In this document: positions 1-64,000 of the stretch, piece after piece
How positions within the stretch are numbered: the stretch's first letter is position 1
Layout of the letters: the number at the start of each line of letters is the position of its first letter
Source of the DNA: Acidobacteriota bacterium
GTDB taxonomy: Bacteria; Acidobacteriota; UBA6911
NCBI GenBank assembly: GCA_963664705.1
Contig: OY761556.1
Location: 1,824,001 to 1,888,000 of the forward strand
Direction of reading: 5' to 3'
DNA: 64,000 nt
Translations under genes and position numbers: made by a program
The notes under the pieces: model-generated
Told to the model about the DNA's origin: nothing
Databases searched by the model: none
Seen by the model: only the letters and a program-made list of their open reading frames with translations

Positions 1-472
1 CCCCTTTTGAGGCAATATAGTGGGGCAGACCCGCAACACCCTCAAAGACGGTGGCTGAAGCGATATTGATAATCTTCCCGCCTTTTTCCTTCATATAGGG
101 GAAGACTGCCTTGATGCAGTGAAAGGGACCGAGTGCGTTGGTATCCATGATGTCTTTCCACTCTTCCGTTGAAACCTCCCAGAAGGGCTTGATTTGTACC
201 AGCACTCCGGCGTCATTGAGCAGGATGTCGATAGCTCCGAACTTGTCCACGGCCGCTTGCGCCAGAGCATTGCATTGCTCCTGGAAACGGACATCAGTCT
301 TCACATAGAGAGCCTGGCCCCCAGCCTTTTCGATTGTACGCACCGTATTTTGTCCGTCACGAATGTCTCCAATGACGACTTTGGCTCCTTCTTTTGCAAA
401 ACCCTCGGCAAAGGCGGCGCCGAGTCCCCGGGCTGCTCCGGTGACAATTGCAACTTTATTTTTCAATCTCAT
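1..472 (-). CDS. SDR family NAD(P)-dependent oxidoreductase, truncated at window start
   Basis: Not in the ORF track. Read manually from ATG at 472: MRLKNKVAIVTGAARGLG (TGxxxGxG), and PHYIASKG (YxxxK) at the window edge; GGGAGG RBS upstream. Confidence 0.9.
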   Translation of the reverse strand, partial: MRLKNKVAIVTGAARGLGAAFAEGFAKEGAKVVIGDIRDGQNTVRTIEKAGGQALYVKTDVRFQEQCNALAQAAVDKFGAIDILLNDAGVLVQIKPFWEVSTEEWKDIMDTNALGPFHCIKAVFPYMKEKGGKIINIASATVFEGVAGLPHYIASKG

Positions 473-595
473 CGCAATCCCCTCCCATCCAGATGAATGC
501 TTCAAGCCAAACGTATATGGAAATTTGCCAGAACGCGATTTTATAGCGGAATGAAGGATTCCAAGAAGAAAATAAATGCAGATATAGGCAGGCCG

Positions 596-1654
596 CTAGG
601 GCTCATTCAGAGCAATTTGGTAGGCGTGGATCAGACCATCCGCTTCGTTTTCGGGGCTTGCGAGTTTCAATGCACGCTGGCATGCGGCTTCCGCGAGCGT
701 TTTGCGGATCTCCGCATCATCGATCAGGCGCACAGCTTTTTCGACAAAATCTGCCGGAGAGTGCAGATCGAAATAACATCCCGAATTGTCTATGCCATCC
801 TCTTGGAAAAAGGGATGTCTGTTTCCAGGGATATCGGAGGCAAGAAAAGGCTTTCCGGCTACCATGGCTTCCAGCAGGGAATTAGAAAGCCCTTCCGACA
901 GCGATGCATTGAGCACAATATCCGAGGAGGCATACGCGGCATGCATTCGTGCAGGTGGAATGGCCCCTAACCAGAATGCAAATGCAGACTGGCGCTTGAT
1001 TTCAGATTCAAATTGCAGGGCATAGGCATTATCGATAGCCGGACCGGCCGCCACGAATCTCGTTTGCGGTCTTAATGAATGCACTGTCACCATGGATTGC
1101 AGGCATTCCACATTGCGCTTGACCGGGCGGATCCCCGCCGGCAGGAAGAAGAGAATGGTATCCGGCGCGCAATGGATGTGTTCGCGAAGATCAAGCGGCT
1201 CAGCGCCGAACCAACTGCAAGCTTTCGGGACAGAAATGAGCTTCGGGGACACCTCGGGAACAAAATCCCTGATCTTCTGCATGATTTCGGGGCTTTGACC
1301 CACAATCACCCGTGCCATTCGCATGATCTGAAGGATGCTTTCATGCTTTGCCGGACTCTCCAGATCCAGATTAATGTCCGTTCCACCAGGAGACAAAACG
1401 AGCGGGAGAGAGCATTTCGTTTTTTCCCAAAACCGCAGAAATAGAGCACCCGCCTTGAATGCATGGTAAACATGAATGAGATCCGGATGAAAACTTTGAA
1501 AGCTTTGCTCCAAGGACGCTAGATCTGATGCATGCGCGGAAACAATCTGAATATCGAGGCCTCGGCCTGTCAGCGACCGTCGCCAGCGCTCCGTGGTGAT
1601 GGCATTGCCGGTCAGGCTTGGAAAAGCAGAGGGCGTAATCAGCAGAATCCTCAT
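596..1654 (-). CDS. GT-B fold family 4 glycosyltransferase (GLT1D1/SenB-like N-terminus)
   Basis: SEGLSNSLLEAM (EX7E), ASDIPGN, GIRPVK, N-terminal TGNAITTERW and GGTD; ATGA overlap with the upstream gene. Confidence 0.9.
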   Translation of the reverse strand: MRILLITPSAFPSLTGNAITTERWRRSLTGRGLDIQIVSAHASDLASLEQSFQSFHPDLIHVYHAFKAGALFLRFWEKTKCSLPLVLSPGGTDINLDLESPAKHESILQIMRMARVIVGQSPEIMQKIRDFVPEVSPKLISVPKACSWFGAEPLDLREHIHCAPDTILFFLPAGIRPVKRNVECLQSMVTVHSLRPQTRFVAAGPAIDNAYALQFESEIKRQSAFAFWLGAIPPARMHAAYASSDIVLNASLSEGLSNSLLEAMVAGKPFLASDIPGNRHPFFQEDGIDNSGCYFDLHSPADFVEKAVRLIDDAEIRKTLAEAACQRALKLASPENEADGLIHAYQIALNEP

Positions 1655-2517
1655 CGGGAAATCGGTGCCTCTGGAAATGGTGTAAGTTCGACGCCGGTTT
1701 CTATTATAGCCCTTAAAAATGAGCCATCGGACAATGCTTTCAGTTCTCTTTCTCTATCAAAAGTGGAAAAGGTCGAAAAAGGGCCGCGAGTGGAATTCTC
1801 CGCATGTCCGGGGTGCACCATCATTTCCGTTAATCCGGGAGAGAGATCCCGGAGGAACTCTGACCAGCTTTCCCCTGGAAGCCTTCCCTTAAAAAAGAGC
1901 CCGCAAAAATGATCCGGAGCCCAAAGACCGGATTCCCGTATCCTGTGCCGAGCAGCCTTTGCATGGCGGCTGAACATGAGCGCCTCGTCGAGTTCCAAAG
2001 GAGAAAGATCCCGGATTTTGCTGGGAGTGGGTTCTTCATCCGCAATGCGAAGCCATGCAATGCCATGTGCCTTGGCTTCCACCAAAACAATTTCAAGAGC
2101 CGCAGGGAAAAAGTGCAGGTGCTGATGTCCGTCGAGATGGTCTGCCCGGATGCCATGATCCCTGAGCCTGGCAATCTGCGCCCGAAGCTCGGTTCGTATT
2201 TCAACTCCAACTTCCGCGCTGCCAGTATTTTGCAGTACCTGCTGGGCTCCCTTTTTCCCCAGGAAACACCCATCCGGTCCTGTCAGATGTTTGAGTCCGG
2301 GTGTAAGAGGCCTGCCTTCTGAAAGATTGAGATGAAGGCCGATCGAAATGGGATGCAATCGCGAAGACTTGATGCCGTCAAGAGCGTCTTCAAAGGCCGG
2401 TCCATTCGTGAGAATGCTGATGCTGGTAATAGTTCCGCACTTGATGGCGGCGATAATTCCCGCATTTCTGGCTTCATCGGCTCCAAGATCATCTGCATTT
2501 ACGATAAGGCGTCTCAT
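1651..2517 (-). CDS. YdjC/ChbG/HpnK family carbohydrate deacetylase
   Basis: LIVNADDLG, GLHLNL, HLDGHQHLH and EMMVHPG motifs. Confidence 0.93.
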   Translation of the reverse strand: MRRLIVNADDLGADEARNAGIIAAIKCGTITSISILTNGPAFEDALDGIKSSRLHPISIGLHLNLSEGRPLTPGLKHLTGPDGCFLGKKGAQQVLQNTGSAEVGVEIRTELRAQIARLRDHGIRADHLDGHQHLHFFPAALEIVLVEAKAHGIAWLRIADEEPTPSKIRDLSPLELDEALMFSRHAKAARHRIRESGLWAPDHFCGLFFKGRLPGESWSEFLRDLSPGLTEMMVHPGHAENSTRGPFSTFSTFDRERELKALSDGSFLRAIIETGVELTPFPEAPISR

Positions 2518-4184
2518 ATACCTGCAAGCCCCGCAGCGCGAAAAAAGTGATTGTAAAAACAGCCTTGTTCGCTCTTCATTTCCACGAACTCCGAAATCCC
2601 CGAGAGGCGAAGGGCCTGCAAATACGCGTAAAGTCCATCATCAAGAGCATCATACTCTGCTTTGGTAAACGGGCGCTCGGTTCTGAGCACAAGGCTTACT
2701 TGCTTAAAGGCATTTCCCAACCGTTCCCGGATTTGATGGGGATTGGCAAGGGAAATGGCGAGAAGCCATAGTCTTCCGGATTCTGCTTTCAGAAATCGGG
2801 GGGCCTGTTCAATGATACTGGAAAGGTGGTTTGTTCCATCGGTGCCCCCATATTTGGGCCCAAATGGGCGAAATCCAGGTGTTTGCGGCGGTGTTGCCAG
2901 GATGACGTCAAACAGGGTTGCGTTGCCGGACGATGCGCTTGCACTCAGAGCATCAAACCAGGAGCCGGCACAGAACTCAATACGGTCGGCCACTCCATTG
3001 CGGTGCGCGTTATCCATGGCGGATTCCAGCGCTTCGGAATCAAGATCGGTGGCGACAACGCGACGGGCTCCCATTTTGGCCGCAGCGATGGCAAGCAGTC
3101 CGGAACCACATCCAAGATCGAGAACTTCGTCACCGGGATGGACGTCAAGAATGCGGGCCAACTCAATCGTTGATTCCGGTGGAGGATGCACTCCCTGCGG
3201 TATTACCAGTTCTATGCTGCCCGCGGGAATGGCTACCTCCACAATGCTCTTTTTCGGGACCTGAAGGCCGCAATAGCGACGCTGGGCGGCTGTCAACATC
3301 TGCTCCACCAGTCCGGGATAGCTGACCCCCGCCCATTGAGCGGAGGTAGCCAGGGCCTCCATGGGCTCGAGGCTGGGAGTTGTATTCGCTTCTAAAAAAA
3401 ATGGGCAACCTTCCGTCGATAGCCGCAGATCAAACCTGGCGTAATCCTGAAGCCCCAAGGCGAAGAATGCTTTTTTTGCAAAATCTTTTAGCTGGGCATC
3501 CAGTTTGCCGCCGAGATCGGCGGGGGCGCATTTATGAGCTTCATGGGTAGCCTCCATGAGTTTGAAATCCTCACTCAGAATTTCCGTTCCGACTTGCCAT
3601 TCGAGAATCGGAAATACTTCAAGGTGGCTTGAATTTCCTACCAGGGAAATTGCCAATTCGCGCCCGGGAATGAACGACTCGACGAGAATGGGCTGCTTGA
3701 GGAGTTCAAACTGGCGTGCAACTTCTGCGTATGCCTCCGGCACTGAATGGATCAGGCGAACCCCACGGCTCATGTGTTCAAACGCGGGTTTGATGATAAG
3801 GGGAGGGCGCAGCCACTCCGGGATTTGCCATTCCTTCGACTGAATGACAATGCCGGGAGGGGTGGGAATCCCTGCCTGCGATAGGACACGCTTGGATGCA
3901 GCTTTGTTATCGGCGATAAGACAGGATTTTGCAGAGGACCCTACAATGCGCGCCATACAGCTTTCAAGCAACAGGCGCACAAACGGTCGATATAGGCCGC
4001 GTCCCAGGTAGGTATCGGTATGATCGATGATGAAGTCGCATTCATGAGCAAGTAAAGACGCCTGCAACTCAATAGCGTTGGAGTCTGTGGTGAGGATTTC
4101 ATGCCCAAGCTCTTGCAGGCCAAGGGAAACGGATTCGGCGCATTGGCAGGGAGAGCCGACGGTATGAACAATTCCTATTTTCAT
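2514..4184 (-). CDS. D-Ala-D-Ala ligase-like ATP-grasp enzyme fused to a class I SAM-dependent methyltransferase
   Basis: N-terminal part: IIKP, VESFIPGRE, YARFD, LEANTTP. C-terminal part: VLDLGCGSG, ATD, DVILATPPQ. Confidence 0.88.
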   Translation of the reverse strand: MKIGIVHTVGSPCQCAESVSLGLQELGHEILTTDSNAIELQASLLAHECDFIIDHTDTYLGRGLYRPFVRLLLESCMARIVGSSAKSCLIADNKAASKRVLSQAGIPTPPGIVIQSKEWQIPEWLRPPLIIKPAFEHMSRGVRLIHSVPEAYAEVARQFELLKQPILVESFIPGRELAISLVGNSSHLEVFPILEWQVGTEILSEDFKLMEATHEAHKCAPADLGGKLDAQLKDFAKKAFFALGLQDYARFDLRLSTEGCPFFLEANTTPSLEPMEALATSAQWAGVSYPGLVEQMLTAAQRRYCGLQVPKKSIVEVAIPAGSIELVIPQGVHPPPESTIELARILDVHPGDEVLDLGCGSGLLAIAAAKMGARRVVATDLDSEALESAMDNAHRNGVADRIEFCAGSWFDALSASASSGNATLFDVILATPPQTPGFRPFGPKYGGTDGTNHLSSIIEQAPRFLKAESGRLWLLAISLANPHQIRERLGNAFKQVSLVLRTERPFTKAEYDALDDGLYAYLQALRLSGISEFVEMKSEQGCFYNHFFRAAGLAGI

Positions 4185-4420
4185 GCATATTCCTGGTGAA
4201 ATGGGGGATTGGGTCCGGTTGGCGTTCAGATCTATTCATCAATGGCGGGGCGGAACATATAGGCTTGCGCCAGCCAGTCGGCTACCTTTTCCAATTACGC
4301 TACGGTCCGTGCGTCAAATGCAACTGGCATTTAAATCGACATCTCCTCCGCATCCCGCAGAATCATACCGCCGGCGGCGCAGAGAGCACAAGGAATCGCA
4401 GAACAGAAAGACGCGGCGTC

Positions 4421-4804
4421 TTAAGCTCCCGTCATTTCCAGCGCGGTGCGAAGCAGCACTTCCGGCTTGACGGGCTTGTCCAACCAACGGTCGTGCGCGA
4501 AAAAGGTCGGGTCAATTTGGGAGCGGTAGTCATAGACATCGTTGACGCTCGTCATCATGACGACCGGAATTTGTTTGGTCTGAGGGGATTCCTTGAGTTT
4601 GCGAAGGCAATCGAGTCCGTCACTGATGTGTGACATAATGACATCCATAAGGATTAGGTCGGGGAGATTGGATTCGACAAGTTGAAGACAATCATTTCCG
4701 GAAAAGCCTGTCTTCACATTGAAATAGGGCGTCAGTACCGAAGTAGCGAACTCGACGATATCCGGATCATCATCGATTACAAATACTGTTTTGGGCTCAC
4801 GCAT
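4421..4804 (-). CDS. Single-domain response regulator receiver
   Basis: VIDDD, ILMDVIM, MMTS, DKPV. Confidence 0.9.
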   Translation of the reverse strand: MREPKTVFVIDDDPDIVEFATSVLTPYFNVKTGFSGNDCLQLVESNLPDLILMDVIMSHISDGLDCLRKLKESPQTKQIPVVMMTSVNDVYDYRSQIDPTFFAHDRWLDKPVKPEVLLRTALEMTGA

Positions 4805-5031
4805 CTAGACCTCCTGCCAGTTGAGTCCCCTTATAGGTTATTCCGTTCTGAGGAACAAGCGAAAAGCGTTGCGGGAAATGAAGGATATTGAGTGTTTTTG
4901 AAAGCCGGGCCAGAGTATGCTATGGAGGTAGAAGCCAAAAAAGCCCACGAAATTGAAATTCCTGTGAACTTTTAGCCGGCTCATTTTGTATATAGCTTGT
5001 GGAACATACACTCCTAATGAGGTCTGGAAAC

Positions 5032-5982
5032 ATGAGAATTCAATATTTTCAGCCGCTTTCCCGTGGTATTGAGAGGATGAAGAAGGATCTGTTCAAGCCG
5101 TTCGATTTAGGAAAGTGGTTTGTGATCGGATTTACCGCCTTCCTTGCCGGCTTTGGCGAGATGCGGTCTTCAGGAATCCCGAACTCCGGCTTTAGAAGGA
5201 GGTCCAACATAGGCGTTGAGGATGTGCTTTATTTCCCGCGAAAGGCTTGGGAATGGCTTGCCGGGCATCCCGGATGGGCAATGCTGATCTGCATTGGGCT
5301 TTGTCTGCTTTTTGTGATCGGGCTGATTTTCGCCTGGCTGAGTTCCCGGGGGAAATTCATGTTTCTTGACAATGTAGTGAGGAGCCAGGCTAAGGTTTCA
5401 GAATCGTGGCGTGAGTATAAAAGGGAAGGCAACTCGTTTTTCCTATGGAGCTTTGCATTGGGGCTGATTGTTCTGGCCACCATTATTGCCTATGTTACGT
5501 ACTGCTTCATGAGCTTTCAGGCTCTCTATGAAAAGACGGGTTCCAGCCAAGCCCTTCTTTTCCCGGCCATCCTCGCCGGTGCGGGCTTTATCGCAATAGC
5601 CATTCTGGGCAACTTTTTCAGCGTTTTACTCCGGGACTTTATCGTTCCGATCATGTACAGGGATCGCATTTCCACAATCGAAGCCATCCAGAAATTCAGC
5701 GTTCTTTTTTCGTCGTACTTTATCTATTTCCTGGGATATGCGCTATTTCTGCTGGCGTTGTGGGTTGCCGTCACGATGAGTGTAGTGGTTATAGGCTGCG
5801 CGACCTGCTGCATTGGCTTTATTATTCTGATGATTCCCTATATCAACGCTGTCGTACTGTTGCCAATCACCTATGCGATTCGGGCATTCAGCCTGGAATT
5901 TCTGGAGCAATTCGGCCCGGGATATGACATTTTTCCAAAACCGGAACTAAATCCGCCGGACGGGCAGACATTAGCGGTGTAA
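5032..5982 (+). CDS. Hypothetical multi-pass membrane protein
   Basis: Several hydrophobic helices; ATG at 5032 preferred over GTG at 4999. Confidence 0.75.
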   Translation: MRIQYFQPLSRGIERMKKDLFKPFDLGKWFVIGFTAFLAGFGEMRSSGIPNSGFRRRSNIGVEDVLYFPRKAWEWLAGHPGWAMLICIGLCLLFVIGLIFAWLSSRGKFMFLDNVVRSQAKVSESWREYKREGNSFFLWSFALGLIVLATIIAYVTYCFMSFQALYEKTGSSQALLFPAILAGAGFIAIAILGNFFSVLLRDFIVPIMYRDRISTIEAIQKFSVLFSSYFIYFLGYALFLLALWVAVTMSVVVIGCATCCIGFIILMIPYINAVVLLPITYAIRAFSLEFLEQFGPGYDIFPKPELNPPDGQTLAV

Positions 5983-5986
5983 CGGA

Positions 5987-6400
5987 ATGCGGTTCATTTC
6001 CTCCGTTCCTGTTTCATCCAGACGCCGGCAATTGATGGGCATCCTGGCAGCCGGGATGCTGGCGGCAGGGGCATTGCTGTTTGCGATCCCTCCCCCACGT
6101 CTGCCATTGCCTGAATGTACCTTTCGTCTGATAACCGGTCACAGTTGCCTTACCTGCGGGATGACTCGCTCCCTGCACGCGATATTGCACGGAGAATGGG
6201 TGGCGTCGATGCAATTTCATCTGTTTGGGCCCGCCGTAGGCATCGCTATGCTGATTGGCTTTGTGGCTTTTTGCGCGGAAATGATTCGCGGAAGGAAAAT
6301 TATAGTCCAGATCGACCGAACTGTCAGAAAGCAGGTTGTGGTCCTTTTTACCGCCAGTTGGTTGTTGTATTGGGGCATTCGCCTCTTTTCCGAATTCTGA
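5987..6400 (+). CDS. DUF2752-like small membrane protein
   Basis: CTFRLITGHSCLTCGMTRS matches the CxF..TG..CxxCGMTR pattern; three hydrophobic segments. Confidence 0.8.
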   Translation: MRFISSVPVSSRRRQLMGILAAGMLAAGALLFAIPPPRLPLPECTFRLITGHSCLTCGMTRSLHAILHGEWVASMQFHLFGPAVGIAMLIGFVAFCAEMIRGRKIIVQIDRTVRKQVVVLFTASWLLYWGIRLFSEF

Positions 6401-6405
6401 GGGCC

Positions 6406-6438
6406 TACCGGGAACGCTCCCAGCAGGCGTTCCCGGTA
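6406..6438. terminator. Perfect 12-bp stem-loop, possible terminator
   Basis: taccgggaacgc ... gcgttcccggta just after the stop codon; no clear U-tract. Confidence 0.5.
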
Positions 6439-6537
6439 ATCGCCTCTCAATTGTTTGCCGCAGTGCAAAGTACCCACCGAATCTGGTATCTTTCAGCGTA
6501 CTTTTTTATGAGATTTATATAGCGAAAGGCCGGCACC

Positions 6538-8175
6538 ATGCACATGTTTTGCTACCAATGTCAGGAAACGGGGATGGAACGCGGCTGCCTATATTTTGGC
6601 GCCTGCGGGAAAACCGAGGAAACCGCAAATCTGCAGGATCTTCTGCTTCATGTTGTGCGCGGAATTGCGTTTTGGGCTGAGGACGGATTGTCCGAAGGGA
6701 AGGTAGATCGGGAAGTTGGCCTGTTCATATGCAAGGCACTTTTTTCTACTGTTACCAACACCAACTTTGATGCCGCTCGATTCGTCACGATGATACGGGA
6801 AGGGATCGAACTGAGGAATCGCGTGCGCGGCATTCACAACCGGATGCCGGCTGATTTGATCCCCGATTCCGCGGCCTGGGAATCGGATGATGCGGAGGCC
6901 ATTCAACGCAAGTCTCTTTCGATTGACATTCGCAGCCAGAAGGATACGGACTTGCGCTCGATGCAGGAGCTTACGATCTATGGACTGAAGGGGGCCGGGG
7001 CTTTTGCTTTGCATGCAGCGGCACTTGGCTTCCATGACGATTCCATCTTTGAATTCATGATCCGGGCATTCGCGGCCATGAATCGCGAGCAAAGCGAAGC
7101 GCAGCTGGAAGATGCGGCCATCGGAGCGGGAAAAGTCATGATTGCTGCAATGGCGTTGCTCGATGAAGCAAATGTTCATACCTATGGCGTGCCCGAGATA
7201 ACGCAGATTCCGATTGGAGTCGGGAGTCGGCCGGGGATCCTGGTAACGGGACACGACCTCAAAGACCTCGAGGAACTACTCGAACAGAGCAAGGAAAAAG
7301 GGATCGATATTTATACGCACAGCGAAATGTGGGCGGCGCATCAATATCCTTTCTTCAAGAAGTACAAGCATCTCGCAGGTAACTACGGGAATGCCTGGTG
7401 GATGCAGGATGCCGAATTCGCAAGCTTTAACGGGCCAATCCTGGTTACATCCAACTGCATCATTCCGGTGGCTTCAGCCTACAAAGATCGGATTTATACG
7501 ACAGGAGTGGCTGGATATCCCGGTATTCCTCATATTGAGGAAGCGAAGGCCGGCTCCCCGAAGGATTTTTCCGCGCTGATCGAAATCGCTCAAAAATGTG
7601 CGCCTCCCGAAGCTCTGGATAAAGGCGAAATCACCGGCGGATTTTCACACTATGTTGTTGTTCCGCTCGCCAATACAATTCTGGATGCGGTGCGTGCCGG
7701 CAAAATAAAAAAATTCGTGGTTATGGGTGGGTGTGATGGACGCGATCAGCGGAGGGTATATTTCTCAGATCTCGCTCAGGCTCTGCCGAAAGATACTATT
7801 ATCCTTTCCGCGGGTTGCGCAAAATACCGATTCATCAAGATGCCGCTGGGATCCATTGATGGCATTCCGCGCGTGCTGGATGCCGGACAGTGTAACGACT
7901 GCTATTCGCTCGTGCGCATCGCCCTGGCGCTGCAGGAGGCGACCGGGGCGGCAAGTATCAACGATCTGCCGATAGCGCTGGATATTGCCTGGTACGATCA
8001 GAAAGCGGTAGGTGTCATTTTAGCCCTGGCAGCCCTGGGCGTAAAAGGAATACGCATCGGTCCCAGCCTGCCCGCGTTTCTGCAGACCGATGCCGGCCGT
8101 CGCTTCATGAATAAGTACGATATTTTCTGCACTCGGAGTGTGGAAGAGGATTTGGCGGCTATCGTCGGCGCATAA
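6538..8175 (+). CDS. hcp: Hybrid cluster protein (hydroxylamine/NO reductase), class I type
   Basis: MFCYQCQET..GC..GACGK (CX2CX8CX5C), GHDL, YTHSEM, TSNC, GGCDG, GCAKY, DAGQCND, WYDQKA. Confidence 0.96.
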   Translation: MHMFCYQCQETGMERGCLYFGACGKTEETANLQDLLLHVVRGIAFWAEDGLSEGKVDREVGLFICKALFSTVTNTNFDAARFVTMIREGIELRNRVRGIHNRMPADLIPDSAAWESDDAEAIQRKSLSIDIRSQKDTDLRSMQELTIYGLKGAGAFALHAAALGFHDDSIFEFMIRAFAAMNREQSEAQLEDAAIGAGKVMIAAMALLDEANVHTYGVPEITQIPIGVGSRPGILVTGHDLKDLEELLEQSKEKGIDIYTHSEMWAAHQYPFFKKYKHLAGNYGNAWWMQDAEFASFNGPILVTSNCIIPVASAYKDRIYTTGVAGYPGIPHIEEAKAGSPKDFSALIEIAQKCAPPEALDKGEITGGFSHYVVVPLANTILDAVRAGKIKKFVVMGGCDGRDQRRVYFSDLAQALPKDTIILSAGCAKYRFIKMPLGSIDGIPRVLDAGQCNDCYSLVRIALALQEATGAASINDLPIALDIAWYDQKAVGVILALAALGVKGIRIGPSLPAFLQTDAGRRFMNKYDIFCTRSVEEDLAAIVGA

Positions 8176-8223
8176 ATGAAATGGGACTTGTCGCTCGTTT
8201 TGTGGTGAGCCCCGCGAAAATTC

Positions 8224-9180
8224 TCAATGGACGGTGACCGGCAAACCAAGTCCTTCGAGCAGCTCCTTTAGTGAATCGATCCGGGCTTCCGACGGAGGCG
8301 TCGCCTCCAGGATTATCTTGGAGTCATCCAGCCTCTGGTATTTCATGATGCCAAGATTGTGATACGGAAGGAGCTGAACTACCGTAACGGCATTCCCCAG
8401 GGATTTGCAGAATTCGCCGGTTTCCCGGATGCTGTCCTCCGAATCGTTGAAGTCCGGAATGACTGGAATGCGGATCTGCATTTTGCCACCGGCCCCTGCA
8501 ATCCGTTGAGCATTTTCGAGGATCAGGTCATTCGGGACACCGGTAACAATCCTATGCTGCTCATTGTCCATGTGCTTCAGGTCGTATAAAAACAAATCCG
8601 TATAGGGCAGGACCGATTCGATGATGTCGTGGGCGGCATAGCCTGTGGTGTCGAGCGCGGTGTGAATGCCGCGGGCTTTAAGGCCTTTCAGGATTTCCAA
8701 TGTGAACTCCGGCTGGCAAAGTGGCTCTCCGCCGGAAACGGTGACGCCTCCACCGGATTGTTCGTAAAAGGGAATATCCTTGACCAGGCGTTTCAGAAGC
8801 TCTTCCACGGTATAATCCGTGCCGCAGACATAGAGGGCTTTGGAATAGCAGACGGAGGCACAGTCGCCGCAGTCTTCGCAAATAGACCGATTAATGCGAA
8901 CGTGCTGAATATCCTCCTGCGTCACCGCGTGCTTGGTGATGGCGCCGGGGCTGATTCCATGCTGACTGCACGCGGTTAGACATTTGCCGCAGCGAGCCAC
9001 GCCAATGCACCTCATGGAGATCCAGCTGAGCTGTGAATGGAATTGCTGGGACTCCGGACTGTGGCACCACGGGCAACGCAAGGGACAGCCCTTTAGAAAT
9101 ACGGTCGTCCGAATGCCGGGGCCATCCTGTAAAGAGAACCCCTGGATGTCATAGACCTTTCCGGTTAGTGAGTTTTCCAA
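8224..9180 (-). CDS. Glycyl-radical enzyme activase (radical SAM with ferredoxin insert)
   Basis: DGPGIRTTVFLKGCPLRCPWCHSPES, extra Cys clusters, SGGEP, LPYH. Confidence 0.96.
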   Translation of the reverse strand: MENSLTGKVYDIQGFSLQDGPGIRTTVFLKGCPLRCPWCHSPESQQFHSQLSWISMRCIGVARCGKCLTACSQHGISPGAITKHAVTQEDIQHVRINRSICEDCGDCASVCYSKALYVCGTDYTVEELLKRLVKDIPFYEQSGGGVTVSGGEPLCQPEFTLEILKGLKARGIHTALDTTGYAAHDIIESVLPYTDLFLYDLKHMDNEQHRIVTGVPNDLILENAQRIAGAGGKMQIRIPVIPDFNDSEDSIRETGEFCKSLGNAVTVVQLLPYHNLGIMKYQRLDDSKIILEATPPSEARIDSLKELLEGLGLPVTVH

Positions 9181-9210
9181 GATCCGATAGCCTCATTCCG
9201 CAGGAAAAAG

Positions 9211-11631
9211 CTAAAAAGACAGTTCGGTGCGACGGATGATGTCTTCCTGGCTGGCCTTGTATAATTCTACAAAATATGCGCTGAAGCCCGCTATTCGCAC
9301 CACAAGATCTTTGTATTCCTCCGGGGTCTGCTGCGCCTGTCGCAAAACTTTTCCGCTCACGATGTTGAACTGCATCTCCATTCCACCTAAGGCAAAATAG
9401 GTCCGGATGAGCGCGATCAGTTTGCCTTTGCCGGTTTGATTACTCAGCGCCGTGGGATGGAAACGCATATTCAGCAGCGTGCCGTTGGAGAATTTTTTCT
9501 GGTCAATCATGGCTACGGACTTTAGCGTGGCAGTGGGACCGCTCTTATCCAGTTGCTGTACGGGAGAGATTCCGTCGGCAAGCGGTTCGCCGGCCCTCCT
9601 TCCGTCCGGAGACGCGGCGGTCGTCATTCCAAACAAAACGTGGGTTGTCACCGGATACAATCCTGCGGCATATCGACCACGAGGCCCTGTGCTGCGGTTG
9701 ATAGCATTGCCGTAAACATCGGATGCCCATTTTGCAAACTCATCGCTGTACTCGTTGTCATTGCCGTAATGAGGTGCTTCATTCAGAATGAGCTGGCGAA
9801 GATCTTCCTTTCCTTCCCAGTTGCTCATGAGCGCATCATACAAATCGCGGGCCGTAACCAGCTTTTTGTCATATACCATGTATTTCACAACCGCGAGACT
9901 GTCCGCAATGTTGCCGATGGCGATCCCGGCATTTCCGGTAGAGTTATACCTGGCGCCGCCCTTCATGACATCTTTGCCGGATTCCATGCAGCCGTCGATG
10001 GTTGCGGAGAGGAGTGGAAGCTGCATGTGTTCGGACGCCACATACTCCCACGTATTGACCATGCTGATCTGCCAGTTGACGAAGTACTCGATCTGCTTCT
10101 TAACGGCGATCAGGACATCATCGAAAGTTTCCATTTCATATAAATATCCGGTGGGCAACCCGACCTGCCGATCCGATGGCTTGCCGTCGGGACCTGGCAT
10201 TGGATTGATTCCGTTATTGATGCCCAGCAGGAACGCATTCAGGAGATTGAAAAAGGACTCTGTTCCGCTTCCCCCGGGACAAGCCCATTCATCACCGCAG
10301 GCCTGGGGTTCAACGCACCCGATGAGGCAATAGTTGCGAGCGCTTTCCAGGGGCAGGCCTCGTGCCATCAGTGCCGGGATGATGATATCGTCGTTCTCAA
10401 AGGTTGGAACGCCTCCCGCAATCTGCGTGGTCTCAATGGCGGCTTCCCACAAAGCCTGTGGAGTCCCTTTATGAATGCGCAGCGATTGCGGCGGATCATG
10501 CAATACAAGACGCCCTGCAGATTGCAGCATCATGAAGGAAACGGGGTTGGTCGCGTCCTTGCCATCTCTGGTTACACCGCCAATAGTCATCAACTGACCA
10601 CTGGTGTAGCCCGGACCCGAAAGAGTGGCGAAGTAGGGCCATATTTTGTTCATTTCCGCGACCTTGAGATAAAAGAGATCCAGCAGCTCTTGTGCCTGGT
10701 CGTGGGTAATGCGTCCGGCTGCGATGTCGGCGTCGTAATAGGAGCCAAGATATTGATCCACGCGGCCAAAGCTGATGCCATGCTGCTGGCCATCGAGGCA
10801 CATCGCAATCTGATAGAGGTACATGCACTGGACGGCGTCATGATAGGTGCGGCAGGGGTTTTCCATAATCCAGTTAAGACAGTCCGCCATCTGGAGAAGT
10901 TCTTTTTTGCGAGCGGAATCCGATTCCAGAGATGCCAAACGTTCACATTCCTGTGCGTAGCGCTTGGAGAAAGTGATGATGCCGTCACATACGAGGGTTA
11001 CGGCTCGGTAAAAATTGTATCGAACGGCCCCATCGCCGAACATGACGCCTTCCAGTTCATTCATACGGTCCCGGGCTTCTGCCCGGATAGCGCCAAACCC
11101 CTTGTGCATCGCCTTTTCAAAATTGGCTACGAAATGCCCTACCGGAGAAGAGCAAATATTGGAGGTGCCGAAGTAAACGACGCCACTGCCGGCTGCATCA
11201 AAATAGCCCAGCGGGATGTATTCATCCACCTTGGCGCTCAGACATTCCTTGCGCCAAAAATCTCCCGTGTTCAGAACGTATTGGGCATCCTTTTCGTCAA
11301 TGTCATAAGGATCTGCTTCCCGCAAGGGAATCGTTCCCGCCCTCAATTCATCCAGAAACCAACCAAAGGAGGTCTCCGGGTACAGGGCGCACGCACGGTA
11401 GGAAGTTGCCTGCCAGCCTACAATCACCTCATCGGGATTGATAAGCACCGGGAGTTTTTCGCAAAGGTTTTTGAAGTTTTTGGCGCGTTTCAAAATACCC
11501 TGCAATTGAGGATTCTCCTTGTAGAACTCTGTAACGATTTTGTACCGGGCGATGCAGATGCGCGGCCTGGTGGACCGATACTTCTGGCGGATTTTGGTAA
11601 CGCGATCGGTTACAGGGCTTAGAGCGAACAT
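9211..11631 (-). CDS. Glycyl radical enzyme (PFL2/eliminase-like, substrate unknown)
   Basis: Cys loop CLIGCVEP and Gly loop VRIAGFSAYF; lacks the adjacent Cys-Cys of true PFL. Confidence 0.95.
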   Translation of the reverse strand: MFALSPVTDRVTKIRQKYRSTRPRICIARYKIVTEFYKENPQLQGILKRAKNFKNLCEKLPVLINPDEVIVGWQATSYRACALYPETSFGWFLDELRAGTIPLREADPYDIDEKDAQYVLNTGDFWRKECLSAKVDEYIPLGYFDAAGSGVVYFGTSNICSSPVGHFVANFEKAMHKGFGAIRAEARDRMNELEGVMFGDGAVRYNFYRAVTLVCDGIITFSKRYAQECERLASLESDSARKKELLQMADCLNWIMENPCRTYHDAVQCMYLYQIAMCLDGQQHGISFGRVDQYLGSYYDADIAAGRITHDQAQELLDLFYLKVAEMNKIWPYFATLSGPGYTSGQLMTIGGVTRDGKDATNPVSFMMLQSAGRLVLHDPPQSLRIHKGTPQALWEAAIETTQIAGGVPTFENDDIIIPALMARGLPLESARNYCLIGCVEPQACGDEWACPGGSGTESFFNLLNAFLLGINNGINPMPGPDGKPSDRQVGLPTGYLYEMETFDDVLIAVKKQIEYFVNWQISMVNTWEYVASEHMQLPLLSATIDGCMESGKDVMKGGARYNSTGNAGIAIGNIADSLAVVKYMVYDKKLVTARDLYDALMSNWEGKEDLRQLILNEAPHYGNDNEYSDEFAKWASDVYGNAINRSTGPRGRYAAGLYPVTTHVLFGMTTAASPDGRRAGEPLADGISPVQQLDKSGPTATLKSVAMIDQKKFSNGTLLNMRFHPTALSNQTGKGKLIALIRTYFALGGMEMQFNIVSGKVLRQAQQTPEEYKDLVVRIAGFSAYFVELYKASQEDIIRRTELSF

Positions 11632-11766
11632 GGGAATTCCTCCTGGGTTCTTTCAAGATGATGCAAAAGCACAAAGACTAAATATTCTACAGTGAATGGC
11701 TTCGCCGGAACAAGTACGGAAACATTAGTAGATGGTGGGATTCCTGGTGGATTTGTACCGGGTTTA

Positions 11767-11963
11767 CTGGAGCGCCGCCGTCTCGGTTAATGCTGCGTAT
11801 TATTTGCAAAAATGCCCGCCCAAACTAGAACTGTTGAGGGCGGCGGCTGGCTGCCGCCCTCAACAAGGCTTCGCCCTCGAGAAATAGTATGCTGCATTCG
11901 CCGCGGCGGAATCAGCGTCGTTGAAGCGCCCACGCTCCAGCCGCGAGACGGTGACGCTCCCCG
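11767..11963. repeat. Composite palindromic repeat (REPIN/MITE-like), copy A
   Basis: Terminal inverted repeats ggagcgccgccgtctcg / cgagacggtgacgctcc; internal 16-bp hairpin at 11832-11865; homology to 33121-33228 and 58345-58407. Confidence 0.75.
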
Positions 11964-11980
11964 GTGTCGCGAGCGGTTCG

Positions 11981-13063
11981 CTAGTAATAAAAAAGCTGGG
12001 TCTGGATGACAAATTGAGTTCGAGTCGGGGCATTCGTTTTGAAGATGCGGGCCAAACCAGCCTTTACATTGACCCTGTGTTTCAGCGGCCAAAGAGCAAT
12101 TCCGCCCATCGCCTTTTTGTCATCTGCTACGCCAGGCTTGGTAAAATCCCTCGAAGAAATTTGGAAGAAAGGCCCAAGCCTGGCTTTCTTCACATAATAG
12201 GACGATTCAAACATCCAGGCATTTTGCTGGGGCAGGGATGCAAAAGTGTTGCTTCCATCATAGCGGATAAAATCCGCCTGAGCCGTGAAAGCGTCTCCCT
12301 TTCGGACCGGAAGGTCCACGAATACATCCACGCCATTAGCGCTATAATTACCCTGTCGGTCGAAGCTGGCGCCTATTCCAACAATCTTCTTCTGTCCCAG
12401 GGTTGTTCCCGTGTAGAAGAATCCCGTATCCGCCTGAAATGGATAATAGACAATGCGAGCCATGTATCGATAGGGGAAGTCTCCCTCATGATTGCGGTTG
12501 CCGCGATAAACGCCCACGCGGTATTCCAGGTGCTTTTTGATATAACCGCGAGCCTGCAACCCGTAGTCGCGCCCGTTTTTTGACCGCGTCGGATCGGAGG
12601 AGAGGAAAGAATAGGTGCCGTACTCAATCGGAAGCAAGGTTGTGGCCGATTGGGCGGAATTGTGGGATACCGGAACAATCAGCATGCCGCCATCGAGTTG
12701 GAATTCCGGACGAAAGGCATAATTGACATAGGCATCCTGCAGGAATATTTCCGCGGTTCTTGTTCCGTCGGCCGCCTTTTTACCCAGATTGGGGCTATCA
12801 CTTTCGATGAAATAGGAGAGCTTCGATGTAATTTTTCCGCCGGCAATGAGCCGGAATCGGCGAAGGAATACATTGTTGTTGTTCTGGCCGACTGCCGTTG
12901 AGTTTTCAAGAGATTCAAACTGTGGTTGCGCCAGGAATCCGAAAGTAACCGACGTATTGCCATCGTTGGCTGAGAATTTCCATGGTGGCCCCTGGGCAAA
13001 CACCGGTTGAATACAACAGATAAAAAGCAGGGAGATGCAGCATACAAAAAATGTGGTCTTCAT
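11981..13063 (-). CDS. Outer-membrane porin (OprO/OprP-like)
   Basis: Signal peptide, FLRRFRL..GG, LQDAY, GRDYG, amphipathic beta strands, aromatic C-terminus QLFYY. Confidence 0.8.
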   Translation of the reverse strand: MKTTFFVCCISLLFICCIQPVFAQGPPWKFSANDGNTSVTFGFLAQPQFESLENSTAVGQNNNNVFLRRFRLIAGGKITSKLSYFIESDSPNLGKKAADGTRTAEIFLQDAYVNYAFRPEFQLDGGMLIVPVSHNSAQSATTLLPIEYGTYSFLSSDPTRSKNGRDYGLQARGYIKKHLEYRVGVYRGNRNHEGDFPYRYMARIVYYPFQADTGFFYTGTTLGQKKIVGIGASFDRQGNYSANGVDVFVDLPVRKGDAFTAQADFIRYDGSNTFASLPQQNAWMFESSYYVKKARLGPFFQISSRDFTKPGVADDKKAMGGIALWPLKHRVNVKAGLARIFKTNAPTRTQFVIQTQLFYY

Positions 13064-13192
13064 AGATCAGCCTTCATTGCATACACGCGCAAGCGCGAAA
13101 TAGGGTTAACGTGTCCATATCGGTACGCAAATGCAAATTGATATGCAAATTCTAAATTCGCTGGGGTGAACGCCCGCAGGGGGAAGCATAGA

Positions 13193-13213
13193 AGGCCGGA
13201 TACAGGCCGGCCT
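13193..13213 (-). terminator. GC-rich hairpin downstream of the receiver-FNT gene
   Basis: aggccgg-atacagg-ccggcct; weak U-tract. Confidence 0.35.
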
Positions 13214-13285
13214 CTTATCTGTTTGGAGGCTTGAGCGGGTGGGGCTCGAAGATCCAATTATTCCGAGTTTCCAACCGGGCGCATT

Positions 13286-14557
13286 TTACTTATGGGCTGA
13301 TTTGGCAGGTCTGACGTAAGCGCCCCAATAGCTCATTCCGACGAAAACTGCGCCCCCGATGATGTTTCCAATCGTGACCGGCACAAGATTTTTTACGATG
13401 AAGTTGTACCAGGTGAGCGCGGCAACATCCACTCCGGGGACTATGGGCACATTGGTCCAATGAATAAAAAGAATCCCTGCCGGAATGTAGAACATGTTGG
13501 CGATGCAGTGTTCAAATCCAAGCGTCACGAAACACATGACCGGGAAAAGGATGGCAAAGATCTTGCCGACCGTTTGGCGGGCGGCCATGGCCATCCAAAC
13601 CGCCAGGCAAACGAGCCAGTTGCAGCCGATTCCGCGCCAGAGCGCTTCGCTGAAGGTAAGGTGCACCTTGCTGTAAGCCGTTTTGACTGCTGCCGCACCG
13701 AGTGCCCCCTCCGAGGTTTTCCATAATCCGGAATAAAAGAAAATTGCGGCCACAAACAAAGCGCCGAGGAAATTGGCAAAATAGACCAGCGCCCAGCGTC
13801 GCATCATTTTTCCCAGTGTTATTTCCCGGGACATCACACTGGAAACCATCAGCGTATTTCCGGTAAAGAGTTCCGCACCCGCGATAACAACAAGCATCAA
13901 TCCGACGCTGAACACGATTCCGCTGAGAAGCTGCTTGAATCCCGTGCCAAATTTAGCAGCTGCATCAAATGTTACGGTTGCGGAAAGAAATCCTCCAAAG
14001 GCAATATAGGCGCCCCCAAGAATTCCAAGTACGAAAACCGTAAGCCAGGGGGAGGTTGCCTTATAGACACCGACTGTTTGTGCCACCGTTTCGGCAATAT
14101 TTTTTGGCGCTTTGTCTTCGAGCGTCGGGACGGGAAACTGTAAGGTTCCAACGAATTTTTCAAAGCGCCCCACCGCCTTTTTTTCCTGCGTAATTTTTCG
14201 CTTAACCGCTTTATTGACGACTCGAATGATTTCATCGGGCTTGAACGGCTTCGGAAGATAATCCATCGCACCCCGTTTCATCGCTTCCGTTGCCCGGCCC
14301 AGCGATGGATGGCCGCTGATCATCACCATGGCTGAATTGGGGGATCTCTTGTCGATCTCCTCGACCACGTCCAGCCCATCTAGACCCGGCATCATCCAAT
14401 CCACCAGGATAACGTCATAGGTTTTTTCAGATACGAGCCGAATGCCTTCCTTGGGATCAGGGGTGGAGGTTACTTCATAACCCTCCGCCTCAAATATCTT
14501 TCGGCAGGATTTCAGAACTATCTCTTCGTCGTCGATGATCAACATTTTTTCAGCCAT
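13286..14557 (-). CDS. Receiver domain fused to a formate/nitrite transporter (FNT) channel
   Basis: Receiver: IIDDE, VDWMMP, ISG, KPF. FNT: GAELFTGN, CNWLVCLAVW, GFEHCIANM, GNIIGG. Confidence 0.93.
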   Translation of the reverse strand: MAEKMLIIDDEEIVLKSCRKIFEAEGYEVTSTPDPKEGIRLVSEKTYDVILVDWMMPGLDGLDVVEEIDKRSPNSAMVMISGHPSLGRATEAMKRGAMDYLPKPFKPDEIIRVVNKAVKRKITQEKKAVGRFEKFVGTLQFPVPTLEDKAPKNIAETVAQTVGVYKATSPWLTVFVLGILGGAYIAFGGFLSATVTFDAAAKFGTGFKQLLSGIVFSVGLMLVVIAGAELFTGNTLMVSSVMSREITLGKMMRRWALVYFANFLGALFVAAIFFYSGLWKTSEGALGAAAVKTAYSKVHLTFSEALWRGIGCNWLVCLAVWMAMAARQTVGKIFAILFPVMCFVTLGFEHCIANMFYIPAGILFIHWTNVPIVPGVDVAALTWYNFIVKNLVPVTIGNIIGGAVFVGMSYWGAYVRPAKSAHK

Positions 14558-14668
14558 GTGTTTCCCCTTACATAATCGATACGCAGAACAGAATGTGATT
14601 CCTGCCTGATCAGACTGCGCTGCTTTCCGCAGAAATTTATGACCAAAGGCTTATTTCTTCTTCTGCGC

Positions 14669-15040
14669 TCACTTGCTACCGGCATTACTCTCCAAAACCT
14701 GCTGAATCGCATGCATTAGCTCGTCCGGCCGGAATGGTTTTGGAATGAACTGGGTCGCTCCTGATTTCAGGACATCTGCAACGGTCTCGGGAGTGGGATA
14801 GCCGCTCATGACGATCACCGGGATATCCGGCAGGCTTTTCCGGATTTCTTTCATCAGGAAAAGGCCGTCGCGCTTCGGCATTTTTACGTCGATGAGCAGG
14901 AGATCAAAGGAACCCTTTTCAAGAGCTTCCAGAGCGGCATCGGCACCGTTAACCGTGGATACGGTGTATCCTTCCGATTCGAGGATGCGCGTGCAGCTTT
15001 TGATTACAATGATGTCGTCGTCAACGACCAACACTTTCAT
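14669..15040 (-). CDS. Single-domain response regulator receiver
   Basis: VVDDD, IDVKMP, MSG, IPKPF. Confidence 0.93.
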   Translation of the reverse strand: MKVLVVDDDIIVIKSCTRILESEGYTVSTVNGADAALEALEKGSFDLLLIDVKMPKRDGLFLMKEIRKSLPDIPVIVMSGYPTPETVADVLKSGATQFIPKPFRPDELMHAIQQVLESNAGSK

Positions 15041-15050
15041 TTTTCGAACC

Positions 15051-17000
15051 CTATTCCTCTATCGGCAGCCAAACGGTAAAAGTACTACCGCGTCCCAACT
15101 TGCTTTGTACGTGAATCGTACCGCCGTGGCGCTCAACGATCCCGTAGGTCACAGACAATCCAAGTCCCGTTCCTTGTCCGATGTCCTTGGTGGTAAAAAA
15201 CGGGTCAAAAATTTTATCCAGATGCTCTGGCTCAATACCGCAGCCGCTGTCTTTGCAGACAATTTCTATGCCTTTGGCTCCCGTGGTCCGCGGAGACATT
15301 CCGATGCCGGTTGTAACGGTAATCTGCCCGCCCGGTTCTGTTGCGTCGAGCGCATTCATAATCAGGTTGATCAAAACGCTCTCCATCTGATTCTGATCCA
15401 ATGTGATCAGGGGCAGATTTTCGCCTTCTTCAAGGCACAGATTGACGTTTTTGATCAAGGCCTGGTTCTCGAGAAGCGCGATGGTAGCACTGCAAAGGCG
15501 ATTGACGTCGGTCGATTGGCGATCCAGATCCGTTTGCCTGGAAAAATCCAATAGCCCCTTTACAATTTTGCGGACGCGCTCGGTTTCCTGCGAGATGGTT
15601 TCGAGGTCCGATCGAATGTCATCCGGCAGGTCATTTCGCCGCAGCAACATGTGGGTAAAGGTAAACACTCCGGTCAGGGGGTTGTTAATCTCGTGAGCCA
15701 CTCCGCCGGCAAGCTTTCCAACACTGGCTTGCTTCTCGAACTGAATCAGTTTGGTCTCGCTCTCAGCCTTTTGTCGTTCGTCGCGCTGACGAAGGGATGC
15801 CAGCATCTGCTGAAAGGTTTTTTGAAGAACGCCGATTTCGCTATTCGATATGGGGCCGATTTCAGGTGAGAGATTACCCTGGGAGACCTGGGTGCTCGCC
15901 TCAATGAGCTTGTGAACGGGCTGTATGATTCTGTTCGCGAACAGGTAGCCAAGGCTGACGGCGGCGCCCATGGCACCCACGATGATAACGAAGAAAAATG
16001 CGAGCGCATCGGATCGGATATCGGCATATTTTGTCTCGAGCACACCGGCATAGAGCATTCCAACTCGCAGGCCGGAAATATCCTCGATCGGTTCATACGC
16101 GGTGATGTACCAGTCGTTGACTACGAAAGCGCGTGCCGTCCATTTCTTCCCATCCACCAATACATGCCTGGTCACTTCCTCCGATGCAACACTGCCGATT
16201 GCTCGTGTTCCGTCGGGATTGAGAACATTGGTGGCTATCCGGATATCCTTCAGGAATATCGTGGCACTCCCGATGCTGCGTTCCTTATAGATTTCGTGTC
16301 GGAACACAGTGTCCCTTACGCGATCGACGATTTCGTGGCTTTGATTCAGTAAGACGCCGCCATACATGACGCCCACCATGCGGCCGGACTCGAAAACAGG
16401 CACGGCGGCCGCCAAAGCCATTCCGGTCAGGTATTCGCTTTCTTTGCTGGGCTTTGCCATTGGCGTGGGACGCAGGCGAATTCTTGCCCTTTCTGCAAGA
16501 TCCGGGTTCTCCGCAAACAGGAAATCATGATTGAGGACAACGGTGCCGGCGACGGCCGTTTTCTTCTTCAGCGCCATCGCTGCAATAGGATTAGGCGGCG
16601 AGTTGCTTTCTGCTGCAGGGTTCGGGCCAATACGACTGACCGTGGTGCCATCGAGGGTCACGATTCCGAGAAAATCCAGCTCCGTTTGCTGTGCGACTTC
16701 TCTGAGCCGGTTGATCGGCCTTTTCGGATCCTTCGTATTAATGGAAGAGGCGAATGCCGGATCGGTGGAGGCCAACTGGAGAGAAATGCGAATTTCCTTG
16801 GCCCTGGAGAGATAAATATCGCTGGCAGCATTCAGGTCCAGGCTGACACGATTGATGGCTTCCGTAAGAACGGCCCCATATAAAAGGCGACCGCCTACCC
16901 AAATCGCAACTCCGCAAATCAGCAAGGCAATTCCAAGGAAGCTCAGAATCAGCTTGGATCGGGTGGAATACAGCAAAGGAAATTCCTCTCGCCAGAACAA
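15051..17000 (-). CDS. Membrane sensor histidine kinase (Cache-HAMP-HisKA-HATPase)
   Basis: Two TM helices flanking a Cache-like domain (ATIF..RIATNV..DGTRAIG..WYITAYEPI); AHEINNPL, NALDA, DSGCG, PFFTTK, GTGLGL. Start codon uncertain. Confidence 0.93.
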   Translation of the reverse strand: MFWREEFPLLYSTRSKLILSFLGIALLICGVAIWVGGRLLYGAVLTEAINRVSLDLNAASDIYLSRAKEIRISLQLASTDPAFASSINTKDPKRPINRLREVAQQTELDFLGIVTLDGTTVSRIGPNPAAESNSPPNPIAAMALKKKTAVAGTVVLNHDFLFAENPDLAERARIRLRPTPMAKPSKESEYLTGMALAAAVPVFESGRMVGVMYGGVLLNQSHEIVDRVRDTVFRHEIYKERSIGSATIFLKDIRIATNVLNPDGTRAIGSVASEEVTRHVLVDGKKWTARAFVVNDWYITAYEPIEDISGLRVGMLYAGVLETKYADIRSDALAFFFVIIVGAMGAAVSLGYLFANRIIQPVHKLIEASTQVSQGNLSPEIGPISNSEIGVLQKTFQQMLASLRQRDERQKAESETKLIQFEKQASVGKLAGGVAHEINNPLTGVFTFTHMLLRRNDLPDDIRSDLETISQETERVRKIVKGLLDFSRQTDLDRQSTDVNRLCSATIALLENQALIKNVNLCLEEGENLPLITLDQNQMESVLINLIMNALDATEPGGQITVTTGIGMSPRTTGAKGIEIVCKDSGCGIEPEHLDKIFDPFFTTKDIGQGTGLGLSVTYGIVERHGGTIHVQSKLGRGSTFTVWLPIEE

Positions 17001-17279
17001 ACCCAGCCAAGTTAGGAAGCGCTAATCTCGAACTTGCGCGAACCAACATTAAAGGCGGGATATTATAGCTTATGGAGCCGATAGCGAGAATAGGCAGGTA
17101 TAAGTAGCATTCATGAGGATTGGGGATGCATAAAGGAGCATAACAAGCGGTTAAAAGTGGCTATATCGCCTCGGCCCCCAAGTCCTGTGTTGCGAAATCC
17201 GGGGAAAATCCAGTAATGTGCTATGTGCATGGGATCAAACAAGTTGGTTGTCCGGTTCGTTCGGGGATTATGAGCTTTT

Positions 17280-18377
17280 ATGCGAATTGTAATCAAGCTG
17301 GGAACTTCTACGCTAACCAATGGAACGCTGAGGCTGTCCGCTCCGCTTCTCATTGATTTTGCCAGGCAGACATCGGTGCTTCTGGAAGAAGGACACCAGG
17401 TAGTCATCGTTTCTTCCGGCGCAATAGCCGCGGGTCGGGAGCGGCTTGGTTTCCCTGACCTGCCGAAGGACATTCCTGCCAAGCAGATGCTTGCCGCCGT
17501 CGGGCAATCGCGTTTGATGTCAACCTATGAACAGATATTCGGACTATATGGGCTGACAGTAGCGCAGGTATTGCTGACGCGCATGGACCTTGCCAGCAGG
17601 CGACGCTATCTGAATGCGCGAAATACTTTGAATGCACTGCTGGAGCATAAGGTCATCCCGGTGGTCAATGAAAACGATACGCTGGCCACGGAGGAGATCC
17701 GTGTCGGGGATAACGACAACTTGTCGGCATTGGTGGCAAATGTGCTGGATGCTGATCTGCTGATTCTTCTTACCGATCAAACAGGGCTTTATACGGCGGA
17801 TCCACGAGTGGATGCCACTGCTCAGCTTGTTCCGGAGGTGTCGGAACATGAGATTCCCGAGCAGCTGTGGAAGGCGGCCGGAGGAACGGAAACGGGTCTT
17901 GGTACCGGAGGTATGGTTACAAAGCTGCAGGCGGCGGATCTGGCGCGCCGGTCCGGAACGGAGTGCATCATTGCAGCGGGGCACGAACCGGATATTGCTT
18001 TACGCATTGTGCGAGGCGAGAAAATCGGGACACGCTTTGCTGCCGTTGCCAGTTCCGTGGAGGGCAGGAAACGCTATATCCTATCGGGCCGGCGGGCGCC
18101 CGGTTTGTTGATTATAGACGACGGTGCGGCACAGGCGCTGCAGCGTGGTGGCAGTTTGCTCCCAATTGGCATGACAGAGGTATCCGGTGTTTTCGAACGG
18201 GGAGATACCGTAAGAGTCGCAAAGGCGGATGGCAGCGAGATGGCGCGGGGAATAGTGAATTACGGCAGTCGGGATCTGGCTCGAATTGTGCGACGGCCCT
18301 CGGATGAAATTGAATCGATTCTGGGATACCATTTCGGAGATGAAGTCATTCACCGCAATGACATGGTGCTGCTGTAG
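17280..18377 (+). CDS. proB: Glutamate 5-kinase with PUA domain
   Basis: IVIKLGTS, VSSGAIAAG, NENDT, GDNDNLSA, GTGGMVTK, IHRNDM. Confidence 0.97.
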   Translation: MRIVIKLGTSTLTNGTLRLSAPLLIDFARQTSVLLEEGHQVVIVSSGAIAAGRERLGFPDLPKDIPAKQMLAAVGQSRLMSTYEQIFGLYGLTVAQVLLTRMDLASRRRYLNARNTLNALLEHKVIPVVNENDTLATEEIRVGDNDNLSALVANVLDADLLILLTDQTGLYTADPRVDATAQLVPEVSEHEIPEQLWKAAGGTETGLGTGGMVTKLQAADLARRSGTECIIAAGHEPDIALRIVRGEKIGTRFAAVASSVEGRKRYILSGRRAPGLLIIDDGAAQALQRGGSLLPIGMTEVSGVFERGDTVRVAKADGSEMARGIVNYGSRDLARIVRRPSDEIESILGYHFGDEVIHRNDMVLL

Positions 18378-18450
18378 AAATTGCATTGTAACCCCTTTGA
18401 ATGGCAGTGTGGATGGGGATGGAGTTTGAGAATCTGTTTGAGGGAATCCT

Positions 18451-19707
18451 ATGTTGAATGAGACAGGCCGCCAGGCGCGATCCGCTTCTCGTCAGATGGC
18501 GCAGGCGACTACCGCAAAAAAGAACGAGGCTCTGACGAGGCTGGCGGAATTATTGGTGCGGGCAGAGAAGAGAATTTTGGTCGAAAATGCGCGGGATATT
18601 GACGCAGCCCGCAGCGCGGGCATGAACGAAGCGCTTGTGGACCGATTAACTCTGAACGGCAAAAGACTGGAAGGCCTGGCTTCCGACCTCCGTCGTGTGG
18701 GGGAGCTTGCAGATCCCATCGGTGAGAAATTTGACGAGGTCGTGCTTCCCAACGGCCTGAAGCTTTGGAAACAGCGTGTTCCTCTTGGAGTCGTGGGTGT
18801 GGTTTATGAGTCGCGACCCAACGTGACCATTGATGTAGCGTGTCTTGCCATAAAAACGGGAAATGCAGCTGTTTTACGCGGCGGGAAGGAATCGCTGCAT
18901 TCTAATCGCATTCTCGCGGAAATGGCCCGCCAGGCACTGGGCGAAAGTGGATTGCCCTCGGAAGCCATACAGTTTATCGATAATCCCGATCGCGCCCTTG
19001 TGCTCGAGCTTCTGCATCTGCACGAATATGTGGACATCATTATTCCCCGCGGTGGTGCTGATTTGCATCGTTTCTGCCGCGAAAACAGTCAGATCCCGGT
19101 CATCACGGGTGGAATCGGGATCTGCCACATTTTTGTTGATGAATCGGCCGATCTGGAAAAAGCGCTTCCCGTGATCCACAATGCCAAAACGCAGCGCCCT
19201 TCAGTATGCAATGCTTTGGACACGCTGCTGGTTCACCGCAATATTGCCGATGCCTTTCTGCCGCGAATTGTCGAATTTCTCGAGCCGGCGGGTGTGACCT
19301 TCCGTGCGGACGAGACAGCGATGCAATACCTGCGAAAGGGAGAGCGGAAATCGGTTCAGGCAGCCGCTGCCGCCGATTTCGATACTGAATGGATGGCACT
19401 TATTCTTGGCCTTAAGGTGGTAAACGGGTTGGACGAAGCCATTGCTCACACAAACGCGCACAGCATGGGGCACTCGGATTCGATCTTGACGGAAAATCCG
19501 GAACACGCGGCGCGCTGGCTCAACGAGGTAGATTCCGCAGCCGTCTATGTCAATGCCTCAACCCGATTCACGGATGGCGGACAGTTCGGTCTTGGGGCGG
19601 AAGTGGCTATCTCAACTCAGCGCCTTCACGCGAGAGGACCAATGGGGCTGCGGGAATTGACTACCTACAAATGGGCTGCCAAAGGGGAGTACCACGTTAG
19701 AGTGTAA
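18451..19707 (+). CDS. proA: Gamma-glutamyl phosphate reductase
   Basis: YESRPNVT, IPRGG, VCNALDT, NASTRFTDGGQFG, HARGPMG. Confidence 0.97.
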   Translation: MLNETGRQARSASRQMAQATTAKKNEALTRLAELLVRAEKRILVENARDIDAARSAGMNEALVDRLTLNGKRLEGLASDLRRVGELADPIGEKFDEVVLPNGLKLWKQRVPLGVVGVVYESRPNVTIDVACLAIKTGNAAVLRGGKESLHSNRILAEMARQALGESGLPSEAIQFIDNPDRALVLELLHLHEYVDIIIPRGGADLHRFCRENSQIPVITGGIGICHIFVDESADLEKALPVIHNAKTQRPSVCNALDTLLVHRNIADAFLPRIVEFLEPAGVTFRADETAMQYLRKGERKSVQAAAAADFDTEWMALILGLKVVNGLDEAIAHTNAHSMGHSDSILTENPEHAARWLNEVDSAAVYVNASTRFTDGGQFGLGAEVAISTQRLHARGPMGLRELTTYKWAAKGEYHVRV

Positions 19708-19789
19708 TCTCTGGATTGCGAGACCAAGATCAACAATGCACCAGGGAGTTCATCCTGGCTTTCGATTTGGTTTTCATGGGTGACTGAAT

Positions 19790-21217
19790 ATGGCTTTTCA
19801 AAGTTTGAGGGATTTCCTGGAAGCATTGCAGCGAAACGGCCAGCTGGTAACGGTGAATGACACCGTGTGGCCGGAACCTGATATTCGAACCTATCTGCGT
19901 GCCGCAGCGGATCTGGGAAGTGAGAGCCCCGCAGTCGTTTTCGACAACATTCGGGGATATCGCGGGCTGCGGATTGCGGGCAATGTTCACGGATCCTGGG
20001 TTAACCATGCGATTCTGCTGGGTATGCACCGGGATGCGACCATCCGTGAACAGTTTTTTCAGGTGGAAAAGCTTTGGAACAATCTGGATAAGGGAGAGCT
20101 GCAGTGGGTAAACAATCCACCCTGCCAGGAAGTCGTTCATGACAAAGATATCAACCTTTATGAACTGATGCCCCTTTTTCGAATCAATCAGAACGACGGA
20201 GGATGTTATTTCAGCAAAGCCTGTGTCGTGTCTCAGGATCCGGATGATCCCGACAGTCTCGAAAAGGAAAATGTGGGCATTTACCGCGTGATGGTTCAGG
20301 GTCCGGATACTCTTGGGATGCAGGGCTTGCCCTACCACGACATTGCCCGGCACCTGAAAACGGCTGAGGAACAGGATATGCCTCTTCCGGTGGCCATTTG
20401 CATCGGAACTCCGCCATTATTGACAACAATGGCAGCCACGCCCCTGGCCTATAACCAATCCGAATACAAAGCTACCGCGGCCATGATGGGCGAGCCGCTG
20501 CAAATGACGAAAGCCCTGGACAGTAATCTGAATATCGCGGCGCATTCGGAATATGTGATCGAAGGGGAAGTGATTCCCCGGCAGCGTTTCTGCGAAGGAC
20601 CGTTTGGAGAGTTTCCTGGCAGTTATTCGGGCGTGCGAAAACAGGTTCGGATCAAGATAAACAAGGTAACGCATCGTCGCAACCCGATCCATGAAACGTT
20701 GTTTATCGGGAAACCGTGGACCGAACACGACACAATGATCGGGTTGTGGACATCCGTCCCTATCTACAAACAGATAAAGACCGACTTTCCCGAGATTCAG
20801 TGTGTCAACGCAACCTACCAGCACGGGCTTACCACCATTATCTCTTCCGATATCCGGTTGGGAGGCTTCGGGAAGACTCTTGCCTTCAGGGTGGCTTCGA
20901 CTCCGCACGGCACTTCATATTGCAAAAACATCATCGTTGTCGATGGGGATATTGATCCCTTCAATCTTGAAAAGGTCATGTGGGCGCTGTCCACAAGGGT
21001 GCGGGCAGACAAGGATGTTACGATTGTTCAGAACACGCCGGGCATGCCTCTCGATCCATGCTCGGAACCGGCCGGCATGGGATGCAAACTGATAATTGAT
21101 GCCACAACTCCCGTGACTCCGGATACCATGCGCGAAATAACCATGATCGCGGATCCTCCGGGGAGTGCCCAGGCTTCTGAAAAACTGCGGCAAGCATGGA
21201 AACCGGCTGGCGAATAA
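19790..21217 (+). CDS. UbiD-family non-oxidative hydroxyarylic acid decarboxylase, subunit C (BsdC/VdcC-like)
   Basis: NVGIYR, EGPFGEFPGSYSG, PWTE, VMWALSTR, IIDAT; followed by subunit D. Confidence 0.9.
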   Translation: MAFQSLRDFLEALQRNGQLVTVNDTVWPEPDIRTYLRAAADLGSESPAVVFDNIRGYRGLRIAGNVHGSWVNHAILLGMHRDATIREQFFQVEKLWNNLDKGELQWVNNPPCQEVVHDKDINLYELMPLFRINQNDGGCYFSKACVVSQDPDDPDSLEKENVGIYRVMVQGPDTLGMQGLPYHDIARHLKTAEEQDMPLPVAICIGTPPLLTTMAATPLAYNQSEYKATAAMMGEPLQMTKALDSNLNIAAHSEYVIEGEVIPRQRFCEGPFGEFPGSYSGVRKQVRIKINKVTHRRNPIHETLFIGKPWTEHDTMIGLWTSVPIYKQIKTDFPEIQCVNATYQHGLTTIISSDIRLGGFGKTLAFRVASTPHGTSYCKNIIVVDGDIDPFNLEKVMWALSTRVRADKDVTIVQNTPGMPLDPCSEPAGMGCKLIIDATTPVTPDTMREITMIADPPGSAQASEKLRQAWKPAGE

Positions 21218-21232
21218 AGGAGAAATTGAATT

Positions 21233-21460
21233 ATGAAGTGCCTGCGTTGTCTAAAAGATACGGCAGCGAAAATCGCCGAAGCACCCGATGGCAGTAACGC
21301 CTGGGAAATGTATTATTGCGAACGATGCAATTACAGTTGGCGCTCGTCGGAAGAGCCGGAAATTACGGTGCTGGAAAAGAGAGATCCGGAATTTCAGCTC
21401 GGCAGTCTCGATCTTGATTCGCTGCAAATGCTGAATCCTATTCCTCCGCTAAGAAAATAA
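21233..21460 (+). CDS. Hydroxyarylic acid decarboxylase subunit D (BsdD/VdcD-like)
   Basis: CLRC ... WEMYYCERCNYSWRS ... PIPPL; AGGAG RBS. Confidence 0.85.
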   Translation: MKCLRCLKDTAAKIAEAPDGSNAWEMYYCERCNYSWRSSEEPEITVLEKRDPEFQLGSLDLDSLQMLNPIPPLRK

Positions 21461-21516
21461 CGTTCCGGGACTGATAGCGGGATCAAAGATTCATCCTGTG
21501 GGAGAAAGGATCATCG

Positions 21517-21849
21517 ATGGATCATACTCTGGTTACAACAAATATACAGTTGGAAGGGTATAAAGTTGTAAAACACCTGGGCGTTGTTCGAGGAATCATT
21601 GTGCGCTCGAGGTCGATTTTCGGAAATATCGGGGCTGGGCTTCAAACCCTGGTGGGTGGAAACATAACTCTGTACACAGATTTGTGTGAGAGAACTCGCC
21701 GGGATGCGTACGAACTCATGATCTACCATGCAGAGCAGGTGGGAGCGAACGCAATCCTTTCCTTCCGGTATGACGCGACAGAGATCGCCTCCGGCGTTAC
21801 CGAAGTGTTGGCTTATGGCGCAGCAGTAGTGGTGGAAAAAGCCCAATGA
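21517..21849 (+). CDS. YbjQ/UPF0145 family protein
   Basis: LGVVRG..VRSR..GGNI..Y..GANAI..EVLAYG.AV. Confidence 0.9.
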
Positions 21850-21864
21850 TAGCGACTGTGATCG

Positions 21865-22500
21865 TTAACGCTTCATGAACTGTTCGCGCTCGGTCTCCAG
21901 AATAGTGACGTGATCTTCCTCTTCGGCCGCCAGTTCTCGGTAGAGTTCTTTTTGAGGGCCAGGAGGCAGCTCATTAGCATGGGTCAGAAATCTGTTTCGG
22001 GTCCTGCGCTCCATCGCTATGGCTTTATTGTAAACCTGCAGGATATGCCCCTCGTTGTTTTTAAAGTCGATCCCGTGAAAGATAAATCCGTATACGATTT
22101 TTTCATCGTCTTCCGGCATTTCACGCAGTTTCGGATCCAGGTGAAGATGATATTTCTCCTCGAGTTCTCTCAGATGATCCTCTTCTTTATGGAAGAGTTC
22201 CTCGAGAACCGCATGGAGGACCTGGTCTTTGGTTTTCTGTGAGGCAATGCGATAGAAGTGATACATGTCCAACTCGAATTGTACCGCTTCCTGGACAATC
22301 GCCACATCATCGGCGCTAACCCCGGTATAGCCCTCGATCAATTCGTTTTCGCCACCGCACAGGAAACACCGTCCATACGGGATAACAAAGCCGGTCGAGA
22401 GTTTCCCGCATGACTTGCATTTCCACGTATGCTTGATTTCCGCACAGCAGACCGTATCATTTTCGACAACTTGGTGGCACTTGGGGCAGGTCGATGGCAT
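21865..22500 (-). CDS. Ferritin/rubrerythrin-like protein with a Cys-rich N-terminal domain
   Basis: CPKC, CC, CKSC, CFLC followed by E..Y / EEDH diiron motifs twice. Confidence 0.85.
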   Translation of the reverse strand: MPSTCPKCHQVVENDTVCCAEIKHTWKCKSCGKLSTGFVIPYGRCFLCGGENELIEGYTGVSADDVAIVQEAVQFELDMYHFYRIASQKTKDQVLHAVLEELFHKEEDHLRELEEKYHLHLDPKLREMPEDDEKIVYGFIFHGIDFKNNEGHILQVYNKAIAMERRTRNRFLTHANELPPGPQKELYRELAAEEEDHVTILETEREQFMKR

Positions 22501-22708
22501 ATACCGCTCCTCTAGTTATTGCTATATTTTCTGCTCTTCACCAACTCCTGTTTCCATACAAATGTATCATAGGATTCCAAATGTCTCCATGCCGTTCCCT
22601 ATGGAAGAAAAAGTGAATTCGCGTACGGGATATATTCGAATCCCGGTTTTCGGAATGCCCCGTTTCAGTTAGAATGAGACTACAAACCTTTTTGAATTGG
22701 GAAGATAG

Positions 22709-23884
22709 ATGATCAAAGAAAAGATAAGGCAGGCTGTCGAGATTCTCCACGAAAAGAACATAGATATGTGGCTGACTTTCGTTCGGGAAAGTGCAACCAT
22801 GCCGGACCCCTCGATCGAAATGGTCATCGGAAATCACTGCACGTGGCAGACCGCCTGGATTATTACCCAAAGCGGCGAAAGCATTGCCATCGCAGGAAGC
22901 CTCGACGTCGCCAATATCAAAAAGGCCGGTCATTTCCAAACTGTCATTCCATACGTGGAAGGGATAGGGAAGGATCTTCTGCGGGAGATTAAGCGTATCA
23001 GGCCCAACAAGATCGCGATCAATTACTCGAAGGACTCGGTCATGTCGGATGGGCTTACCCACGGCATGTATCTGCAATTGATGGAATACCTGAAGGGCAC
23101 GCCTTATGAAAAAAGGCTGGTTTCATCGCAGGAAATCTATTCCGCATTGCGAGGAAGAAAGACGCCGGAGGAAATTCGACGCATCAAGAAGGCAATTCAG
23201 CTGACGCTGTCGATCTATGACAAGGTTACGGGCTATTTGGCGCCGGGCCAAACCGAGAAGGAGGTCGCAGACTTCATTTTGGCTCAGGTCGCGGATTTGG
23301 GTGTAAAACTTGCGTGGGAACCGGATCATTGCCCAGCTGTTTTTACCGGACCCAAACATGCGGGAGCGCATATTGGTCCCTCAAAACGCAAAATAGAGAG
23401 AGGGCATATCCTGAATATAGATTTTGGCGTGAAGGTCGACGGCTACTGTTCGGATCTTCAGCGTACGTGGTACATCCTCCGGAAGGGAGAACGCAAGGCT
23501 CCGACGGAAGTGCAGCGCGGATTCAACGTCATTCGTGATTCCATTCGGCTGGCTGCGGATTGCCTGAAACCCGGGTCTGTATCCTGGAAGGTGGATGATG
23601 CAGCCCGCTCCTATATTATGGCAAACGGATATCCGGAGTTTCCGCATGCGCTGGGCCATCAGGTCGGTAGAGCCGCGCACGATGGAGGCGTTGGCCTGAT
23701 GCCGAAATGGGAACGATACGGGATGCTGCCACAGGGAAAAATTGAGGCTGGACAAGTATTTACCATTGAGCCTCGCCTGCCGGTGGAAGGATATGGAATT
23801 GCCACTATCGAGGAAATCGTCTGGGTGACGGAAAGCGTTACCAGATTTTTGTCCAAACCGCAGACAGCGCTTTATATCGTGTAA
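22709..23884 (+). CDS. Xaa-Pro aminopeptidase (M24 family)
   Basis: IDFG, YCSDLQRT, HALGHQVG..H, TIEP, IEE. Confidence 0.93.
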   Translation: MIKEKIRQAVEILHEKNIDMWLTFVRESATMPDPSIEMVIGNHCTWQTAWIITQSGESIAIAGSLDVANIKKAGHFQTVIPYVEGIGKDLLREIKRIRPNKIAINYSKDSVMSDGLTHGMYLQLMEYLKGTPYEKRLVSSQEIYSALRGRKTPEEIRRIKKAIQLTLSIYDKVTGYLAPGQTEKEVADFILAQVADLGVKLAWEPDHCPAVFTGPKHAGAHIGPSKRKIERGHILNIDFGVKVDGYCSDLQRTWYILRKGERKAPTEVQRGFNVIRDSIRLAADCLKPGSVSWKVDDAARSYIMANGYPEFPHALGHQVGRAAHDGGVGLMPKWERYGMLPQGKIEAGQVFTIEPRLPVEGYGIATIEEIVWVTESVTRFLSKPQTALYIV

Positions 23885-24180
23885 CGCCGCCGAAAGCAAA
23901 GATACTGCCTTGACGAGAGGATACTTTCCCTTCCAGCGATTGCAAACACTGGACAGAGATAGGTATTCCACACTGCCGCAACGACGGGTTTGCCTCAAGG
24001 CAATAGGCTGCCGCGGATACTTCCCGAATCGACAATTTGTGCGGGAATTCTCCTAAACGAAGAGTCTTCAACAAAAAAAGGACAAAGTATTTGGTTGCGT
24101 TTGCCGATACTGGTGACTGTAGAGCAGGTGCGCAATATAACCAGAGGATAACAACCTAGACAGGCCAACAAACCAATATC

Positions 24181-25671
24181 ATGCATCAGGAAAACCTCGA
24201 GGGGCCAAGAATCGTTGTTGCGAACGACGTCATCCCGGAGAAACTCCTGCAATTACTGCAGGCATGCCGAACCCTCCCCAGCGTTCCGGGAGTGGTTATG
24301 GAAGTGCTGGATCTATCCCAGGATCCCGATATCGGCACGGCCAAAATCGCAAAGGTGATTGCGAGGGATCCGGCTCTCGTTGCCAAAATCCTGAAAGTGG
24401 CAAACTCCGCGTGGTATGGGGTCCGGCGTGAGGTCACAACGCTGAACCAGGCCGTGAATTTGCTGGGCATTAATGGAACAATGAGTCTTGCGCTCAGCTT
24501 TTCGCTGGTTCGGGGGTTGCAGAAGGACAATACCTCCAGTTTTGATCACCAGGCGTATTGGAGACGCTCTGTGATATCAGCGACAGCCGCCCTCTCGGTC
24601 GGGAAGTTCATGAAGGCATACAATAATGACGAGATATTTCTCGCCAGCCTCTTGCAGGATATTGGAATGCTGGTTCTGAACGAGGCGGTCAAGGGCTACG
24701 GCAAGACTGTTGCGGACGCCAACAAAGACCACAATCGGCTTATAGAGATTGAGCGCGGGGAGTTCGGAACAGATCATGCCATCGTGGGCCGATGGTTTCT
24801 GGAAAAGTGGGGATTGCCGGAGGTCCTGGTATCGTCTGTATATACAAGCCATAGAACGGAAGGGATCGAGGACCAGCTGTCCAAAGCAGTGGCAATTGGC
24901 GGAAGAATTGCCGAGATCTGGTCTAACCCAATGACCGCTGCCGCTGCCGCCTCTACATCGGACGCGGTTCGCAATATGCTGGGAGCACCACCGGAACAGT
25001 TCGATGTCATTCTCTCAAAAACGGCTGCCGATCTGCCGGAAGTCACCGGCAATCTCGACATTCCCGTGGGAGATGAGACCTTCATCAGTGGGCTATTGGA
25101 CCAGGCTCGGGAAGCTCTGGCGGAACTGAACATCAGAGCAATGCAGGAAGCCAGGCACTTCGCTATCCAAGCACAGCGCGACGCCCTGACATCTCTCTAC
25201 AACCGTACGCAATTGAACAATGTACTTGGCGTTCAGTTCGATCTGAGCCGCAAGATGTCTCAACCGCTAACCATCATCTTCATCGATATAGACAAGTTCA
25301 AAAGCATCAATGACAGCTATGGGCATCATGCCGGAGATTCCGTCCTGATTTCCGTCGCAGGCAAAATCCAGGGCGCGACCCGGGATTCTGATACGCTTGT
25401 GCGCTTTGGCGGAGATGAGTTTGTCGTGTTGTTGAGCAATACCGGCGAGGAAATTGCCGCGAAAATCGCGGAAAGAATCCGGTCGTCCGTTGGCGATCAG
25501 CCTCACAGCATCGGGGAAGGTCATTACATCAACGTGACGGTGTCGGTAGGCTGGGCGACGCTTTCGCCTCAATCGACAATCCTCTCGGCAAAGGAACTGC
25601 TGGAAGCAGCGGACCGCAGCCTATATGTTGCGAAAACCAACGGCCGCAATCAGGTTGCCAAAGCAGGATAA
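24181..25671 (+). CDS. HDOD-GGDEF diguanylate cyclase
   Basis: DPAL..ANS (HDOD); DALT, DIDKFK..ND..GH..GD, RDSD I-site, RFGGDEF. Confidence 0.94.
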   Translation: MHQENLEGPRIVVANDVIPEKLLQLLQACRTLPSVPGVVMEVLDLSQDPDIGTAKIAKVIARDPALVAKILKVANSAWYGVRREVTTLNQAVNLLGINGTMSLALSFSLVRGLQKDNTSSFDHQAYWRRSVISATAALSVGKFMKAYNNDEIFLASLLQDIGMLVLNEAVKGYGKTVADANKDHNRLIEIERGEFGTDHAIVGRWFLEKWGLPEVLVSSVYTSHRTEGIEDQLSKAVAIGGRIAEIWSNPMTAAAAASTSDAVRNMLGAPPEQFDVILSKTAADLPEVTGNLDIPVGDETFISGLLDQAREALAELNIRAMQEARHFAIQAQRDALTSLYNRTQLNNVLGVQFDLSRKMSQPLTIIFIDIDKFKSINDSYGHHAGDSVLISVAGKIQGATRDSDTLVRFGGDEFVVLLSNTGEEIAAKIAERIRSSVGDQPHSIGEGHYINVTVSVGWATLSPQSTILSAKELLEAADRSLYVAKTNGRNQVAKAG

Positions 25672-25895
25672 CCGAAAAGCAGTCTGACCACCACTCAAGC
25701 AGGAATAGCCAAATTACTCCCGGGCAGTTTTCCGCCCGAATGCGGTAAATCCCACCCTGTATTTTGTCGTATGTCAAAAGCGCCAGTAGTGCGACAATCA
25801 ACCCCCCAGAAGCAATTCCAAATAATCAGGTAGCGAAAAGGGCGGCAGGCCCTATTCACGTCGATGACTACCGTTGTGAATGAGGAGGTAGGAAT

Positions 25896-27581
25896 TTGAA
25901 TAATCGCCAAACTGGAAGGCTCCGGGCAATCAGGTTCTTGCCGTGGCTACTTTGCTTGTGCGCGTATCCCGGCTTTGGCCAGGATCAAAAAGCAGAAAGG
26001 GCGAACGAGCAGAAAAGCCAAACAACTTTTCGTGTGCCGGTCAATGTAGTGGTTGTTAGTGCCACGGTCACCGACAAGACAGGAAATCCTGTAACGGATT
26101 TGAAGGCGGATGACTTCAGAGTGTATGACAATGGAAAGCCGCAGGCCATTCAAACTTTCGCCATGGAATCGTATGGTCCTGTGGAGGGAGAAAAGATGCC
26201 GGACTCCGGGACCTCCTCTGCAAAACCGGCAAAGACAGCCAACGCAACGCGTCCCCGCATGATTTCCATCATCATTGACGATCTGACCATGGAATCCTCG
26301 TCAGATCTGATGCGGATGACGCAATCGGTGACCGATTTTCTGAAGAAGGAAACCGGGCCGATGGATCTTGTAGCCGTTTTGTCCGGGTCAGGCAATGTTC
26401 AGTTCCCCTTCTCTGATGACCCTCAACAGCTTTTTGAGGGTGTTACCGCGGCTTTAAGAAAACTCAATTACACGACGACCTTTAGATCAAGTTGTCCGAA
26501 GCTCACCGACATTACGGCCTGGAGAATTGCGGATGGAATGCACAACTACCAAGTCAATTTCACGGCACTGATTGAGGAAACGATAAATTGCCTTGGCCTG
26601 GATGAAAACAAGCCGGAGTCCAAACAAACCGCAGAAAGTTTCCTGCGCGCCTCCGCTTCGCAACAGGCGCAGATTGATCTCTTCCGGACCCGAAGTCTGT
26701 TACAGACAATCCGACAGCATATTCGTGCGCTGCGACATTTTGAGGGTGCGAAGAAGATCGTCCTTTTTTCTGATGGATTCCTGACGGAAGCCGGAAGCTC
26801 ATCCGCATATCAGCTGCAGGAGATCATCGATCTTGCATTGCGTTCCGGCATTGTTTTGAACAGCATCAATATGCGCGGACTGACTTACGAAGCGCAGGAC
26901 AATGACGACATGCTCGCGCAGGAAAGCCCTCTGAACCAGATTGCCTATGAGACCGGAGGGACGTTTTTTCATAACGATAACAACTTTTATAAGGGTTTGA
27001 AGGAAGTTGTGAAGAGGCAGTCCTATCATTACATCCTTGGCTATGGCATCGCCGCGCCAAAAGCGGATGGCAATTACCATCACATAAAGCTCGAGGTAAA
27101 TCGGCCGGGCATCCAGGTTTCCTATCGAAAAGGGTATTACACACAAAAAGAAGTCCTGAACTATGAGAACAGGAAAAAGGATGACATTCTTGAGGCTTTG
27201 AGTGGCCCGGGAAACATGAACGAAATCCCAATGACTCTCGCATACAACTATTTCCTCGACGATGATTCGAGCTACGCCGTTTCATTCACGACAAATGCCA
27301 ATATTCGTGGACTTCAATTTCCGGTGGAAGAGTCAAGGCGCAGAAATCTGATCAGTTTCGTTTGGGCTGTATTCGATGAAAATGGCAACTATATTCAGGG
27401 GATGGAGCGTTCCATTGATTTCCGGCTGTTGGAAAGCAGCTACGGCAATGTACGAGAGCAGGGACTTTCCAGCCGTATTGAGTTCAAACTGCCGCAGGGG
27501 AGGTATCGAATAAAGGCGGTGGTGCGGGAGAATATTCAAGGCAAGCTTGGATCTATTGCAAAGGGCGTTGAAATTCCATAG
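25896..27581 (+). CDS. Acidobacterial-type VWA domain secreted protein
   Basis: Signal peptide, FRVPVNVVVV..VTD, FSDG, ETGG, YILGY..DG.YH.I, YRKGY. Confidence 0.85.
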   Translation: MNNRQTGRLRAIRFLPWLLCLCAYPGFGQDQKAERANEQKSQTTFRVPVNVVVVSATVTDKTGNPVTDLKADDFRVYDNGKPQAIQTFAMESYGPVEGEKMPDSGTSSAKPAKTANATRPRMISIIIDDLTMESSSDLMRMTQSVTDFLKKETGPMDLVAVLSGSGNVQFPFSDDPQQLFEGVTAALRKLNYTTTFRSSCPKLTDITAWRIADGMHNYQVNFTALIEETINCLGLDENKPESKQTAESFLRASASQQAQIDLFRTRSLLQTIRQHIRALRHFEGAKKIVLFSDGFLTEAGSSSAYQLQEIIDLALRSGIVLNSINMRGLTYEAQDNDDMLAQESPLNQIAYETGGTFFHNDNNFYKGLKEVVKRQSYHYILGYGIAAPKADGNYHHIKLEVNRPGIQVSYRKGYYTQKEVLNYENRKKDDILEALSGPGNMNEIPMTLAYNYFLDDDSSYAVSFTTNANIRGLQFPVEESRRRNLISFVWAVFDENGNYIQGMERSIDFRLLESSYGNVREQGLSSRIEFKLPQGRYRIKAVVRENIQGKLGSIAKGVEIP

Positions 27582-27613
27582 GAATCACCTGTAAGGAGAG
27601 GGGAGAACTGCAT

Positions 27614-29611
27614 ATGCCGAGGAATGCAGGAAGACAATATGGGAGTAGGCTTCTATTTCTTTTCACCTTCTTCATTTGTATCGTTCAATATTCCTCCGCT
27701 CAAAACGACTCTGGCCCTGTGAGTTCATCCTTCAAGATGAGGGTGGATGTCGATCTGGTTACAATCGAGGTCAACGCCCTCGATCGGAGCGGACAGGCAT
27801 CGCTGAATCTGAAGAAGGAGGATTTTCAGCTTTATGAAGATGGGAAAAAGCAGGAAATCCAGAGCTTTGATGCGGTGAGCAGTCAATCGGCAAGCTCTCC
27901 CAAAGAAATGTCTCTTCTGGATGACGGCGGGCGGAAACATGGCAAGACGGTACTGATCGTCTTTATGGAGCACTCGATTTCCCCGCGAAACCAGAAGCTG
28001 GCCCGTGATTCCATCGCCAATTTCGTTGCACGGCATATGCGTCCCCAGGATCTTTTTGCTGTAATGTCTTTTGGGGCATCCATGAAGACCCTGCAAAACC
28101 TCACGGGTGAACGGGAAGAGGTGCTGACTGCGGTCCAGATGCTCGCTCCCAGCATGGTTGTATCCTTTTCTTTTGACGACTTCCTGCGCTCGCTCGAACA
28201 GATCCATTATTCCATTGCACGCTTGAAAGGACAGAAATCAATTCTCGTGTTTGGCGCTCCCGGATTGGGCTATGCCCCCATGGATCGCACCCGCTATAAC
28301 AAAACGGTGGAATCTGCGCGGCAGTCCAACGTGGCTATTTATGCTGCAGATCCCGAGAGAGGCATCGGAAGTGGAGAATATGCCGGTGCCGGTCGGGCGG
28401 TCGGCACTCGGTTCGATCCTGCTTCGCTGCCTCCCGAGCTGGCAGGCTCGTTGCAGGGGTCGAAAAGCATCAGCACCGCGGGCGGGCTGGTTCCGCTAAC
28501 GCTCAAAACCCTGGCTAATGAAACCGGCGGCTACTCGATTGACAATGTGCTTGATCTGGATGCTGCGCTGGATAAGCTCGATCAGCAACTCAGCAATTAC
28601 TACATTCTGGGTTTTCAATCCACCAACCCGAAACGCGATGGAAGTTACCGCAAAATCGTAATCAAGACCAATGTGAAAGGTGTCGCGCTTCGGCATCGGG
28701 AGGGATACCTGGACCGGAATCCCGTAGACATACTTGCCAGCTCAAAACAGGAGAAAGGCCTGTTGACAGCACTGTCCACTCCCGGTGCAATAAAGAGGGT
28801 GCCGGTCGATTTTCGCCCGATCTATTTCTACGATTCGCCGAAAAGTGCCCGGGTCCTGATCGAGTCGAGAATTCGATTGGAAAAGATCGCCTTCCGAAAA
28901 AGGGGCGGGCAAATGGGCGCCGATCTGAATGTAATGGGTATTGCCTATGCGGAGGATGGCAGCATTGCCGCGAGATTCAGCGAAACTCTGCCGGTAAATT
29001 TCGATAAGGAAAATGAAGCATCTTTGCGAATGAGGAGCCTCGCCTATCGAAGTTATGTCAAGTTGCGGCCGGGGAAATATCGGCTGAAACTGGCCGTTTC
29101 TGATGATTCCGACAATGTGGGTTCGACCGAGAAATCCGTGGAAATTCCTCCTTTCCCGAATACCGGTATTGCGATCAGTAGCGTGGTGCTCGCTGAACAG
29201 ATGTCGTTATTACCGGATTTGATCCGAAATCTGCAAAACCAGATGCTGGGCCAAAGGGATCCGCTCATTCATGGCGGCACACGCGTGGAACCGGGAGTCG
29301 AAAACAAGATGCGCGGCAATTCTCCGGCTCGAATATTGCTCCGCCTCTATAACCTAAAGGGCGGGCCCGAAGAGTGCGACCTGATTGCAAAGACAAAACT
29401 GGTGGATGCGAAAGGAGCGGAAACGGCACTGACGCCAATGTACCTTAAAAAAATGATGGATTTTTCCGGGGGTGGCGAGGCGGGTGTGGGATTAACGATT
29501 CCACTCAAGGAGATCCCGCCCGGGTCGTACCGGCTTGTTATTGAAATTGTAGATGCAATCTCTCCGACAACGATCACCGGGTCGACCGATATCGAGATCA
29601 TCGGCCAATAG
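27614..29611 (+). CDS. Acidobacterial-type VWA domain secreted protein
   Basis: VDVDLV, EDFQLYEDGK, ETGG, YYILGF..DG.YRKI, HREGY. Confidence 0.85.
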   Translation: MPRNAGRQYGSRLLFLFTFFICIVQYSSAQNDSGPVSSSFKMRVDVDLVTIEVNALDRSGQASLNLKKEDFQLYEDGKKQEIQSFDAVSSQSASSPKEMSLLDDGGRKHGKTVLIVFMEHSISPRNQKLARDSIANFVARHMRPQDLFAVMSFGASMKTLQNLTGEREEVLTAVQMLAPSMVVSFSFDDFLRSLEQIHYSIARLKGQKSILVFGAPGLGYAPMDRTRYNKTVESARQSNVAIYAADPERGIGSGEYAGAGRAVGTRFDPASLPPELAGSLQGSKSISTAGGLVPLTLKTLANETGGYSIDNVLDLDAALDKLDQQLSNYYILGFQSTNPKRDGSYRKIVIKTNVKGVALRHREGYLDRNPVDILASSKQEKGLLTALSTPGAIKRVPVDFRPIYFYDSPKSARVLIESRIRLEKIAFRKRGGQMGADLNVMGIAYAEDGSIAARFSETLPVNFDKENEASLRMRSLAYRSYVKLRPGKYRLKLAVSDDSDNVGSTEKSVEIPPFPNTGIAISSVVLAEQMSLLPDLIRNLQNQMLGQRDPLIHGGTRVEPGVENKMRGNSPARILLRLYNLKGGPEECDLIAKTKLVDAKGAETALTPMYLKKMMDFSGGGEAGVGLTIPLKEIPPGSYRLVIEIVDAISPTTITGSTDIEIIGQ

Positions 29612-30041
29612 TGACGGTAGCGCCAATTAGGGGTTGTGAAAATGTCCGAGCGCACCCTCGGTCGCGGCTGAGAAGAAGACGCCAAAGCTGAGGTGCTACA
29701 TAGGCATTTCCCTCAGTCCAGCGGATTGCTTTTGCAAGCTCATACTGACAAATAAAGCGAAAGTGATCGCATTTCTTGCCCGTGCGGTATTTATACAGTA
29801 CCGGGAGGGCGCGCTTATCTCTCAGCTGACCCAAGGCCCACACGGCCTGGTTCCGGTTCCGCAAATCGCAACCCTGGCAATCCACAACCGCTATCAATGC
29901 TTCAATCCGATCGCCCGGGAATGCGCGCATTGCATTCTGTGAATCGTGTTCCACCCCCACGCCAATAAGCCCTTCAAGTCCAATAAAGGCCAGAATAATC
30001 AGCGCGGCGACAATACCCAGGATGCAGACGGCAATTCTCAT
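29598..30041 (-). CDS. Small membrane-anchored HEAT-repeat protein
   Basis: N-terminal TM helix; RNQAVWALGQLRDKRALP. Start uncertain. Confidence 0.7.
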   Translation of the reverse strand: MRIAVCILGIVAALIILAFIGLEGLIGVGVEHDSQNAMRAFPGDRIEALIAVVDCQGCDLRNRNQAVWALGQLRDKRALPVLYKYRTGKKCDHFRFICQYELAKAIRWTEGNAYVAPQLWRLLLSRDRGCARTFSQPLIGATVTIGR

Positions 30042-30181
30042 TTTGGGCTCGGGTGTTTGGATAACCTGCTCAGCATATTTTACACCAATGAATGCGTTCA
30101 CGTTCCTTTTATGTTATCGTCTCGCTCGAACTTTTAAACAATTGAATAAGAAGTCATCAACCTCGTTTTAAAGAAGGAATT

Positions 30182-32575
30182 ATGAACATGAGATATTCCT
30201 CGCTGATGGTCATGGCTATCGGAGTTCTGGCCTTTTTGCAGATTACATGTGGCAAACCTCCACAATTGGGCAAGAGCGCAGTCAAGGATGTGATCAATGC
30301 AATGACTCTTGAGGAAAAGGCCTATTTTGTTACCGGAACAGGATCAAATATAGGAACCCCGGGAGGGAAGGCGCCAGAGGAAAGGGCGGGCGGAGCGCCC
30401 TCCGTCGGGCAAACCGATAAACTGGTCCCTGGTGCCGCCGGAACGACCTATGAAATTGCGAGGCTTGGAATTCCCGCCATGGTTCTGGCTGATGGCCCGG
30501 CAGGGCTAAGAATCAGTCCGAAGCGCCCGAATGATTCCGCAACTTACTACTGCACCGCATTTCCGGTCTCCACGCTGGTGGCTTCGACCTGGGATCCGGA
30601 CCTGGCCTACAAGGTCGGACAGGCAATGGGGAATGAGGTTCTCGAGTACGGTGCTGATGTATTACTCGGACCGGCGATGAATATTCATCGAAATCCTCTT
30701 TGTGGGAGAAACTTTGAATACCTTTCCGAAGACCCTTTGATTACCGGGAAAATTGCAGCATCCATTGTTAACGGAGTTGAATCCCAGGGGGTCGGGACTT
30801 CGATCAAGCACTTTGCGGCCAATAATGCGGAAACCAACCGGAACGCCCTGGACACGATTGTCAGCGAGCGGGCTCTTCGCGAGATCTACCTGGAAGGATT
30901 CCGGATTGTAGTCGAGGAAGCGCAGCCTTGGACGGTAATGTCGTCCTATAACCTCATTAATGGAGTGTTTACTTCCGAAAGCCATGATTTGCTGACGGCT
31001 GTGCTGCGGAATGACTGGGGATTCCAGGGGGTGGTGGTATCCGACTGGTTTGGTGGCGTGGATCCGATCGCGCAGATGAAGGCAGGGAATGAGCTGTTGA
31101 TGCCCGGAACTATTGCTCAGGCCAATACCATTATTCGGGGAGTGCGGGAAGGGAAGCTCGACGTTGCTCAATTGGACAAAAATATCGAGAGGATACTGAA
31201 CATAATTGTCCAGAGCCCGAGATTCAAAGGGTACAAGTATTCAAATAAGCCGGACATGAAGGCTCATGCCGCCGTTGCCCGCATGACGGCTGCAGAAGGA
31301 ATGGTATTGCTTAAGAACGAGAAGGAAACGCTGCCCTTGCCGGCTGGCCGGAAGATTGCAGCATTTGGAAACACATCCTACGATATCATCACCGGGGGAA
31401 CCGGGAGCGGTGATGTCAATGAGGCCTACAGCATTTCGCTGGTAGAGGGTCTGAAAAACGCCGGATATACGCTAAACGAGGAATTGCAGGGATTGTATGG
31501 AGCCTACATCCTCGATGCCAAGGCAAAGCAGCCCAAGGCCCGCGATTTCATGCCGAAAATACCTATTGAAGAAATGATCGTGCCGGAAAAAATAGCATCG
31601 AAAATGGCAGCGGAAGCGGACGCCGCGCTGATAACCATCGGCCGCAATTCCGGAGAGTTTTTCGACCGTAAGGTCGAGGGGGACTTCAATTTCACTTCAA
31701 AGGAAAATAGCCTGATCCAGCTTGTTACGAAGGCATTTCATGCAAAGGGCAAAAAGGCTATTGTTGTTTTGAATATCGGCGGCGTCGTTGAGACCGCAAG
31801 CTGGAGCCGAATGCCCGACGCCATTCTTCTTGCCTGGCAGGGAGGGCAGGAGAGCGGAAACTCTATTGCGGATGTAATCAGCGGACAGGTGAATCCATCC
31901 GGCAAATTGGCATCCACGTTCCCCGCGCGCTATGAGGATGTTCCTTCTTCAAAAAATTTCCCGGGCGTGATTGTCGATAAATCGCCGGGCAGCTCTGCAG
32001 ATCCATTGGATGGCATGAGTGCGTTCCAGAATCCGAAGGCTTCTCGAATTGTTTATGAAGAAGGCATCTATGTGGGATATCGCTACTACGAGACCTTCGG
32101 AATAAAGCCAGCCTACGAATTCGGATATGGCCTCTCCTATACTACTTTCGAATTCGGCAATCCCTTGATAAGCACTCCTTCAGCAGCCGGTGAGATCACG
32201 GCATCACTCGAAGTTAAAAATATCGGTAAAGCTGCGGGGAAAGAAGTGGTTCAGCTGTACCTGGGGGCACCCGGCAAGAAACTCGAGAAGCCGGCCATAG
32301 AACTCAAGGCCTTCTGCAAAACGAAGCTGCTGAAGCCTGGAGAAGTTCAAAAGGTGAGCTTTATCATAAAGCCGCGACAACTTGCATCCTTTGATCCGGC
32401 GACATCGAGCTGGATTGCTGAAGCCGGCAAGTATGAACTGAAGCTGGGCGCATCTTCGCGTGACATCCGGCAAGCCGCTTCGTTTATACTTGATAATGAT
32501 CTGGTAGTGAAAAAGGAAAGCAATGTGCTGCTTCCCAAGGAAAAGATTAACGAGCTCAGAAGAAAGGCTCTTTAG
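30182..32575 (+). CDS. GH3 beta-glucosidase, probably a lipoprotein
   Basis: ADGPAG, GRNFEY.SEDP, KHF, MSSYN, VSDW nucleophile, VGYRYY, FGYGLSYT, Fn3-like C-terminus. Confidence 0.95.
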   Translation: MNMRYSSLMVMAIGVLAFLQITCGKPPQLGKSAVKDVINAMTLEEKAYFVTGTGSNIGTPGGKAPEERAGGAPSVGQTDKLVPGAAGTTYEIARLGIPAMVLADGPAGLRISPKRPNDSATYYCTAFPVSTLVASTWDPDLAYKVGQAMGNEVLEYGADVLLGPAMNIHRNPLCGRNFEYLSEDPLITGKIAASIVNGVESQGVGTSIKHFAANNAETNRNALDTIVSERALREIYLEGFRIVVEEAQPWTVMSSYNLINGVFTSESHDLLTAVLRNDWGFQGVVVSDWFGGVDPIAQMKAGNELLMPGTIAQANTIIRGVREGKLDVAQLDKNIERILNIIVQSPRFKGYKYSNKPDMKAHAAVARMTAAEGMVLLKNEKETLPLPAGRKIAAFGNTSYDIITGGTGSGDVNEAYSISLVEGLKNAGYTLNEELQGLYGAYILDAKAKQPKARDFMPKIPIEEMIVPEKIASKMAAEADAALITIGRNSGEFFDRKVEGDFNFTSKENSLIQLVTKAFHAKGKKAIVVLNIGGVVETASWSRMPDAILLAWQGGQESGNSIADVISGQVNPSGKLASTFPARYEDVPSSKNFPGVIVDKSPGSSADPLDGMSAFQNPKASRIVYEEGIYVGYRYYETFGIKPAYEFGYGLSYTTFEFGNPLISTPSAAGEITASLEVKNIGKAAGKEVVQLYLGAPGKKLEKPAIELKAFCKTKLLKPGEVQKVSFIIKPRQLASFDPATSSWIAEAGKYELKLGASSRDIRQAASFILDNDLVVKKESNVLLPKEKINELRRKAL

Positions 32576-32605
32576 TCGTTATCCCAAAGATCAAGGAGTA
32601 ACGAT

Positions 32606-33118
32606 ATGAAACTGGATGATGCCATCAGAACCGCTTTGGAATACGAGACGGGAGTCCACCAACTGTACCTGGATGCAATGAACGCGACTAAAGATCCGGC
32701 GGCCAAAAAGATATTCAAGGTTTTGTGCGACGAAGAAAAGGGGCATGTCGACTATTTGCGACATTGTCTGGATGAGTGGCAGAAAACCGGCAAAATCCAG
32801 GCGGGGGAGCTGAAAACGTCCATTCCCGGCAGGGAAGCCATCGACAGGAGCCTGCAGGATCTTCAGCGGAATATGAAGCCAAAGCCGACACATCGCCCCG
32901 AACTGGATCTTTTACAGAAGGCCCTGGAGGCCGAAATCAAAACCAGCAATTTCTACAAGGAAATGGTGAGCGCCCTCGATGGCGAAGGGCAAAAGCTCTT
33001 TAAGCGATTTGTCGAGATTGAGGAGGGACACGAGGCGATCGTGCAGGCGGAAATCAACACCGTCAGCAATATGGGATTCTGGTTTGATACCGCGGAGTTC
33101 CGTCTGGAGAATGAATAA
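32606..33118 (+). CDS. Ferritin/rubrerythrin-like protein
   Basis: ALEYE..Y..EEKGH and ALEAE..FY..EEGH. Confidence 0.88.
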   Translation: MKLDDAIRTALEYETGVHQLYLDAMNATKDPAAKKIFKVLCDEEKGHVDYLRHCLDEWQKTGKIQAGELKTSIPGREAIDRSLQDLQRNMKPKPTHRPELDLLQKALEAEIKTSNFYKEMVSALDGEGQKLFKRFVEIEEGHEAIVQAEINTVSNMGFWFDTAEFRLENE

Positions 33119-33120
33119 TC

Positions 33121-33272
33121 CGGGAGAACCGCCGTCTCGGCGCTGGGATGGCTAATGCCGTATACTTTTGGCAAAAAGGCTCGCCCGAATGAGAACCGTG
33201 AAGGGCGGTAGCTTGCTGCCGCCTTTGAAAACCATAAAAGCCGAAGGCTGTAGCAAGCTGCCGCACTCCGAA
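33121..33272. repeat. Composite palindromic repeat, copy C, with an inverted REP-like doublet
   Basis: 33121-33228 aligns with 11767-11865; 33200-33227 and 33244-33272 are imperfect inverted copies. Lies between convergent genes. Confidence 0.75.
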
Positions 33273-33334
33273 GGGCTTCCCGCTGGACAACCAGCATGCA
33301 GCATTAGCCGGGATGTAAGCTCTCCTGGCAGAAA

Positions 33335-34186
33335 TCATTCGCTGGCGTTGTTGTGGCGCCCGGCCGGCCACCACGATTGTTTGTCAAAGTCAGGGTATCG
33401 GAAGGCTTTGATCCGAGCCTGCGTTGCCGGAGCAATCAGGTATTCCTGGAAGGATGTCGCAGCCTTGGCATTCACTCCGGTTACCTTCTCGGGATTTACC
33501 ACTATCGAAACCATTATCCTTTGAAATAGCGGATCGCCCGTCACAAGAGGCTCGAGGTTCAGTTGCGATTGGCGCTTGGCTCGAAGGAATGGGGATAATC
33601 CCCATAGAACATAGGCTCCCTTTTCGGAGGCTTCGCGCGCGGCCTCCCTGCCATTTGATTTTGTTGTCAGGTACCATTCCCCTTTGGCGGGTTCTCCGGC
33701 CGAAATCCACAGAAGGTCTTCAAGATATTTTGTTCCCGCGCCCTGGTTGGGCAGAAAACGGGATTTTGTGCCTGCAATTTTGCGGAATGCTTCGGTTGCA
33801 TCAGCCAGACCACGAATGTGAGCGGGATCGGAAGGTGGGCCCAGGAGTGCCATTTGATTGGCAAACACAGGATGGGGCCATAACCCCAATTTCTCGGAAA
33901 TAAAGGGCTGTACGCCTTCATGGCCATAGTGGGAAATGACCAGATCCGCTTTTCCGTTGCGGGCTTCGGCAAAAGGGTCGTTTCCCGTGTAGACGATCTG
34001 AGCGTCGTTTCCCGTCTGCTTTTTGTACTCGGGCAAGAGCGTTTTTACAAGATCGTCCGGCACATTTACCAGCGCCAGTCGAACTGTTGCCGTTTGGGCA
34101 TGGGAAAACTGAATTCTTTCGCAAATCATGCCGGATAGCAGAACCACGAAAACAACAAACATTCCTGTGCGAAAAATCTTTGCCAT
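33335..34186 (-). CDS. TupA-like periplasmic oxyanion-binding protein (atypical, orphan)
   Basis: A+.G.ADL..H, N..LLGP.SDPA.I, AF.KIA, VNP, LI.P.TQ..I; signal peptide from ATG at 34186. Confidence 0.7.
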   Translation of the reverse strand: MAKIFRTGMFVVFVVLLSGMICERIQFSHAQTATVRLALVNVPDDLVKTLLPEYKKQTGNDAQIVYTGNDPFAEARNGKADLVISHYGHEGVQPFISEKLGLWPHPVFANQMALLGPPSDPAHIRGLADATEAFRKIAGTKSRFLPNQGAGTKYLEDLLWISAGEPAKGEWYLTTKSNGREAAREASEKGAYVLWGLSPFLRAKRQSQLNLEPLVTGDPLFQRIMVSIVVNPEKVTGVNAKAATSFQEYLIAPATQARIKAFRYPDFDKQSWWPAGRHNNASE

Positions 34187-34408
34187 GGAGCACTCCTGAT
34201 AGGCAGGGAATGACTTCCTGTGCCGGCACAGCATCCGATGAATCTGGGGCACAGGGTCGACAATCCCGATATTCACGAAACCCAAAGGGGCCGGACTCAT
34301 AATGGCAGTAGCCCGATCCCAAAATCAACCAAGGAGTAGATAGCACACTTAAAGGAATCCCGCCCTGAAAACTTCTGGCAGGAACCATTGGAGCAGTCGG
34401 TCATTTTT

Positions 34409-35233
34409 TTAGGAATGGATTCCCAGCAGGCGGGCGCAATTTGCTCCCTTAATGGCCTCCTTAGCATCGTCATTCAGCCACGGGATGGCGTCCAGCAATG
34501 GCAAATCCTGTTGCGGGGAGCGCAGCGGATAGTCACTGCCAAACAGAATTTTTTCGACGCCATGGCCGGAGACAATGCGTCGCAGCAAGGTTGGATCTAT
34601 ATAGGGGAGCGTGCTTGAGGTATCGAGATAAACGTCTCGCCCTACCAAATGGCACAGAACTTCTTCCCAAAACAGATATCCGCCCATATGCGCGGCAATG
34701 GCGCGGAGGTTTGGAAACTCGTCAAGAATGGTCGCCAATTTATGGGGTGTGCTCAAATTGGTATGGCATGTCTGACGGTCTCCGATGTGCACCATGAGGA
34801 CAAAATCGCGCTCCACCTCTGCGAAGAAGTCTCTGAGGCGGGAATCCGCAAGGTCAATACCCTGAAACTCCGGATGCAGTTTGATGCCCTTGATGCCGGC
34901 GCTTCGAAGTCTCTGAATCTCCTCCTGCCATTGCGGGTGATCCGGGTGGTACGTTCCGAAAGGGATGATCTGCGGTTTGGCCGGAGCAGAGCGTCCGGAA
35001 GCCGAATCGGCCGCCAGCTGGATGATCCAGTCATTGGCAGGGGCAACCTGTTCCGGCTTGGTCGCTGCAATAAGAAGAACCACGGCGTCTATGCTTGCCT
35101 CGGAAGCAACCGAGATGAGGTCTTCCAGGCGACCTCCGAAATTAGTGGGCAGACTATAGTAGTCGACAAGTTGATAAACAGCCCTCTCGGCAATTTTGTC
35201 GGCAAATGCGTGCGCGTGACAATCGATAATCAT
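34409..35233 (-). CDS. Amidohydrolase family (Amidohydro_2) protein
   Basis: IIDCHAH, GIKLHP, VHIG, AAHMGG, DTSS, FGSDYP; true start probably 35233. Confidence 0.92.
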   Translation of the reverse strand: MIIDCHAHAFADKIAERAVYQLVDYYSLPTNFGGRLEDLISVASEASIDAVVLLIAATKPEQVAPANDWIIQLAADSASGRSAPAKPQIIPFGTYHPDHPQWQEEIQRLRSAGIKGIKLHPEFQGIDLADSRLRDFFAEVERDFVLMVHIGDRQTCHTNLSTPHKLATILDEFPNLRAIAAHMGGYLFWEEVLCHLVGRDVYLDTSSTLPYIDPTLLRRIVSGHGVEKILFGSDYPLRSPQQDLPLLDAIPWLNDDAKEAIKGANCARLLGIHS

Positions 35234-35419
35234 ATAAAAGGTCTCATCTACACTTGGCAACTCCCTAACGGGACGCCACGTCAATAGGCGAACCGGCGAT
35301 TTTACGCCTTCGGCAAAAAAATGCGAGGGTTTTGATGAAGGTTTTTCAAAAGAGTGCGACGTTCCACCCTGCCGGAGTATAATTCGGTGCAAATTCCATC
35401 CTGAAAAGGAGAACCCACC

Positions 35420-36202
35420 ATGCCGGAACAATCTCACCAGATTATTCGAGAGCTTCTCGCAAGCAGCAATCCTCAGGAAATCCAGAAAGGTCTGGGCCTG
35501 ATTGCGAGCGAAATTAAAAAAGCCGGTTCTGAGGAAGGGCGACATCTGTTTGAAATGGTAGCCACGATTTTTTATATCGATGCTTTGGATCGACCCGAAC
35601 TGGTTCCTGTTTTGGAGGAAGCGATAGATTTAACGGCTCATTTCGGGCCATGGATCATCCCTGTTCTGATCGAGAACCTTGATGCGGGAGACATAAAGGC
35701 GCAGTGGGCTATTGCTCATGTTTTGGGAAGAATAGGTGCGCGTGCCATCGACCCGATGTTGCAGGCGTATGCGGCCACGGACAAAGTTTCGCTGCGAACA
35801 TTTATTCTCTATGCGCTGGGCAAAATAAAATCGCCCGAAATTGCCAATGCTGCCCCAATTGCTCTGAACGCAGCACGATCAACGGATCTGGAGATGCGTG
35901 ACACTGCCGTTCGAACTCTGGGCAAACTGATTGAGAGCATTCCAAAGGAAATATTGAAGCCTGAAATCAGACAGGATATTGCAAATTGCCTGTACACGCA
36001 GCTGTCGGATGAAAATGCCAGCGTTCGTTCCAAGGCTGTACGCAGCCTTGGAAAAATGGCAGGGAAAGGTCATTTGTCGGATGGAGAGCGTGAACAACTG
36101 CAAAAGGCCTGCCGAACCATTCTGGGGACCGAAGGAGGGGAATGGGATAGGGCCTTTATCGTGCGTAAGGAAGCCTGGGAGACGCTTCGCATTCTTCAGT
36201 GA
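35420..36202 (+). CDS. HEAT-repeat protein
   Basis: Repeated (R)..A..LG(K/R)(I/L/M) helical units; AGGAG RBS. Confidence 0.8.
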   Translation: MPEQSHQIIRELLASSNPQEIQKGLGLIASEIKKAGSEEGRHLFEMVATIFYIDALDRPELVPVLEEAIDLTAHFGPWIIPVLIENLDAGDIKAQWAIAHVLGRIGARAIDPMLQAYAATDKVSLRTFILYALGKIKSPEIANAAPIALNAARSTDLEMRDTAVRTLGKLIESIPKEILKPEIRQDIANCLYTQLSDENASVRSKAVRSLGKMAGKGHLSDGEREQLQKACRTILGTEGGEWDRAFIVRKEAWETLRILQ

Positions 36203-36272
36203 ATGTCTGGTGGAACTGTTGTGCAGCCTCGATGCCTGATTTTTTGACATGAATCTGATAAGGAGGAAGTCC

Positions 36273-36815
36273 ATGAGGGAATCAAGGATCGCTGTGTCCA
36301 GTATCGCGCTTTTTCTGGTAGTAATCTCGTCGGCATTCGCTCAAAGCCAATACGGTGAGGATCGATCATTGATAGAAGATCTTCAGGCGCGCTATATGTT
36401 TGCACTGGATTTTCGCGATGCGGACGCCTATGCCTCTACGTTTACTCCAGATGGAATTTTGGATTATGGAGCTGGGGAAATTCGCGGCAGGGAAGCAATC
36501 CGCAATTTCGTTGTCGAAAGCCGCAAAAATGCGGCAGACCAGCGCGCCAAAGACACATCCGGGCTTCGACCGGCAGCGGGTCGACACAATATTTCAAATA
36601 TCGTTCTTAGGATTGCCGGGAACAAGGCGGTCGGTCGGGCTTATTGGTTTCACATGGGAAATAACAATCCTAAACGAGCTTCTGAACTGGACTCCTTTGG
36701 CCACTATGAAGATGAAATGGTGAAGGTGGACGGCAAATGGCTTTTCAGCAAGCGCAAGATCTATAACGAACAGGTGGATAAATGGGCTGCAGGTGACAAA
36801 AATCCTGCCTGGTGA
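36273..36815 (+). CDS. Secreted SnoaL-like/NTF2 family protein
   Basis: IEDL.ARY..ALD, FTPDG, RH.ISN, GHYED..W.F..R; AGGAGG RBS; signal peptide. Confidence 0.85.
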   Translation: MRESRIAVSSIALFLVVISSAFAQSQYGEDRSLIEDLQARYMFALDFRDADAYASTFTPDGILDYGAGEIRGREAIRNFVVESRKNAADQRAKDTSGLRPAAGRHNISNIVLRIAGNKAVGRAYWFHMGNNNPKRASELDSFGHYEDEMVKVDGKWLFSKRKIYNEQVDKWAAGDKNPAW

Positions 36816-37016
36816 TTCTGCGTTTAGCGAAATCGTTGAACCCTGCGCGCGTCCGAAGGAATTCCTGCGTGCGCGGATGGAATTGCGACGATGCGAGGTT
36901 GAGATATCCCTTTTTAGGAGTGGAGCTGAAAGACAAAAGCGTGCGTAAAACAGACTACGCCCAGGAAATCTTCTAGGGATTGCATACTGCCATGGGTGGG
37001 AGCCATTAATATTTAA

Positions 37017-37093
<77 letters not shown>

Positions 37094-37198
37094 ACCTCAT
37101 CAAAGGCGCCGAATAATAGCCTATTTATTGCGCACAGTTCAAGACGTTTAGTGCAAATCTTTCAAAAAAACTCCGATTTGCCATTCCAAAGCCCATCC

Positions 37199-37226
37199 TT
37201 GACAAGAAAAGTCCGATTGCTAAACT
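37199..37226 (+). promoter_or_regulatory. Putative sigma70 promoter
   Basis: TTGACA-16 nt-TAAACT with TGn extended -10, upstream of 37265. Confidence 0.55.
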
Positions 37227-37264
37227 GATTTTGACGTGCCCCCCCGGGTTTTGCGAGGGGGTGT

Positions 37265-38179
37265 ATGATGAAATTCTGGCAACGATGGGCCCTTCTACCT
37301 CTCTTTCTGCTGGCATCTACAACAGGAATCTCCTGGGACAATAAGGACTTTCAGAGACCCGTTTTCAGGGTCGGAGTAGATACAGTCTTCCTGCAGGTCT
37401 CCGTGGTGGATAAGCAGGATCGCAGTGTTCTCGGGCTGGTACGGGATGATTTCAGGGTTTTTGAAGACAAGGTGGAACAGCAGATTTCTGCCTTTGCGCA
37501 GGAAGTCTCACCCGTAAGCATAGGAATTCTACTCGATCGAAGCGGAAGCATGAAATCTCACAACAACATCGCGTCCGCGCGTGCCGCCATTGGTGAATTT
37601 TTGTCACGAGTGCAGAAGGGGGACGAATTTTTTCTAATTGCCTTTAACCAAAATGCGAAGCTGCTCAAGGATTTTACAGATGATGGCAATGCCATCATCA
37701 ACGAGGGGGCGCTCCTGAATCCATCCGGGCAAACAGCCATTTGGGATGCTGTTTATATGGGCCTTGATAAGATGAAATCGGCCAAAAATGAACGCAAAGC
37801 GCTCATCCTGATAACGGACGGCGAGGACAATAGCAGTCGCTACAGCTCCACAGAGGTTCGGGAGTTTGCCAAGGAATCGGATACGCAGATCTATGCAATT
37901 GGGGAGCCTGGGGACCTGGGGTATGGTCCGAGCGAAATCACAACAATCGTTGGACTGACGGGTGGTCGCGCATTTTTTCCGGAAAACCTGAATGGACTCG
38001 ACTATTATATGGGCTTGATCAATGCCGAGTTACGTAACCAATACCTGATAGGATATTCCCCTTCGCGAAAGGATCATGACGGGAAGTGGCGAAAGATCCA
38101 GGTAAAACTCGAGGACATCAAGGGGATGCCAAAACTGGCGGTTCGCGCCCGGGAAGGATATTATTCCCCTAAAAACTAA
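37265..38179 (+). CDS. Acidobacterial-type VWA domain protein with intact MIDAS
   Basis: LLDRSGSM (DxSxS), T..WDA, ITDGEDNSS, TGG, DGKWRKI. Confidence 0.9.
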   Translation: MMKFWQRWALLPLFLLASTTGISWDNKDFQRPVFRVGVDTVFLQVSVVDKQDRSVLGLVRDDFRVFEDKVEQQISAFAQEVSPVSIGILLDRSGSMKSHNNIASARAAIGEFLSRVQKGDEFFLIAFNQNAKLLKDFTDDGNAIINEGALLNPSGQTAIWDAVYMGLDKMKSAKNERKALILITDGEDNSSRYSSTEVREFAKESDTQIYAIGEPGDLGYGPSEITTIVGLTGGRAFFPENLNGLDYYMGLINAELRNQYLIGYSPSRKDHDGKWRKIQVKLEDIKGMPKLAVRAREGYYSPKN

Positions 38180-38512
38180 ATGCTTCGTAGTATTGATGTT
38201 GGTCTCGGCGCCGATAGCGGTTTATGCGCAGAATGTGCCTTTGGGATATCAAAATAGGAAGGGTAGGAAATAGAATACTGCACTCCTTTTGAGCCGAAAA
38301 CCAATACTGCAAGAATTCCCAAAATCCTTACAAACATCAGAAAGAATTCATGTTTTGATTTGAAGTCGTGTGAATTGCGGTGCTATACTCGAAACTGATG
38401 TGAATTAGGAATAGATTCTTTGTTATGCTCCGGTAGGTCAATCGTTTACGAGCACAAGGTCGTTTTTGAAATTTCAGTGATTCGGTTTGGGAGACATAAG
38501 AGAGAGGCGAAC

Positions 38513-40654
38513 ATGAACAGTAGGTGTGCGCGCTTAAGTACAGCTATAGCTGCGTTGCTCCTGTTTTCGGCAATAGGTATTGCCCAGGAGAAAAAATGGA
38601 AGGCTGCAAGCTTCGATGGCACGACAGGCCTTTTTAAGGTTTGGGATGCAGAGACATTAAGGCAGGGTGAAACCAATTGGTCGTTTGGCTGGGATCAGCT
38701 CCATCGTGATCCGGGTCAATTGATGATTGGAAGAGCCCCAGTTGGTGCTGCCGTTGGCATTCTGGATAAATTTGAGTTCTTTTCTTCGATGGACGTGCAG
38801 CGGCACATCGAGGCCGATAATCTGCTCAAATACCGTCGGCTTCCCGGCATGTTGCCGGCCCCGGCTCAAACTCCATACGGCGTCCAATATTTCTCTCAGG
38901 CAGCTCCTTTCATGGATGTTCCTGAAGCAACCGGACGTGGAGATGTTCATCTGGGCGTCAAATTCAACTTCCTTTCAGAACGGCTTGGCAAACCCGTGAG
39001 TATCGGTCTTGCCGGGTTTGGAACCCTCCCTGGACAGCGTACCACCGGCGGCTTGAATCGAGGCCTGTCAACGGGAGCCTATCAGGGCGGATTTGCGTTC
39101 CTTTTCTCGAAGACGGCTGCAAAGCTTGTTCGATTCCATTTCAACATTGGTCCAAATTTCTACAGCGATCCCGAAATTTCCGGCACCACATTGGCCAACC
39201 TCCAGAATGAATTTATCTATCGTGGAGGCGTCGAGATTCCGGCACTTCGGAGAGTTCGCGCGATTGTCGAACTGGATGGGACCAAGTATTTTGGCGATGG
39301 CTCCACGGGACTGAATCCCAAGAGCCCGGTGGATCTGATCTTTGGTTTGCGCGCTTATGTCAGAGAATGGATGGCCCTCTCCGGAGGATACCAGATGACT
39401 CTGAATACCGTGAACAACAACCGACTGCTCGGTGCCTTTGGTACCGGGACCAACGGATTTGTTGTACAGGGCACATTGGGAACGCGTAAAAACGACCCTC
39501 CAACGGGACTTACCCTGACTGTCGCGAAGAATCCCATTCTACAGGGCGATAATACGACTGTCCGTGCCAGTGCTGTGGATCCTGACGGCGACAAGCTGAC
39601 CTATTCATGGGCAGCCTCGGGAGGCAAGATTGAAGGCAACGGAGATACGGCCAAATTTGATGCCACCGGGTTGGCTCCAGGCAAATATACCGTAACCGTT
39701 ACGGTTTCGGATGGCCGCAAGCACCAGGTGAGCAAATCGACCGACATTACGGTATTAAAGAGAAATGTTGCGCCGACAGCTACGATTGAGCCGACTTCGT
39801 TCAGCCTTACCCAGGGAGAAAGCGTAAATCTGAAGTGCAGCGGTAGCGATGCCAACAACGATCCACTGACCTATTCGTGGGCAGTGGATGGGCAGAAGCT
39901 GGCTGCTGCCGGTCAACAGATTTCGTTCGGGTCTGAAGGTCGCAAACCCGGCAGCTATACCGTCACCTGCACGGCAAGTGATGGTGAGGCGACGGGAAGC
40001 GCATCCTCAACCGGAACCGTTAAGGAACGGATTATTCCGAACCAGCCGCCTACCATGGAATGCCTGACGACTACGATGGATGTTGCTTCAGGCGGTTCCA
40101 TCGAGTTGAAGGCGAAGGCTTCCGATCCGGATGGCGACAAGCTCAACTACAGCTGGTCATCAACCGGTGGAGCCGTATCAGGATCCGGCGAAACCGCTAT
40201 GTTCAATGCAGCCGGCGTTAAGGCGGGCAGCTATACGGTAACCGTGGCCGTCGATGATGGACGGGGCGGCAAGGCCTCCTGCAGCATGACGGTGAATGTC
40301 TCGGAACGCTTGAGCGTTACGAAAGACAAGTGCGGTTTCTTTGCAATAGGCAAAGCCCGGGTTGACAACTGCGCCAAAGCAATTCTGGATGATCTTGCAG
40401 TTCGTATGAAAAATGATCCAAAATTGCGGGCCAATGTCATTGGTTACACCGATGACTCAAAACTGGAAAAACGCGCAAAGAAGCTCGGCGAAAAGAGAGC
40501 AAAGGCCGTGGCAGATTACCTGCAGAAGCAGGGCGTCGAAGCCTCGCGGCTGACTGTCACCGATGGCGGTCCGAATAATCCGGTAGGCGATAACAAGAAA
40601 GCCGCTGGACGGACTCTGAACCGCCGTGTCGAAATCGAACTTGCGGTGAAGTAA
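38513..40654 (+). CDS. OmpA-family outer-membrane protein with three Ig/PKD-like repeats
   Basis: Beta-barrel-like N-terminus, three D(P/A)..D.L.YSW..G.YTVT repeats, C-terminal GYTD..RA..V..NRRVEI. Confidence 0.88.
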   Translation: MNSRCARLSTAIAALLLFSAIGIAQEKKWKAASFDGTTGLFKVWDAETLRQGETNWSFGWDQLHRDPGQLMIGRAPVGAAVGILDKFEFFSSMDVQRHIEADNLLKYRRLPGMLPAPAQTPYGVQYFSQAAPFMDVPEATGRGDVHLGVKFNFLSERLGKPVSIGLAGFGTLPGQRTTGGLNRGLSTGAYQGGFAFLFSKTAAKLVRFHFNIGPNFYSDPEISGTTLANLQNEFIYRGGVEIPALRRVRAIVELDGTKYFGDGSTGLNPKSPVDLIFGLRAYVREWMALSGGYQMTLNTVNNNRLLGAFGTGTNGFVVQGTLGTRKNDPPTGLTLTVAKNPILQGDNTTVRASAVDPDGDKLTYSWAASGGKIEGNGDTAKFDATGLAPGKYTVTVTVSDGRKHQVSKSTDITVLKRNVAPTATIEPTSFSLTQGESVNLKCSGSDANNDPLTYSWAVDGQKLAAAGQQISFGSEGRKPGSYTVTCTASDGEATGSASSTGTVKERIIPNQPPTMECLTTTMDVASGGSIELKAKASDPDGDKLNYSWSSTGGAVSGSGETAMFNAAGVKAGSYTVTVAVDDGRGGKASCSMTVNVSERLSVTKDKCGFFAIGKARVDNCAKAILDDLAVRMKNDPKLRANVIGYTDDSKLEKRAKKLGEKRAKAVADYLQKQGVEASRLTVTDGGPNNPVGDNKKAAGRTLNRRVEIELAVK

Positions 40655-40666
40655 ATCCTAACATCG

Positions 40667-40702
40667 AAAGGCGAGCGGCTGCATTTGGGCCGCTCGCCTT
40701 TT
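40667..40702 (+). terminator. Rho-independent terminator
   Basis: aaaggcgagcggc...gccgctcgcctttt directly after the OmpA gene. Confidence 0.85.
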
Positions 40703-40727
40703 AAGTGTTTTCCGTCAGATCTCGCGG

Positions 40728-42656
40728 ATGCATTTGCAGCGTTTCCTTTTCCCCCTCTACATAATCATCCTTTCAGCCCTGTTCTCATCTGGAACAGAAA
40801 ACGGCGAGGCTTCATGCCGGTTTGTCACCCTTGGTCCGTATGGTGGGGATGTTCGTTCTCTCCTGATGGATTCAAGCGATCCCTCCACTGTATATCTCGG
40901 CACGAGCAGCGGAAAAATATTCAAATCAAACGATGGCGGCGAAAACTGGTTTTCTTTGAATCCCGGGATAGGGCAGAGCAGCTATGTCATTGATACTTTG
41001 GTTCAGCATCCACGGGAGCCAAAGCATATTTATGCCGGTGCCTGGGACCTGCGTTCCGACGGCGGAGGACTTTTCGAATCGAAGGATGCCGGGTTCCATT
41101 GGGACCGGGTTACGCTCCCGCAACCGATAGCGGCGGTGCGCGGTCTGTCGATATGCCGACGGCAGCCGGAATTTATGATTGCAGGCACATTGGGCGGACC
41201 CTCGGTGAGTTCCGATGGCGGACGTAATTGGAGACGCGTCGGTGGCTCGGACCTTCAGAAGGCGGAATCGGTTGCCATTGATCCCGTTGATTCGCGCATA
41301 CTCTACGTAGGGACTTGGAGACTTGGATACAAGTCTTCGGATTTTGGCAAAAGTTGGACTCTTGTGGATAGCGGGATGCCGCTGGATTCTGACGTGTTTT
41401 CGATTGCCATAGATGAGAAAAACCCCTCCATCCTTTATTCAAGCGCATGCTCAGGCGTTTACCGCTCGACGAATCAGGCGCGCTCCTGGACAAGGCTTCG
41501 CCTCGTTCCGGACCGTTTTGCTATCCGTGCGCAGCTGGTTTCTATCGATCCGGCGAATCCTCAAAGGATTTACAGCGGTACGACGGAAGGTCTGTTTGTC
41601 AGTCAGAATGATGGCCAAAATTGGACGCGATTGACAAACAGCAATATCACGGTCAACGCGATCCAGATCAGTCCGGAAAACAATCAAAACATCCTGATTG
41701 GAACCGAGTATCAGGGAATTCTCGCAAGCAAAGATGGCGGGAGAACCTGGAAGGAATCGAATGCTGGATTTATTCACAATCAGATTTCCTGGATCAAGCC
41801 GGACACTACCGGATCGGGAAGGATCTTCGCCGGACTCGCATCAGGATCGGGCGGCATCTGTTCCTTTGACTCCAGATCCGGAAATTGGACGACTGCTCAA
41901 ATCCTGCCGGGCATGCGCATCCTGTCATTTTTAAGCCTTCCGGACAATCGAGGGAAACTGGCCGGAACCACTCAAGGACTATTCTGGCAGGCGCGCGAAT
42001 CGGAACCCTGGGTGAAGCTGAAGGGCTCCATCGGAAAGCGCACGGTTTACAGCCTCGAATCGGATCCTCGAAATCCAATTTTGTATGCCGGAACAGACCA
42101 GGGTATCTATCGGGCCGCTGTCGCAACGCTTGATTTTCGGCTGCCTCCCGGATATCGGCTCAGCCCCCAGGCCTGGTGTATTACCGCGCCCTATGGCAGT
42201 ACGGACGTGGTCTTTGCCGGAAGCAGCCTTGGGCTGTTGAGATCCTGGGATCATGGGACACTGTGGAATGCCATTTCCTCATACGGGCTTCCAAATCGTA
42301 CGGCCATAGAAAGCGTAGCGGTATCGCCGAAGGATAAAGATTTTCTACTGGCAGGCACTTCAGTCGGTCTTTATGCGTCGCGCAATGGTGGAATTCACTG
42401 GCGTCGCTTCGAGGACGCCCGGCTGGGAATCCGGATTCCCTCCGTGCTGTTTTTGGATGACACAGGGGATAGGATCGTGGCAGCCGACGGTGAAAAGGGC
42501 GGGATTCTGTTCTCAAACGACGGAGGCCAGAATTGGGAGAAGATGGAAGGAGAATTTTTGTCTCCAACCACAGCGATTGCCAAAGATCCAAGGCGTCCAT
42601 CCGGCATTTACCTCGGCACACTGGCGGACGGTGTTTACTACCTTGACATTCCTTGA
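40728..42656 (+). CDS. BNR/Asp-box beta-propeller (YCF48/VPS10-like) secreted protein
   Basis: Many S.DGG..W repeats; signal peptide. Confidence 0.85.
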   Translation: MHLQRFLFPLYIIILSALFSSGTENGEASCRFVTLGPYGGDVRSLLMDSSDPSTVYLGTSSGKIFKSNDGGENWFSLNPGIGQSSYVIDTLVQHPREPKHIYAGAWDLRSDGGGLFESKDAGFHWDRVTLPQPIAAVRGLSICRRQPEFMIAGTLGGPSVSSDGGRNWRRVGGSDLQKAESVAIDPVDSRILYVGTWRLGYKSSDFGKSWTLVDSGMPLDSDVFSIAIDEKNPSILYSSACSGVYRSTNQARSWTRLRLVPDRFAIRAQLVSIDPANPQRIYSGTTEGLFVSQNDGQNWTRLTNSNITVNAIQISPENNQNILIGTEYQGILASKDGGRTWKESNAGFIHNQISWIKPDTTGSGRIFAGLASGSGGICSFDSRSGNWTTAQILPGMRILSFLSLPDNRGKLAGTTQGLFWQARESEPWVKLKGSIGKRTVYSLESDPRNPILYAGTDQGIYRAAVATLDFRLPPGYRLSPQAWCITAPYGSTDVVFAGSSLGLLRSWDHGTLWNAISSYGLPNRTAIESVAVSPKDKDFLLAGTSVGLYASRNGGIHWRRFEDARLGIRIPSVLFLDDTGDRIVAADGEKGGILFSNDGGQNWEKMEGEFLSPTTAIAKDPRRPSGIYLGTLADGVYYLDIP

Positions 42657-42820
42657 AGTTCAGCGCTTCTTCGATCAATCCGGCTGCCCATGGGGATCGA
42701 AAAGAGGCAGGAATTCCATAAATACAATTCTCTCAAAAGAGTAGGCGCCAGTTTGCGCTGGAATTCTGATATTATTCATGGTGGCGAGTGGATCGACGCA
42801 CCAACCCGGGAGAAAGCTCC

Positions 42821-45574
42821 ATGTACCAGACGATCCGCCTTAAAACAAAGATTCTCTTTGTATTTCTTTGTCTTGCTTCAGCCTCTTTTGCCCAGAATCG
42901 GCCGCAGCCAAAGCAGGTGCCGGCAAGGCCGTCTGCCCCGTTCCTCCAATACGTAAAATCTTACGAAGAAACCACCTATGTCACCAAAATCGTAATGAAG
43001 AACGGGATGACTGTATTGGTGGACGAATTCAGGACGCAGCCGCTTGTCACAATCCAGGTTTATGTCCGAGCCGGATCCCTGGATGAGCCGATTCAGAATC
43101 CAGGCCTGGCCACACTTGTTAGCAGGATTATCCAAAGAGGTATTCCAGACAAAAGCGGAGGCAGCTACCGACAAAAGATCCAAGCGCTGGGAGGTATCGC
43201 AAGAAGCTCTGTCGACTATGCAACAAGCGTTTTTGAAACGATTGCGCCATCGGGGCAGTGGAAAAAGGCTTTGGCCGTTCAGGCAGAGGCAATTCAGAAC
43301 CCTTCCTTCGATGGAGATAGCATACGGCTGGAAGCGAAAATGCTGCAGGGTGAGGCTCGGTCTTCGCTGGAAGACCCTATGCAGGTTGGAAGGGAGAAGT
43401 TGCTCGAGGTCGCATTCAGTCTCCCGCGAATGGGCCGGGCTGGCGCAATGCAGCATGCCGCAATGGAGACTTATTCTCCTGAGAATCTGGGAACCTTTTA
43501 CAAGGCTTTCTATGCGTCGTCGAGGATGATGCTTGTGGTGTCTGGCGATATCGGTTCAGGCGAAGTCCTCAACGAGATTGTCAAGCTCTATACAAAACCT
43601 GCCACGCCTGCCGGAAAGCAAGCAGCAGCGGCGGTCAACGCATCCCAGAACGAATTCCGCTTTTCTTCAATTCGAGGAAATGTTGCGGTTCCGCATCTTT
43701 TGTTTGGATTCCATACAGTCCCGGAAAATGATGAGGATGCCAAAGCCATCCAGGTTTTAAGGGCAGTCCTGGGGCTGGGCGAGGCATCCCTTCTTTCCGC
43801 ACGTGTGCGAGACGAAAAAAGGCTGATTTTTTCGTCACAAAGCGAGCTGCTTACTTCCTTTGAATTTGGCTACCTTTTCATAGGAGCCGCCATAAGCGCA
43901 TCAAGTATCGATCCGAGCGAACTCGCGATCCTTACCGAGCTTGAATTGTTGAAAAGAGAAGAGCTGACTGAGCTGGATTTGGAACGGGCATTTGGACTGC
44001 TCGAAAGGGAATATTGGAGCGGCATGGAAACGGTGACCGGTCGGGCCGGAACCCTGGCACACTTCGAATTCCTCGGCGATTGGAAACGCATGGACCGCAG
44101 CATGGCAGAGCTACGCAAAATCAAACCGTCGGATGTGAAGCGTGTTGCCGCAAAATACCTGCGTCTCCAGAACTGCACGCTGCTGGAGCTACTGCCAACT
44201 GCCTTTGAAGAAAGATCTCTGACTGCCGCCGCGGTCGCCAGCACCTTTTCCTCGCTGCTAAACGCCGCGACGGAAGAAGAAATGGCGAAGAGGGATAAGC
44301 AGACCGTTCTTGCGGTAACGATACCGCCGCCTGGCAGCTTTAAGTTCAGCGAGATTCGTTATCCCTTTCAAACTGCGTCCATTTTGCGCGGTCCGGCATT
44401 GTATATTCGGGAAGACCACAGCAATCCACTCATTGAAATGGGCCTCTTTTTTCCGGGCGGCCGTCTGGATGAGAAAAGGGAGAATGCGGGAATTACAAGG
44501 CTAATGTCGGCGCTTTTGCTCCCTACGGGAGAAGAAGCGCGGCAGTTTTACCGGCAATTGGAGGTCTATGGCGGTCATCTGATTCCTGTGGTGACCGATG
44601 ACTATTTCGGAGTGTATTTATCGGTACTGTCTCAAAACTTCGAAGCGGCATTCAAGCAGATTCTCGCCGCCATGCGTGAACCTAATTTCGATGAGGCCGT
44701 AGTAAAAAGGCAAAAAGAAATCCAGGTTTTTGAAATTCAATCCGGGATTTCGCGGGAATATCCTGCGGAGTGGATGCGGAGGGCGTTGTTTGGCGATTTT
44801 CCATATGGAGCCGGCAGCAACGGAACGCAGGCTTCCGTTTCCGCCGTGACGGTGGATTCCCTAAAGGCCTGGTATGACTCCCATGTCCGCAATCGGAAAC
44901 CGATCGTAACGTTGATTGGAGATACAAAAGGGACCAGCCTTGCTACCGTATTTGTTCAGAATTTCAGCGGCTCTCGTTTCCAGGACTCCAAAATTCCGGA
45001 AGGATATGCCAAAGCGCTGGAAAAGGGGCAAACCGCGACTCGGGATTGGGATGGAAACGAAAGCCTGATTTTGATTGGATTTCAGGCCCCGCCGATGGAT
45101 GATGAGGATGCAGCCGCGGCGACTGTACTGGAGGCCTATTCGGGGGATTATGGACGTTTGACTCAGGAGCTGAGAGATCGACTGGGGCTTGGGTACCGTG
45201 TAGCCGTGCGCTACCGACCCCGCGCGCGAGGCGGAAGCTTTACCATATGCGCTGCCACCATCCCTGGAATGGAGGACGATCTTCTAAAGGCACTGAGAAA
45301 AGAAATTCAAGGTTCGCAGGAGGAGGCTATTCCATACCGGGACTTCAGAACTGCCATCAGCGAAGCTGTCGGGGAATACTCTATTCAGCAGCAGAATCGT
45401 TTCAACCAGATTGCGGGAATTGCGGAGAATACGCTGGCGGGAAGGGGACTCGAGGGATACCAGGGACAGATCGCCGGGTTCCAGGATGTGCGGGAAGAAG
45501 ATCTCAAGGCTGTGATACAAAGAGTTTTTAATCTGAACAAAGCCAATATTCTGGTGTTGCGCGGAAGGAACTGA
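42821..45574 (+). CDS. M16 (pitrilysin) family protein lacking HxxEH
   Basis: NGM.V, GS.DE...G.A, FY..FY....M..VVSGD, duplicated architecture; TLVSR occupies the HxxEH position. Confidence 0.85.
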   Translation: MYQTIRLKTKILFVFLCLASASFAQNRPQPKQVPARPSAPFLQYVKSYEETTYVTKIVMKNGMTVLVDEFRTQPLVTIQVYVRAGSLDEPIQNPGLATLVSRIIQRGIPDKSGGSYRQKIQALGGIARSSVDYATSVFETIAPSGQWKKALAVQAEAIQNPSFDGDSIRLEAKMLQGEARSSLEDPMQVGREKLLEVAFSLPRMGRAGAMQHAAMETYSPENLGTFYKAFYASSRMMLVVSGDIGSGEVLNEIVKLYTKPATPAGKQAAAAVNASQNEFRFSSIRGNVAVPHLLFGFHTVPENDEDAKAIQVLRAVLGLGEASLLSARVRDEKRLIFSSQSELLTSFEFGYLFIGAAISASSIDPSELAILTELELLKREELTELDLERAFGLLEREYWSGMETVTGRAGTLAHFEFLGDWKRMDRSMAELRKIKPSDVKRVAAKYLRLQNCTLLELLPTAFEERSLTAAAVASTFSSLLNAATEEEMAKRDKQTVLAVTIPPPGSFKFSEIRYPFQTASILRGPALYIREDHSNPLIEMGLFFPGGRLDEKRENAGITRLMSALLLPTGEEARQFYRQLEVYGGHLIPVVTDDYFGVYLSVLSQNFEAAFKQILAAMREPNFDEAVVKRQKEIQVFEIQSGISREYPAEWMRRALFGDFPYGAGSNGTQASVSAVTVDSLKAWYDSHVRNRKPIVTLIGDTKGTSLATVFVQNFSGSRFQDSKIPEGYAKALEKGQTATRDWDGNESLILIGFQAPPMDDEDAAAATVLEAYSGDYGRLTQELRDRLGLGYRVAVRYRPRARGGSFTICAATIPGMEDDLLKALRKEIQGSQEEAIPYRDFRTAISEAVGEYSIQQQNRFNQIAGIAENTLAGRGLEGYQGQIAGFQDVREEDLKAVIQRVFNLNKANILVLRGRN

Positions 45575-45681
45575 ACTCGAACCGCGCTGGCAGATGCGAA
45601 GCATGCTGATTCCAACCATGCTTTGCCCAGGATACGCATATTGGGTGGTCGCGGCTTCAGCGTGGATTTACTGGAGGATTT

Positions 45682-47784
45682 GTGAGAAGGCTTTTTCCGA
45701 CATCCGGAATGGGGATCTTTACCCTGATTTTGGCTGCTTCCTGGATGCTGCTATTTCTGTTTGCCGACTCTCTGCGACTGGTTTCTCCGGCCACGACTTT
45801 TATCCTCCAGGCGCTGCTATTGCTGCTTGCCATTCCTGTAGCCGTTTATTACTCCTTCAAGCTCTCCAAGAAGTTGCGGGTGCGGCTGCTTTGGAAGATC
45901 CGCCGTCGATTGGTATTGGCGCATATTTTTATCGGCGCGATTCCGGTTTTTCTTGTGATCTGCATATTCTGGTTCTCGGCGCTGCTGTTTTATTACCAGT
46001 TGAGTTATTACCTGATCTCTAACCAAATCGGCATCCATACTGCACAGATCCATGCTTTCACGCTTTCATTGAGAGAAGGTTTGCAGAACATGATGACCGG
46101 CTCGACGCCGCCCAGCCAGGCCGCCCTGAAAGAGCAACTGGATGCGGACGCCAAGTATCTGCTGGGAGCTTATCCTTCCGCTTCCATCGTTTTAAGTTTT
46201 CCCGGTTCATCGGAAAAGCAGGAAACGACCTATGTCAACCAAACATCCAGTCCGGAAATACTGGGAAATTACCAGGTCCCGCATTGGCTGGTGGATCGCG
46301 AATTCAGCGGACTGGCTATCGACGACTCTCTTCCCGATCCGCATAAGCCAAGGCTTTTCATCAAAAGTTTTGTATACAGCGATTTGCGTCCGGACCTTCA
46401 ATTCAGGATAGAGGTTTCGGTTCCATTTGATCACTATTTCCTGGGCAGACTGAAGGCCGCTCTCGGGCAGGATTTTCTTTTGGTGGATGGTATCAAACGG
46501 GCGGGCCTGATGTTGCAGAGTGCTGACCTGCAGAAGGAAGACATCATCGAAACGACCTATGAAGCCGAAAGCACGCAATCCATTACGGATTCGCTTTGGT
46601 CCATTTCCTTGTACCCAACCCTCTGGACTACGGGAATGGAGACAAATGCGACCAGCAGCAATGTCCTCCTGGTCGAGCTTTCCACTCCGAAGCTGATGAG
46701 GAATCTCTTTCGATCCGAAAACAATGTGGGAACCAAGATTCTCGGCGTATTGGAAACAACGGTCATCTTTTTCCTTCTTGTTGAAATAGCATCCATTGTC
46801 ATTGGCATTGTTCTGACGAAATCGATTACGAATGCCGTTCATAACCTGGACCGCGGGACGGAATTTGTAAAACGGGGAGATTTCAGCCACCGAATTGTGG
46901 TGCGTTCCGACGACCAGTTGGGAGCGCTGGCCGCATCGTTCAATCAAATGACGGAATATGTTCAGGACTTGGTAAAGGAAAGGGTTCAAAAGGAACGGCT
47001 GGAGAGAGAACTCGAAATTGCCAAGGAAGTGCAGGAACGCTTATTCCCGAATGACGCGCCCAAAATGGCCCGTATGGACCTCGCGGGCATTTGCCTGCCG
47101 GCGCGCACCGTCAGCGGCGACTATTATGACTTTCTTCCCTTGGGAATGAACGAGCTCGGATTGGCTTTAGGCGACATTTGCGGCAAGGGGATATCGGCCG
47201 CTCTTCTCATGACAAATCTTCAGGCCACACTAAGAAGCAATGTCATGAATCTTTGGGGGAGCAGCAGCCTGAACGGGAGCAATTCGGTCGCAGAACTCGT
47301 CGAACGGGTCAATACTCAAATCTATAGCTACACTTCGGCCAATAAGTTTGCGACGTTTTTCTATGCGCTCTATGACGAGGTGCGACAAACCCTGACATAC
47401 TGCAATGCCGGGCATAATCCGCCTTTGTATTTCAACAACGGAAGCGTGCAGCGACTGATGTCCGGAGGCACGGTTGTCGGCATTTTTGCGGATTCCAAAT
47501 ACGAACAGGAAACGCTGTGCCTGCATGACAAAGACTTGCTTGTAGCCTATACGGACGGCATTGTTGAAAGCGTCAATGAGTATGGGGAAGAATTCGGAGA
47601 ACAGCGTCTGATTCAGCTGGTACAGGAAAACCGGGATCTTTCGGCAGCTGGAATCAAGGACACAATTGTCGAGAGAGTCCTTTCATGGAGTTTTGCTGAA
47701 GAACGTGACGATGATATGACGCTGGTGATTGCAAAAATCATCAATTCCGGAGAAATCGACCCGAAACCTGAAGGGATGACATAG
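45682..47784 (+). CDS. Membrane HAMP-SpoIIE (RsbU-like PP2C) phosphatase
   Basis: VSGDYYD, GDICGKG, NAGH, YTDG, DDMT. Start uncertain. Confidence 0.92.
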   Translation: MRRLFPTSGMGIFTLILAASWMLLFLFADSLRLVSPATTFILQALLLLLAIPVAVYYSFKLSKKLRVRLLWKIRRRLVLAHIFIGAIPVFLVICIFWFSALLFYYQLSYYLISNQIGIHTAQIHAFTLSLREGLQNMMTGSTPPSQAALKEQLDADAKYLLGAYPSASIVLSFPGSSEKQETTYVNQTSSPEILGNYQVPHWLVDREFSGLAIDDSLPDPHKPRLFIKSFVYSDLRPDLQFRIEVSVPFDHYFLGRLKAALGQDFLLVDGIKRAGLMLQSADLQKEDIIETTYEAESTQSITDSLWSISLYPTLWTTGMETNATSSNVLLVELSTPKLMRNLFRSENNVGTKILGVLETTVIFFLLVEIASIVIGIVLTKSITNAVHNLDRGTEFVKRGDFSHRIVVRSDDQLGALAASFNQMTEYVQDLVKERVQKERLERELEIAKEVQERLFPNDAPKMARMDLAGICLPARTVSGDYYDFLPLGMNELGLALGDICGKGISAALLMTNLQATLRSNVMNLWGSSSLNGSNSVAELVERVNTQIYSYTSANKFATFFYALYDEVRQTLTYCNAGHNPPLYFNNGSVQRLMSGGTVVGIFADSKYEQETLCLHDKDLLVAYTDGIVESVNEYGEEFGEQRLIQLVQENRDLSAAGIKDTIVERVLSWSFAEERDDDMTLVIAKIINSGEIDPKPEGMT

Positions 47785-47816
47785 GGAATCGGATTGCTTA
47801 TGGCTCAGCGAATAAC

Positions 47817-47844
47817 TTGACGCATCCGGAAGTTTAGACATAAT
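47817..47844 (+). promoter_or_regulatory. Putative sigma70 promoter
   Basis: TTGACG-16 nt-CATAAT upstream of 47915. Confidence 0.5.
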
Positions 47845-47914
47845 CTAGCTTTCGGGTCTCGTAATTGGGTATGGAACCGGTCATCATCTGGAAGGTTTGA
47901 AACGGCAAGCATCT

Positions 47915-48487
47915 ATGGCGCGCCACTCCTTTTTTACCACATTTGAAATCAGCCAAATTTGCGGCGTTAATCCCACGACGGTGCAGAATTGGGTCAAAGG
48001 GAAAAAACTACGTGCCTTTCAGACGCCGGGTGGACACCGAAGAGTCCGCCGCGAAGACCTGTTAGTTTTTTTGAAGGAATTTGGGATGCCGATTCCCGCC
48101 GAGCTTTCGCAAAATCCGCCGCTTATCCTTATTGTCGATGATGAGGTTGATATTCTTGACATGCTGGAGGCGCTGGTAAAGTCCAGGGATGAAGAGATCA
48201 ACGTGGCGAAAGCTCAAAATGGGGTTGATGCGCTGGTTATGATAGGCGAATCAAAGCCCGATCTTCTTATCTTGGATATCATGATTCCCGGAATGAACGG
48301 GTTTGAGGTTTGTAGAAAACTGAAAGCCAGCCCGGGTACGCAAAGCATCAGGATTGTTGCCATAAGCGGGGATCATGATCCTGCCGTTAGAGAACGTGTT
48401 CTCGGTGCCGGGGCGGATCTTTTCTTCACCAAGCCGCTGGATATTATCGGGTTCCGCGATCAGTGTTTCAGCCTCCTGCAGAACTAA
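47915..48487 (+). CDS. Response regulator with N-terminal excisionase-like HTH (HTH_17)
   Basis: TTFEI..CGV.P.TV..W..TPGGHRR followed by IVDDE, LDIMIP, ISG, KP. Confidence 0.9.
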   Translation: MARHSFFTTFEISQICGVNPTTVQNWVKGKKLRAFQTPGGHRRVRREDLLVFLKEFGMPIPAELSQNPPLILIVDDEVDILDMLEALVKSRDEEINVAKAQNGVDALVMIGESKPDLLILDIMIPGMNGFEVCRKLKASPGTQSIRIVAISGDHDPAVRERVLGAGADLFFTKPLDIIGFRDQCFSLLQN

Positions 48488-48500
48488 ACAAAGGATATCT

Positions 48501-49571
48501 ATGACGATGCTAGATCAACCCGATCGATGGAAGCCCATCGACCCCCGTTCCATGTATTTGCTGGTAGAGGCTTTCCCTGAGCATATCCAGACCGCAGCGC
48601 TTGTTGAGCCGGAGGGAACCCTTCCGGATATCCGCGATGCCGGTTCGCTGATTGTCAGCGGTCTTGGCGGATCGGCAATAGGGGGGGATCTGGCACGAAG
48701 CATTGCCGGGCGAAACCTGCGGATTCCTTTCCTGGTAAGTCGAGACTATGACCTGCCTGGCTTTGTAAGCGCATCTTCCATTGTCATTGCCTGCAGCTAT
48801 TCCGGAAATACTGAAGAAACATTAAGCGCCTACCAGCAGGCCAGAAAGGCGAAGGCATCCATCGTTTGTATTACTTCGGGCGGTCAGTTGGAAGCGCTGG
48901 CAAAAGCGGATGGTGTGCCGGTTTTCCGCCTCCAGGGCGGTCTTCCTCCCCGCGCTGCTCTGGGATATTCCCTGATCACGCTTCTCAGGGCACTGGAGAA
49001 ACTGACGCTCATTCCGAGCCAAAAACAAAACGTTCTGGAAGCAGTCGACCTGCTGAGAGCGCTAAAAGGCCGATATGGCACTTCCAGTCCGGAAAGTGAC
49101 AATAGAGCAAAAAGTCTTGCGAATGCATTAACCGGCAAGATCGTGGCGATTTATGGATCGACTGCAGTTATGGATGCGGTCGCTTTTCGATGGCGGACGC
49201 AGATTGAGGAGAATGCCAAAAATCTGGCTTTACACCAGGCTGTTCCGGAAATGAATCACAATGAGCTGGTTGGCTGGGTGTACCCGGAAGATGTTTTGAG
49301 GCGTGTCGGAGTTGTCCTGTTGCGCGATAAAGGAGATCACGCACAGGTTCAGCGACGGTTTGACTTGACGGCCGAACTCGTTGCGCGGAAGGCTGGAGTC
49401 GTGCACGAGGTTTGGAGCGAAGGGGACTCCCTTCTGGCGAGAGTATTGTCCACGCTTTACCTGGGTGACTTTGTGAGTCTGTATATGGCCTACCTCAATA
49501 ACGTCGATCCCACTCCCGTGGAAGTCATTGACTATTTGAAAAGGGAACTCGCTTCAGGCGGCCGAACATAA
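48501..49571 (+). CDS. Bifunctional phosphoglucose/phosphomannose isomerase
   Basis: GLGGSAIGG, SYSGNTEET, PPRAA, ENAK, PEMNHNE, DPTPV. Confidence 0.93.
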   Translation: MTMLDQPDRWKPIDPRSMYLLVEAFPEHIQTAALVEPEGTLPDIRDAGSLIVSGLGGSAIGGDLARSIAGRNLRIPFLVSRDYDLPGFVSASSIVIACSYSGNTEETLSAYQQARKAKASIVCITSGGQLEALAKADGVPVFRLQGGLPPRAALGYSLITLLRALEKLTLIPSQKQNVLEAVDLLRALKGRYGTSSPESDNRAKSLANALTGKIVAIYGSTAVMDAVAFRWRTQIEENAKNLALHQAVPEMNHNELVGWVYPEDVLRRVGVVLLRDKGDHAQVQRRFDLTAELVARKAGVVHEVWSEGDSLLARVLSTLYLGDFVSLYMAYLNNVDPTPVEVIDYLKRELASGGRT

Positions 49572-49632
49572 TCAGATTTGCATCCGGATAATTTGGACCA
49601 TTTCAAATTCCTGATCTCTTTAGGAGGGAACC

Positions 49633-50991
49633 GTGCGCAGAGAGATTTTTCGTGAATACGATATTCGTGGGATAGCTGGCAAAGACCTCACTGCCGGAAC
49701 CGTCGAAGAGCTCGGGCTGGGAATCGGGACGCTGCTGCGTCGTGCGGGAAGCAAAACAATCACGGTGGGACGCGATTGTCGTCCGAGTTCGGACGGCTTT
49801 CGTGATGCTTTGATTGAAGGCTTGACCGCCACCGGTCTGTCTGTCGTTGATATTGGCGTGGTCCCGACACCCCTCCTGTACTATTCCATCATTCAGTTGA
49901 AGAGCGACGGTGGAATCATGATCACCGGCAGCCACAATCCGGCGGAATACAATGGGTTCAAAACCTGCCTGGGATCCGATTCTGTTTATGGCGAGCAAAT
50001 TCAGGAGATTTACCGGCTGATTGAAGCACGCGACTTTGAGCGCGGAAAGGGAGCCCTCTCTTCAGCCGATGTGAGCCCTTCCTACAAGGGCTACGTTCTG
50101 GATCAAATCAAGCTGGCTCGCCCGGTGCGTGTTGCCCTGGATTGCGGCAACGGGACAGGGTGCCTCATGGCACCGGAAATAGTCGGAGCTTTGGGCTGCG
50201 ATATTACCAAGCTCTATTGCGATATGGATGGAAACTTCCCGAATCACCATCCTGACCCCACAGTCGTGGAAAACCTGGTTGATTTGCAGCAGGCGGTAAA
50301 AACGAAGGGTCTCGAACTGGGCATTGCCTTTGACGGAGACGCCGACCGGATTGGGGTCATTGCCGATGACGGGCGCATTATCTGGGGAGATCTGCTCCTG
50401 GCGCTCTATGCGCGGGAAATATTGCAGCGCAAGCCGGGCTCCACATTCATTGCGGAAGTGAAGTGCTCCATGAATCTCTTCCGTGATATTGAGAAGCACG
50501 GAGGCCGAGCCATCATGTGGAAAACCGGCCACTCTCTCATCAAGACAAAAATGAAGAAGGAAAAGGCTGCTCTTGCGGGAGAGATGAGCGGTCATATGTT
50601 CTTTGCTGATCGATATCTTGGATATGATGATGCAATCTATGCCGCCGGCCGAATTCTTGAACTGGTATCCAATTCGCCGGTTCCGCTGAGCCGGATGCTT
50701 TCAGATATTCCGCCTACCTTTGTTACGCCCGAAATCCGCGTTCAATGCGACGATGAGAAGAAGTTCGGAGTGGTGGAGAAAGTTAAGGCGTATTTCCGAC
50801 AAAAGCACGAGGTGATTGAGGTCGATGGCGCGCGGATTCTTTTTCCCAAGGGATGGGGATTGGTGCGGGCTTCAAATACGCAGGATGTACTGGTCATGCG
50901 CTTTGAGGCTGAGACCCAGGGCGAATTGGATGCCATGCGCGCGCAGGTCGAAGAACAGGTGCAAAAGGCAAAAGCCGATTTTGCCGGATAG
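49633..50991 (+). CDS. Phosphomannomutase/phosphoglucomutase
   Basis: FREYDIRG, TGSHNP, DGDADR, GEMSGH, RASNT; AGGAGG RBS with GTG start. Confidence 0.96.
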   Translation: MRREIFREYDIRGIAGKDLTAGTVEELGLGIGTLLRRAGSKTITVGRDCRPSSDGFRDALIEGLTATGLSVVDIGVVPTPLLYYSIIQLKSDGGIMITGSHNPAEYNGFKTCLGSDSVYGEQIQEIYRLIEARDFERGKGALSSADVSPSYKGYVLDQIKLARPVRVALDCGNGTGCLMAPEIVGALGCDITKLYCDMDGNFPNHHPDPTVVENLVDLQQAVKTKGLELGIAFDGDADRIGVIADDGRIIWGDLLLALYAREILQRKPGSTFIAEVKCSMNLFRDIEKHGGRAIMWKTGHSLIKTKMKKEKAALAGEMSGHMFFADRYLGYDDAIYAAGRILELVSNSPVPLSRMLSDIPPTFVTPEIRVQCDDEKKFGVVEKVKAYFRQKHEVIEVDGARILFPKGWGLVRASNTQDVLVMRFEAETQGELDAMRAQVEEQVQKAKADFAG

Positions 50992-51077
50992 GTTGGCTGG
51001 CTTCACATGAATTCGCCATAACGGGTCGGAAATGCGATACAATACGGGAAACCATTTTCGGAGAGGACTCAGGGTTC

Positions 51078-51950
51078 ATGATGCCCAGATACAGGAATGG
51101 CATCGCAGTTCTATTACTGTGGTTTCTGACCGCAATCTGTGCGAACGCCGGCTCGAAAGCGTTCGTTTATGTGAGCCGGCAGCAGATCATCACTGCAGAG
51201 GTTGCCTCTGAACACTCCTTCGTGGTGAACTTCATCAACCTGTCGGATTTTGTAACCGTGGTTCAGCCCAACGACTTTATTTACAAGGGTGGCTCCGGAC
51301 GGTTTTATATCGGACAGGTTTACGAGCGGGAAATCAAGGATACAAAAGGCGAAAGCCAGAAATACTCCGCAACAGTGCTGCTGAAGCCACACTCGTTTTC
51401 GGGTCTTACAATTGTGGGCGCGTTTCATGAACAGGAAGACATTGTCGAGTTGAGTGTCCGGATAGGGTCAAAGCGGTTCTATCTGACTCCTTTCGAGAAG
51501 ATTCCGTTTGAGCAGCTGGCAGCCAAGATCGGCGATCTGGATCTGACAAACCCCAGTGCAGGAGCAGCGCTGGCAGACGCCAATATATCGGAGATAGGTT
51601 CGGCAAAGAGCACGGACGGCGGTTCGGAGTGGGATCGCGACTGGCAGGGACTTGTGCTGCAGGATGGGGTCAATCCGCCAAAAATAATTGAGCGGCCCGC
51701 AATAATGCCTACTCCCGAATCCAAAAAATCCCGAACCTTCGGAAAAGTCAGACTTGCCGGAGTTATTACAAAAAATGGCGGCCTTCAGGATCTAAAGGTT
51801 GTCAAAAGCCTGGGTAGAGGTCTTGATCAGAGGGCTATGGACGGGGTGAAAAACAGTTGGGTTTTTCTTCCGGCAACGAGGAACGGAGAAGTGCTCGAGA
51901 CGCAAATCTCGATCGATGTAGACTTCCCGTCGCCGGATCAGAAGCAGTAG
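51078..51950 (+). CDS. Secreted protein with C-terminal TonB_C domain
   Basis: GKVRL..VI..G..KVVKSLG.GLD..A..W.F.PA..NG; N-terminal domain not recognised. Confidence 0.75.
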   Translation: MMPRYRNGIAVLLLWFLTAICANAGSKAFVYVSRQQIITAEVASEHSFVVNFINLSDFVTVVQPNDFIYKGGSGRFYIGQVYEREIKDTKGESQKYSATVLLKPHSFSGLTIVGAFHEQEDIVELSVRIGSKRFYLTPFEKIPFEQLAAKIGDLDLTNPSAGAALADANISEIGSAKSTDGGSEWDRDWQGLVLQDGVNPPKIIERPAIMPTPESKKSRTFGKVRLAGVITKNGGLQDLKVVKSLGRGLDQRAMDGVKNSWVFLPATRNGEVLETQISIDVDFPSPDQKQ

Positions 51951-51968
51951 TTATCCCGGAGGGACGCA

Positions 51969-53303
51969 ATGAAATTCGTAGCGAGAACCTGGTTGTTCAT
52001 GCTTCTGGCATTGCCTCTGCAGGCCCAGAACTGGCCTTCCTTTCGTGGGCCGGGTGCCACGGGAATTCAGGAGGGGAAAAGCCTCCCTGCCACATGGAAT
52101 ATTGAAAAGGCAGAAAATATCCTGTGGAAAACGGCCATTCCTGGACTGGCGCACTCCAGCCCGGTGGTTTGGGGCAATCGGGTCTTTGTTACAACCGCAA
52201 TCGCCAGCGACCAAAACAAGATCATGCAGATCGGGCAGGTAAACCCGCTGGGCGATGCCAAGGATATGTCGCGCCAATCCTGGCGGGTCTATTGCATTGA
52301 CCGCCTGTCAGGGAAAATCCTGTGGGAAAAGATTGCGCAAGAAGCGGAGCCACGTGTCAAACGGCACCCCAAGACAACGCATGCATCGGCAACTCCGGCG
52401 ACCGATGGGAAACACCTGGTCGTTCTTTTTGCTTCCGGTGGACTCTATTGCTACGACCTTAAGGGAAATTTGCGCTGGAATCAGGACCTTGGAGTTTTGA
52501 ATGCAAACTGGGCCGATAAACCCGAAGTGCAATGGGGCCCTGCAAGTTCTCCTATCCTCTACAAGAACCTGGTCATCGTTCAATGCGATATCGAAAAGGA
52601 CTCCTTCATCGCCGCCTTCAATGCGAATACGGGCAAAAAAGTCTGGAGCACACCGCGGAAAACCATCGCTTCCTGGTCGACACCCACTGTTTTCAGCGGC
52701 AAAGCCGGCCAGGAACTGGTCATCACCGGCAGTGAGGATATTCGTGGCTATGAGCCATTGACGGGCAAGGAATTATGGGTGCTGCGTCCGACCTCCCGCA
52801 TCACCGTTCCCACTCCCTTTGCAGCCGGGAATCTACTCTATGCGGCAAGTGGTTATGGCCGCGGTATACAGCCCATCTACGCGATTGTTCCCGGCGCCCG
52901 GGGCGATATCAGCCTGAAAGAGGGGGTTGTAAAAAGCGAACGGGTTGCCTGGAGCACACAGAAGGGAGCTCCCTACATTACGACACCCATTGTGTACCAG
53001 GGATATCTCTATATTGCCGGATATAACGGCGTGTTTGCCTGTTACAACGCCATAAGTGGTGAGAAGATTTACGAGCAACGACTGGGTCCGGGAGGATTCT
53101 TCAGTTCCTCTCCGGTGGCTGGAGATGGAAAAATTTACGCAATAAGTGAAGATGGCGAGGCGTATGTAATAAAGGCAGGGCCCAAGTTCGAACTGATATC
53201 CAGTGTTTCCCTGGGTGAGGTATGCATGGCCACGCCTGCGCTGTCGCAGGGTATGATAATCATTCGCACCCTGACCCAATTGGTTGGAATCGGTGCGAAA
53301 TAG
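51969..53303 (+). CDS. PQQ-like (BamB-like) beta-propeller secreted protein
   Basis: [15 protein letters not shown], repeated G...W docking motifs. Confidence 0.88.
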
Positions 53304-53380
53304 CGAGTGACAAACCGGCCTGGGCCGAATGTTTGCTGGAGAGCGTGATGGTACGCACAATAAAACGAGAGAGCCTGATT

Positions 53381-54664
53381 ATGTCATCCCGTCCTTTGTT
53401 TTTCTCTTTGCTGATACTGGTTGCGGTTTCTGCAGTCGGCGGTGATTGGCCTCAATTCAGGGGGCCGGATCGAAACAATATCTCAACGGAAACCGGCCTT
53501 CTCCGGAGTTGGCCCAAAGAGGGACCAAAAGTTTTGTGGAAGGTTCCTGTTTGTGAAGGCTATGCGGGCGTGGCCATCAAGGACGGGCGCGTGTATATCA
53601 ACGATTATGACGCGGCCAAAAAAGAAAATCTGATCCGGGCTTTTGGACTGGATGATGGAAAAGAGATCTGGCGATGGAGCTACCCGGTTGAGATCAGACC
53701 CAATCACGGGATCACCCGGACCGTACCGGCCGTCGGCCAGAAGCTTGTTTTTTCTCTGGACCCGAAATGCCGGTTCCACGCGCTGGATGCGAAAACAGGA
53801 AAACTCATCTGGCAGAAAAACCTGGTAGAGGAATATAAGGCGACTATTCCCGGGTGGTATGCCGGGCAGAATCCGCTGCTGGACGGGACGCGGGTGATTA
53901 TTGCCACCGGTGGCGATGCGCTGGCTGTCGCGTTTGATCAGGCAACGGGAAAAGAAATCTGGCGGACTCCCAACACAACGAAAGAACTGATGTCGCACTC
54001 ATCCCTCATGCCGGCCACAATCGGCGGTGTGAAGCAGTATCTGTACGTGACAATGAAAAATGTCATGGGCATTGATATCGCCGATGGGAAGCTGCTGTGG
54101 AGTTGCCCCTTTTCGGCTCGCATGGTTGCGGTTCCGTCAGCCGTGGCTATCGGGGATGGAAGAATTTTTGTAACCAGTGGATACAAGGCAGGAAGCGCCA
54201 TGTATCAGGTCGAAAAAGGAGCCTCCGGGTTTACTGCGAAGAAGCTATATTCACTGACAAGCAATGAATTTGAATCGGAAGCGCATACTCCCATTCTCTT
54301 TCAAGATCACCTTTTTGCAGTAAGCAGCAAAAACCAGCGAGGGCGTTTTACCTGTCTGGGACTGGACGGGAAAGTTGTATGGGAAAGCCCGATGCCGGAA
54401 GGGAATTCCGCTGCAGCCAAGACTTTCGACCTCGGAGGCTTCATGCTTGCGGACGGTATGTTCTTTATCCTGGACGGCAAATCCGGCGTGCTGCGCCTGC
54501 TCGAGGCCAGTACCAAGGAATATAAGGAACTTGCCTCTGCCCAGATTCTGGGTGAAGAGGATGTATGGGGACCGCTGGCACTCTCGAACGGGAAGCTGAT
54601 CATTCGGGATATGAGCCAGTTGTTTTGTTTGCAGGTAGGTAAGCCTGGAGGAGCAAAAAAGTAG
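53381..54664 (+). CDS. PQQ-like beta-propeller secreted protein
   Basis: DWPQFRGP, LDAKTGKLIW, FDQATGKEIW repeats; alternative start at 53348. Confidence 0.88.
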   Translation: MSSRPLFFSLLILVAVSAVGGDWPQFRGPDRNNISTETGLLRSWPKEGPKVLWKVPVCEGYAGVAIKDGRVYINDYDAAKKENLIRAFGLDDGKEIWRWSYPVEIRPNHGITRTVPAVGQKLVFSLDPKCRFHALDAKTGKLIWQKNLVEEYKATIPGWYAGQNPLLDGTRVIIATGGDALAVAFDQATGKEIWRTPNTTKELMSHSSLMPATIGGVKQYLYVTMKNVMGIDIADGKLLWSCPFSARMVAVPSAVAIGDGRIFVTSGYKAGSAMYQVEKGASGFTAKKLYSLTSNEFESEAHTPILFQDHLFAVSSKNQRGRFTCLGLDGKVVWESPMPEGNSAAAKTFDLGGFMLADGMFFILDGKSGVLRLLEASTKEYKELASAQILGEEDVWGPLALSNGKLIIRDMSQLFCLQVGKPGGAKK

Positions 54665-55707
54665 TGGAAGACTCGCAAGAAAAAAAATCTGCCGATTTGA
54701 TTGAGCGTTTGAAAAAAGGCATATTCCCGCCTGCCGCTGTTGCCGGTGCGTTTGTCTCCTTTGCCGCTGCCGCCAAAGGTTCGGTTTTGAAAGTGTCGGA
54801 TAAAAGGAAAGCAGATTCAGTCTCCGGCCAAGTCGGTTCATCGGAGCCCCGGCCTGCGCTCAGCTTGCCTTTGAAGTATGTACAGTGCGGTGCTCTTGAG
54901 ATGCGCTTTCAACGGAGCCTCCTGTGCCTAGCGATCGGGCCACGGGATTTGATTTACGCGCTGGGCGATGGAGAAGTTCGAGTGTTCGAGAAGTCCGGAA
55001 AATATATCCGGAGTTGGAGAGCGCCCGAAAGTGCATCCTGCCTCACAGTCGGACCCGATGAACGCATCTGCATTGGCGCTACAGACCGCGTTTATCTTGT
55101 CGACAAATCAGGTTCCCCAGTGGGTTCTTTCCACGTCGGCGCTCCTGGGCATTCAGCCAATATTACCGCGGTTAAGTTTGCCGGCAGAGAAGTATTGGTT
55201 GCCGACGCAGCCGCCCGATGCATTCTTCGATTCGATGAAAGAGGGAAGCAACTGGGCGAAATCGGGAATCAGAACAAGACCCGGGGATTCATCCTGCCTA
55301 ACAAATCACTCGATATCGATGTGGATGCACAGGGTGTGATTCTCGCAACCGATTCCGGACGTCATCGGGTTACGACCTGGAAACTTGACGGAGAGCCTGT
55401 GCGGCAGTTCGGAAAGTTCGGGCTGAGTCACCCTCAGGACTTTGTCGGCTGCTGCAACCCTGTAAATATTGCATTTGCGCCCGAAGGTCGAATCGTAACC
55501 GCCGAAAAGGTGGCCGCGCGCGTCAAGGTATTCGACTCCGAGGGACGCCTGTTGGGCTTGATTGGTCCGGAGCATTTCGATCCCAAGTGCACGAAATTCC
55601 ATCTTGCCGTTGATTCGCAGGGTCGGATTCTGATAGCAGATCCAGTGCGCATGGAGGTTAAGATTTTTTCCATTGCGGCAGGGACCGGAGGCCGGGAGAA
55701 CGTATGA
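54664..55707 (+). CDS. NHL-repeat beta-propeller with a GCCNP motif
   Basis: VAD..I.RFD..G, ATDSGRHRV, AVDSQGRILIAD repeats. Confidence 0.8.
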   Translation: MEDSQEKKSADLIERLKKGIFPPAAVAGAFVSFAAAAKGSVLKVSDKRKADSVSGQVGSSEPRPALSLPLKYVQCGALEMRFQRSLLCLAIGPRDLIYALGDGEVRVFEKSGKYIRSWRAPESASCLTVGPDERICIGATDRVYLVDKSGSPVGSFHVGAPGHSANITAVKFAGREVLVADAAARCILRFDERGKQLGEIGNQNKTRGFILPNKSLDIDVDAQGVILATDSGRHRVTTWKLDGEPVRQFGKFGLSHPQDFVGCCNPVNIAFAPEGRIVTAEKVAARVKVFDSEGRLLGLIGPEHFDPKCTKFHLAVDSQGRILIADPVRMEVKIFSIAAGTGGRENV

Positions 55708-56291
55708 GCGAAAAAACCAACCGCCGTCAGTTTATTGACCGGTCTTTACGGATAGCCGGTTTCGTCGGGATCGGAGGAGCCGCTGCGGTCCTTACCCATC
55801 GCGCAGCCAAGAGCAATGTTTTTCAGGTCGATCCGTCCCGTTGCGCAGCCTGCGACCTTTGCCGAACCTCCTGCGTTCTGAGCCTGTCTGCCGTAAAGGC
55901 GGTGAATGAATTCACCAAATGCGGCTATTGTCAGCTTTGTCCGGCCTACTACGATGTGGCTAGCCAGCCTGACGAAATGGGACTTCCTACCGGGAAAACA
56001 TGCCCGCAGGATGCGCTGAAACGCAAGGTAGTGGGAAAAGTCGACAAAGAGGATCCCAATAACAACTACTACGAATACACGATTGATGAGTCCCTTTGCG
56101 ACGGCTGCGGCAAGTGCGTCAAAGCATGTAAGCCCCCCGCGGGAAACGGGTCCCTGCATCTGCAAATCCGCTATAGCCGGTGCCATGAATGCGATTCGTG
56201 TGCCATTGGGGTTGTTTGTCCGGAAAGCGCAATCGTACGCGTGCCGGTACCTGGTATGCCGCCTGCGGCCAAAGAGGCGGAGTCAGAATAA
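55704..56291 (+). CDS. Tat-exported polyferredoxin (about four [4Fe-4S]; NapG/MauM-like)
   Basis: NRRQFI twin-arginine leader; four Cys cluster motifs. Confidence 0.85.
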   Translation: MSEKTNRRQFIDRSLRIAGFVGIGGAAAVLTHRAAKSNVFQVDPSRCAACDLCRTSCVLSLSAVKAVNEFTKCGYCQLCPAYYDVASQPDEMGLPTGKTCPQDALKRKVVGKVDKEDPNNNYYEYTIDESLCDGCGKCVKACKPPAGNGSLHLQIRYSRCHECDSCAIGVVCPESAIVRVPVPGMPPAAKEAESE

Positions 56292-56297
56292 CCATCT

Positions 56298-57710
56298 ATG
56301 ACAGTTCCAACTATGTCAAAACATCGCAAAGTGCGTGCGGCTTATGGCTGGACGTTATCGTTTTTGTTGCTTTGGTTGATGATTCCATGGTCGCTCCCAG
56401 CGCAATACCAGAAAAAACCACCTGATTTTGGCGGAACGCATACGTTTCCGACGCCATCTCATCCGGAACCTGCTGCGGATTGGATGCGTTTGCTGGATGT
56501 CGGTCTTCTCGCTGTTGCGCTTGGTGTCGCTGCCTGGCTGGTCTTCAAGAATCGCAATCGCAAAGGAATGGTTCTGCTGAGTCTGTGCAGCGTTGCCTAC
56601 TTCGGCTTTTTTCGAAAGGGCTGCATCTGCCCGGTTGGTGCCATTCAAAATGTCGTACTCTGCCTTGCCAACCCTCAGTACAGTATATCCTTTGGCGTGA
56701 TTGCGATATTTTTCCTTCCGCTGCTAATGGCGTTGCTGTTCGGACGCGTTTTTTGCGGCGGGGTTTGCCCGCTTGGGGCGATCCAGGACCTCGTTCTGTT
56801 TAAGGCTGTGAAAGTACCCGTAAGACTGGATCGGATACTCCGGTGGCTACAGTATGCCTACCTTGCAATCGCCGTCTACTTCGCAGGGTGGGGATTGCAA
56901 ATGAAAATTGGAGCCTGGCAGATTAAAACTGGGCAGCGATTTCTGATCTGCGAATTGGATCCATTTATTCCGATCTTTCGCCGATCCGGTCCCTTTTACA
57001 TGGTGGTAATCGCGGCCGTCTTTGTAATTGCCGCCATGTTTATTGGCCGTCCCTATTGCCGGTGGCTCTGTCCCTATGGCGGCCTTCTCTCGCTGCTCTC
57101 CAGAATTGCCTGGAAAAACGTAAGCATTACTCCAGACAAAGAATTGAATTGCGGCAAATGTAATGATGCCTGTCCACATGGCGCCATAAAGGAAATGCGG
57201 GCAGATCGGGCCAACTGTATGGCCTGCTCTCGATGCTATGAATATTGCCCGCGCCAGAAGCGGCTGGTTGCTTTGCGCGCCGGCCCGCAAAAGCCCGGGA
57301 AAATTCTCTCCCCAGCGCCAAAGCCCTGGGAGGCGGTAGCCCGGACCTGGGTTGGAATTCTGACCTCCGGCATTCTGGTGCTTTCCTCCATGCTTCTGCT
57401 TGGGACCTACGTTCAGGCCCGGCGCGTTCAGCCCGCTCAAAAAGTACTGGTAGATAGCTTGAAGGAAAAAGCTATTAACGATGCTGAAATACAAAAAATC
57501 CTTCAACCGGAACTTGAAAGACAGCATAACTCTGCCGTATTGAGACGGTCGATTTATTCGCTGGGCGGAGACACGCTTCTGATTTCTGCCGTGATTTTTC
57601 TTTTTTGGCTGGCGCGATTCCGACCGAGTTATGGAGCGGGTGCCGGAGCTCCTGATGTCATTCTTCGCTGGCTCGAAAAGCCTCCGGAGCAAAAGAAGAA
57701 ACCTTGCTAA
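56298..57710 (+). CDS. Membrane polyferredoxin (NapH/MauN/NosR-C-terminal-like)
   Basis: GRVFCGGVCPLG, RPYCRWLCPYG, two ferredoxin-type motifs, multiple TM helices. Confidence 0.88.
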   Translation: MTVPTMSKHRKVRAAYGWTLSFLLLWLMIPWSLPAQYQKKPPDFGGTHTFPTPSHPEPAADWMRLLDVGLLAVALGVAAWLVFKNRNRKGMVLLSLCSVAYFGFFRKGCICPVGAIQNVVLCLANPQYSISFGVIAIFFLPLLMALLFGRVFCGGVCPLGAIQDLVLFKAVKVPVRLDRILRWLQYAYLAIAVYFAGWGLQMKIGAWQIKTGQRFLICELDPFIPIFRRSGPFYMVVIAAVFVIAAMFIGRPYCRWLCPYGGLLSLLSRIAWKNVSITPDKELNCGKCNDACPHGAIKEMRADRANCMACSRCYEYCPRQKRLVALRAGPQKPGKILSPAPKPWEAVARTWVGILTSGILVLSSMLLLGTYVQARRVQPAQKVLVDSLKEKAINDAEIQKILQPELERQHNSAVLRRSIYSLGGDTLLISAVIFLFWLARFRPSYGAGAGAPDVILRWLEKPPEQKKKPC

Positions 57711-57731
57711 GCACTTTTGAATGGACGAAAA

Positions 57732-58154
57732 ATGGCTTCCTGCATCTTTCACGATACAACGCCTGCTTCCCATGAACGGCAGGTATTTGAGCTTGTAGAG
57801 AGGGCTTATAGCAAGAGGGAACGAGTCCTGGTTTTTGTTTCCGACGAAGCACGGGCGATGGGTATCGATCGAACGCTGTGGATTCTAAAACAGGAAGCCT
57901 TTATCCCTCACCGAATTTTTGCGGCGGATGAGGTGGATTCCGATGTCGCAGTTGCCATTGTTTCCAGCGAAACAAACCCGAACTCCGCCGGAATACTGAT
58001 CGCGGATGGGCATTGCGGTCTGGATTTTGCGGGCGGGTTTCAGACTATTCATGAGTTTGTGAATCGTAGTTCTCCCGAAATGCACCAGGCTTGCAGGGAG
58101 AGGTTCAAAAGCTATCGCCAGCTTCAGATTCCCACGGAATATATCCAGTCCTAG
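57732..58154 (+). CDS. holC: DNA polymerase III subunit chi
   Basis: IDRTLW....FIPH, EFV, RERFKSYR. Confidence 0.8.
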   Translation: MASCIFHDTTPASHERQVFELVERAYSKRERVLVFVSDEARAMGIDRTLWILKQEAFIPHRIFAADEVDSDVAVAIVSSETNPNSAGILIADGHCGLDFAGGFQTIHEFVNRSSPEMHQACRERFKSYRQLQIPTEYIQS

Positions 58155-58254
58155 CTGTGGCTAGTGGGGTGGGCCCACGCGGCCAAGGCCGCATACTAAG
58201 TGCCCAAGGAACTTGGAAGTGCCATGCCTATCAGCCTAGAAGGGGCAATCAGAA

Positions 58255-58299
58255 AGCAGCCAGGGGAGAAGCGCAGCGCCCCCCCAGGCTGCTCTCTTT
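58255..58299 (+). terminator. Terminator-like hairpin
   Basis: agcagcc-agggg...cccca-ggctgct followed by ctcttt. Confidence 0.5.
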
Positions 58300-58344
58300 C
58301 GGCTCTCCGGGCCTGGTAACTCACTCGCGTCTCAGGGCATGGGC

Positions 58345-58407
58345 CATTCCGGCGGAATCAGCGTCGTGAGGAGCCACTGCCTTGGCCGGCGAGACGGCGT
58401 CTCCCAG
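58345..58407. repeat. Composite palindromic repeat, copy B
   Basis: The 18-nt cggcggaatcagcgtcgt (58350-58367) is identical to 11904-11921, followed by a similar cgagacgg..ctccc end. Confidence 0.7.
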
Positions 58408-58422
58408 TGCGCAAACGCGGTG

Positions 58423-59415
58423 CTATTGCCTGTCGCGGCCGGGAAGGCGACGGATGAAATCCCTACGAGTGTTCCCGCTATTTGAGGATTCGTAGGTCAA
58501 TCCGACTGCATCCAAAAACCTGGCTGCCCGTCCCGTCAAACCCACGGCCCTGTTTCCTTGGGGAACCGTGACCTGAAAATCGGACCGTCCACCCTGGCCG
58601 CCAAAAACCTGGGATGTGCGTCGGTTTGTAACAAAAGCCAGGGAGTCGACGTAATCACCGAAACGGCCGGTTATGCCGGTAATATATTCATCACGATCCA
58701 GGCGAAAGACGCTGGTGCGTCCGCCGGTGCCTCCATGGCGAGGACCTTCCTGTGTGCGTCCATCGCGGAGGATATAGACAAACTGGACAGAATCGACCAC
58801 ATCGGCTGACTGGATGCGAATCTCCGAGATCCTGGCGCCCTCCGGAATATCTCGATCAGAGAAGGCGGAACCGCCGCGGCCGCCATAAATCTGTGTGTCC
58901 ATGCGCCTGGCAATCGGGGCAACGATAAGGCCGATGGCATCCAGATATTTTGCGCCGCGTCCGGCAATCCCTACGGCCTGAAATCCAGACTGAGTATCGA
59001 TTCTGTAATCTCTTCTGCCTCCCGACCCGCCGAATCGGGGCGATGTTCTCTTGTTGGTTTGGATCGAGATGGAGTCAAGATAGTCGCCGTAGCGGCCGGA
59101 AATCCCCATGATATATTCATCGCGATCAAGGCGAAAGACACTCTCTTTGCCGTTTGGGCCGCCAAAGCGCTGGCCGAAAATAGTTTTCCCTTCCGGAAGC
59201 TCATACCAGAGCTGTATTGCGTCCACCCAATCTCCGGAGAAAACATGGACCTCGACGATTCGTCCCCCGGCCTGAAGCATGGTCTCGGAAAAGCTATTGC
59301 CCCCGGTGCCGCCGTAAATGTCGGTCTGGCTGGATTCCTGACCGACGCAAAGCGCAACCACTCCCAAAAGCAGAATCAAAACAAGCCACATGGTTTTTTG
59401 AAACGAGAGGCTCAT
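58423..59415 (-). CDS. Secreted protein with two tandem jacalin-like lectin domains
   Basis: Internal duplication of IYGG.GG..FS, FRLDRDEYI.GI.GR.GDY.DS, FGG.GG, GR....LDA.G; signal peptide from 59415. Confidence 0.85.
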   Translation of the reverse strand: MSLSFQKTMWLVLILLLGVVALCVGQESSQTDIYGGTGGNSFSETMLQAGGRIVEVHVFSGDWVDAIQLWYELPEGKTIFGQRFGGPNGKESVFRLDRDEYIMGISGRYGDYLDSISIQTNKRTSPRFGGSGGRRDYRIDTQSGFQAVGIAGRGAKYLDAIGLIVAPIARRMDTQIYGGRGGSAFSDRDIPEGARISEIRIQSADVVDSVQFVYILRDGRTQEGPRHGGTGGRTSVFRLDRDEYITGITGRFGDYVDSLAFVTNRRTSQVFGGQGGRSDFQVTVPQGNRAVGLTGRAARFLDAVGLTYESSNSGNTRRDFIRRLPGRDRQ

Positions 59416-59499
59416 GGAGTCATTCCCCCAAATATGTCTTTTTGCCCAAGTGCCCTTTGAAGGGCAAACCGCATCGATTGACTGCAAAATCCTTTTTCG

Positions 59500-59513
59500 A
59501 ATGTTATAACATT
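59500..59513. promoter_or_regulatory. Perfect palindrome AATGTTATAACATT, candidate operator
   Basis: Overlaps a TGn-TATAAC -10-like element between the divergent lectin and sodC genes. Confidence 0.5.
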
Positions 59514-59613
59514 ATTCGCTTATGGAGTTTACCCAAAACGGGGGGGCTGTACCATACGGGACCTCGTTGTTTTCTCTGCGTAATCACGGAAAAACAAATT
59601 CTCTGGAGGGCAT

Positions 59614-60150
59614 ATGAATCGATGGGTGGCTGTTGTGGTTGCGATTACTGTTCTGGTATGTATGGCCGCGGCTCTTGGCGCAGCCGCAGCCTCGAAAGAA
59701 GCGGTAGCGGTTGTGAGCCCGGCTTCGGGGAGCACCTGCAAAGGCATTGTTCGCATTACCCAGGAAGGCTCTTCGGTGAAAATTGTGGCGGATCTTGAGG
59801 GGTTGGCGCCCGGAAGCAAGCATGCCTTCCATGTGCATGAATTTGGTGACTGCAGTGCGCCGGATGCCACGAGCGCCGGAACTCATTATGACCCTGCGCA
59901 GACAAAACACCACGGGATGCCGAATGACAAGATGGGCCATGCAGGCGATATGGGCAATATTGAAGCTGATGGCTCCGGCAAAGCGCATTATGAGCTGAGC
60001 TTGCAGGGCGCGACCATCGATGGTCCGGATTCTCCCGTTTTAGGCCGGGCTGTAATTGTGCACGCAAATGCAGATGATTTTGGTCAGCCGGTGGGAAATG
60101 CCGGCGGGCGCATCGGCTGCGGCGTGATCGGGATTGCAAAACCGAAATAG
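59614..60150 (+). CDS. sodC: Periplasmic Cu/Zn superoxide dismutase
   Basis: FHVHE.GDC, GTHYDP, HG, HAGDMGN, IVHA, GGRIGCG; signal peptide; GGAGG RBS. Confidence 0.95.
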   Translation: MNRWVAVVVAITVLVCMAAALGAAAASKEAVAVVSPASGSTCKGIVRITQEGSSVKIVADLEGLAPGSKHAFHVHEFGDCSAPDATSAGTHYDPAQTKHHGMPNDKMGHAGDMGNIEADGSGKAHYELSLQGATIDGPDSPVLGRAVIVHANADDFGQPVGNAGGRIGCGVIGIAKPK

Positions 60151-60173
60151 CGGAAACGGACGACTCCCGTTTC

Positions 60174-60205
60174 AGGAAAGGGTTCTGGGCTCAGAATCCT
60201 TTCCT
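60174..60205. terminator. Hairpin between convergent genes, possible bidirectional terminator
   Basis: aggaaagggttctg-ggct-cagaatcctttcct, preceded by a second small hairpin at 60153-60173. Confidence 0.7.
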
Positions 60206-60217
60206 TGTTTGACGCAT

Positions 60218-61216
60218 CTAGCCGGCATTCAGCAGGATGTCCATCACCGTTAAGGATTCGGCAAGAACCGGAACCGGGGATGATTCCAGGCCCGCTGCCA
60301 TTCGCAAAGTTTGCCGGGTTATTTCCACATATCCTTCCAGCCAACCCAAGCCGTGGAACGGAGAGGAGCCGCTGGATTCGTTCGGACCCTGGCGTCGAAT
60401 AATGGTGGTCCGGTTTCCAACCCCATATTCGATTTCATCCGGCTGGAGAAACCTCCAGGTAGCAGCTCCTTTGGTTCCTATGACCGTGTATTCGAAGTTG
60501 TTGGAAGCCCCGTGGACAGTCTTGGAAATGGAAGCCATTGCACGTCTGTCGCCGGAGAATCTCAGAAGCAGGTGCACATGCGTATCGCGATAGGATGCCG
60601 GTGAATTTTGGTAGGAAACCCAGCATTTAGTTTCCGTGGGCTTCTCTGCCATCAGATGCAGGCACATATCCACGACATGACTGCCCAGGTCGGTCAGAGT
60701 GTCGGATGGACCGCTCAGCTTTTGATCATTCTTCCATGCGCGTTTTTCGGGCGCGGCACTCAGCGCAGCCTGGGCACTGGATGACTGCCAATACCTGCAT
60801 TCGAAGCTAAAGACATCGCCGAGTTGACCGGAATCTATCATTTCCTTGATGGTCTTTGTGCCCCACATAGCCCTGTAGCCATGAAAAACGGTTACCGGAG
60901 CGTCGATGCTTTGAAGCAGCGGAATCTCCTCCGGTCTGACGCACACGGGTTTGTCGGCAGCGATGGCGCTAAACTTCGCCTGCGCCGCTTCGACAATCCG
61001 TTGCGCGTGGAGTCCGCTGGGATTGGCAATAAACGCCACATCCACCGATTGGCCGGAGCGGCAGGCTTCGAGAGACTCCTCGCGGTTTATCAGTTGCACT
61101 GGAAGAATGTTCAGTTCCGGATCCATCTGAGAAACAATGGACAAGCTCTTCAGTATTGCCTGTCCTGCCATGCCTCGCCCGATAACAATGGGAGTGATCG
61201 CAATTTTTGCCGTCAT
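60218..61216 (-). CDS. Gfo/Idh/MocA family oxidoreductase
   Basis: IGRGMAG, NP..LH, DKP (variant of EKP), DLGSH..D. Confidence 0.85.
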   Translation of the reverse strand: MTAKIAITPIVIGRGMAGQAILKSLSIVSQMDPELNILPVQLINREESLEACRSGQSVDVAFIANPSGLHAQRIVEAAQAKFSAIAADKPVCVRPEEIPLLQSIDAPVTVFHGYRAMWGTKTIKEMIDSGQLGDVFSFECRYWQSSSAQAALSAAPEKRAWKNDQKLSGPSDTLTDLGSHVVDMCLHLMAEKPTETKCWVSYQNSPASYRDTHVHLLLRFSGDRRAMASISKTVHGASNNFEYTVIGTKGAATWRFLQPDEIEYGVGNRTTIIRRQGPNESSGSSPFHGLGWLEGYVEITRQTLRMAAGLESSPVPVLAESLTVMDILLNAG

Positions 61217-61237
61217 GCATTTCCTTTCCGCGGGTGG

Positions 61238-64000
61238 CTATTCCGAATGCAAAGCCGCAATAAGTGGGGTTCGAAGCGCTGCAATGACCGCAACAAGGGA
61301 AGATAGAAGCCCGACGATCAATACGGACAGGATCATCAGTCCCGAAACGGTCAATGGAATCGAGGTTCCCCGTGTCTGAAGCGCAGGAATAACCGCCAGG
61401 AGCGCGCACCCGGAGCCTGCAGCCAGGCTCCAGAACAATAAAACCACATTCTCAAAGAGGATAATTCCGGCCAGGACTCTATGGGAGAATCCGGTGGCGC
61501 GCAAAAGAGCCAATTCCTTTCTGCGCTCCAGAATATTGCGAAGAAGGATGGCGGCCAACCCTGCCGTTCCGAGAATGAGTCCTAACGCGCCAAGAGACTG
61601 AAAGGTGGATAAATATGTATTTTCGACGCGGTGGTAAGCGGCGAGACGTTCCTGCGTCGAATCCACACTCACGCCCCAATCGGAAAGGGCTTCCTGCACC
61701 GGCTTCCTTAGATTCGCTGCCTGGTTTTGGGGCAGGTCGAGTAAAAAGAAGCTATAGCCTTGATGCTCGGGGAATAGCTTCAAAAAAGATGCCTCAGCAA
61801 TAAGTACCTCTCCCTGGAATATGCTGTCCCGCAAGGCCGCGACCAGTCGAAGTCGAACGGCCTGCCCATTATCGCCACGTACTTCAATTTCGCTGCCGAG
61901 GGATCGATGAAGAATATATTGAATCGTGTTTGCATCGGCAATCGCCGGGATTACCGATGCGTCCTTCGATTTTTCGAGCAGCAGCCATGGATTTTTCTTT
62001 TCGGCCTCGTTATCCGCCAGTGAGCTCTGAAATGAAAAGCGGTCGGAGGTGATAAAGGAGTGCTGCGCGCCAAGAATCCTCAGCTCCTGGGGGGCATACA
62101 GATTCAGACAGCTCGCATCATCGCCGGGACGCTCGCGGAAAGGGATGAAATTCACATGGGTCTCGCCGGCCGCAGACAGTCCGATGGCTTCACGTCCCTC
62201 TTCTGTATTTGGATTGTGCACAATAGGAATGGCGGCCTCGGCCATTAGTGGAAATCCTCCCGTTCCTGACTGAGGAGACAGCTCAACCTCCTGCGGGTTT
62301 TGCCGAAATGCTTCCATGGAGATGATAATGAAGGTTGCTGAGGCGATGAGCGTTGCACAGACCAGGCTTCGGCCCGGCCGATAGGTAGCATTCCTGATGC
62401 CCAAGCGCGCGAAGGCGCGCCAGCCGGATCCATGGATCCACCCGGATCGCCTGCGCCGAAGATACAGCGCGGTCCAGCACAGGGAAGTAATAAGCCCGAG
62501 AAATCCGGAACCGAAAAAGCCTTCCATCTGTGGGATTATCCGGAGTGTCGAACCCGCCAGAAAGAGGATGGAGAACAGGGAGAATAGAATGGCCGTGACC
62601 CAAAGAGCTTTGGTGCTACGTGGGCGGGATCCGGCGGATTCCAGGATTCCGGAGAGCAGCGATCGAGGCGAATGATGACGCAAGCGCCGCAGCGTCCAAA
62701 GAACAGCACAAAGGGAGAACGCGATTCCTGAGGCAATTCCGGCCATTAAGCCGCCCCAGGAAAGGTGAAGCGAGATGCGCTGGGTACCAACCGCCCCAAC
62801 CCACCATGTGCGCAACCCGAACACCATGAGCCAACCATAAAGCAGTGATCCGGCAAGACCCAGCAGGCTGCCCAGAAGAGACAGGAATAGGCCTTCGGTC
62901 AGAAAAATCCTTCGAAGCACAGTGATCGGATACCCTGTGGCCCGAAGAATACCGATTTCCCTGGCTCGCTGTTCGATCATGAGTTTGAAAAACAGAGCCG
63001 ACAGGATGATGGCGGCAATAATCAGGAATGAGCTGAAATAGAGAAAATATTCGCCAAAGTCTGTCGATCCTCTGGATGCGTCCGCGCCCTGACGGCGGAT
63101 GTCGGCGACCGAAAAACCGCTTTGTTGCGGATCAAGTTTTTCAAGCAGAGCTTTTGCAAACTGCTGACGCTCCGTGTCCAGCATCGCGGCCTGCGGAATC
63201 GCTATTCGTATGGCGGTCAGCTTCCCAAAACGGTTACCCCACAGAACCTGTCCCTGTTGCAGCGGAATAAAGGCCTTGGGGGTTGCCCGATGCTGATTCC
63301 AGAAATCCTCATCCTCGCGTCTGATGCGGCTGAGGTCCAAAGGGAAGGGGGGATCCCACGCGCTGAGGCTTTTGGCTTCCGTTATGCCAGGGATTTGCGG
63401 TGCAAAGGATGAATCGATATTTTTGGAAAACGGTAGAATTCCAGCCAAGCGAAATCGTGTCGTTCGCGTGGAAAGCTGCCCTGATTCCAACCAGAGATAG
63501 TAGTCAACCTCGACCGCGCTTCCAGTCGACACTCCCAGGTCACGGGCCGCCCAATCCGTAAGCCAGATGGGCTTGAGTGAATTGGATGCGGATGAAAGAT
63601 CGGACGGTGGATTCGCCTCAAAGGTCAAAGAGCCCGGATCCGCCGCAGTGATCACCGAGTAGGGGATCTCACGATTGTTGGCCCGCAGAGAATTGGCAAG
63701 GTACGTGTATATGGGCGCGCATTGAATCCTGCGGGTTGAGGCGACTTCGAACGCGGATCGAGCGATCGCGTCATCCAAAACAATGCGATCGCTTTCAAGG
63801 GAGAACCCGTTGCCCTGCGGAAGGTTTTGAAGGCGAAGGCCGAGATCTGAAAGTGTGGATTGTGTTTTCAGGCTGTTAATAATTGCGGGCATTTCGGAGG
63901 GGAGATCCGTGGGCCGTCTTCCGTTTGCATGCTCAGGCCCGCTTCCGGCAAGCAGAATGGCATTTATACGGGAAAGTTGTGCGAGATCCTTTTGCATGCG
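61238..64000 (-). CDS. Large FtsX/MacB-type ABC transporter permease, N-terminus outside the window
   Basis: Two permease repeats (EQRAREIGILRATG and ERRKELALLRATG) with large periplasmic loops. Confidence 0.9.
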   Translation of the reverse strand, partial: RMQKDLAQLSRINAILLAGSGPEHANGRRPTDLPSEMPAIINSLKTQSTLSDLGLRLQNLPQGNGFSLESDRIVLDDAIARSAFEVASTRRIQCAPIYTYLANSLRANNREIPYSVITAADPGSLTFEANPPSDLSSASNSLKPIWLTDWAARDLGVSTGSAVEVDYYLWLESGQLSTRTTRFRLAGILPFSKNIDSSFAPQIPGITEAKSLSAWDPPFPLDLSRIRREDEDFWNQHRATPKAFIPLQQGQVLWGNRFGKLTAIRIAIPQAAMLDTERQQFAKALLEKLDPQQSGFSVADIRRQGADASRGSTDFGEYFLYFSSFLIIAAIILSALFFKLMIEQRAREIGILRATGYPITVLRRIFLTEGLFLSLLGSLLGLAGSLLYGWLMVFGLRTWWVGAVGTQRISLHLSWGGLMAGIASGIAFSLCAVLWTLRRLRHHSPRSLLSGILESAGSRPRSTKALWVTAILFSLFSILFLAGSTLRIIPQMEGFFGSGFLGLITSLCWTALYLRRRRSGWIHGSGWRAFARLGIRNATYRPGRSLVCATLIASATFIIISMEAFRQNPQEVELSPQSGTGGFPLMAEAAIPIVHNPNTEEGREAIGLSAAGETHVNFIPFRERPGDDASCLNLYAPQELRILGAQHSFITSDRFSFQSSLADNEAEKKNPWLLLEKSKDASVIPAIADANTIQYILHRSLGSEIEVRGDNGQAVRLRLVAALRDSIFQGEVLIAEASFLKLFPEHQGYSFFLLDLPQNQAANLRKPVQEALSDWGVSVDSTQERLAAYHRVENTYLSTFQSLGALGLILGTAGLAAILLRNILERRKELALLRATGFSHRVLAGIILFENVVLLFWSLAAGSGCALLAVIPALQTRGTSIPLTVSGLMILSVLIVGLLSSLVAVIAALRTPLIAALHSE

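Follow-up and report, generated by a model that had tools for sequence, protein, structure and literature searches.

Three minus-strand genes lie together near the start of the window (the whole 64,000-nucleotide stretch of DNA analysed here), and their arrangement raises the question of what they make. A sequence-only reading of the locus counted four activities in them, an ATP-grasp amide ligase, a SAM methyltransferase (MT), a YdjC deacetylase and a GT4 glycosyltransferase (GT), and proposed a pathway modelled on bacillithiol and mycothiol. In the bacillithiol pathway, BshA, BshB and BshC carry out GlcNAc transfer, de-N-acetylation and amide ligation, and NmbA adds a methylation. By analogy, a retaining GT would attach alpha-GlcNAc through oxygen to a small acid or polyol; YdjC would deacetylate this glycoside, the ATP-grasp domain would add cysteine, and the MT would N-methylate the product to give a new low-molecular-weight thiol. 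The open reading frames and both ATGA stop/start overlaps were confirmed (Table 1), and a domain search recovered all four activities as Dala_Dala_lig_C, SAM methyltransferase, YdjC and Glycos_transf_1.

Table 1. Positions of the cassette genes, their domains and overlaps, and the adjacent oxidoreductase gene in the window.
Feature	Position	Strand	Remarks
SDR oxidoreductase	1..472	-	runs off window; start codon at 472; excluded from cassette
Glycosyltransferase (GT) gene, GT-B/GT4	596..1654	-	352 aa; clade sister to SenB (GPMC-like, NF038229)
ATGA stop/start overlap, YdjC -> GT	1651..1654	-	
YdjC gene, YdjC/ChbG-family carbohydrate de-N-acetylase	1651..2517	-	288 aa; NADD, GLHLN, DGHQHLH, EMMVHP motifs intact
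ATGA stop/start overlap, fusion gene -> YdjC	2514..2517	-	
ATP-grasp/methyltransferase fusion gene	2514..4184	-	556 aa
Class I SAM methyltransferase (HemK-like) domain	2514..3251	-	residues 312-556 of fusion; motif I LDLGCGSG; motif IV TPPQ
ATP-grasp domain	3270..4184	-	residues 1-305 of fusion; Ddl fold; putative amide ligase

The operon is real and conserved, and its four-domain arrangement is not due to chance. Using the GT as query, 80 genome loci were found, of which 61 carry ligase, MT, YdjC and GT in the order of the window, with ligase and MT fused in 55. The other layouts were MT+YdjC+GT (9), YdjC+GT (8) and GT alone (2, at contig ends). Where a genome locus extended far enough upstream (69 loci), YdjC adjoined the GT without exception and all four domains were present in 58; the ligase, missing in 11, is the module most easily dispensed with. 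In Syntrophorhabdus aromaticivorans (L039) no intact ligase seems to be left in the cassette. The MT gene ends in an (A/G/T)TGA tetramer in 69/70 loci and the YdjC gene in 62/78. A second set of 80 metagenome loci, found with the ATP-grasp/MT fusion as query, showed YdjC after the fusion in 62/62 loci where 500 or more bases were available and a GT in 52/52 where there were 1500 or more. Searches matched 624 sequences for the GT and 458 for the fusion protein, from anaerobes, and the genes of the cassette remain neighbours in many anaerobic bacteria, syntrophs included. The co-location of homologues on which the sequence-only reading depended is conserved (58/69 loci).

To the GT that reading had assigned an MshA/BshA-like first step. 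Its Pfam match is Glycos_transf_1 (E 2e-15), and its best NCBIfam match overall is the uncharacterised GPMC system family 4 GT (NF038229, Glyco4_Geo_Pelo; 274.1 bits, E 1.5e-81), the same broad family, although the score is under the 400-bit cut-off. GPMC-type loci (L199, L204, L207, L211) have no YdjC and no member of the cassette MT or ligase family beside the GT. Among functionally characterised NCBIfams the best match is SenB (TIGR04348; 88.1 bits, under the 300-bit cut-off), with 37.3 bits against BshA (cut-off 273.7) and 32 bits against MshA. Quick trees and an AU test were run on 29–61 rows after removal of nine long-branch rows and, for two of the trees, further thinning. The GT family and SenB fell on one side of a branch in three trees (SH-aLRT 100, 99 and 98.8), the family branching as a sister of SenB, not inside it, and separate from BshA and other GT4s. 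A clade of the GT family with BshA was rejected by the AU test (p-AU 0.001), in whose tree 7 reference rows were verified over their NCBIfam cut-offs. The top 10 Foldseek matches were all SenB; a fold comparison left SenB tied with BshA/MshA, and a PDB profile search put BshA slightly ahead, two results that favour the thiol analogue. A broad GT profile run against 300 genomes of the window's phylum returned only 3 further family members, and the other 14 non-self matches were SenB-type (9), BshA-type (3) or other GT4s (2). On plasmids, 3 of 72,556 matched, two of them annotated as senB and the third an unnamed Streptomyces GT.

The active-site residues were then compared. The selenophosphate pocket proposed for SenB consists of N20/H58/R61/T83/T85/R155, with T23, K158 and E231 (PMC10891094, PMC10702425, PMC11237966). 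The GT keeps N17, T20, R23, H64, K67, T92, D93, R176, K179, E254 and E262. The six pocket residues map to N17/H64/K67/G90/T92/R176, four of them identical, with R61 replaced by K (R or K in 111/119 close homologues) and T83 by G, while T23, K158 and E231 map to T20, K179 and E254. Conservation among the 119 close homologues is 118 for N17, 117 for T20, 118 for R23 and 118 for H64, and 117–119 for the counterparts of the SenB donor-selectivity residues N20/T23/E231 and of the Se-P-cleaving K158 (N17/T20/E254/K179). The likeness to the SenB/SenC selenosugar module of selenoneine and ovoselenol biosynthesis (PDB 8jjn, 8jjq, 8jjt, 8rz3, 8fbx, 8k5u) covers the GT-B fold, the GNxxTxxRW loop, equivalents of H58, R/K61, GTD, R155, K158, E231 and E239, and the lack of a retaining-type His, although identity is 26% and SenB R22 is Ile in the GT. 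BshA rows carry S, A/V, E, Y and P at the positions of N17, T20, R23, H64 and K67, and His in place of G90. The His of the BshA TLHGTD motif (H118/H120) occurs in 0/119 close homologues; BshA H118 is reported as essential for retaining catalysis (PMC10361700). One SenB row over the cut-off also has Gly at position 90. Judged by these residues, the N-terminal loop is of the SenB type and the predicted pocket is of the small-anion acceptor type. The coupled GT/deacetylase/methyltransferase/ATP-grasp ligase route to an amino-sugar product is retained from the earlier reading; its BshA/MshA model of the first step is not supported.

Our preferred reading, which we give an even chance of being right, is that from UDP-GlcNAc and selenophosphate the cassette makes a 1-seleno-glucosamine, methylated and N-acylated, and not a bacillithiol-like thiol. 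The evidence for this covers the structure and conservation of the genes, the identity of their domains, the residues kept and the place of the family in trees. Going by its phylogeny and residues, the GT would join selenophosphate, supplied by one of two SelD proteins, to UDP-GlcNAc with inversion, and K179 would cleave the Se-P bond to leave 1-seleno-beta-GlcNAc. The MT would cap the selenol as a methylselenide or, alternatively, N-methylate the freed amine. YdjC, whose family activity is known, would take the N-acetyl group off this presumed substrate. From the chemistry of its fold, the ATP-grasp domain would activate a carboxylate, probably an amino acid, as an acyl-phosphate and ligate it to the sugar amine. 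Methylation, deacetylation and ligation may run in any order. In sulfidic, anoxic habitats the product would probably serve to store selenium in a stable, unreactive form or to detoxify it.

Selenium did not figure in the earlier reading; the selenium genes of the carriers were surveyed here. The window genome has two SelD copies, and SelD is found in 49/50 carrier genomes, the exception having SelB. Carrier rates of 49/50 and 26/27 compare with 188/201 and 237/301 in background samples; the 237/301 tally includes three genomes flagged as unpublished (G049, G152, G024), and only that tally rests on them. Since the carrier rate equals the background rate, selD co-occurrence was rejected as support for the selenium model. 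A SenB system is expected to cluster with senA/ovsA and selD; here selD occurs in 2/180 loci, and the window genome has only partial SenA matches of 104–111 aa. A SenA signature search matched nothing anywhere, controls included, and is therefore uninformative. YdjC, the MT and the ATP-grasp ligase take the place of SenA/OvsA as partners, and unlike the hosts of the SenB/SenC module, those of the cassette are largely anaerobic lineages.

The same enzyme logic could also work with no selenium at all, with the SenB-like pocket accepting thiophosphate or some other small anion or phosphorylated molecule. The resulting methylthio- or O-linked glucosamine glycoside would then be acylated and might act, for example, in storage or as an osmolyte. 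Selenium is not specified by the pocket residues, which bind an acceptor that carries phosphate, SenB itself discriminates only 10–20-fold against thiophosphate (PMC10702425), selD is not enriched in carriers, and G372 is without selenium genes. The residue at the SenB T83 position is G, A or S in close GT homologues, and the pocket would therefore be larger. Against this, SenC/SelD made no thiophosphate in vitro according to a preprint (bioRxiv 2022.04.13.486033), another source is not evident, and two gene contexts point to selenium: one sister cassette has YdjC, GT and selD in a row (L203), and an MT paralogue lies in a YedE/SclA-like operon. We regard this selenium-free reading as unlikely.

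That paralogue is a standalone protein of the window genome, 35% identical to the MT domain and of the same family. Its gene, at G000:C1:4922859-4923608, is flanked on one side by the gene of a selenium transporter, YedE (493 bits, cut-off 200), and on the other by that of an SclA-like lyase (TIGR01977; 461 bits, cut-off 377), a context shared by 3/6 standalone copies in the genus. In the 30 genomes examined, 5/6 fusion-bearing genus genomes also hold a standalone MT, these genomes being kin and not independent. The MT domain matches PrmA (E 2.5e-18) and MTS (residues 342–503). Its motif IV reads TPPQ in place of the D/N-PP of related enzymes, the first residue being T in at least 96/119 fusions and N in 3; it thus departs from the (N/D)PP(Y/F) motif IV of the HemK/PrmC type, and the PrmC profile scores 61 bits against a cut-off of 199. 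One sister locus encodes a GT::MT fusion (P0295). The ESM Atlas returned only generic PrmC/PrmA-like clusters for the MT.

Genome content also bears on the thiol analogue, which we consider distinctly unlikely. Its order of activities parallels BshA-BshB-BshC plus NmbA (and MshA, MshB and MshC of mycothiol), and a BshB-like PIG-L deacetylase follows the GT in place of YdjC in one sister cassette (L205). No BshC was found in 32/40 carrier handles, none of which belongs to the genus group of the window, and those hosts might therefore require a different thiol; three pairs of handles each denote a single genome. However, the window genome has its own BshA (549 bits; G000:C1:1979729) and BshC (430 bits), both over cut-off, and BshC was present in 4/4 same-genus carriers tested. 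The bacillithiol pathway uses PIG-L BshB and BshC where the cassette has YdjC and an ATP-grasp enzyme, and it is the ligase, whose closing step defines the bacillithiol logic, that is missing in 11/69 loci.

YdjC is a clear member of PF04794 (E 2.5e-57; 195 bits, gathering 29.7) and resembles the chitooligosaccharide deacetylase 7vi8 (phmmer E 4e-16). It shares catalytic and metal-binding motifs with ChbG/YdjC deacetylases and HpnK (NADD or TADD in 123/130 and DxHxHxH in 119/130 full-length copies), although it scores under the cut-offs of both HpnK, its best NCBIfam match (142 bits, cut-off 232.6), and ChbG (112, cut-off 227). The HpnK match, and two ligase-less cassettes near polysaccharide genes (L058, L066), would fit lipid or surface glycan tailoring, in which GlcNAc on a membrane or polymer acceptor is deacetylated, aminoacylated and methylated, as with HpnK on hopanoids or exopolysaccharide decoration. 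We hold this to be quite improbable, given the small-anion acceptor type of the GT pocket and a cluster list of 160 loci in which no transporter, membrane protein or glycan gene was a conserved neighbour and no other protein-coding family occurred in more than about 20. No chb or hpn genes were seen among the neighbours of YdjC.

The ATP-grasp domain matches Dala_Dala_lig_C (E 1e-25, residues 101–298) and has the fold of D-alanine–D-alanine ligase (Ddl; TM 0.85–0.86 by target length, best chains). The ATP/Mg/acyl-phosphate residues K94, K132, E169, K208, R250, D252, E265 and N267 are kept, in line with the ATP/Mg-binding Lys and Glu, Arg-x-Asp and Glu-x-Asn of the ATP-grasp superfamily. The fold and best database matches would allow a plain D-Ala-D-Ala or Van-type ligase fused by chance, the case that the sequence-only reading had named as fatal to its pathway, but this is highly implausible. 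The domain scores 100.4 bits on TIGR01205 (cut-off 245.65) and a canonical Ddl (345 bits) is encoded elsewhere in the window genome. Compared with that Ddl, the N-terminal Glu loop, GSS loop and omega-loop Tyr are replaced, the D-Ala-binding loops giving way to family-specific CxC (C13/C15), DHTD (54–57) and EHMSR (136–140), and the domain is fused to an MT. Moreover, an unrelated RimK-like ATP-grasp enzyme fills the ligase slot in the MT-YdjC-RimK-GT cassettes L210 and L212. Because no such motif is seen in the N-terminal part of this substitute, a role of the CxC domain as seleno/thiophosphate synthetase was set aside. For the ligase, the ESM Atlas showed only generic Ddl-like clusters.

More tentatively, the cassette could be the anaerobes' own selenometabolite pathway, independent of the O2-requiring SenA/OvsA. 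It would comprise a second family of selenosugar synthases, a bacterial methyltransferase that acts on the selenium of selenosugars, and a deacetylase paired with an ATP-grasp enzyme, together yielding an aminoacylated methylseleno-glucosamine; the ligase would have been recruited twice (Ddl-like and RimK-like). Mammals excrete a methylselenosugar, and the proposed product would be a microbial counterpart with an extra acyl group. An ovoselenol preprint counts selenosugars, selenoneine and ovoselenol as the only products of small-molecule pathways specific to selenium (PMC11030361), and a 2026 review names selenoneine and ovoselenol as end products (PMC13188914). Both routes use non-heme iron oxidases. 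A literature search found no description of the cassette within its coverage, which leaves out most subscription journals.

A further selenosugar synthase, accompanied in anaerobes by a methyltransferase and a deacetylase, has reportedly been described recently; if that report exists, the novelty narrows to the ligase step. If true, the model would bring a further class of selenometabolites, a route that needs no oxygen and as many as three new enzyme activities, as well as a testable function for the uncharacterised GPMC-type GT family. The proteins, three in all, are soluble and a SelD-coupled assay is already established, which makes the model directly testable. Should selenium be wrong, the cassette would still be a widespread pathway to an amino-sugar metabolite.

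Around the cassette, a promoter/terminator scan of the locus gave chance level only, and a single-protein locus search gave no match. Neighbour comparison led us to reject an upstream response regulator, 236 bases away, as a cassette member. The SDR gene, suggested earlier as a possible operon member, is not conserved with it (matches in 16/180 loci, at only 29–33% identity). Its start codon lies 123 bases past the GT stop, and in the window genome it may be co-transcribed with the cassette.

The three minus-strand genes described in the sequence-only reading, with both ATGA overlaps joining them, were borne out by the sequence (see table), and GC content does not differ from the genome mean (both 0.532). 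The fusion of ATP-grasp ligase and methyltransferase (MT) is a real protein family: of 8000 candidates scored, 458 proteins matched at E<=1e-30, and the best 119 non-self matches had 96–100% query coverage and 52–64% identity. The glycosyltransferase (GT) had 624 matches at E<=1e-20. We surveyed the best 80 of 315 genome stretches found with the GT, whose record titles are mostly Syntrophales, Syntrophorhabdus, other Deltaproteobacteria, and Acidobacteriota. Within these best 80, ligase-MT-YdjC-GT was observed in 61, MT-YdjC-GT in nine, YdjC-GT in eight, and GT alone in two, both at contig ends. The neighborhood analysis proposed as a check on the operon confirmed conserved co-occurrence: where at least 2.7 kb lay upstream (69 genome loci), YdjC was adjacent in all 69, compared with 63 for the MT and 58 for the ligase. 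Among the best 80 of 239 metagenome stretches recovered with the fusion, YdjC followed it in 62/62 and the GT in 52/52 of those with room. No further conserved neighbor emerged from reading the cluster list of the loci. The cassette is real, conserved, and uncharacterized. The SDR gene (1–472, minus strand), suggested as a possible member, begins 123 bases downstream, and transcription may continue into it in this genome, but matches were found in only 16 of 180 loci and were generic (29–33% identity), so its membership was not upheld.

Coordinates of the cassette genes (window positions) and of a selenium-type operon elsewhere in the same genome
Feature	Position	Strand	Description
P0001	2514-4184	-	ATP-grasp domain fused to class I SAM methyltransferase (MT)
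P0002	1651-2517	-	YdjC deacetylase
P0003	596-1654	-	GT4-type glycosyltransferase (GT)
Selenium-type operon	G000:C1:4921710-4927333 (L246:1710-7333)	-	YedE selenium transporter, MT paralogue, SclA-like lyase, and three further genes

In 20 distant loci, YdjC lay beside the GT in nine, three of which also had the MT; one had a PIG-L deacetylase instead of YdjC, one the order YdjC-GT-selD, and ten no recognized GT partner. Several variant arrangements were seen. A ligase-MT fusion at L280:4747-6399 (genome G498) lacks both YdjC and GT across the 14 kb of retrieved sequence, two ligase-less cassettes close to polysaccharide genes are preceded by a second, unrelated methyltransferase (L058:7227-8024, L066:3244-4134), and at L205:8036-9766 a sister GT is directly followed by a PIG-L/BshB-like deacetylase in place of YdjC.

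The GT is a relative of the selenosugar synthase SenB rather than a BshA. Its first NCBIfam match was the uncharacterized GPMC GT (NF038229; 274 bits, cut-off 400), followed by SenB (88 bits, cut-off 300), with BshA and MshA far lower (37 and 32 bits). V. paradoxus SenB numbering was transferred through an annotated Methylorubrum SenB, mapping G19/N20/T23/R26/W27/H58/R61 to GT G16/N17/T20/R23/W24/H64/K67 and G84/T85/D86/R155/K158/E231/E239 to G91/T92/D93/R176/K179/E254/E262. Among 119 close homologues, 117–119 keep the residue at every mapped position but 67, where 111 have R or K. Excerpts of PMC10891094, PMC10702425, and PMC11237966 describe SenB N20, H58, R61, T83, T85, and R155 as holding selenophosphate and ascribe Se-P cleavage to K158. 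Because R176, K179, E254, E262, and GTD are also common to BshA in the alignment, only N17, T20, R23, H64, K67, and position 90 discriminate, and the first five all fall on SenB's side. At position 90, BshA has a His that is reported to be essential for its retaining mechanism (excerpt of PMC10361700), SenB has Thr apart from one row over cut-off with Gly, and the GT family has G/A/S in 119/119 close homologues and Thr in 74/130 distant ones. In three trees the family groups with SenB and is separate from BshA and the remaining GT4s; the AU test rejects a clade with BshA (p 0.001; LG+G4, 29 rows). The BshA-type first step of the earlier model is not supported. The ten best Foldseek matches of the AlphaFold model (pLDDT 94) were all SenB. 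Counting against the assignment, the VIA structure comparison was a tie (MshA 35.1, BshA 35.0, SenB 34.0) and a PDB profile search put BshA slightly ahead. Elsewhere in the SenB clade, a Streptomyces plasmid (NZ_CP109380.1, L217:6965-10631) carries a GT that shares its operon with alpha/beta hydrolase, HAD hydrolase, and MFS transporter genes, possibly another pathway of the family. In the SenB-type genes at L224 (G006) and L230 (G132), roughly codon four is an in-frame TGA. It falls in the first beta-strand, not in any redox motif, and may encode Trp or Sec or reflect a misassigned start.

With gene structure, conservation, residues, and tree position demonstrated, we infer the reactions of a pathway that resembles a SenB module followed by bacillithiol-style tailoring. 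SenB makes a selenosugar from UDP-GlcNAc and selenophosphate (excerpt of bioRxiv 2022.04.13.486033); the GT would likewise form 1-seleno-beta-GlcNAc, the MT would cap its selenol, YdjC would free the amine, and the ATP-grasp domain would re-acylate it with an acid. We consider this scheme the likeliest and give it an even chance. The bacillithiol analogue of the sequence-only reading is improbable. In its favor, a search of 40 carrier handles failed to find BshC in 32; against it, the window's genome already encodes its own BshA and BshC, both over cut-off. Glycan or lipid tailoring is slightly less probable again. By score, the cassette proteins fail membership of SenB, BshA, GPMC, and Ddl, and a search of a literature library found no description of the cassette; the excerpts of PMC11030361 and PMC13188914 name only selenosugars, selenoneine, and ovoselenol as small-molecule selenium products.

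Selenium supply was also evaluated. The window's genome has two selD genes, two selA genes, and tRNA-Sec calls, and selD occurs in 49 of 50 carrier genomes, the remaining one having SelB; with a background of 188/201, this shows only that carriers have the SelD that the pathway would need. selD lies within 2/180 loci overall vs 1/8 true senB loci, and none of selD, selA, or selB was found in one GPMC-type carrier. The same logic acting on sulfur or a phosphorylated O-acceptor is an unlikely alternative, though the least so of those considered. One SelD of the genome (L002:1309-2946, G000:C1 near 3076500; 545 aa) lacks an in-frame TGA and is extended at both ends, the N-terminal extension being Cys-rich; next to it lie selA, a methyltransferase-like ORF, and a tRNA-Sec call.

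The MT is HemK-like with TPPQ as motif IV; other family members have TLPQ, LLPH, or NLPQ, so the family can do without the amide-orienting Asn. P0295 (641 aa) fuses a SenB-sister GT to the same MT family, linking the MT to what the GT makes. The window's genome also has a standalone paralogue (35% identity over 231 aa) that sits between a YedE selenium transporter (over the TIGR04112 cut-off) and an SclA-like lyase, over the TIGR01977 cut-off but below that of SclA itself (416 vs 525). The operon (L246) also encodes a TAT-signal solute-binding protein, a NapH-like ferredoxin, and a short NifB-like radical SAM protein; all six genes recur in genome G839 and the last three, YedE, paralogue, and lyase, in G838. 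Across 30 genomes of the genus, the fusion occurs in six, the standalone MT in six, and both in five, with YedE/SclA-like surroundings for 3/6 standalone copies. This context and co-occurrence, among kindred genomes, is suggestive of a selenium link.

The ATP-grasp domain has the Ddl fold (D-Ala-D-Ala ligase, TIGR01205), with K94, K132, E169, K208, R250, D252, E265, and N267 invariant. That it simply makes D-Ala-D-Ala is extremely improbable: a canonical Ddl (345 bits) is encoded elsewhere in the genome, and where that enzyme has the N-terminal Glu loop, HG motif, GSS loop, and omega-loop Tyr, the cassette ligase has CxC, DHTD, EHMSR, and an F-K-L stretch. Two sister cassettes, L212 (Pfam E 2e-9) and L210 (52% identical to it), have between YdjC and GT a RimK-like ATP-grasp enzyme unrelated to the cassette ligase; amide ligation was thus recruited on two occasions but is optional. 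A tandem pair of Ddl-like ATP-grasp genes at G000:C1:1522328-1524162 also scores below the Ddl cut-off and has no relation to the cassette. Finally, window 6538-11631 (plus strand) has a prismane/HCP-family gene followed, judging from the translations, by an apparent glycyl-radical activase and an apparent glycyl-radical enzyme of 806 aa; in L284 a near-identical N-terminus lies at a distance of about 7 kb from the cassette.
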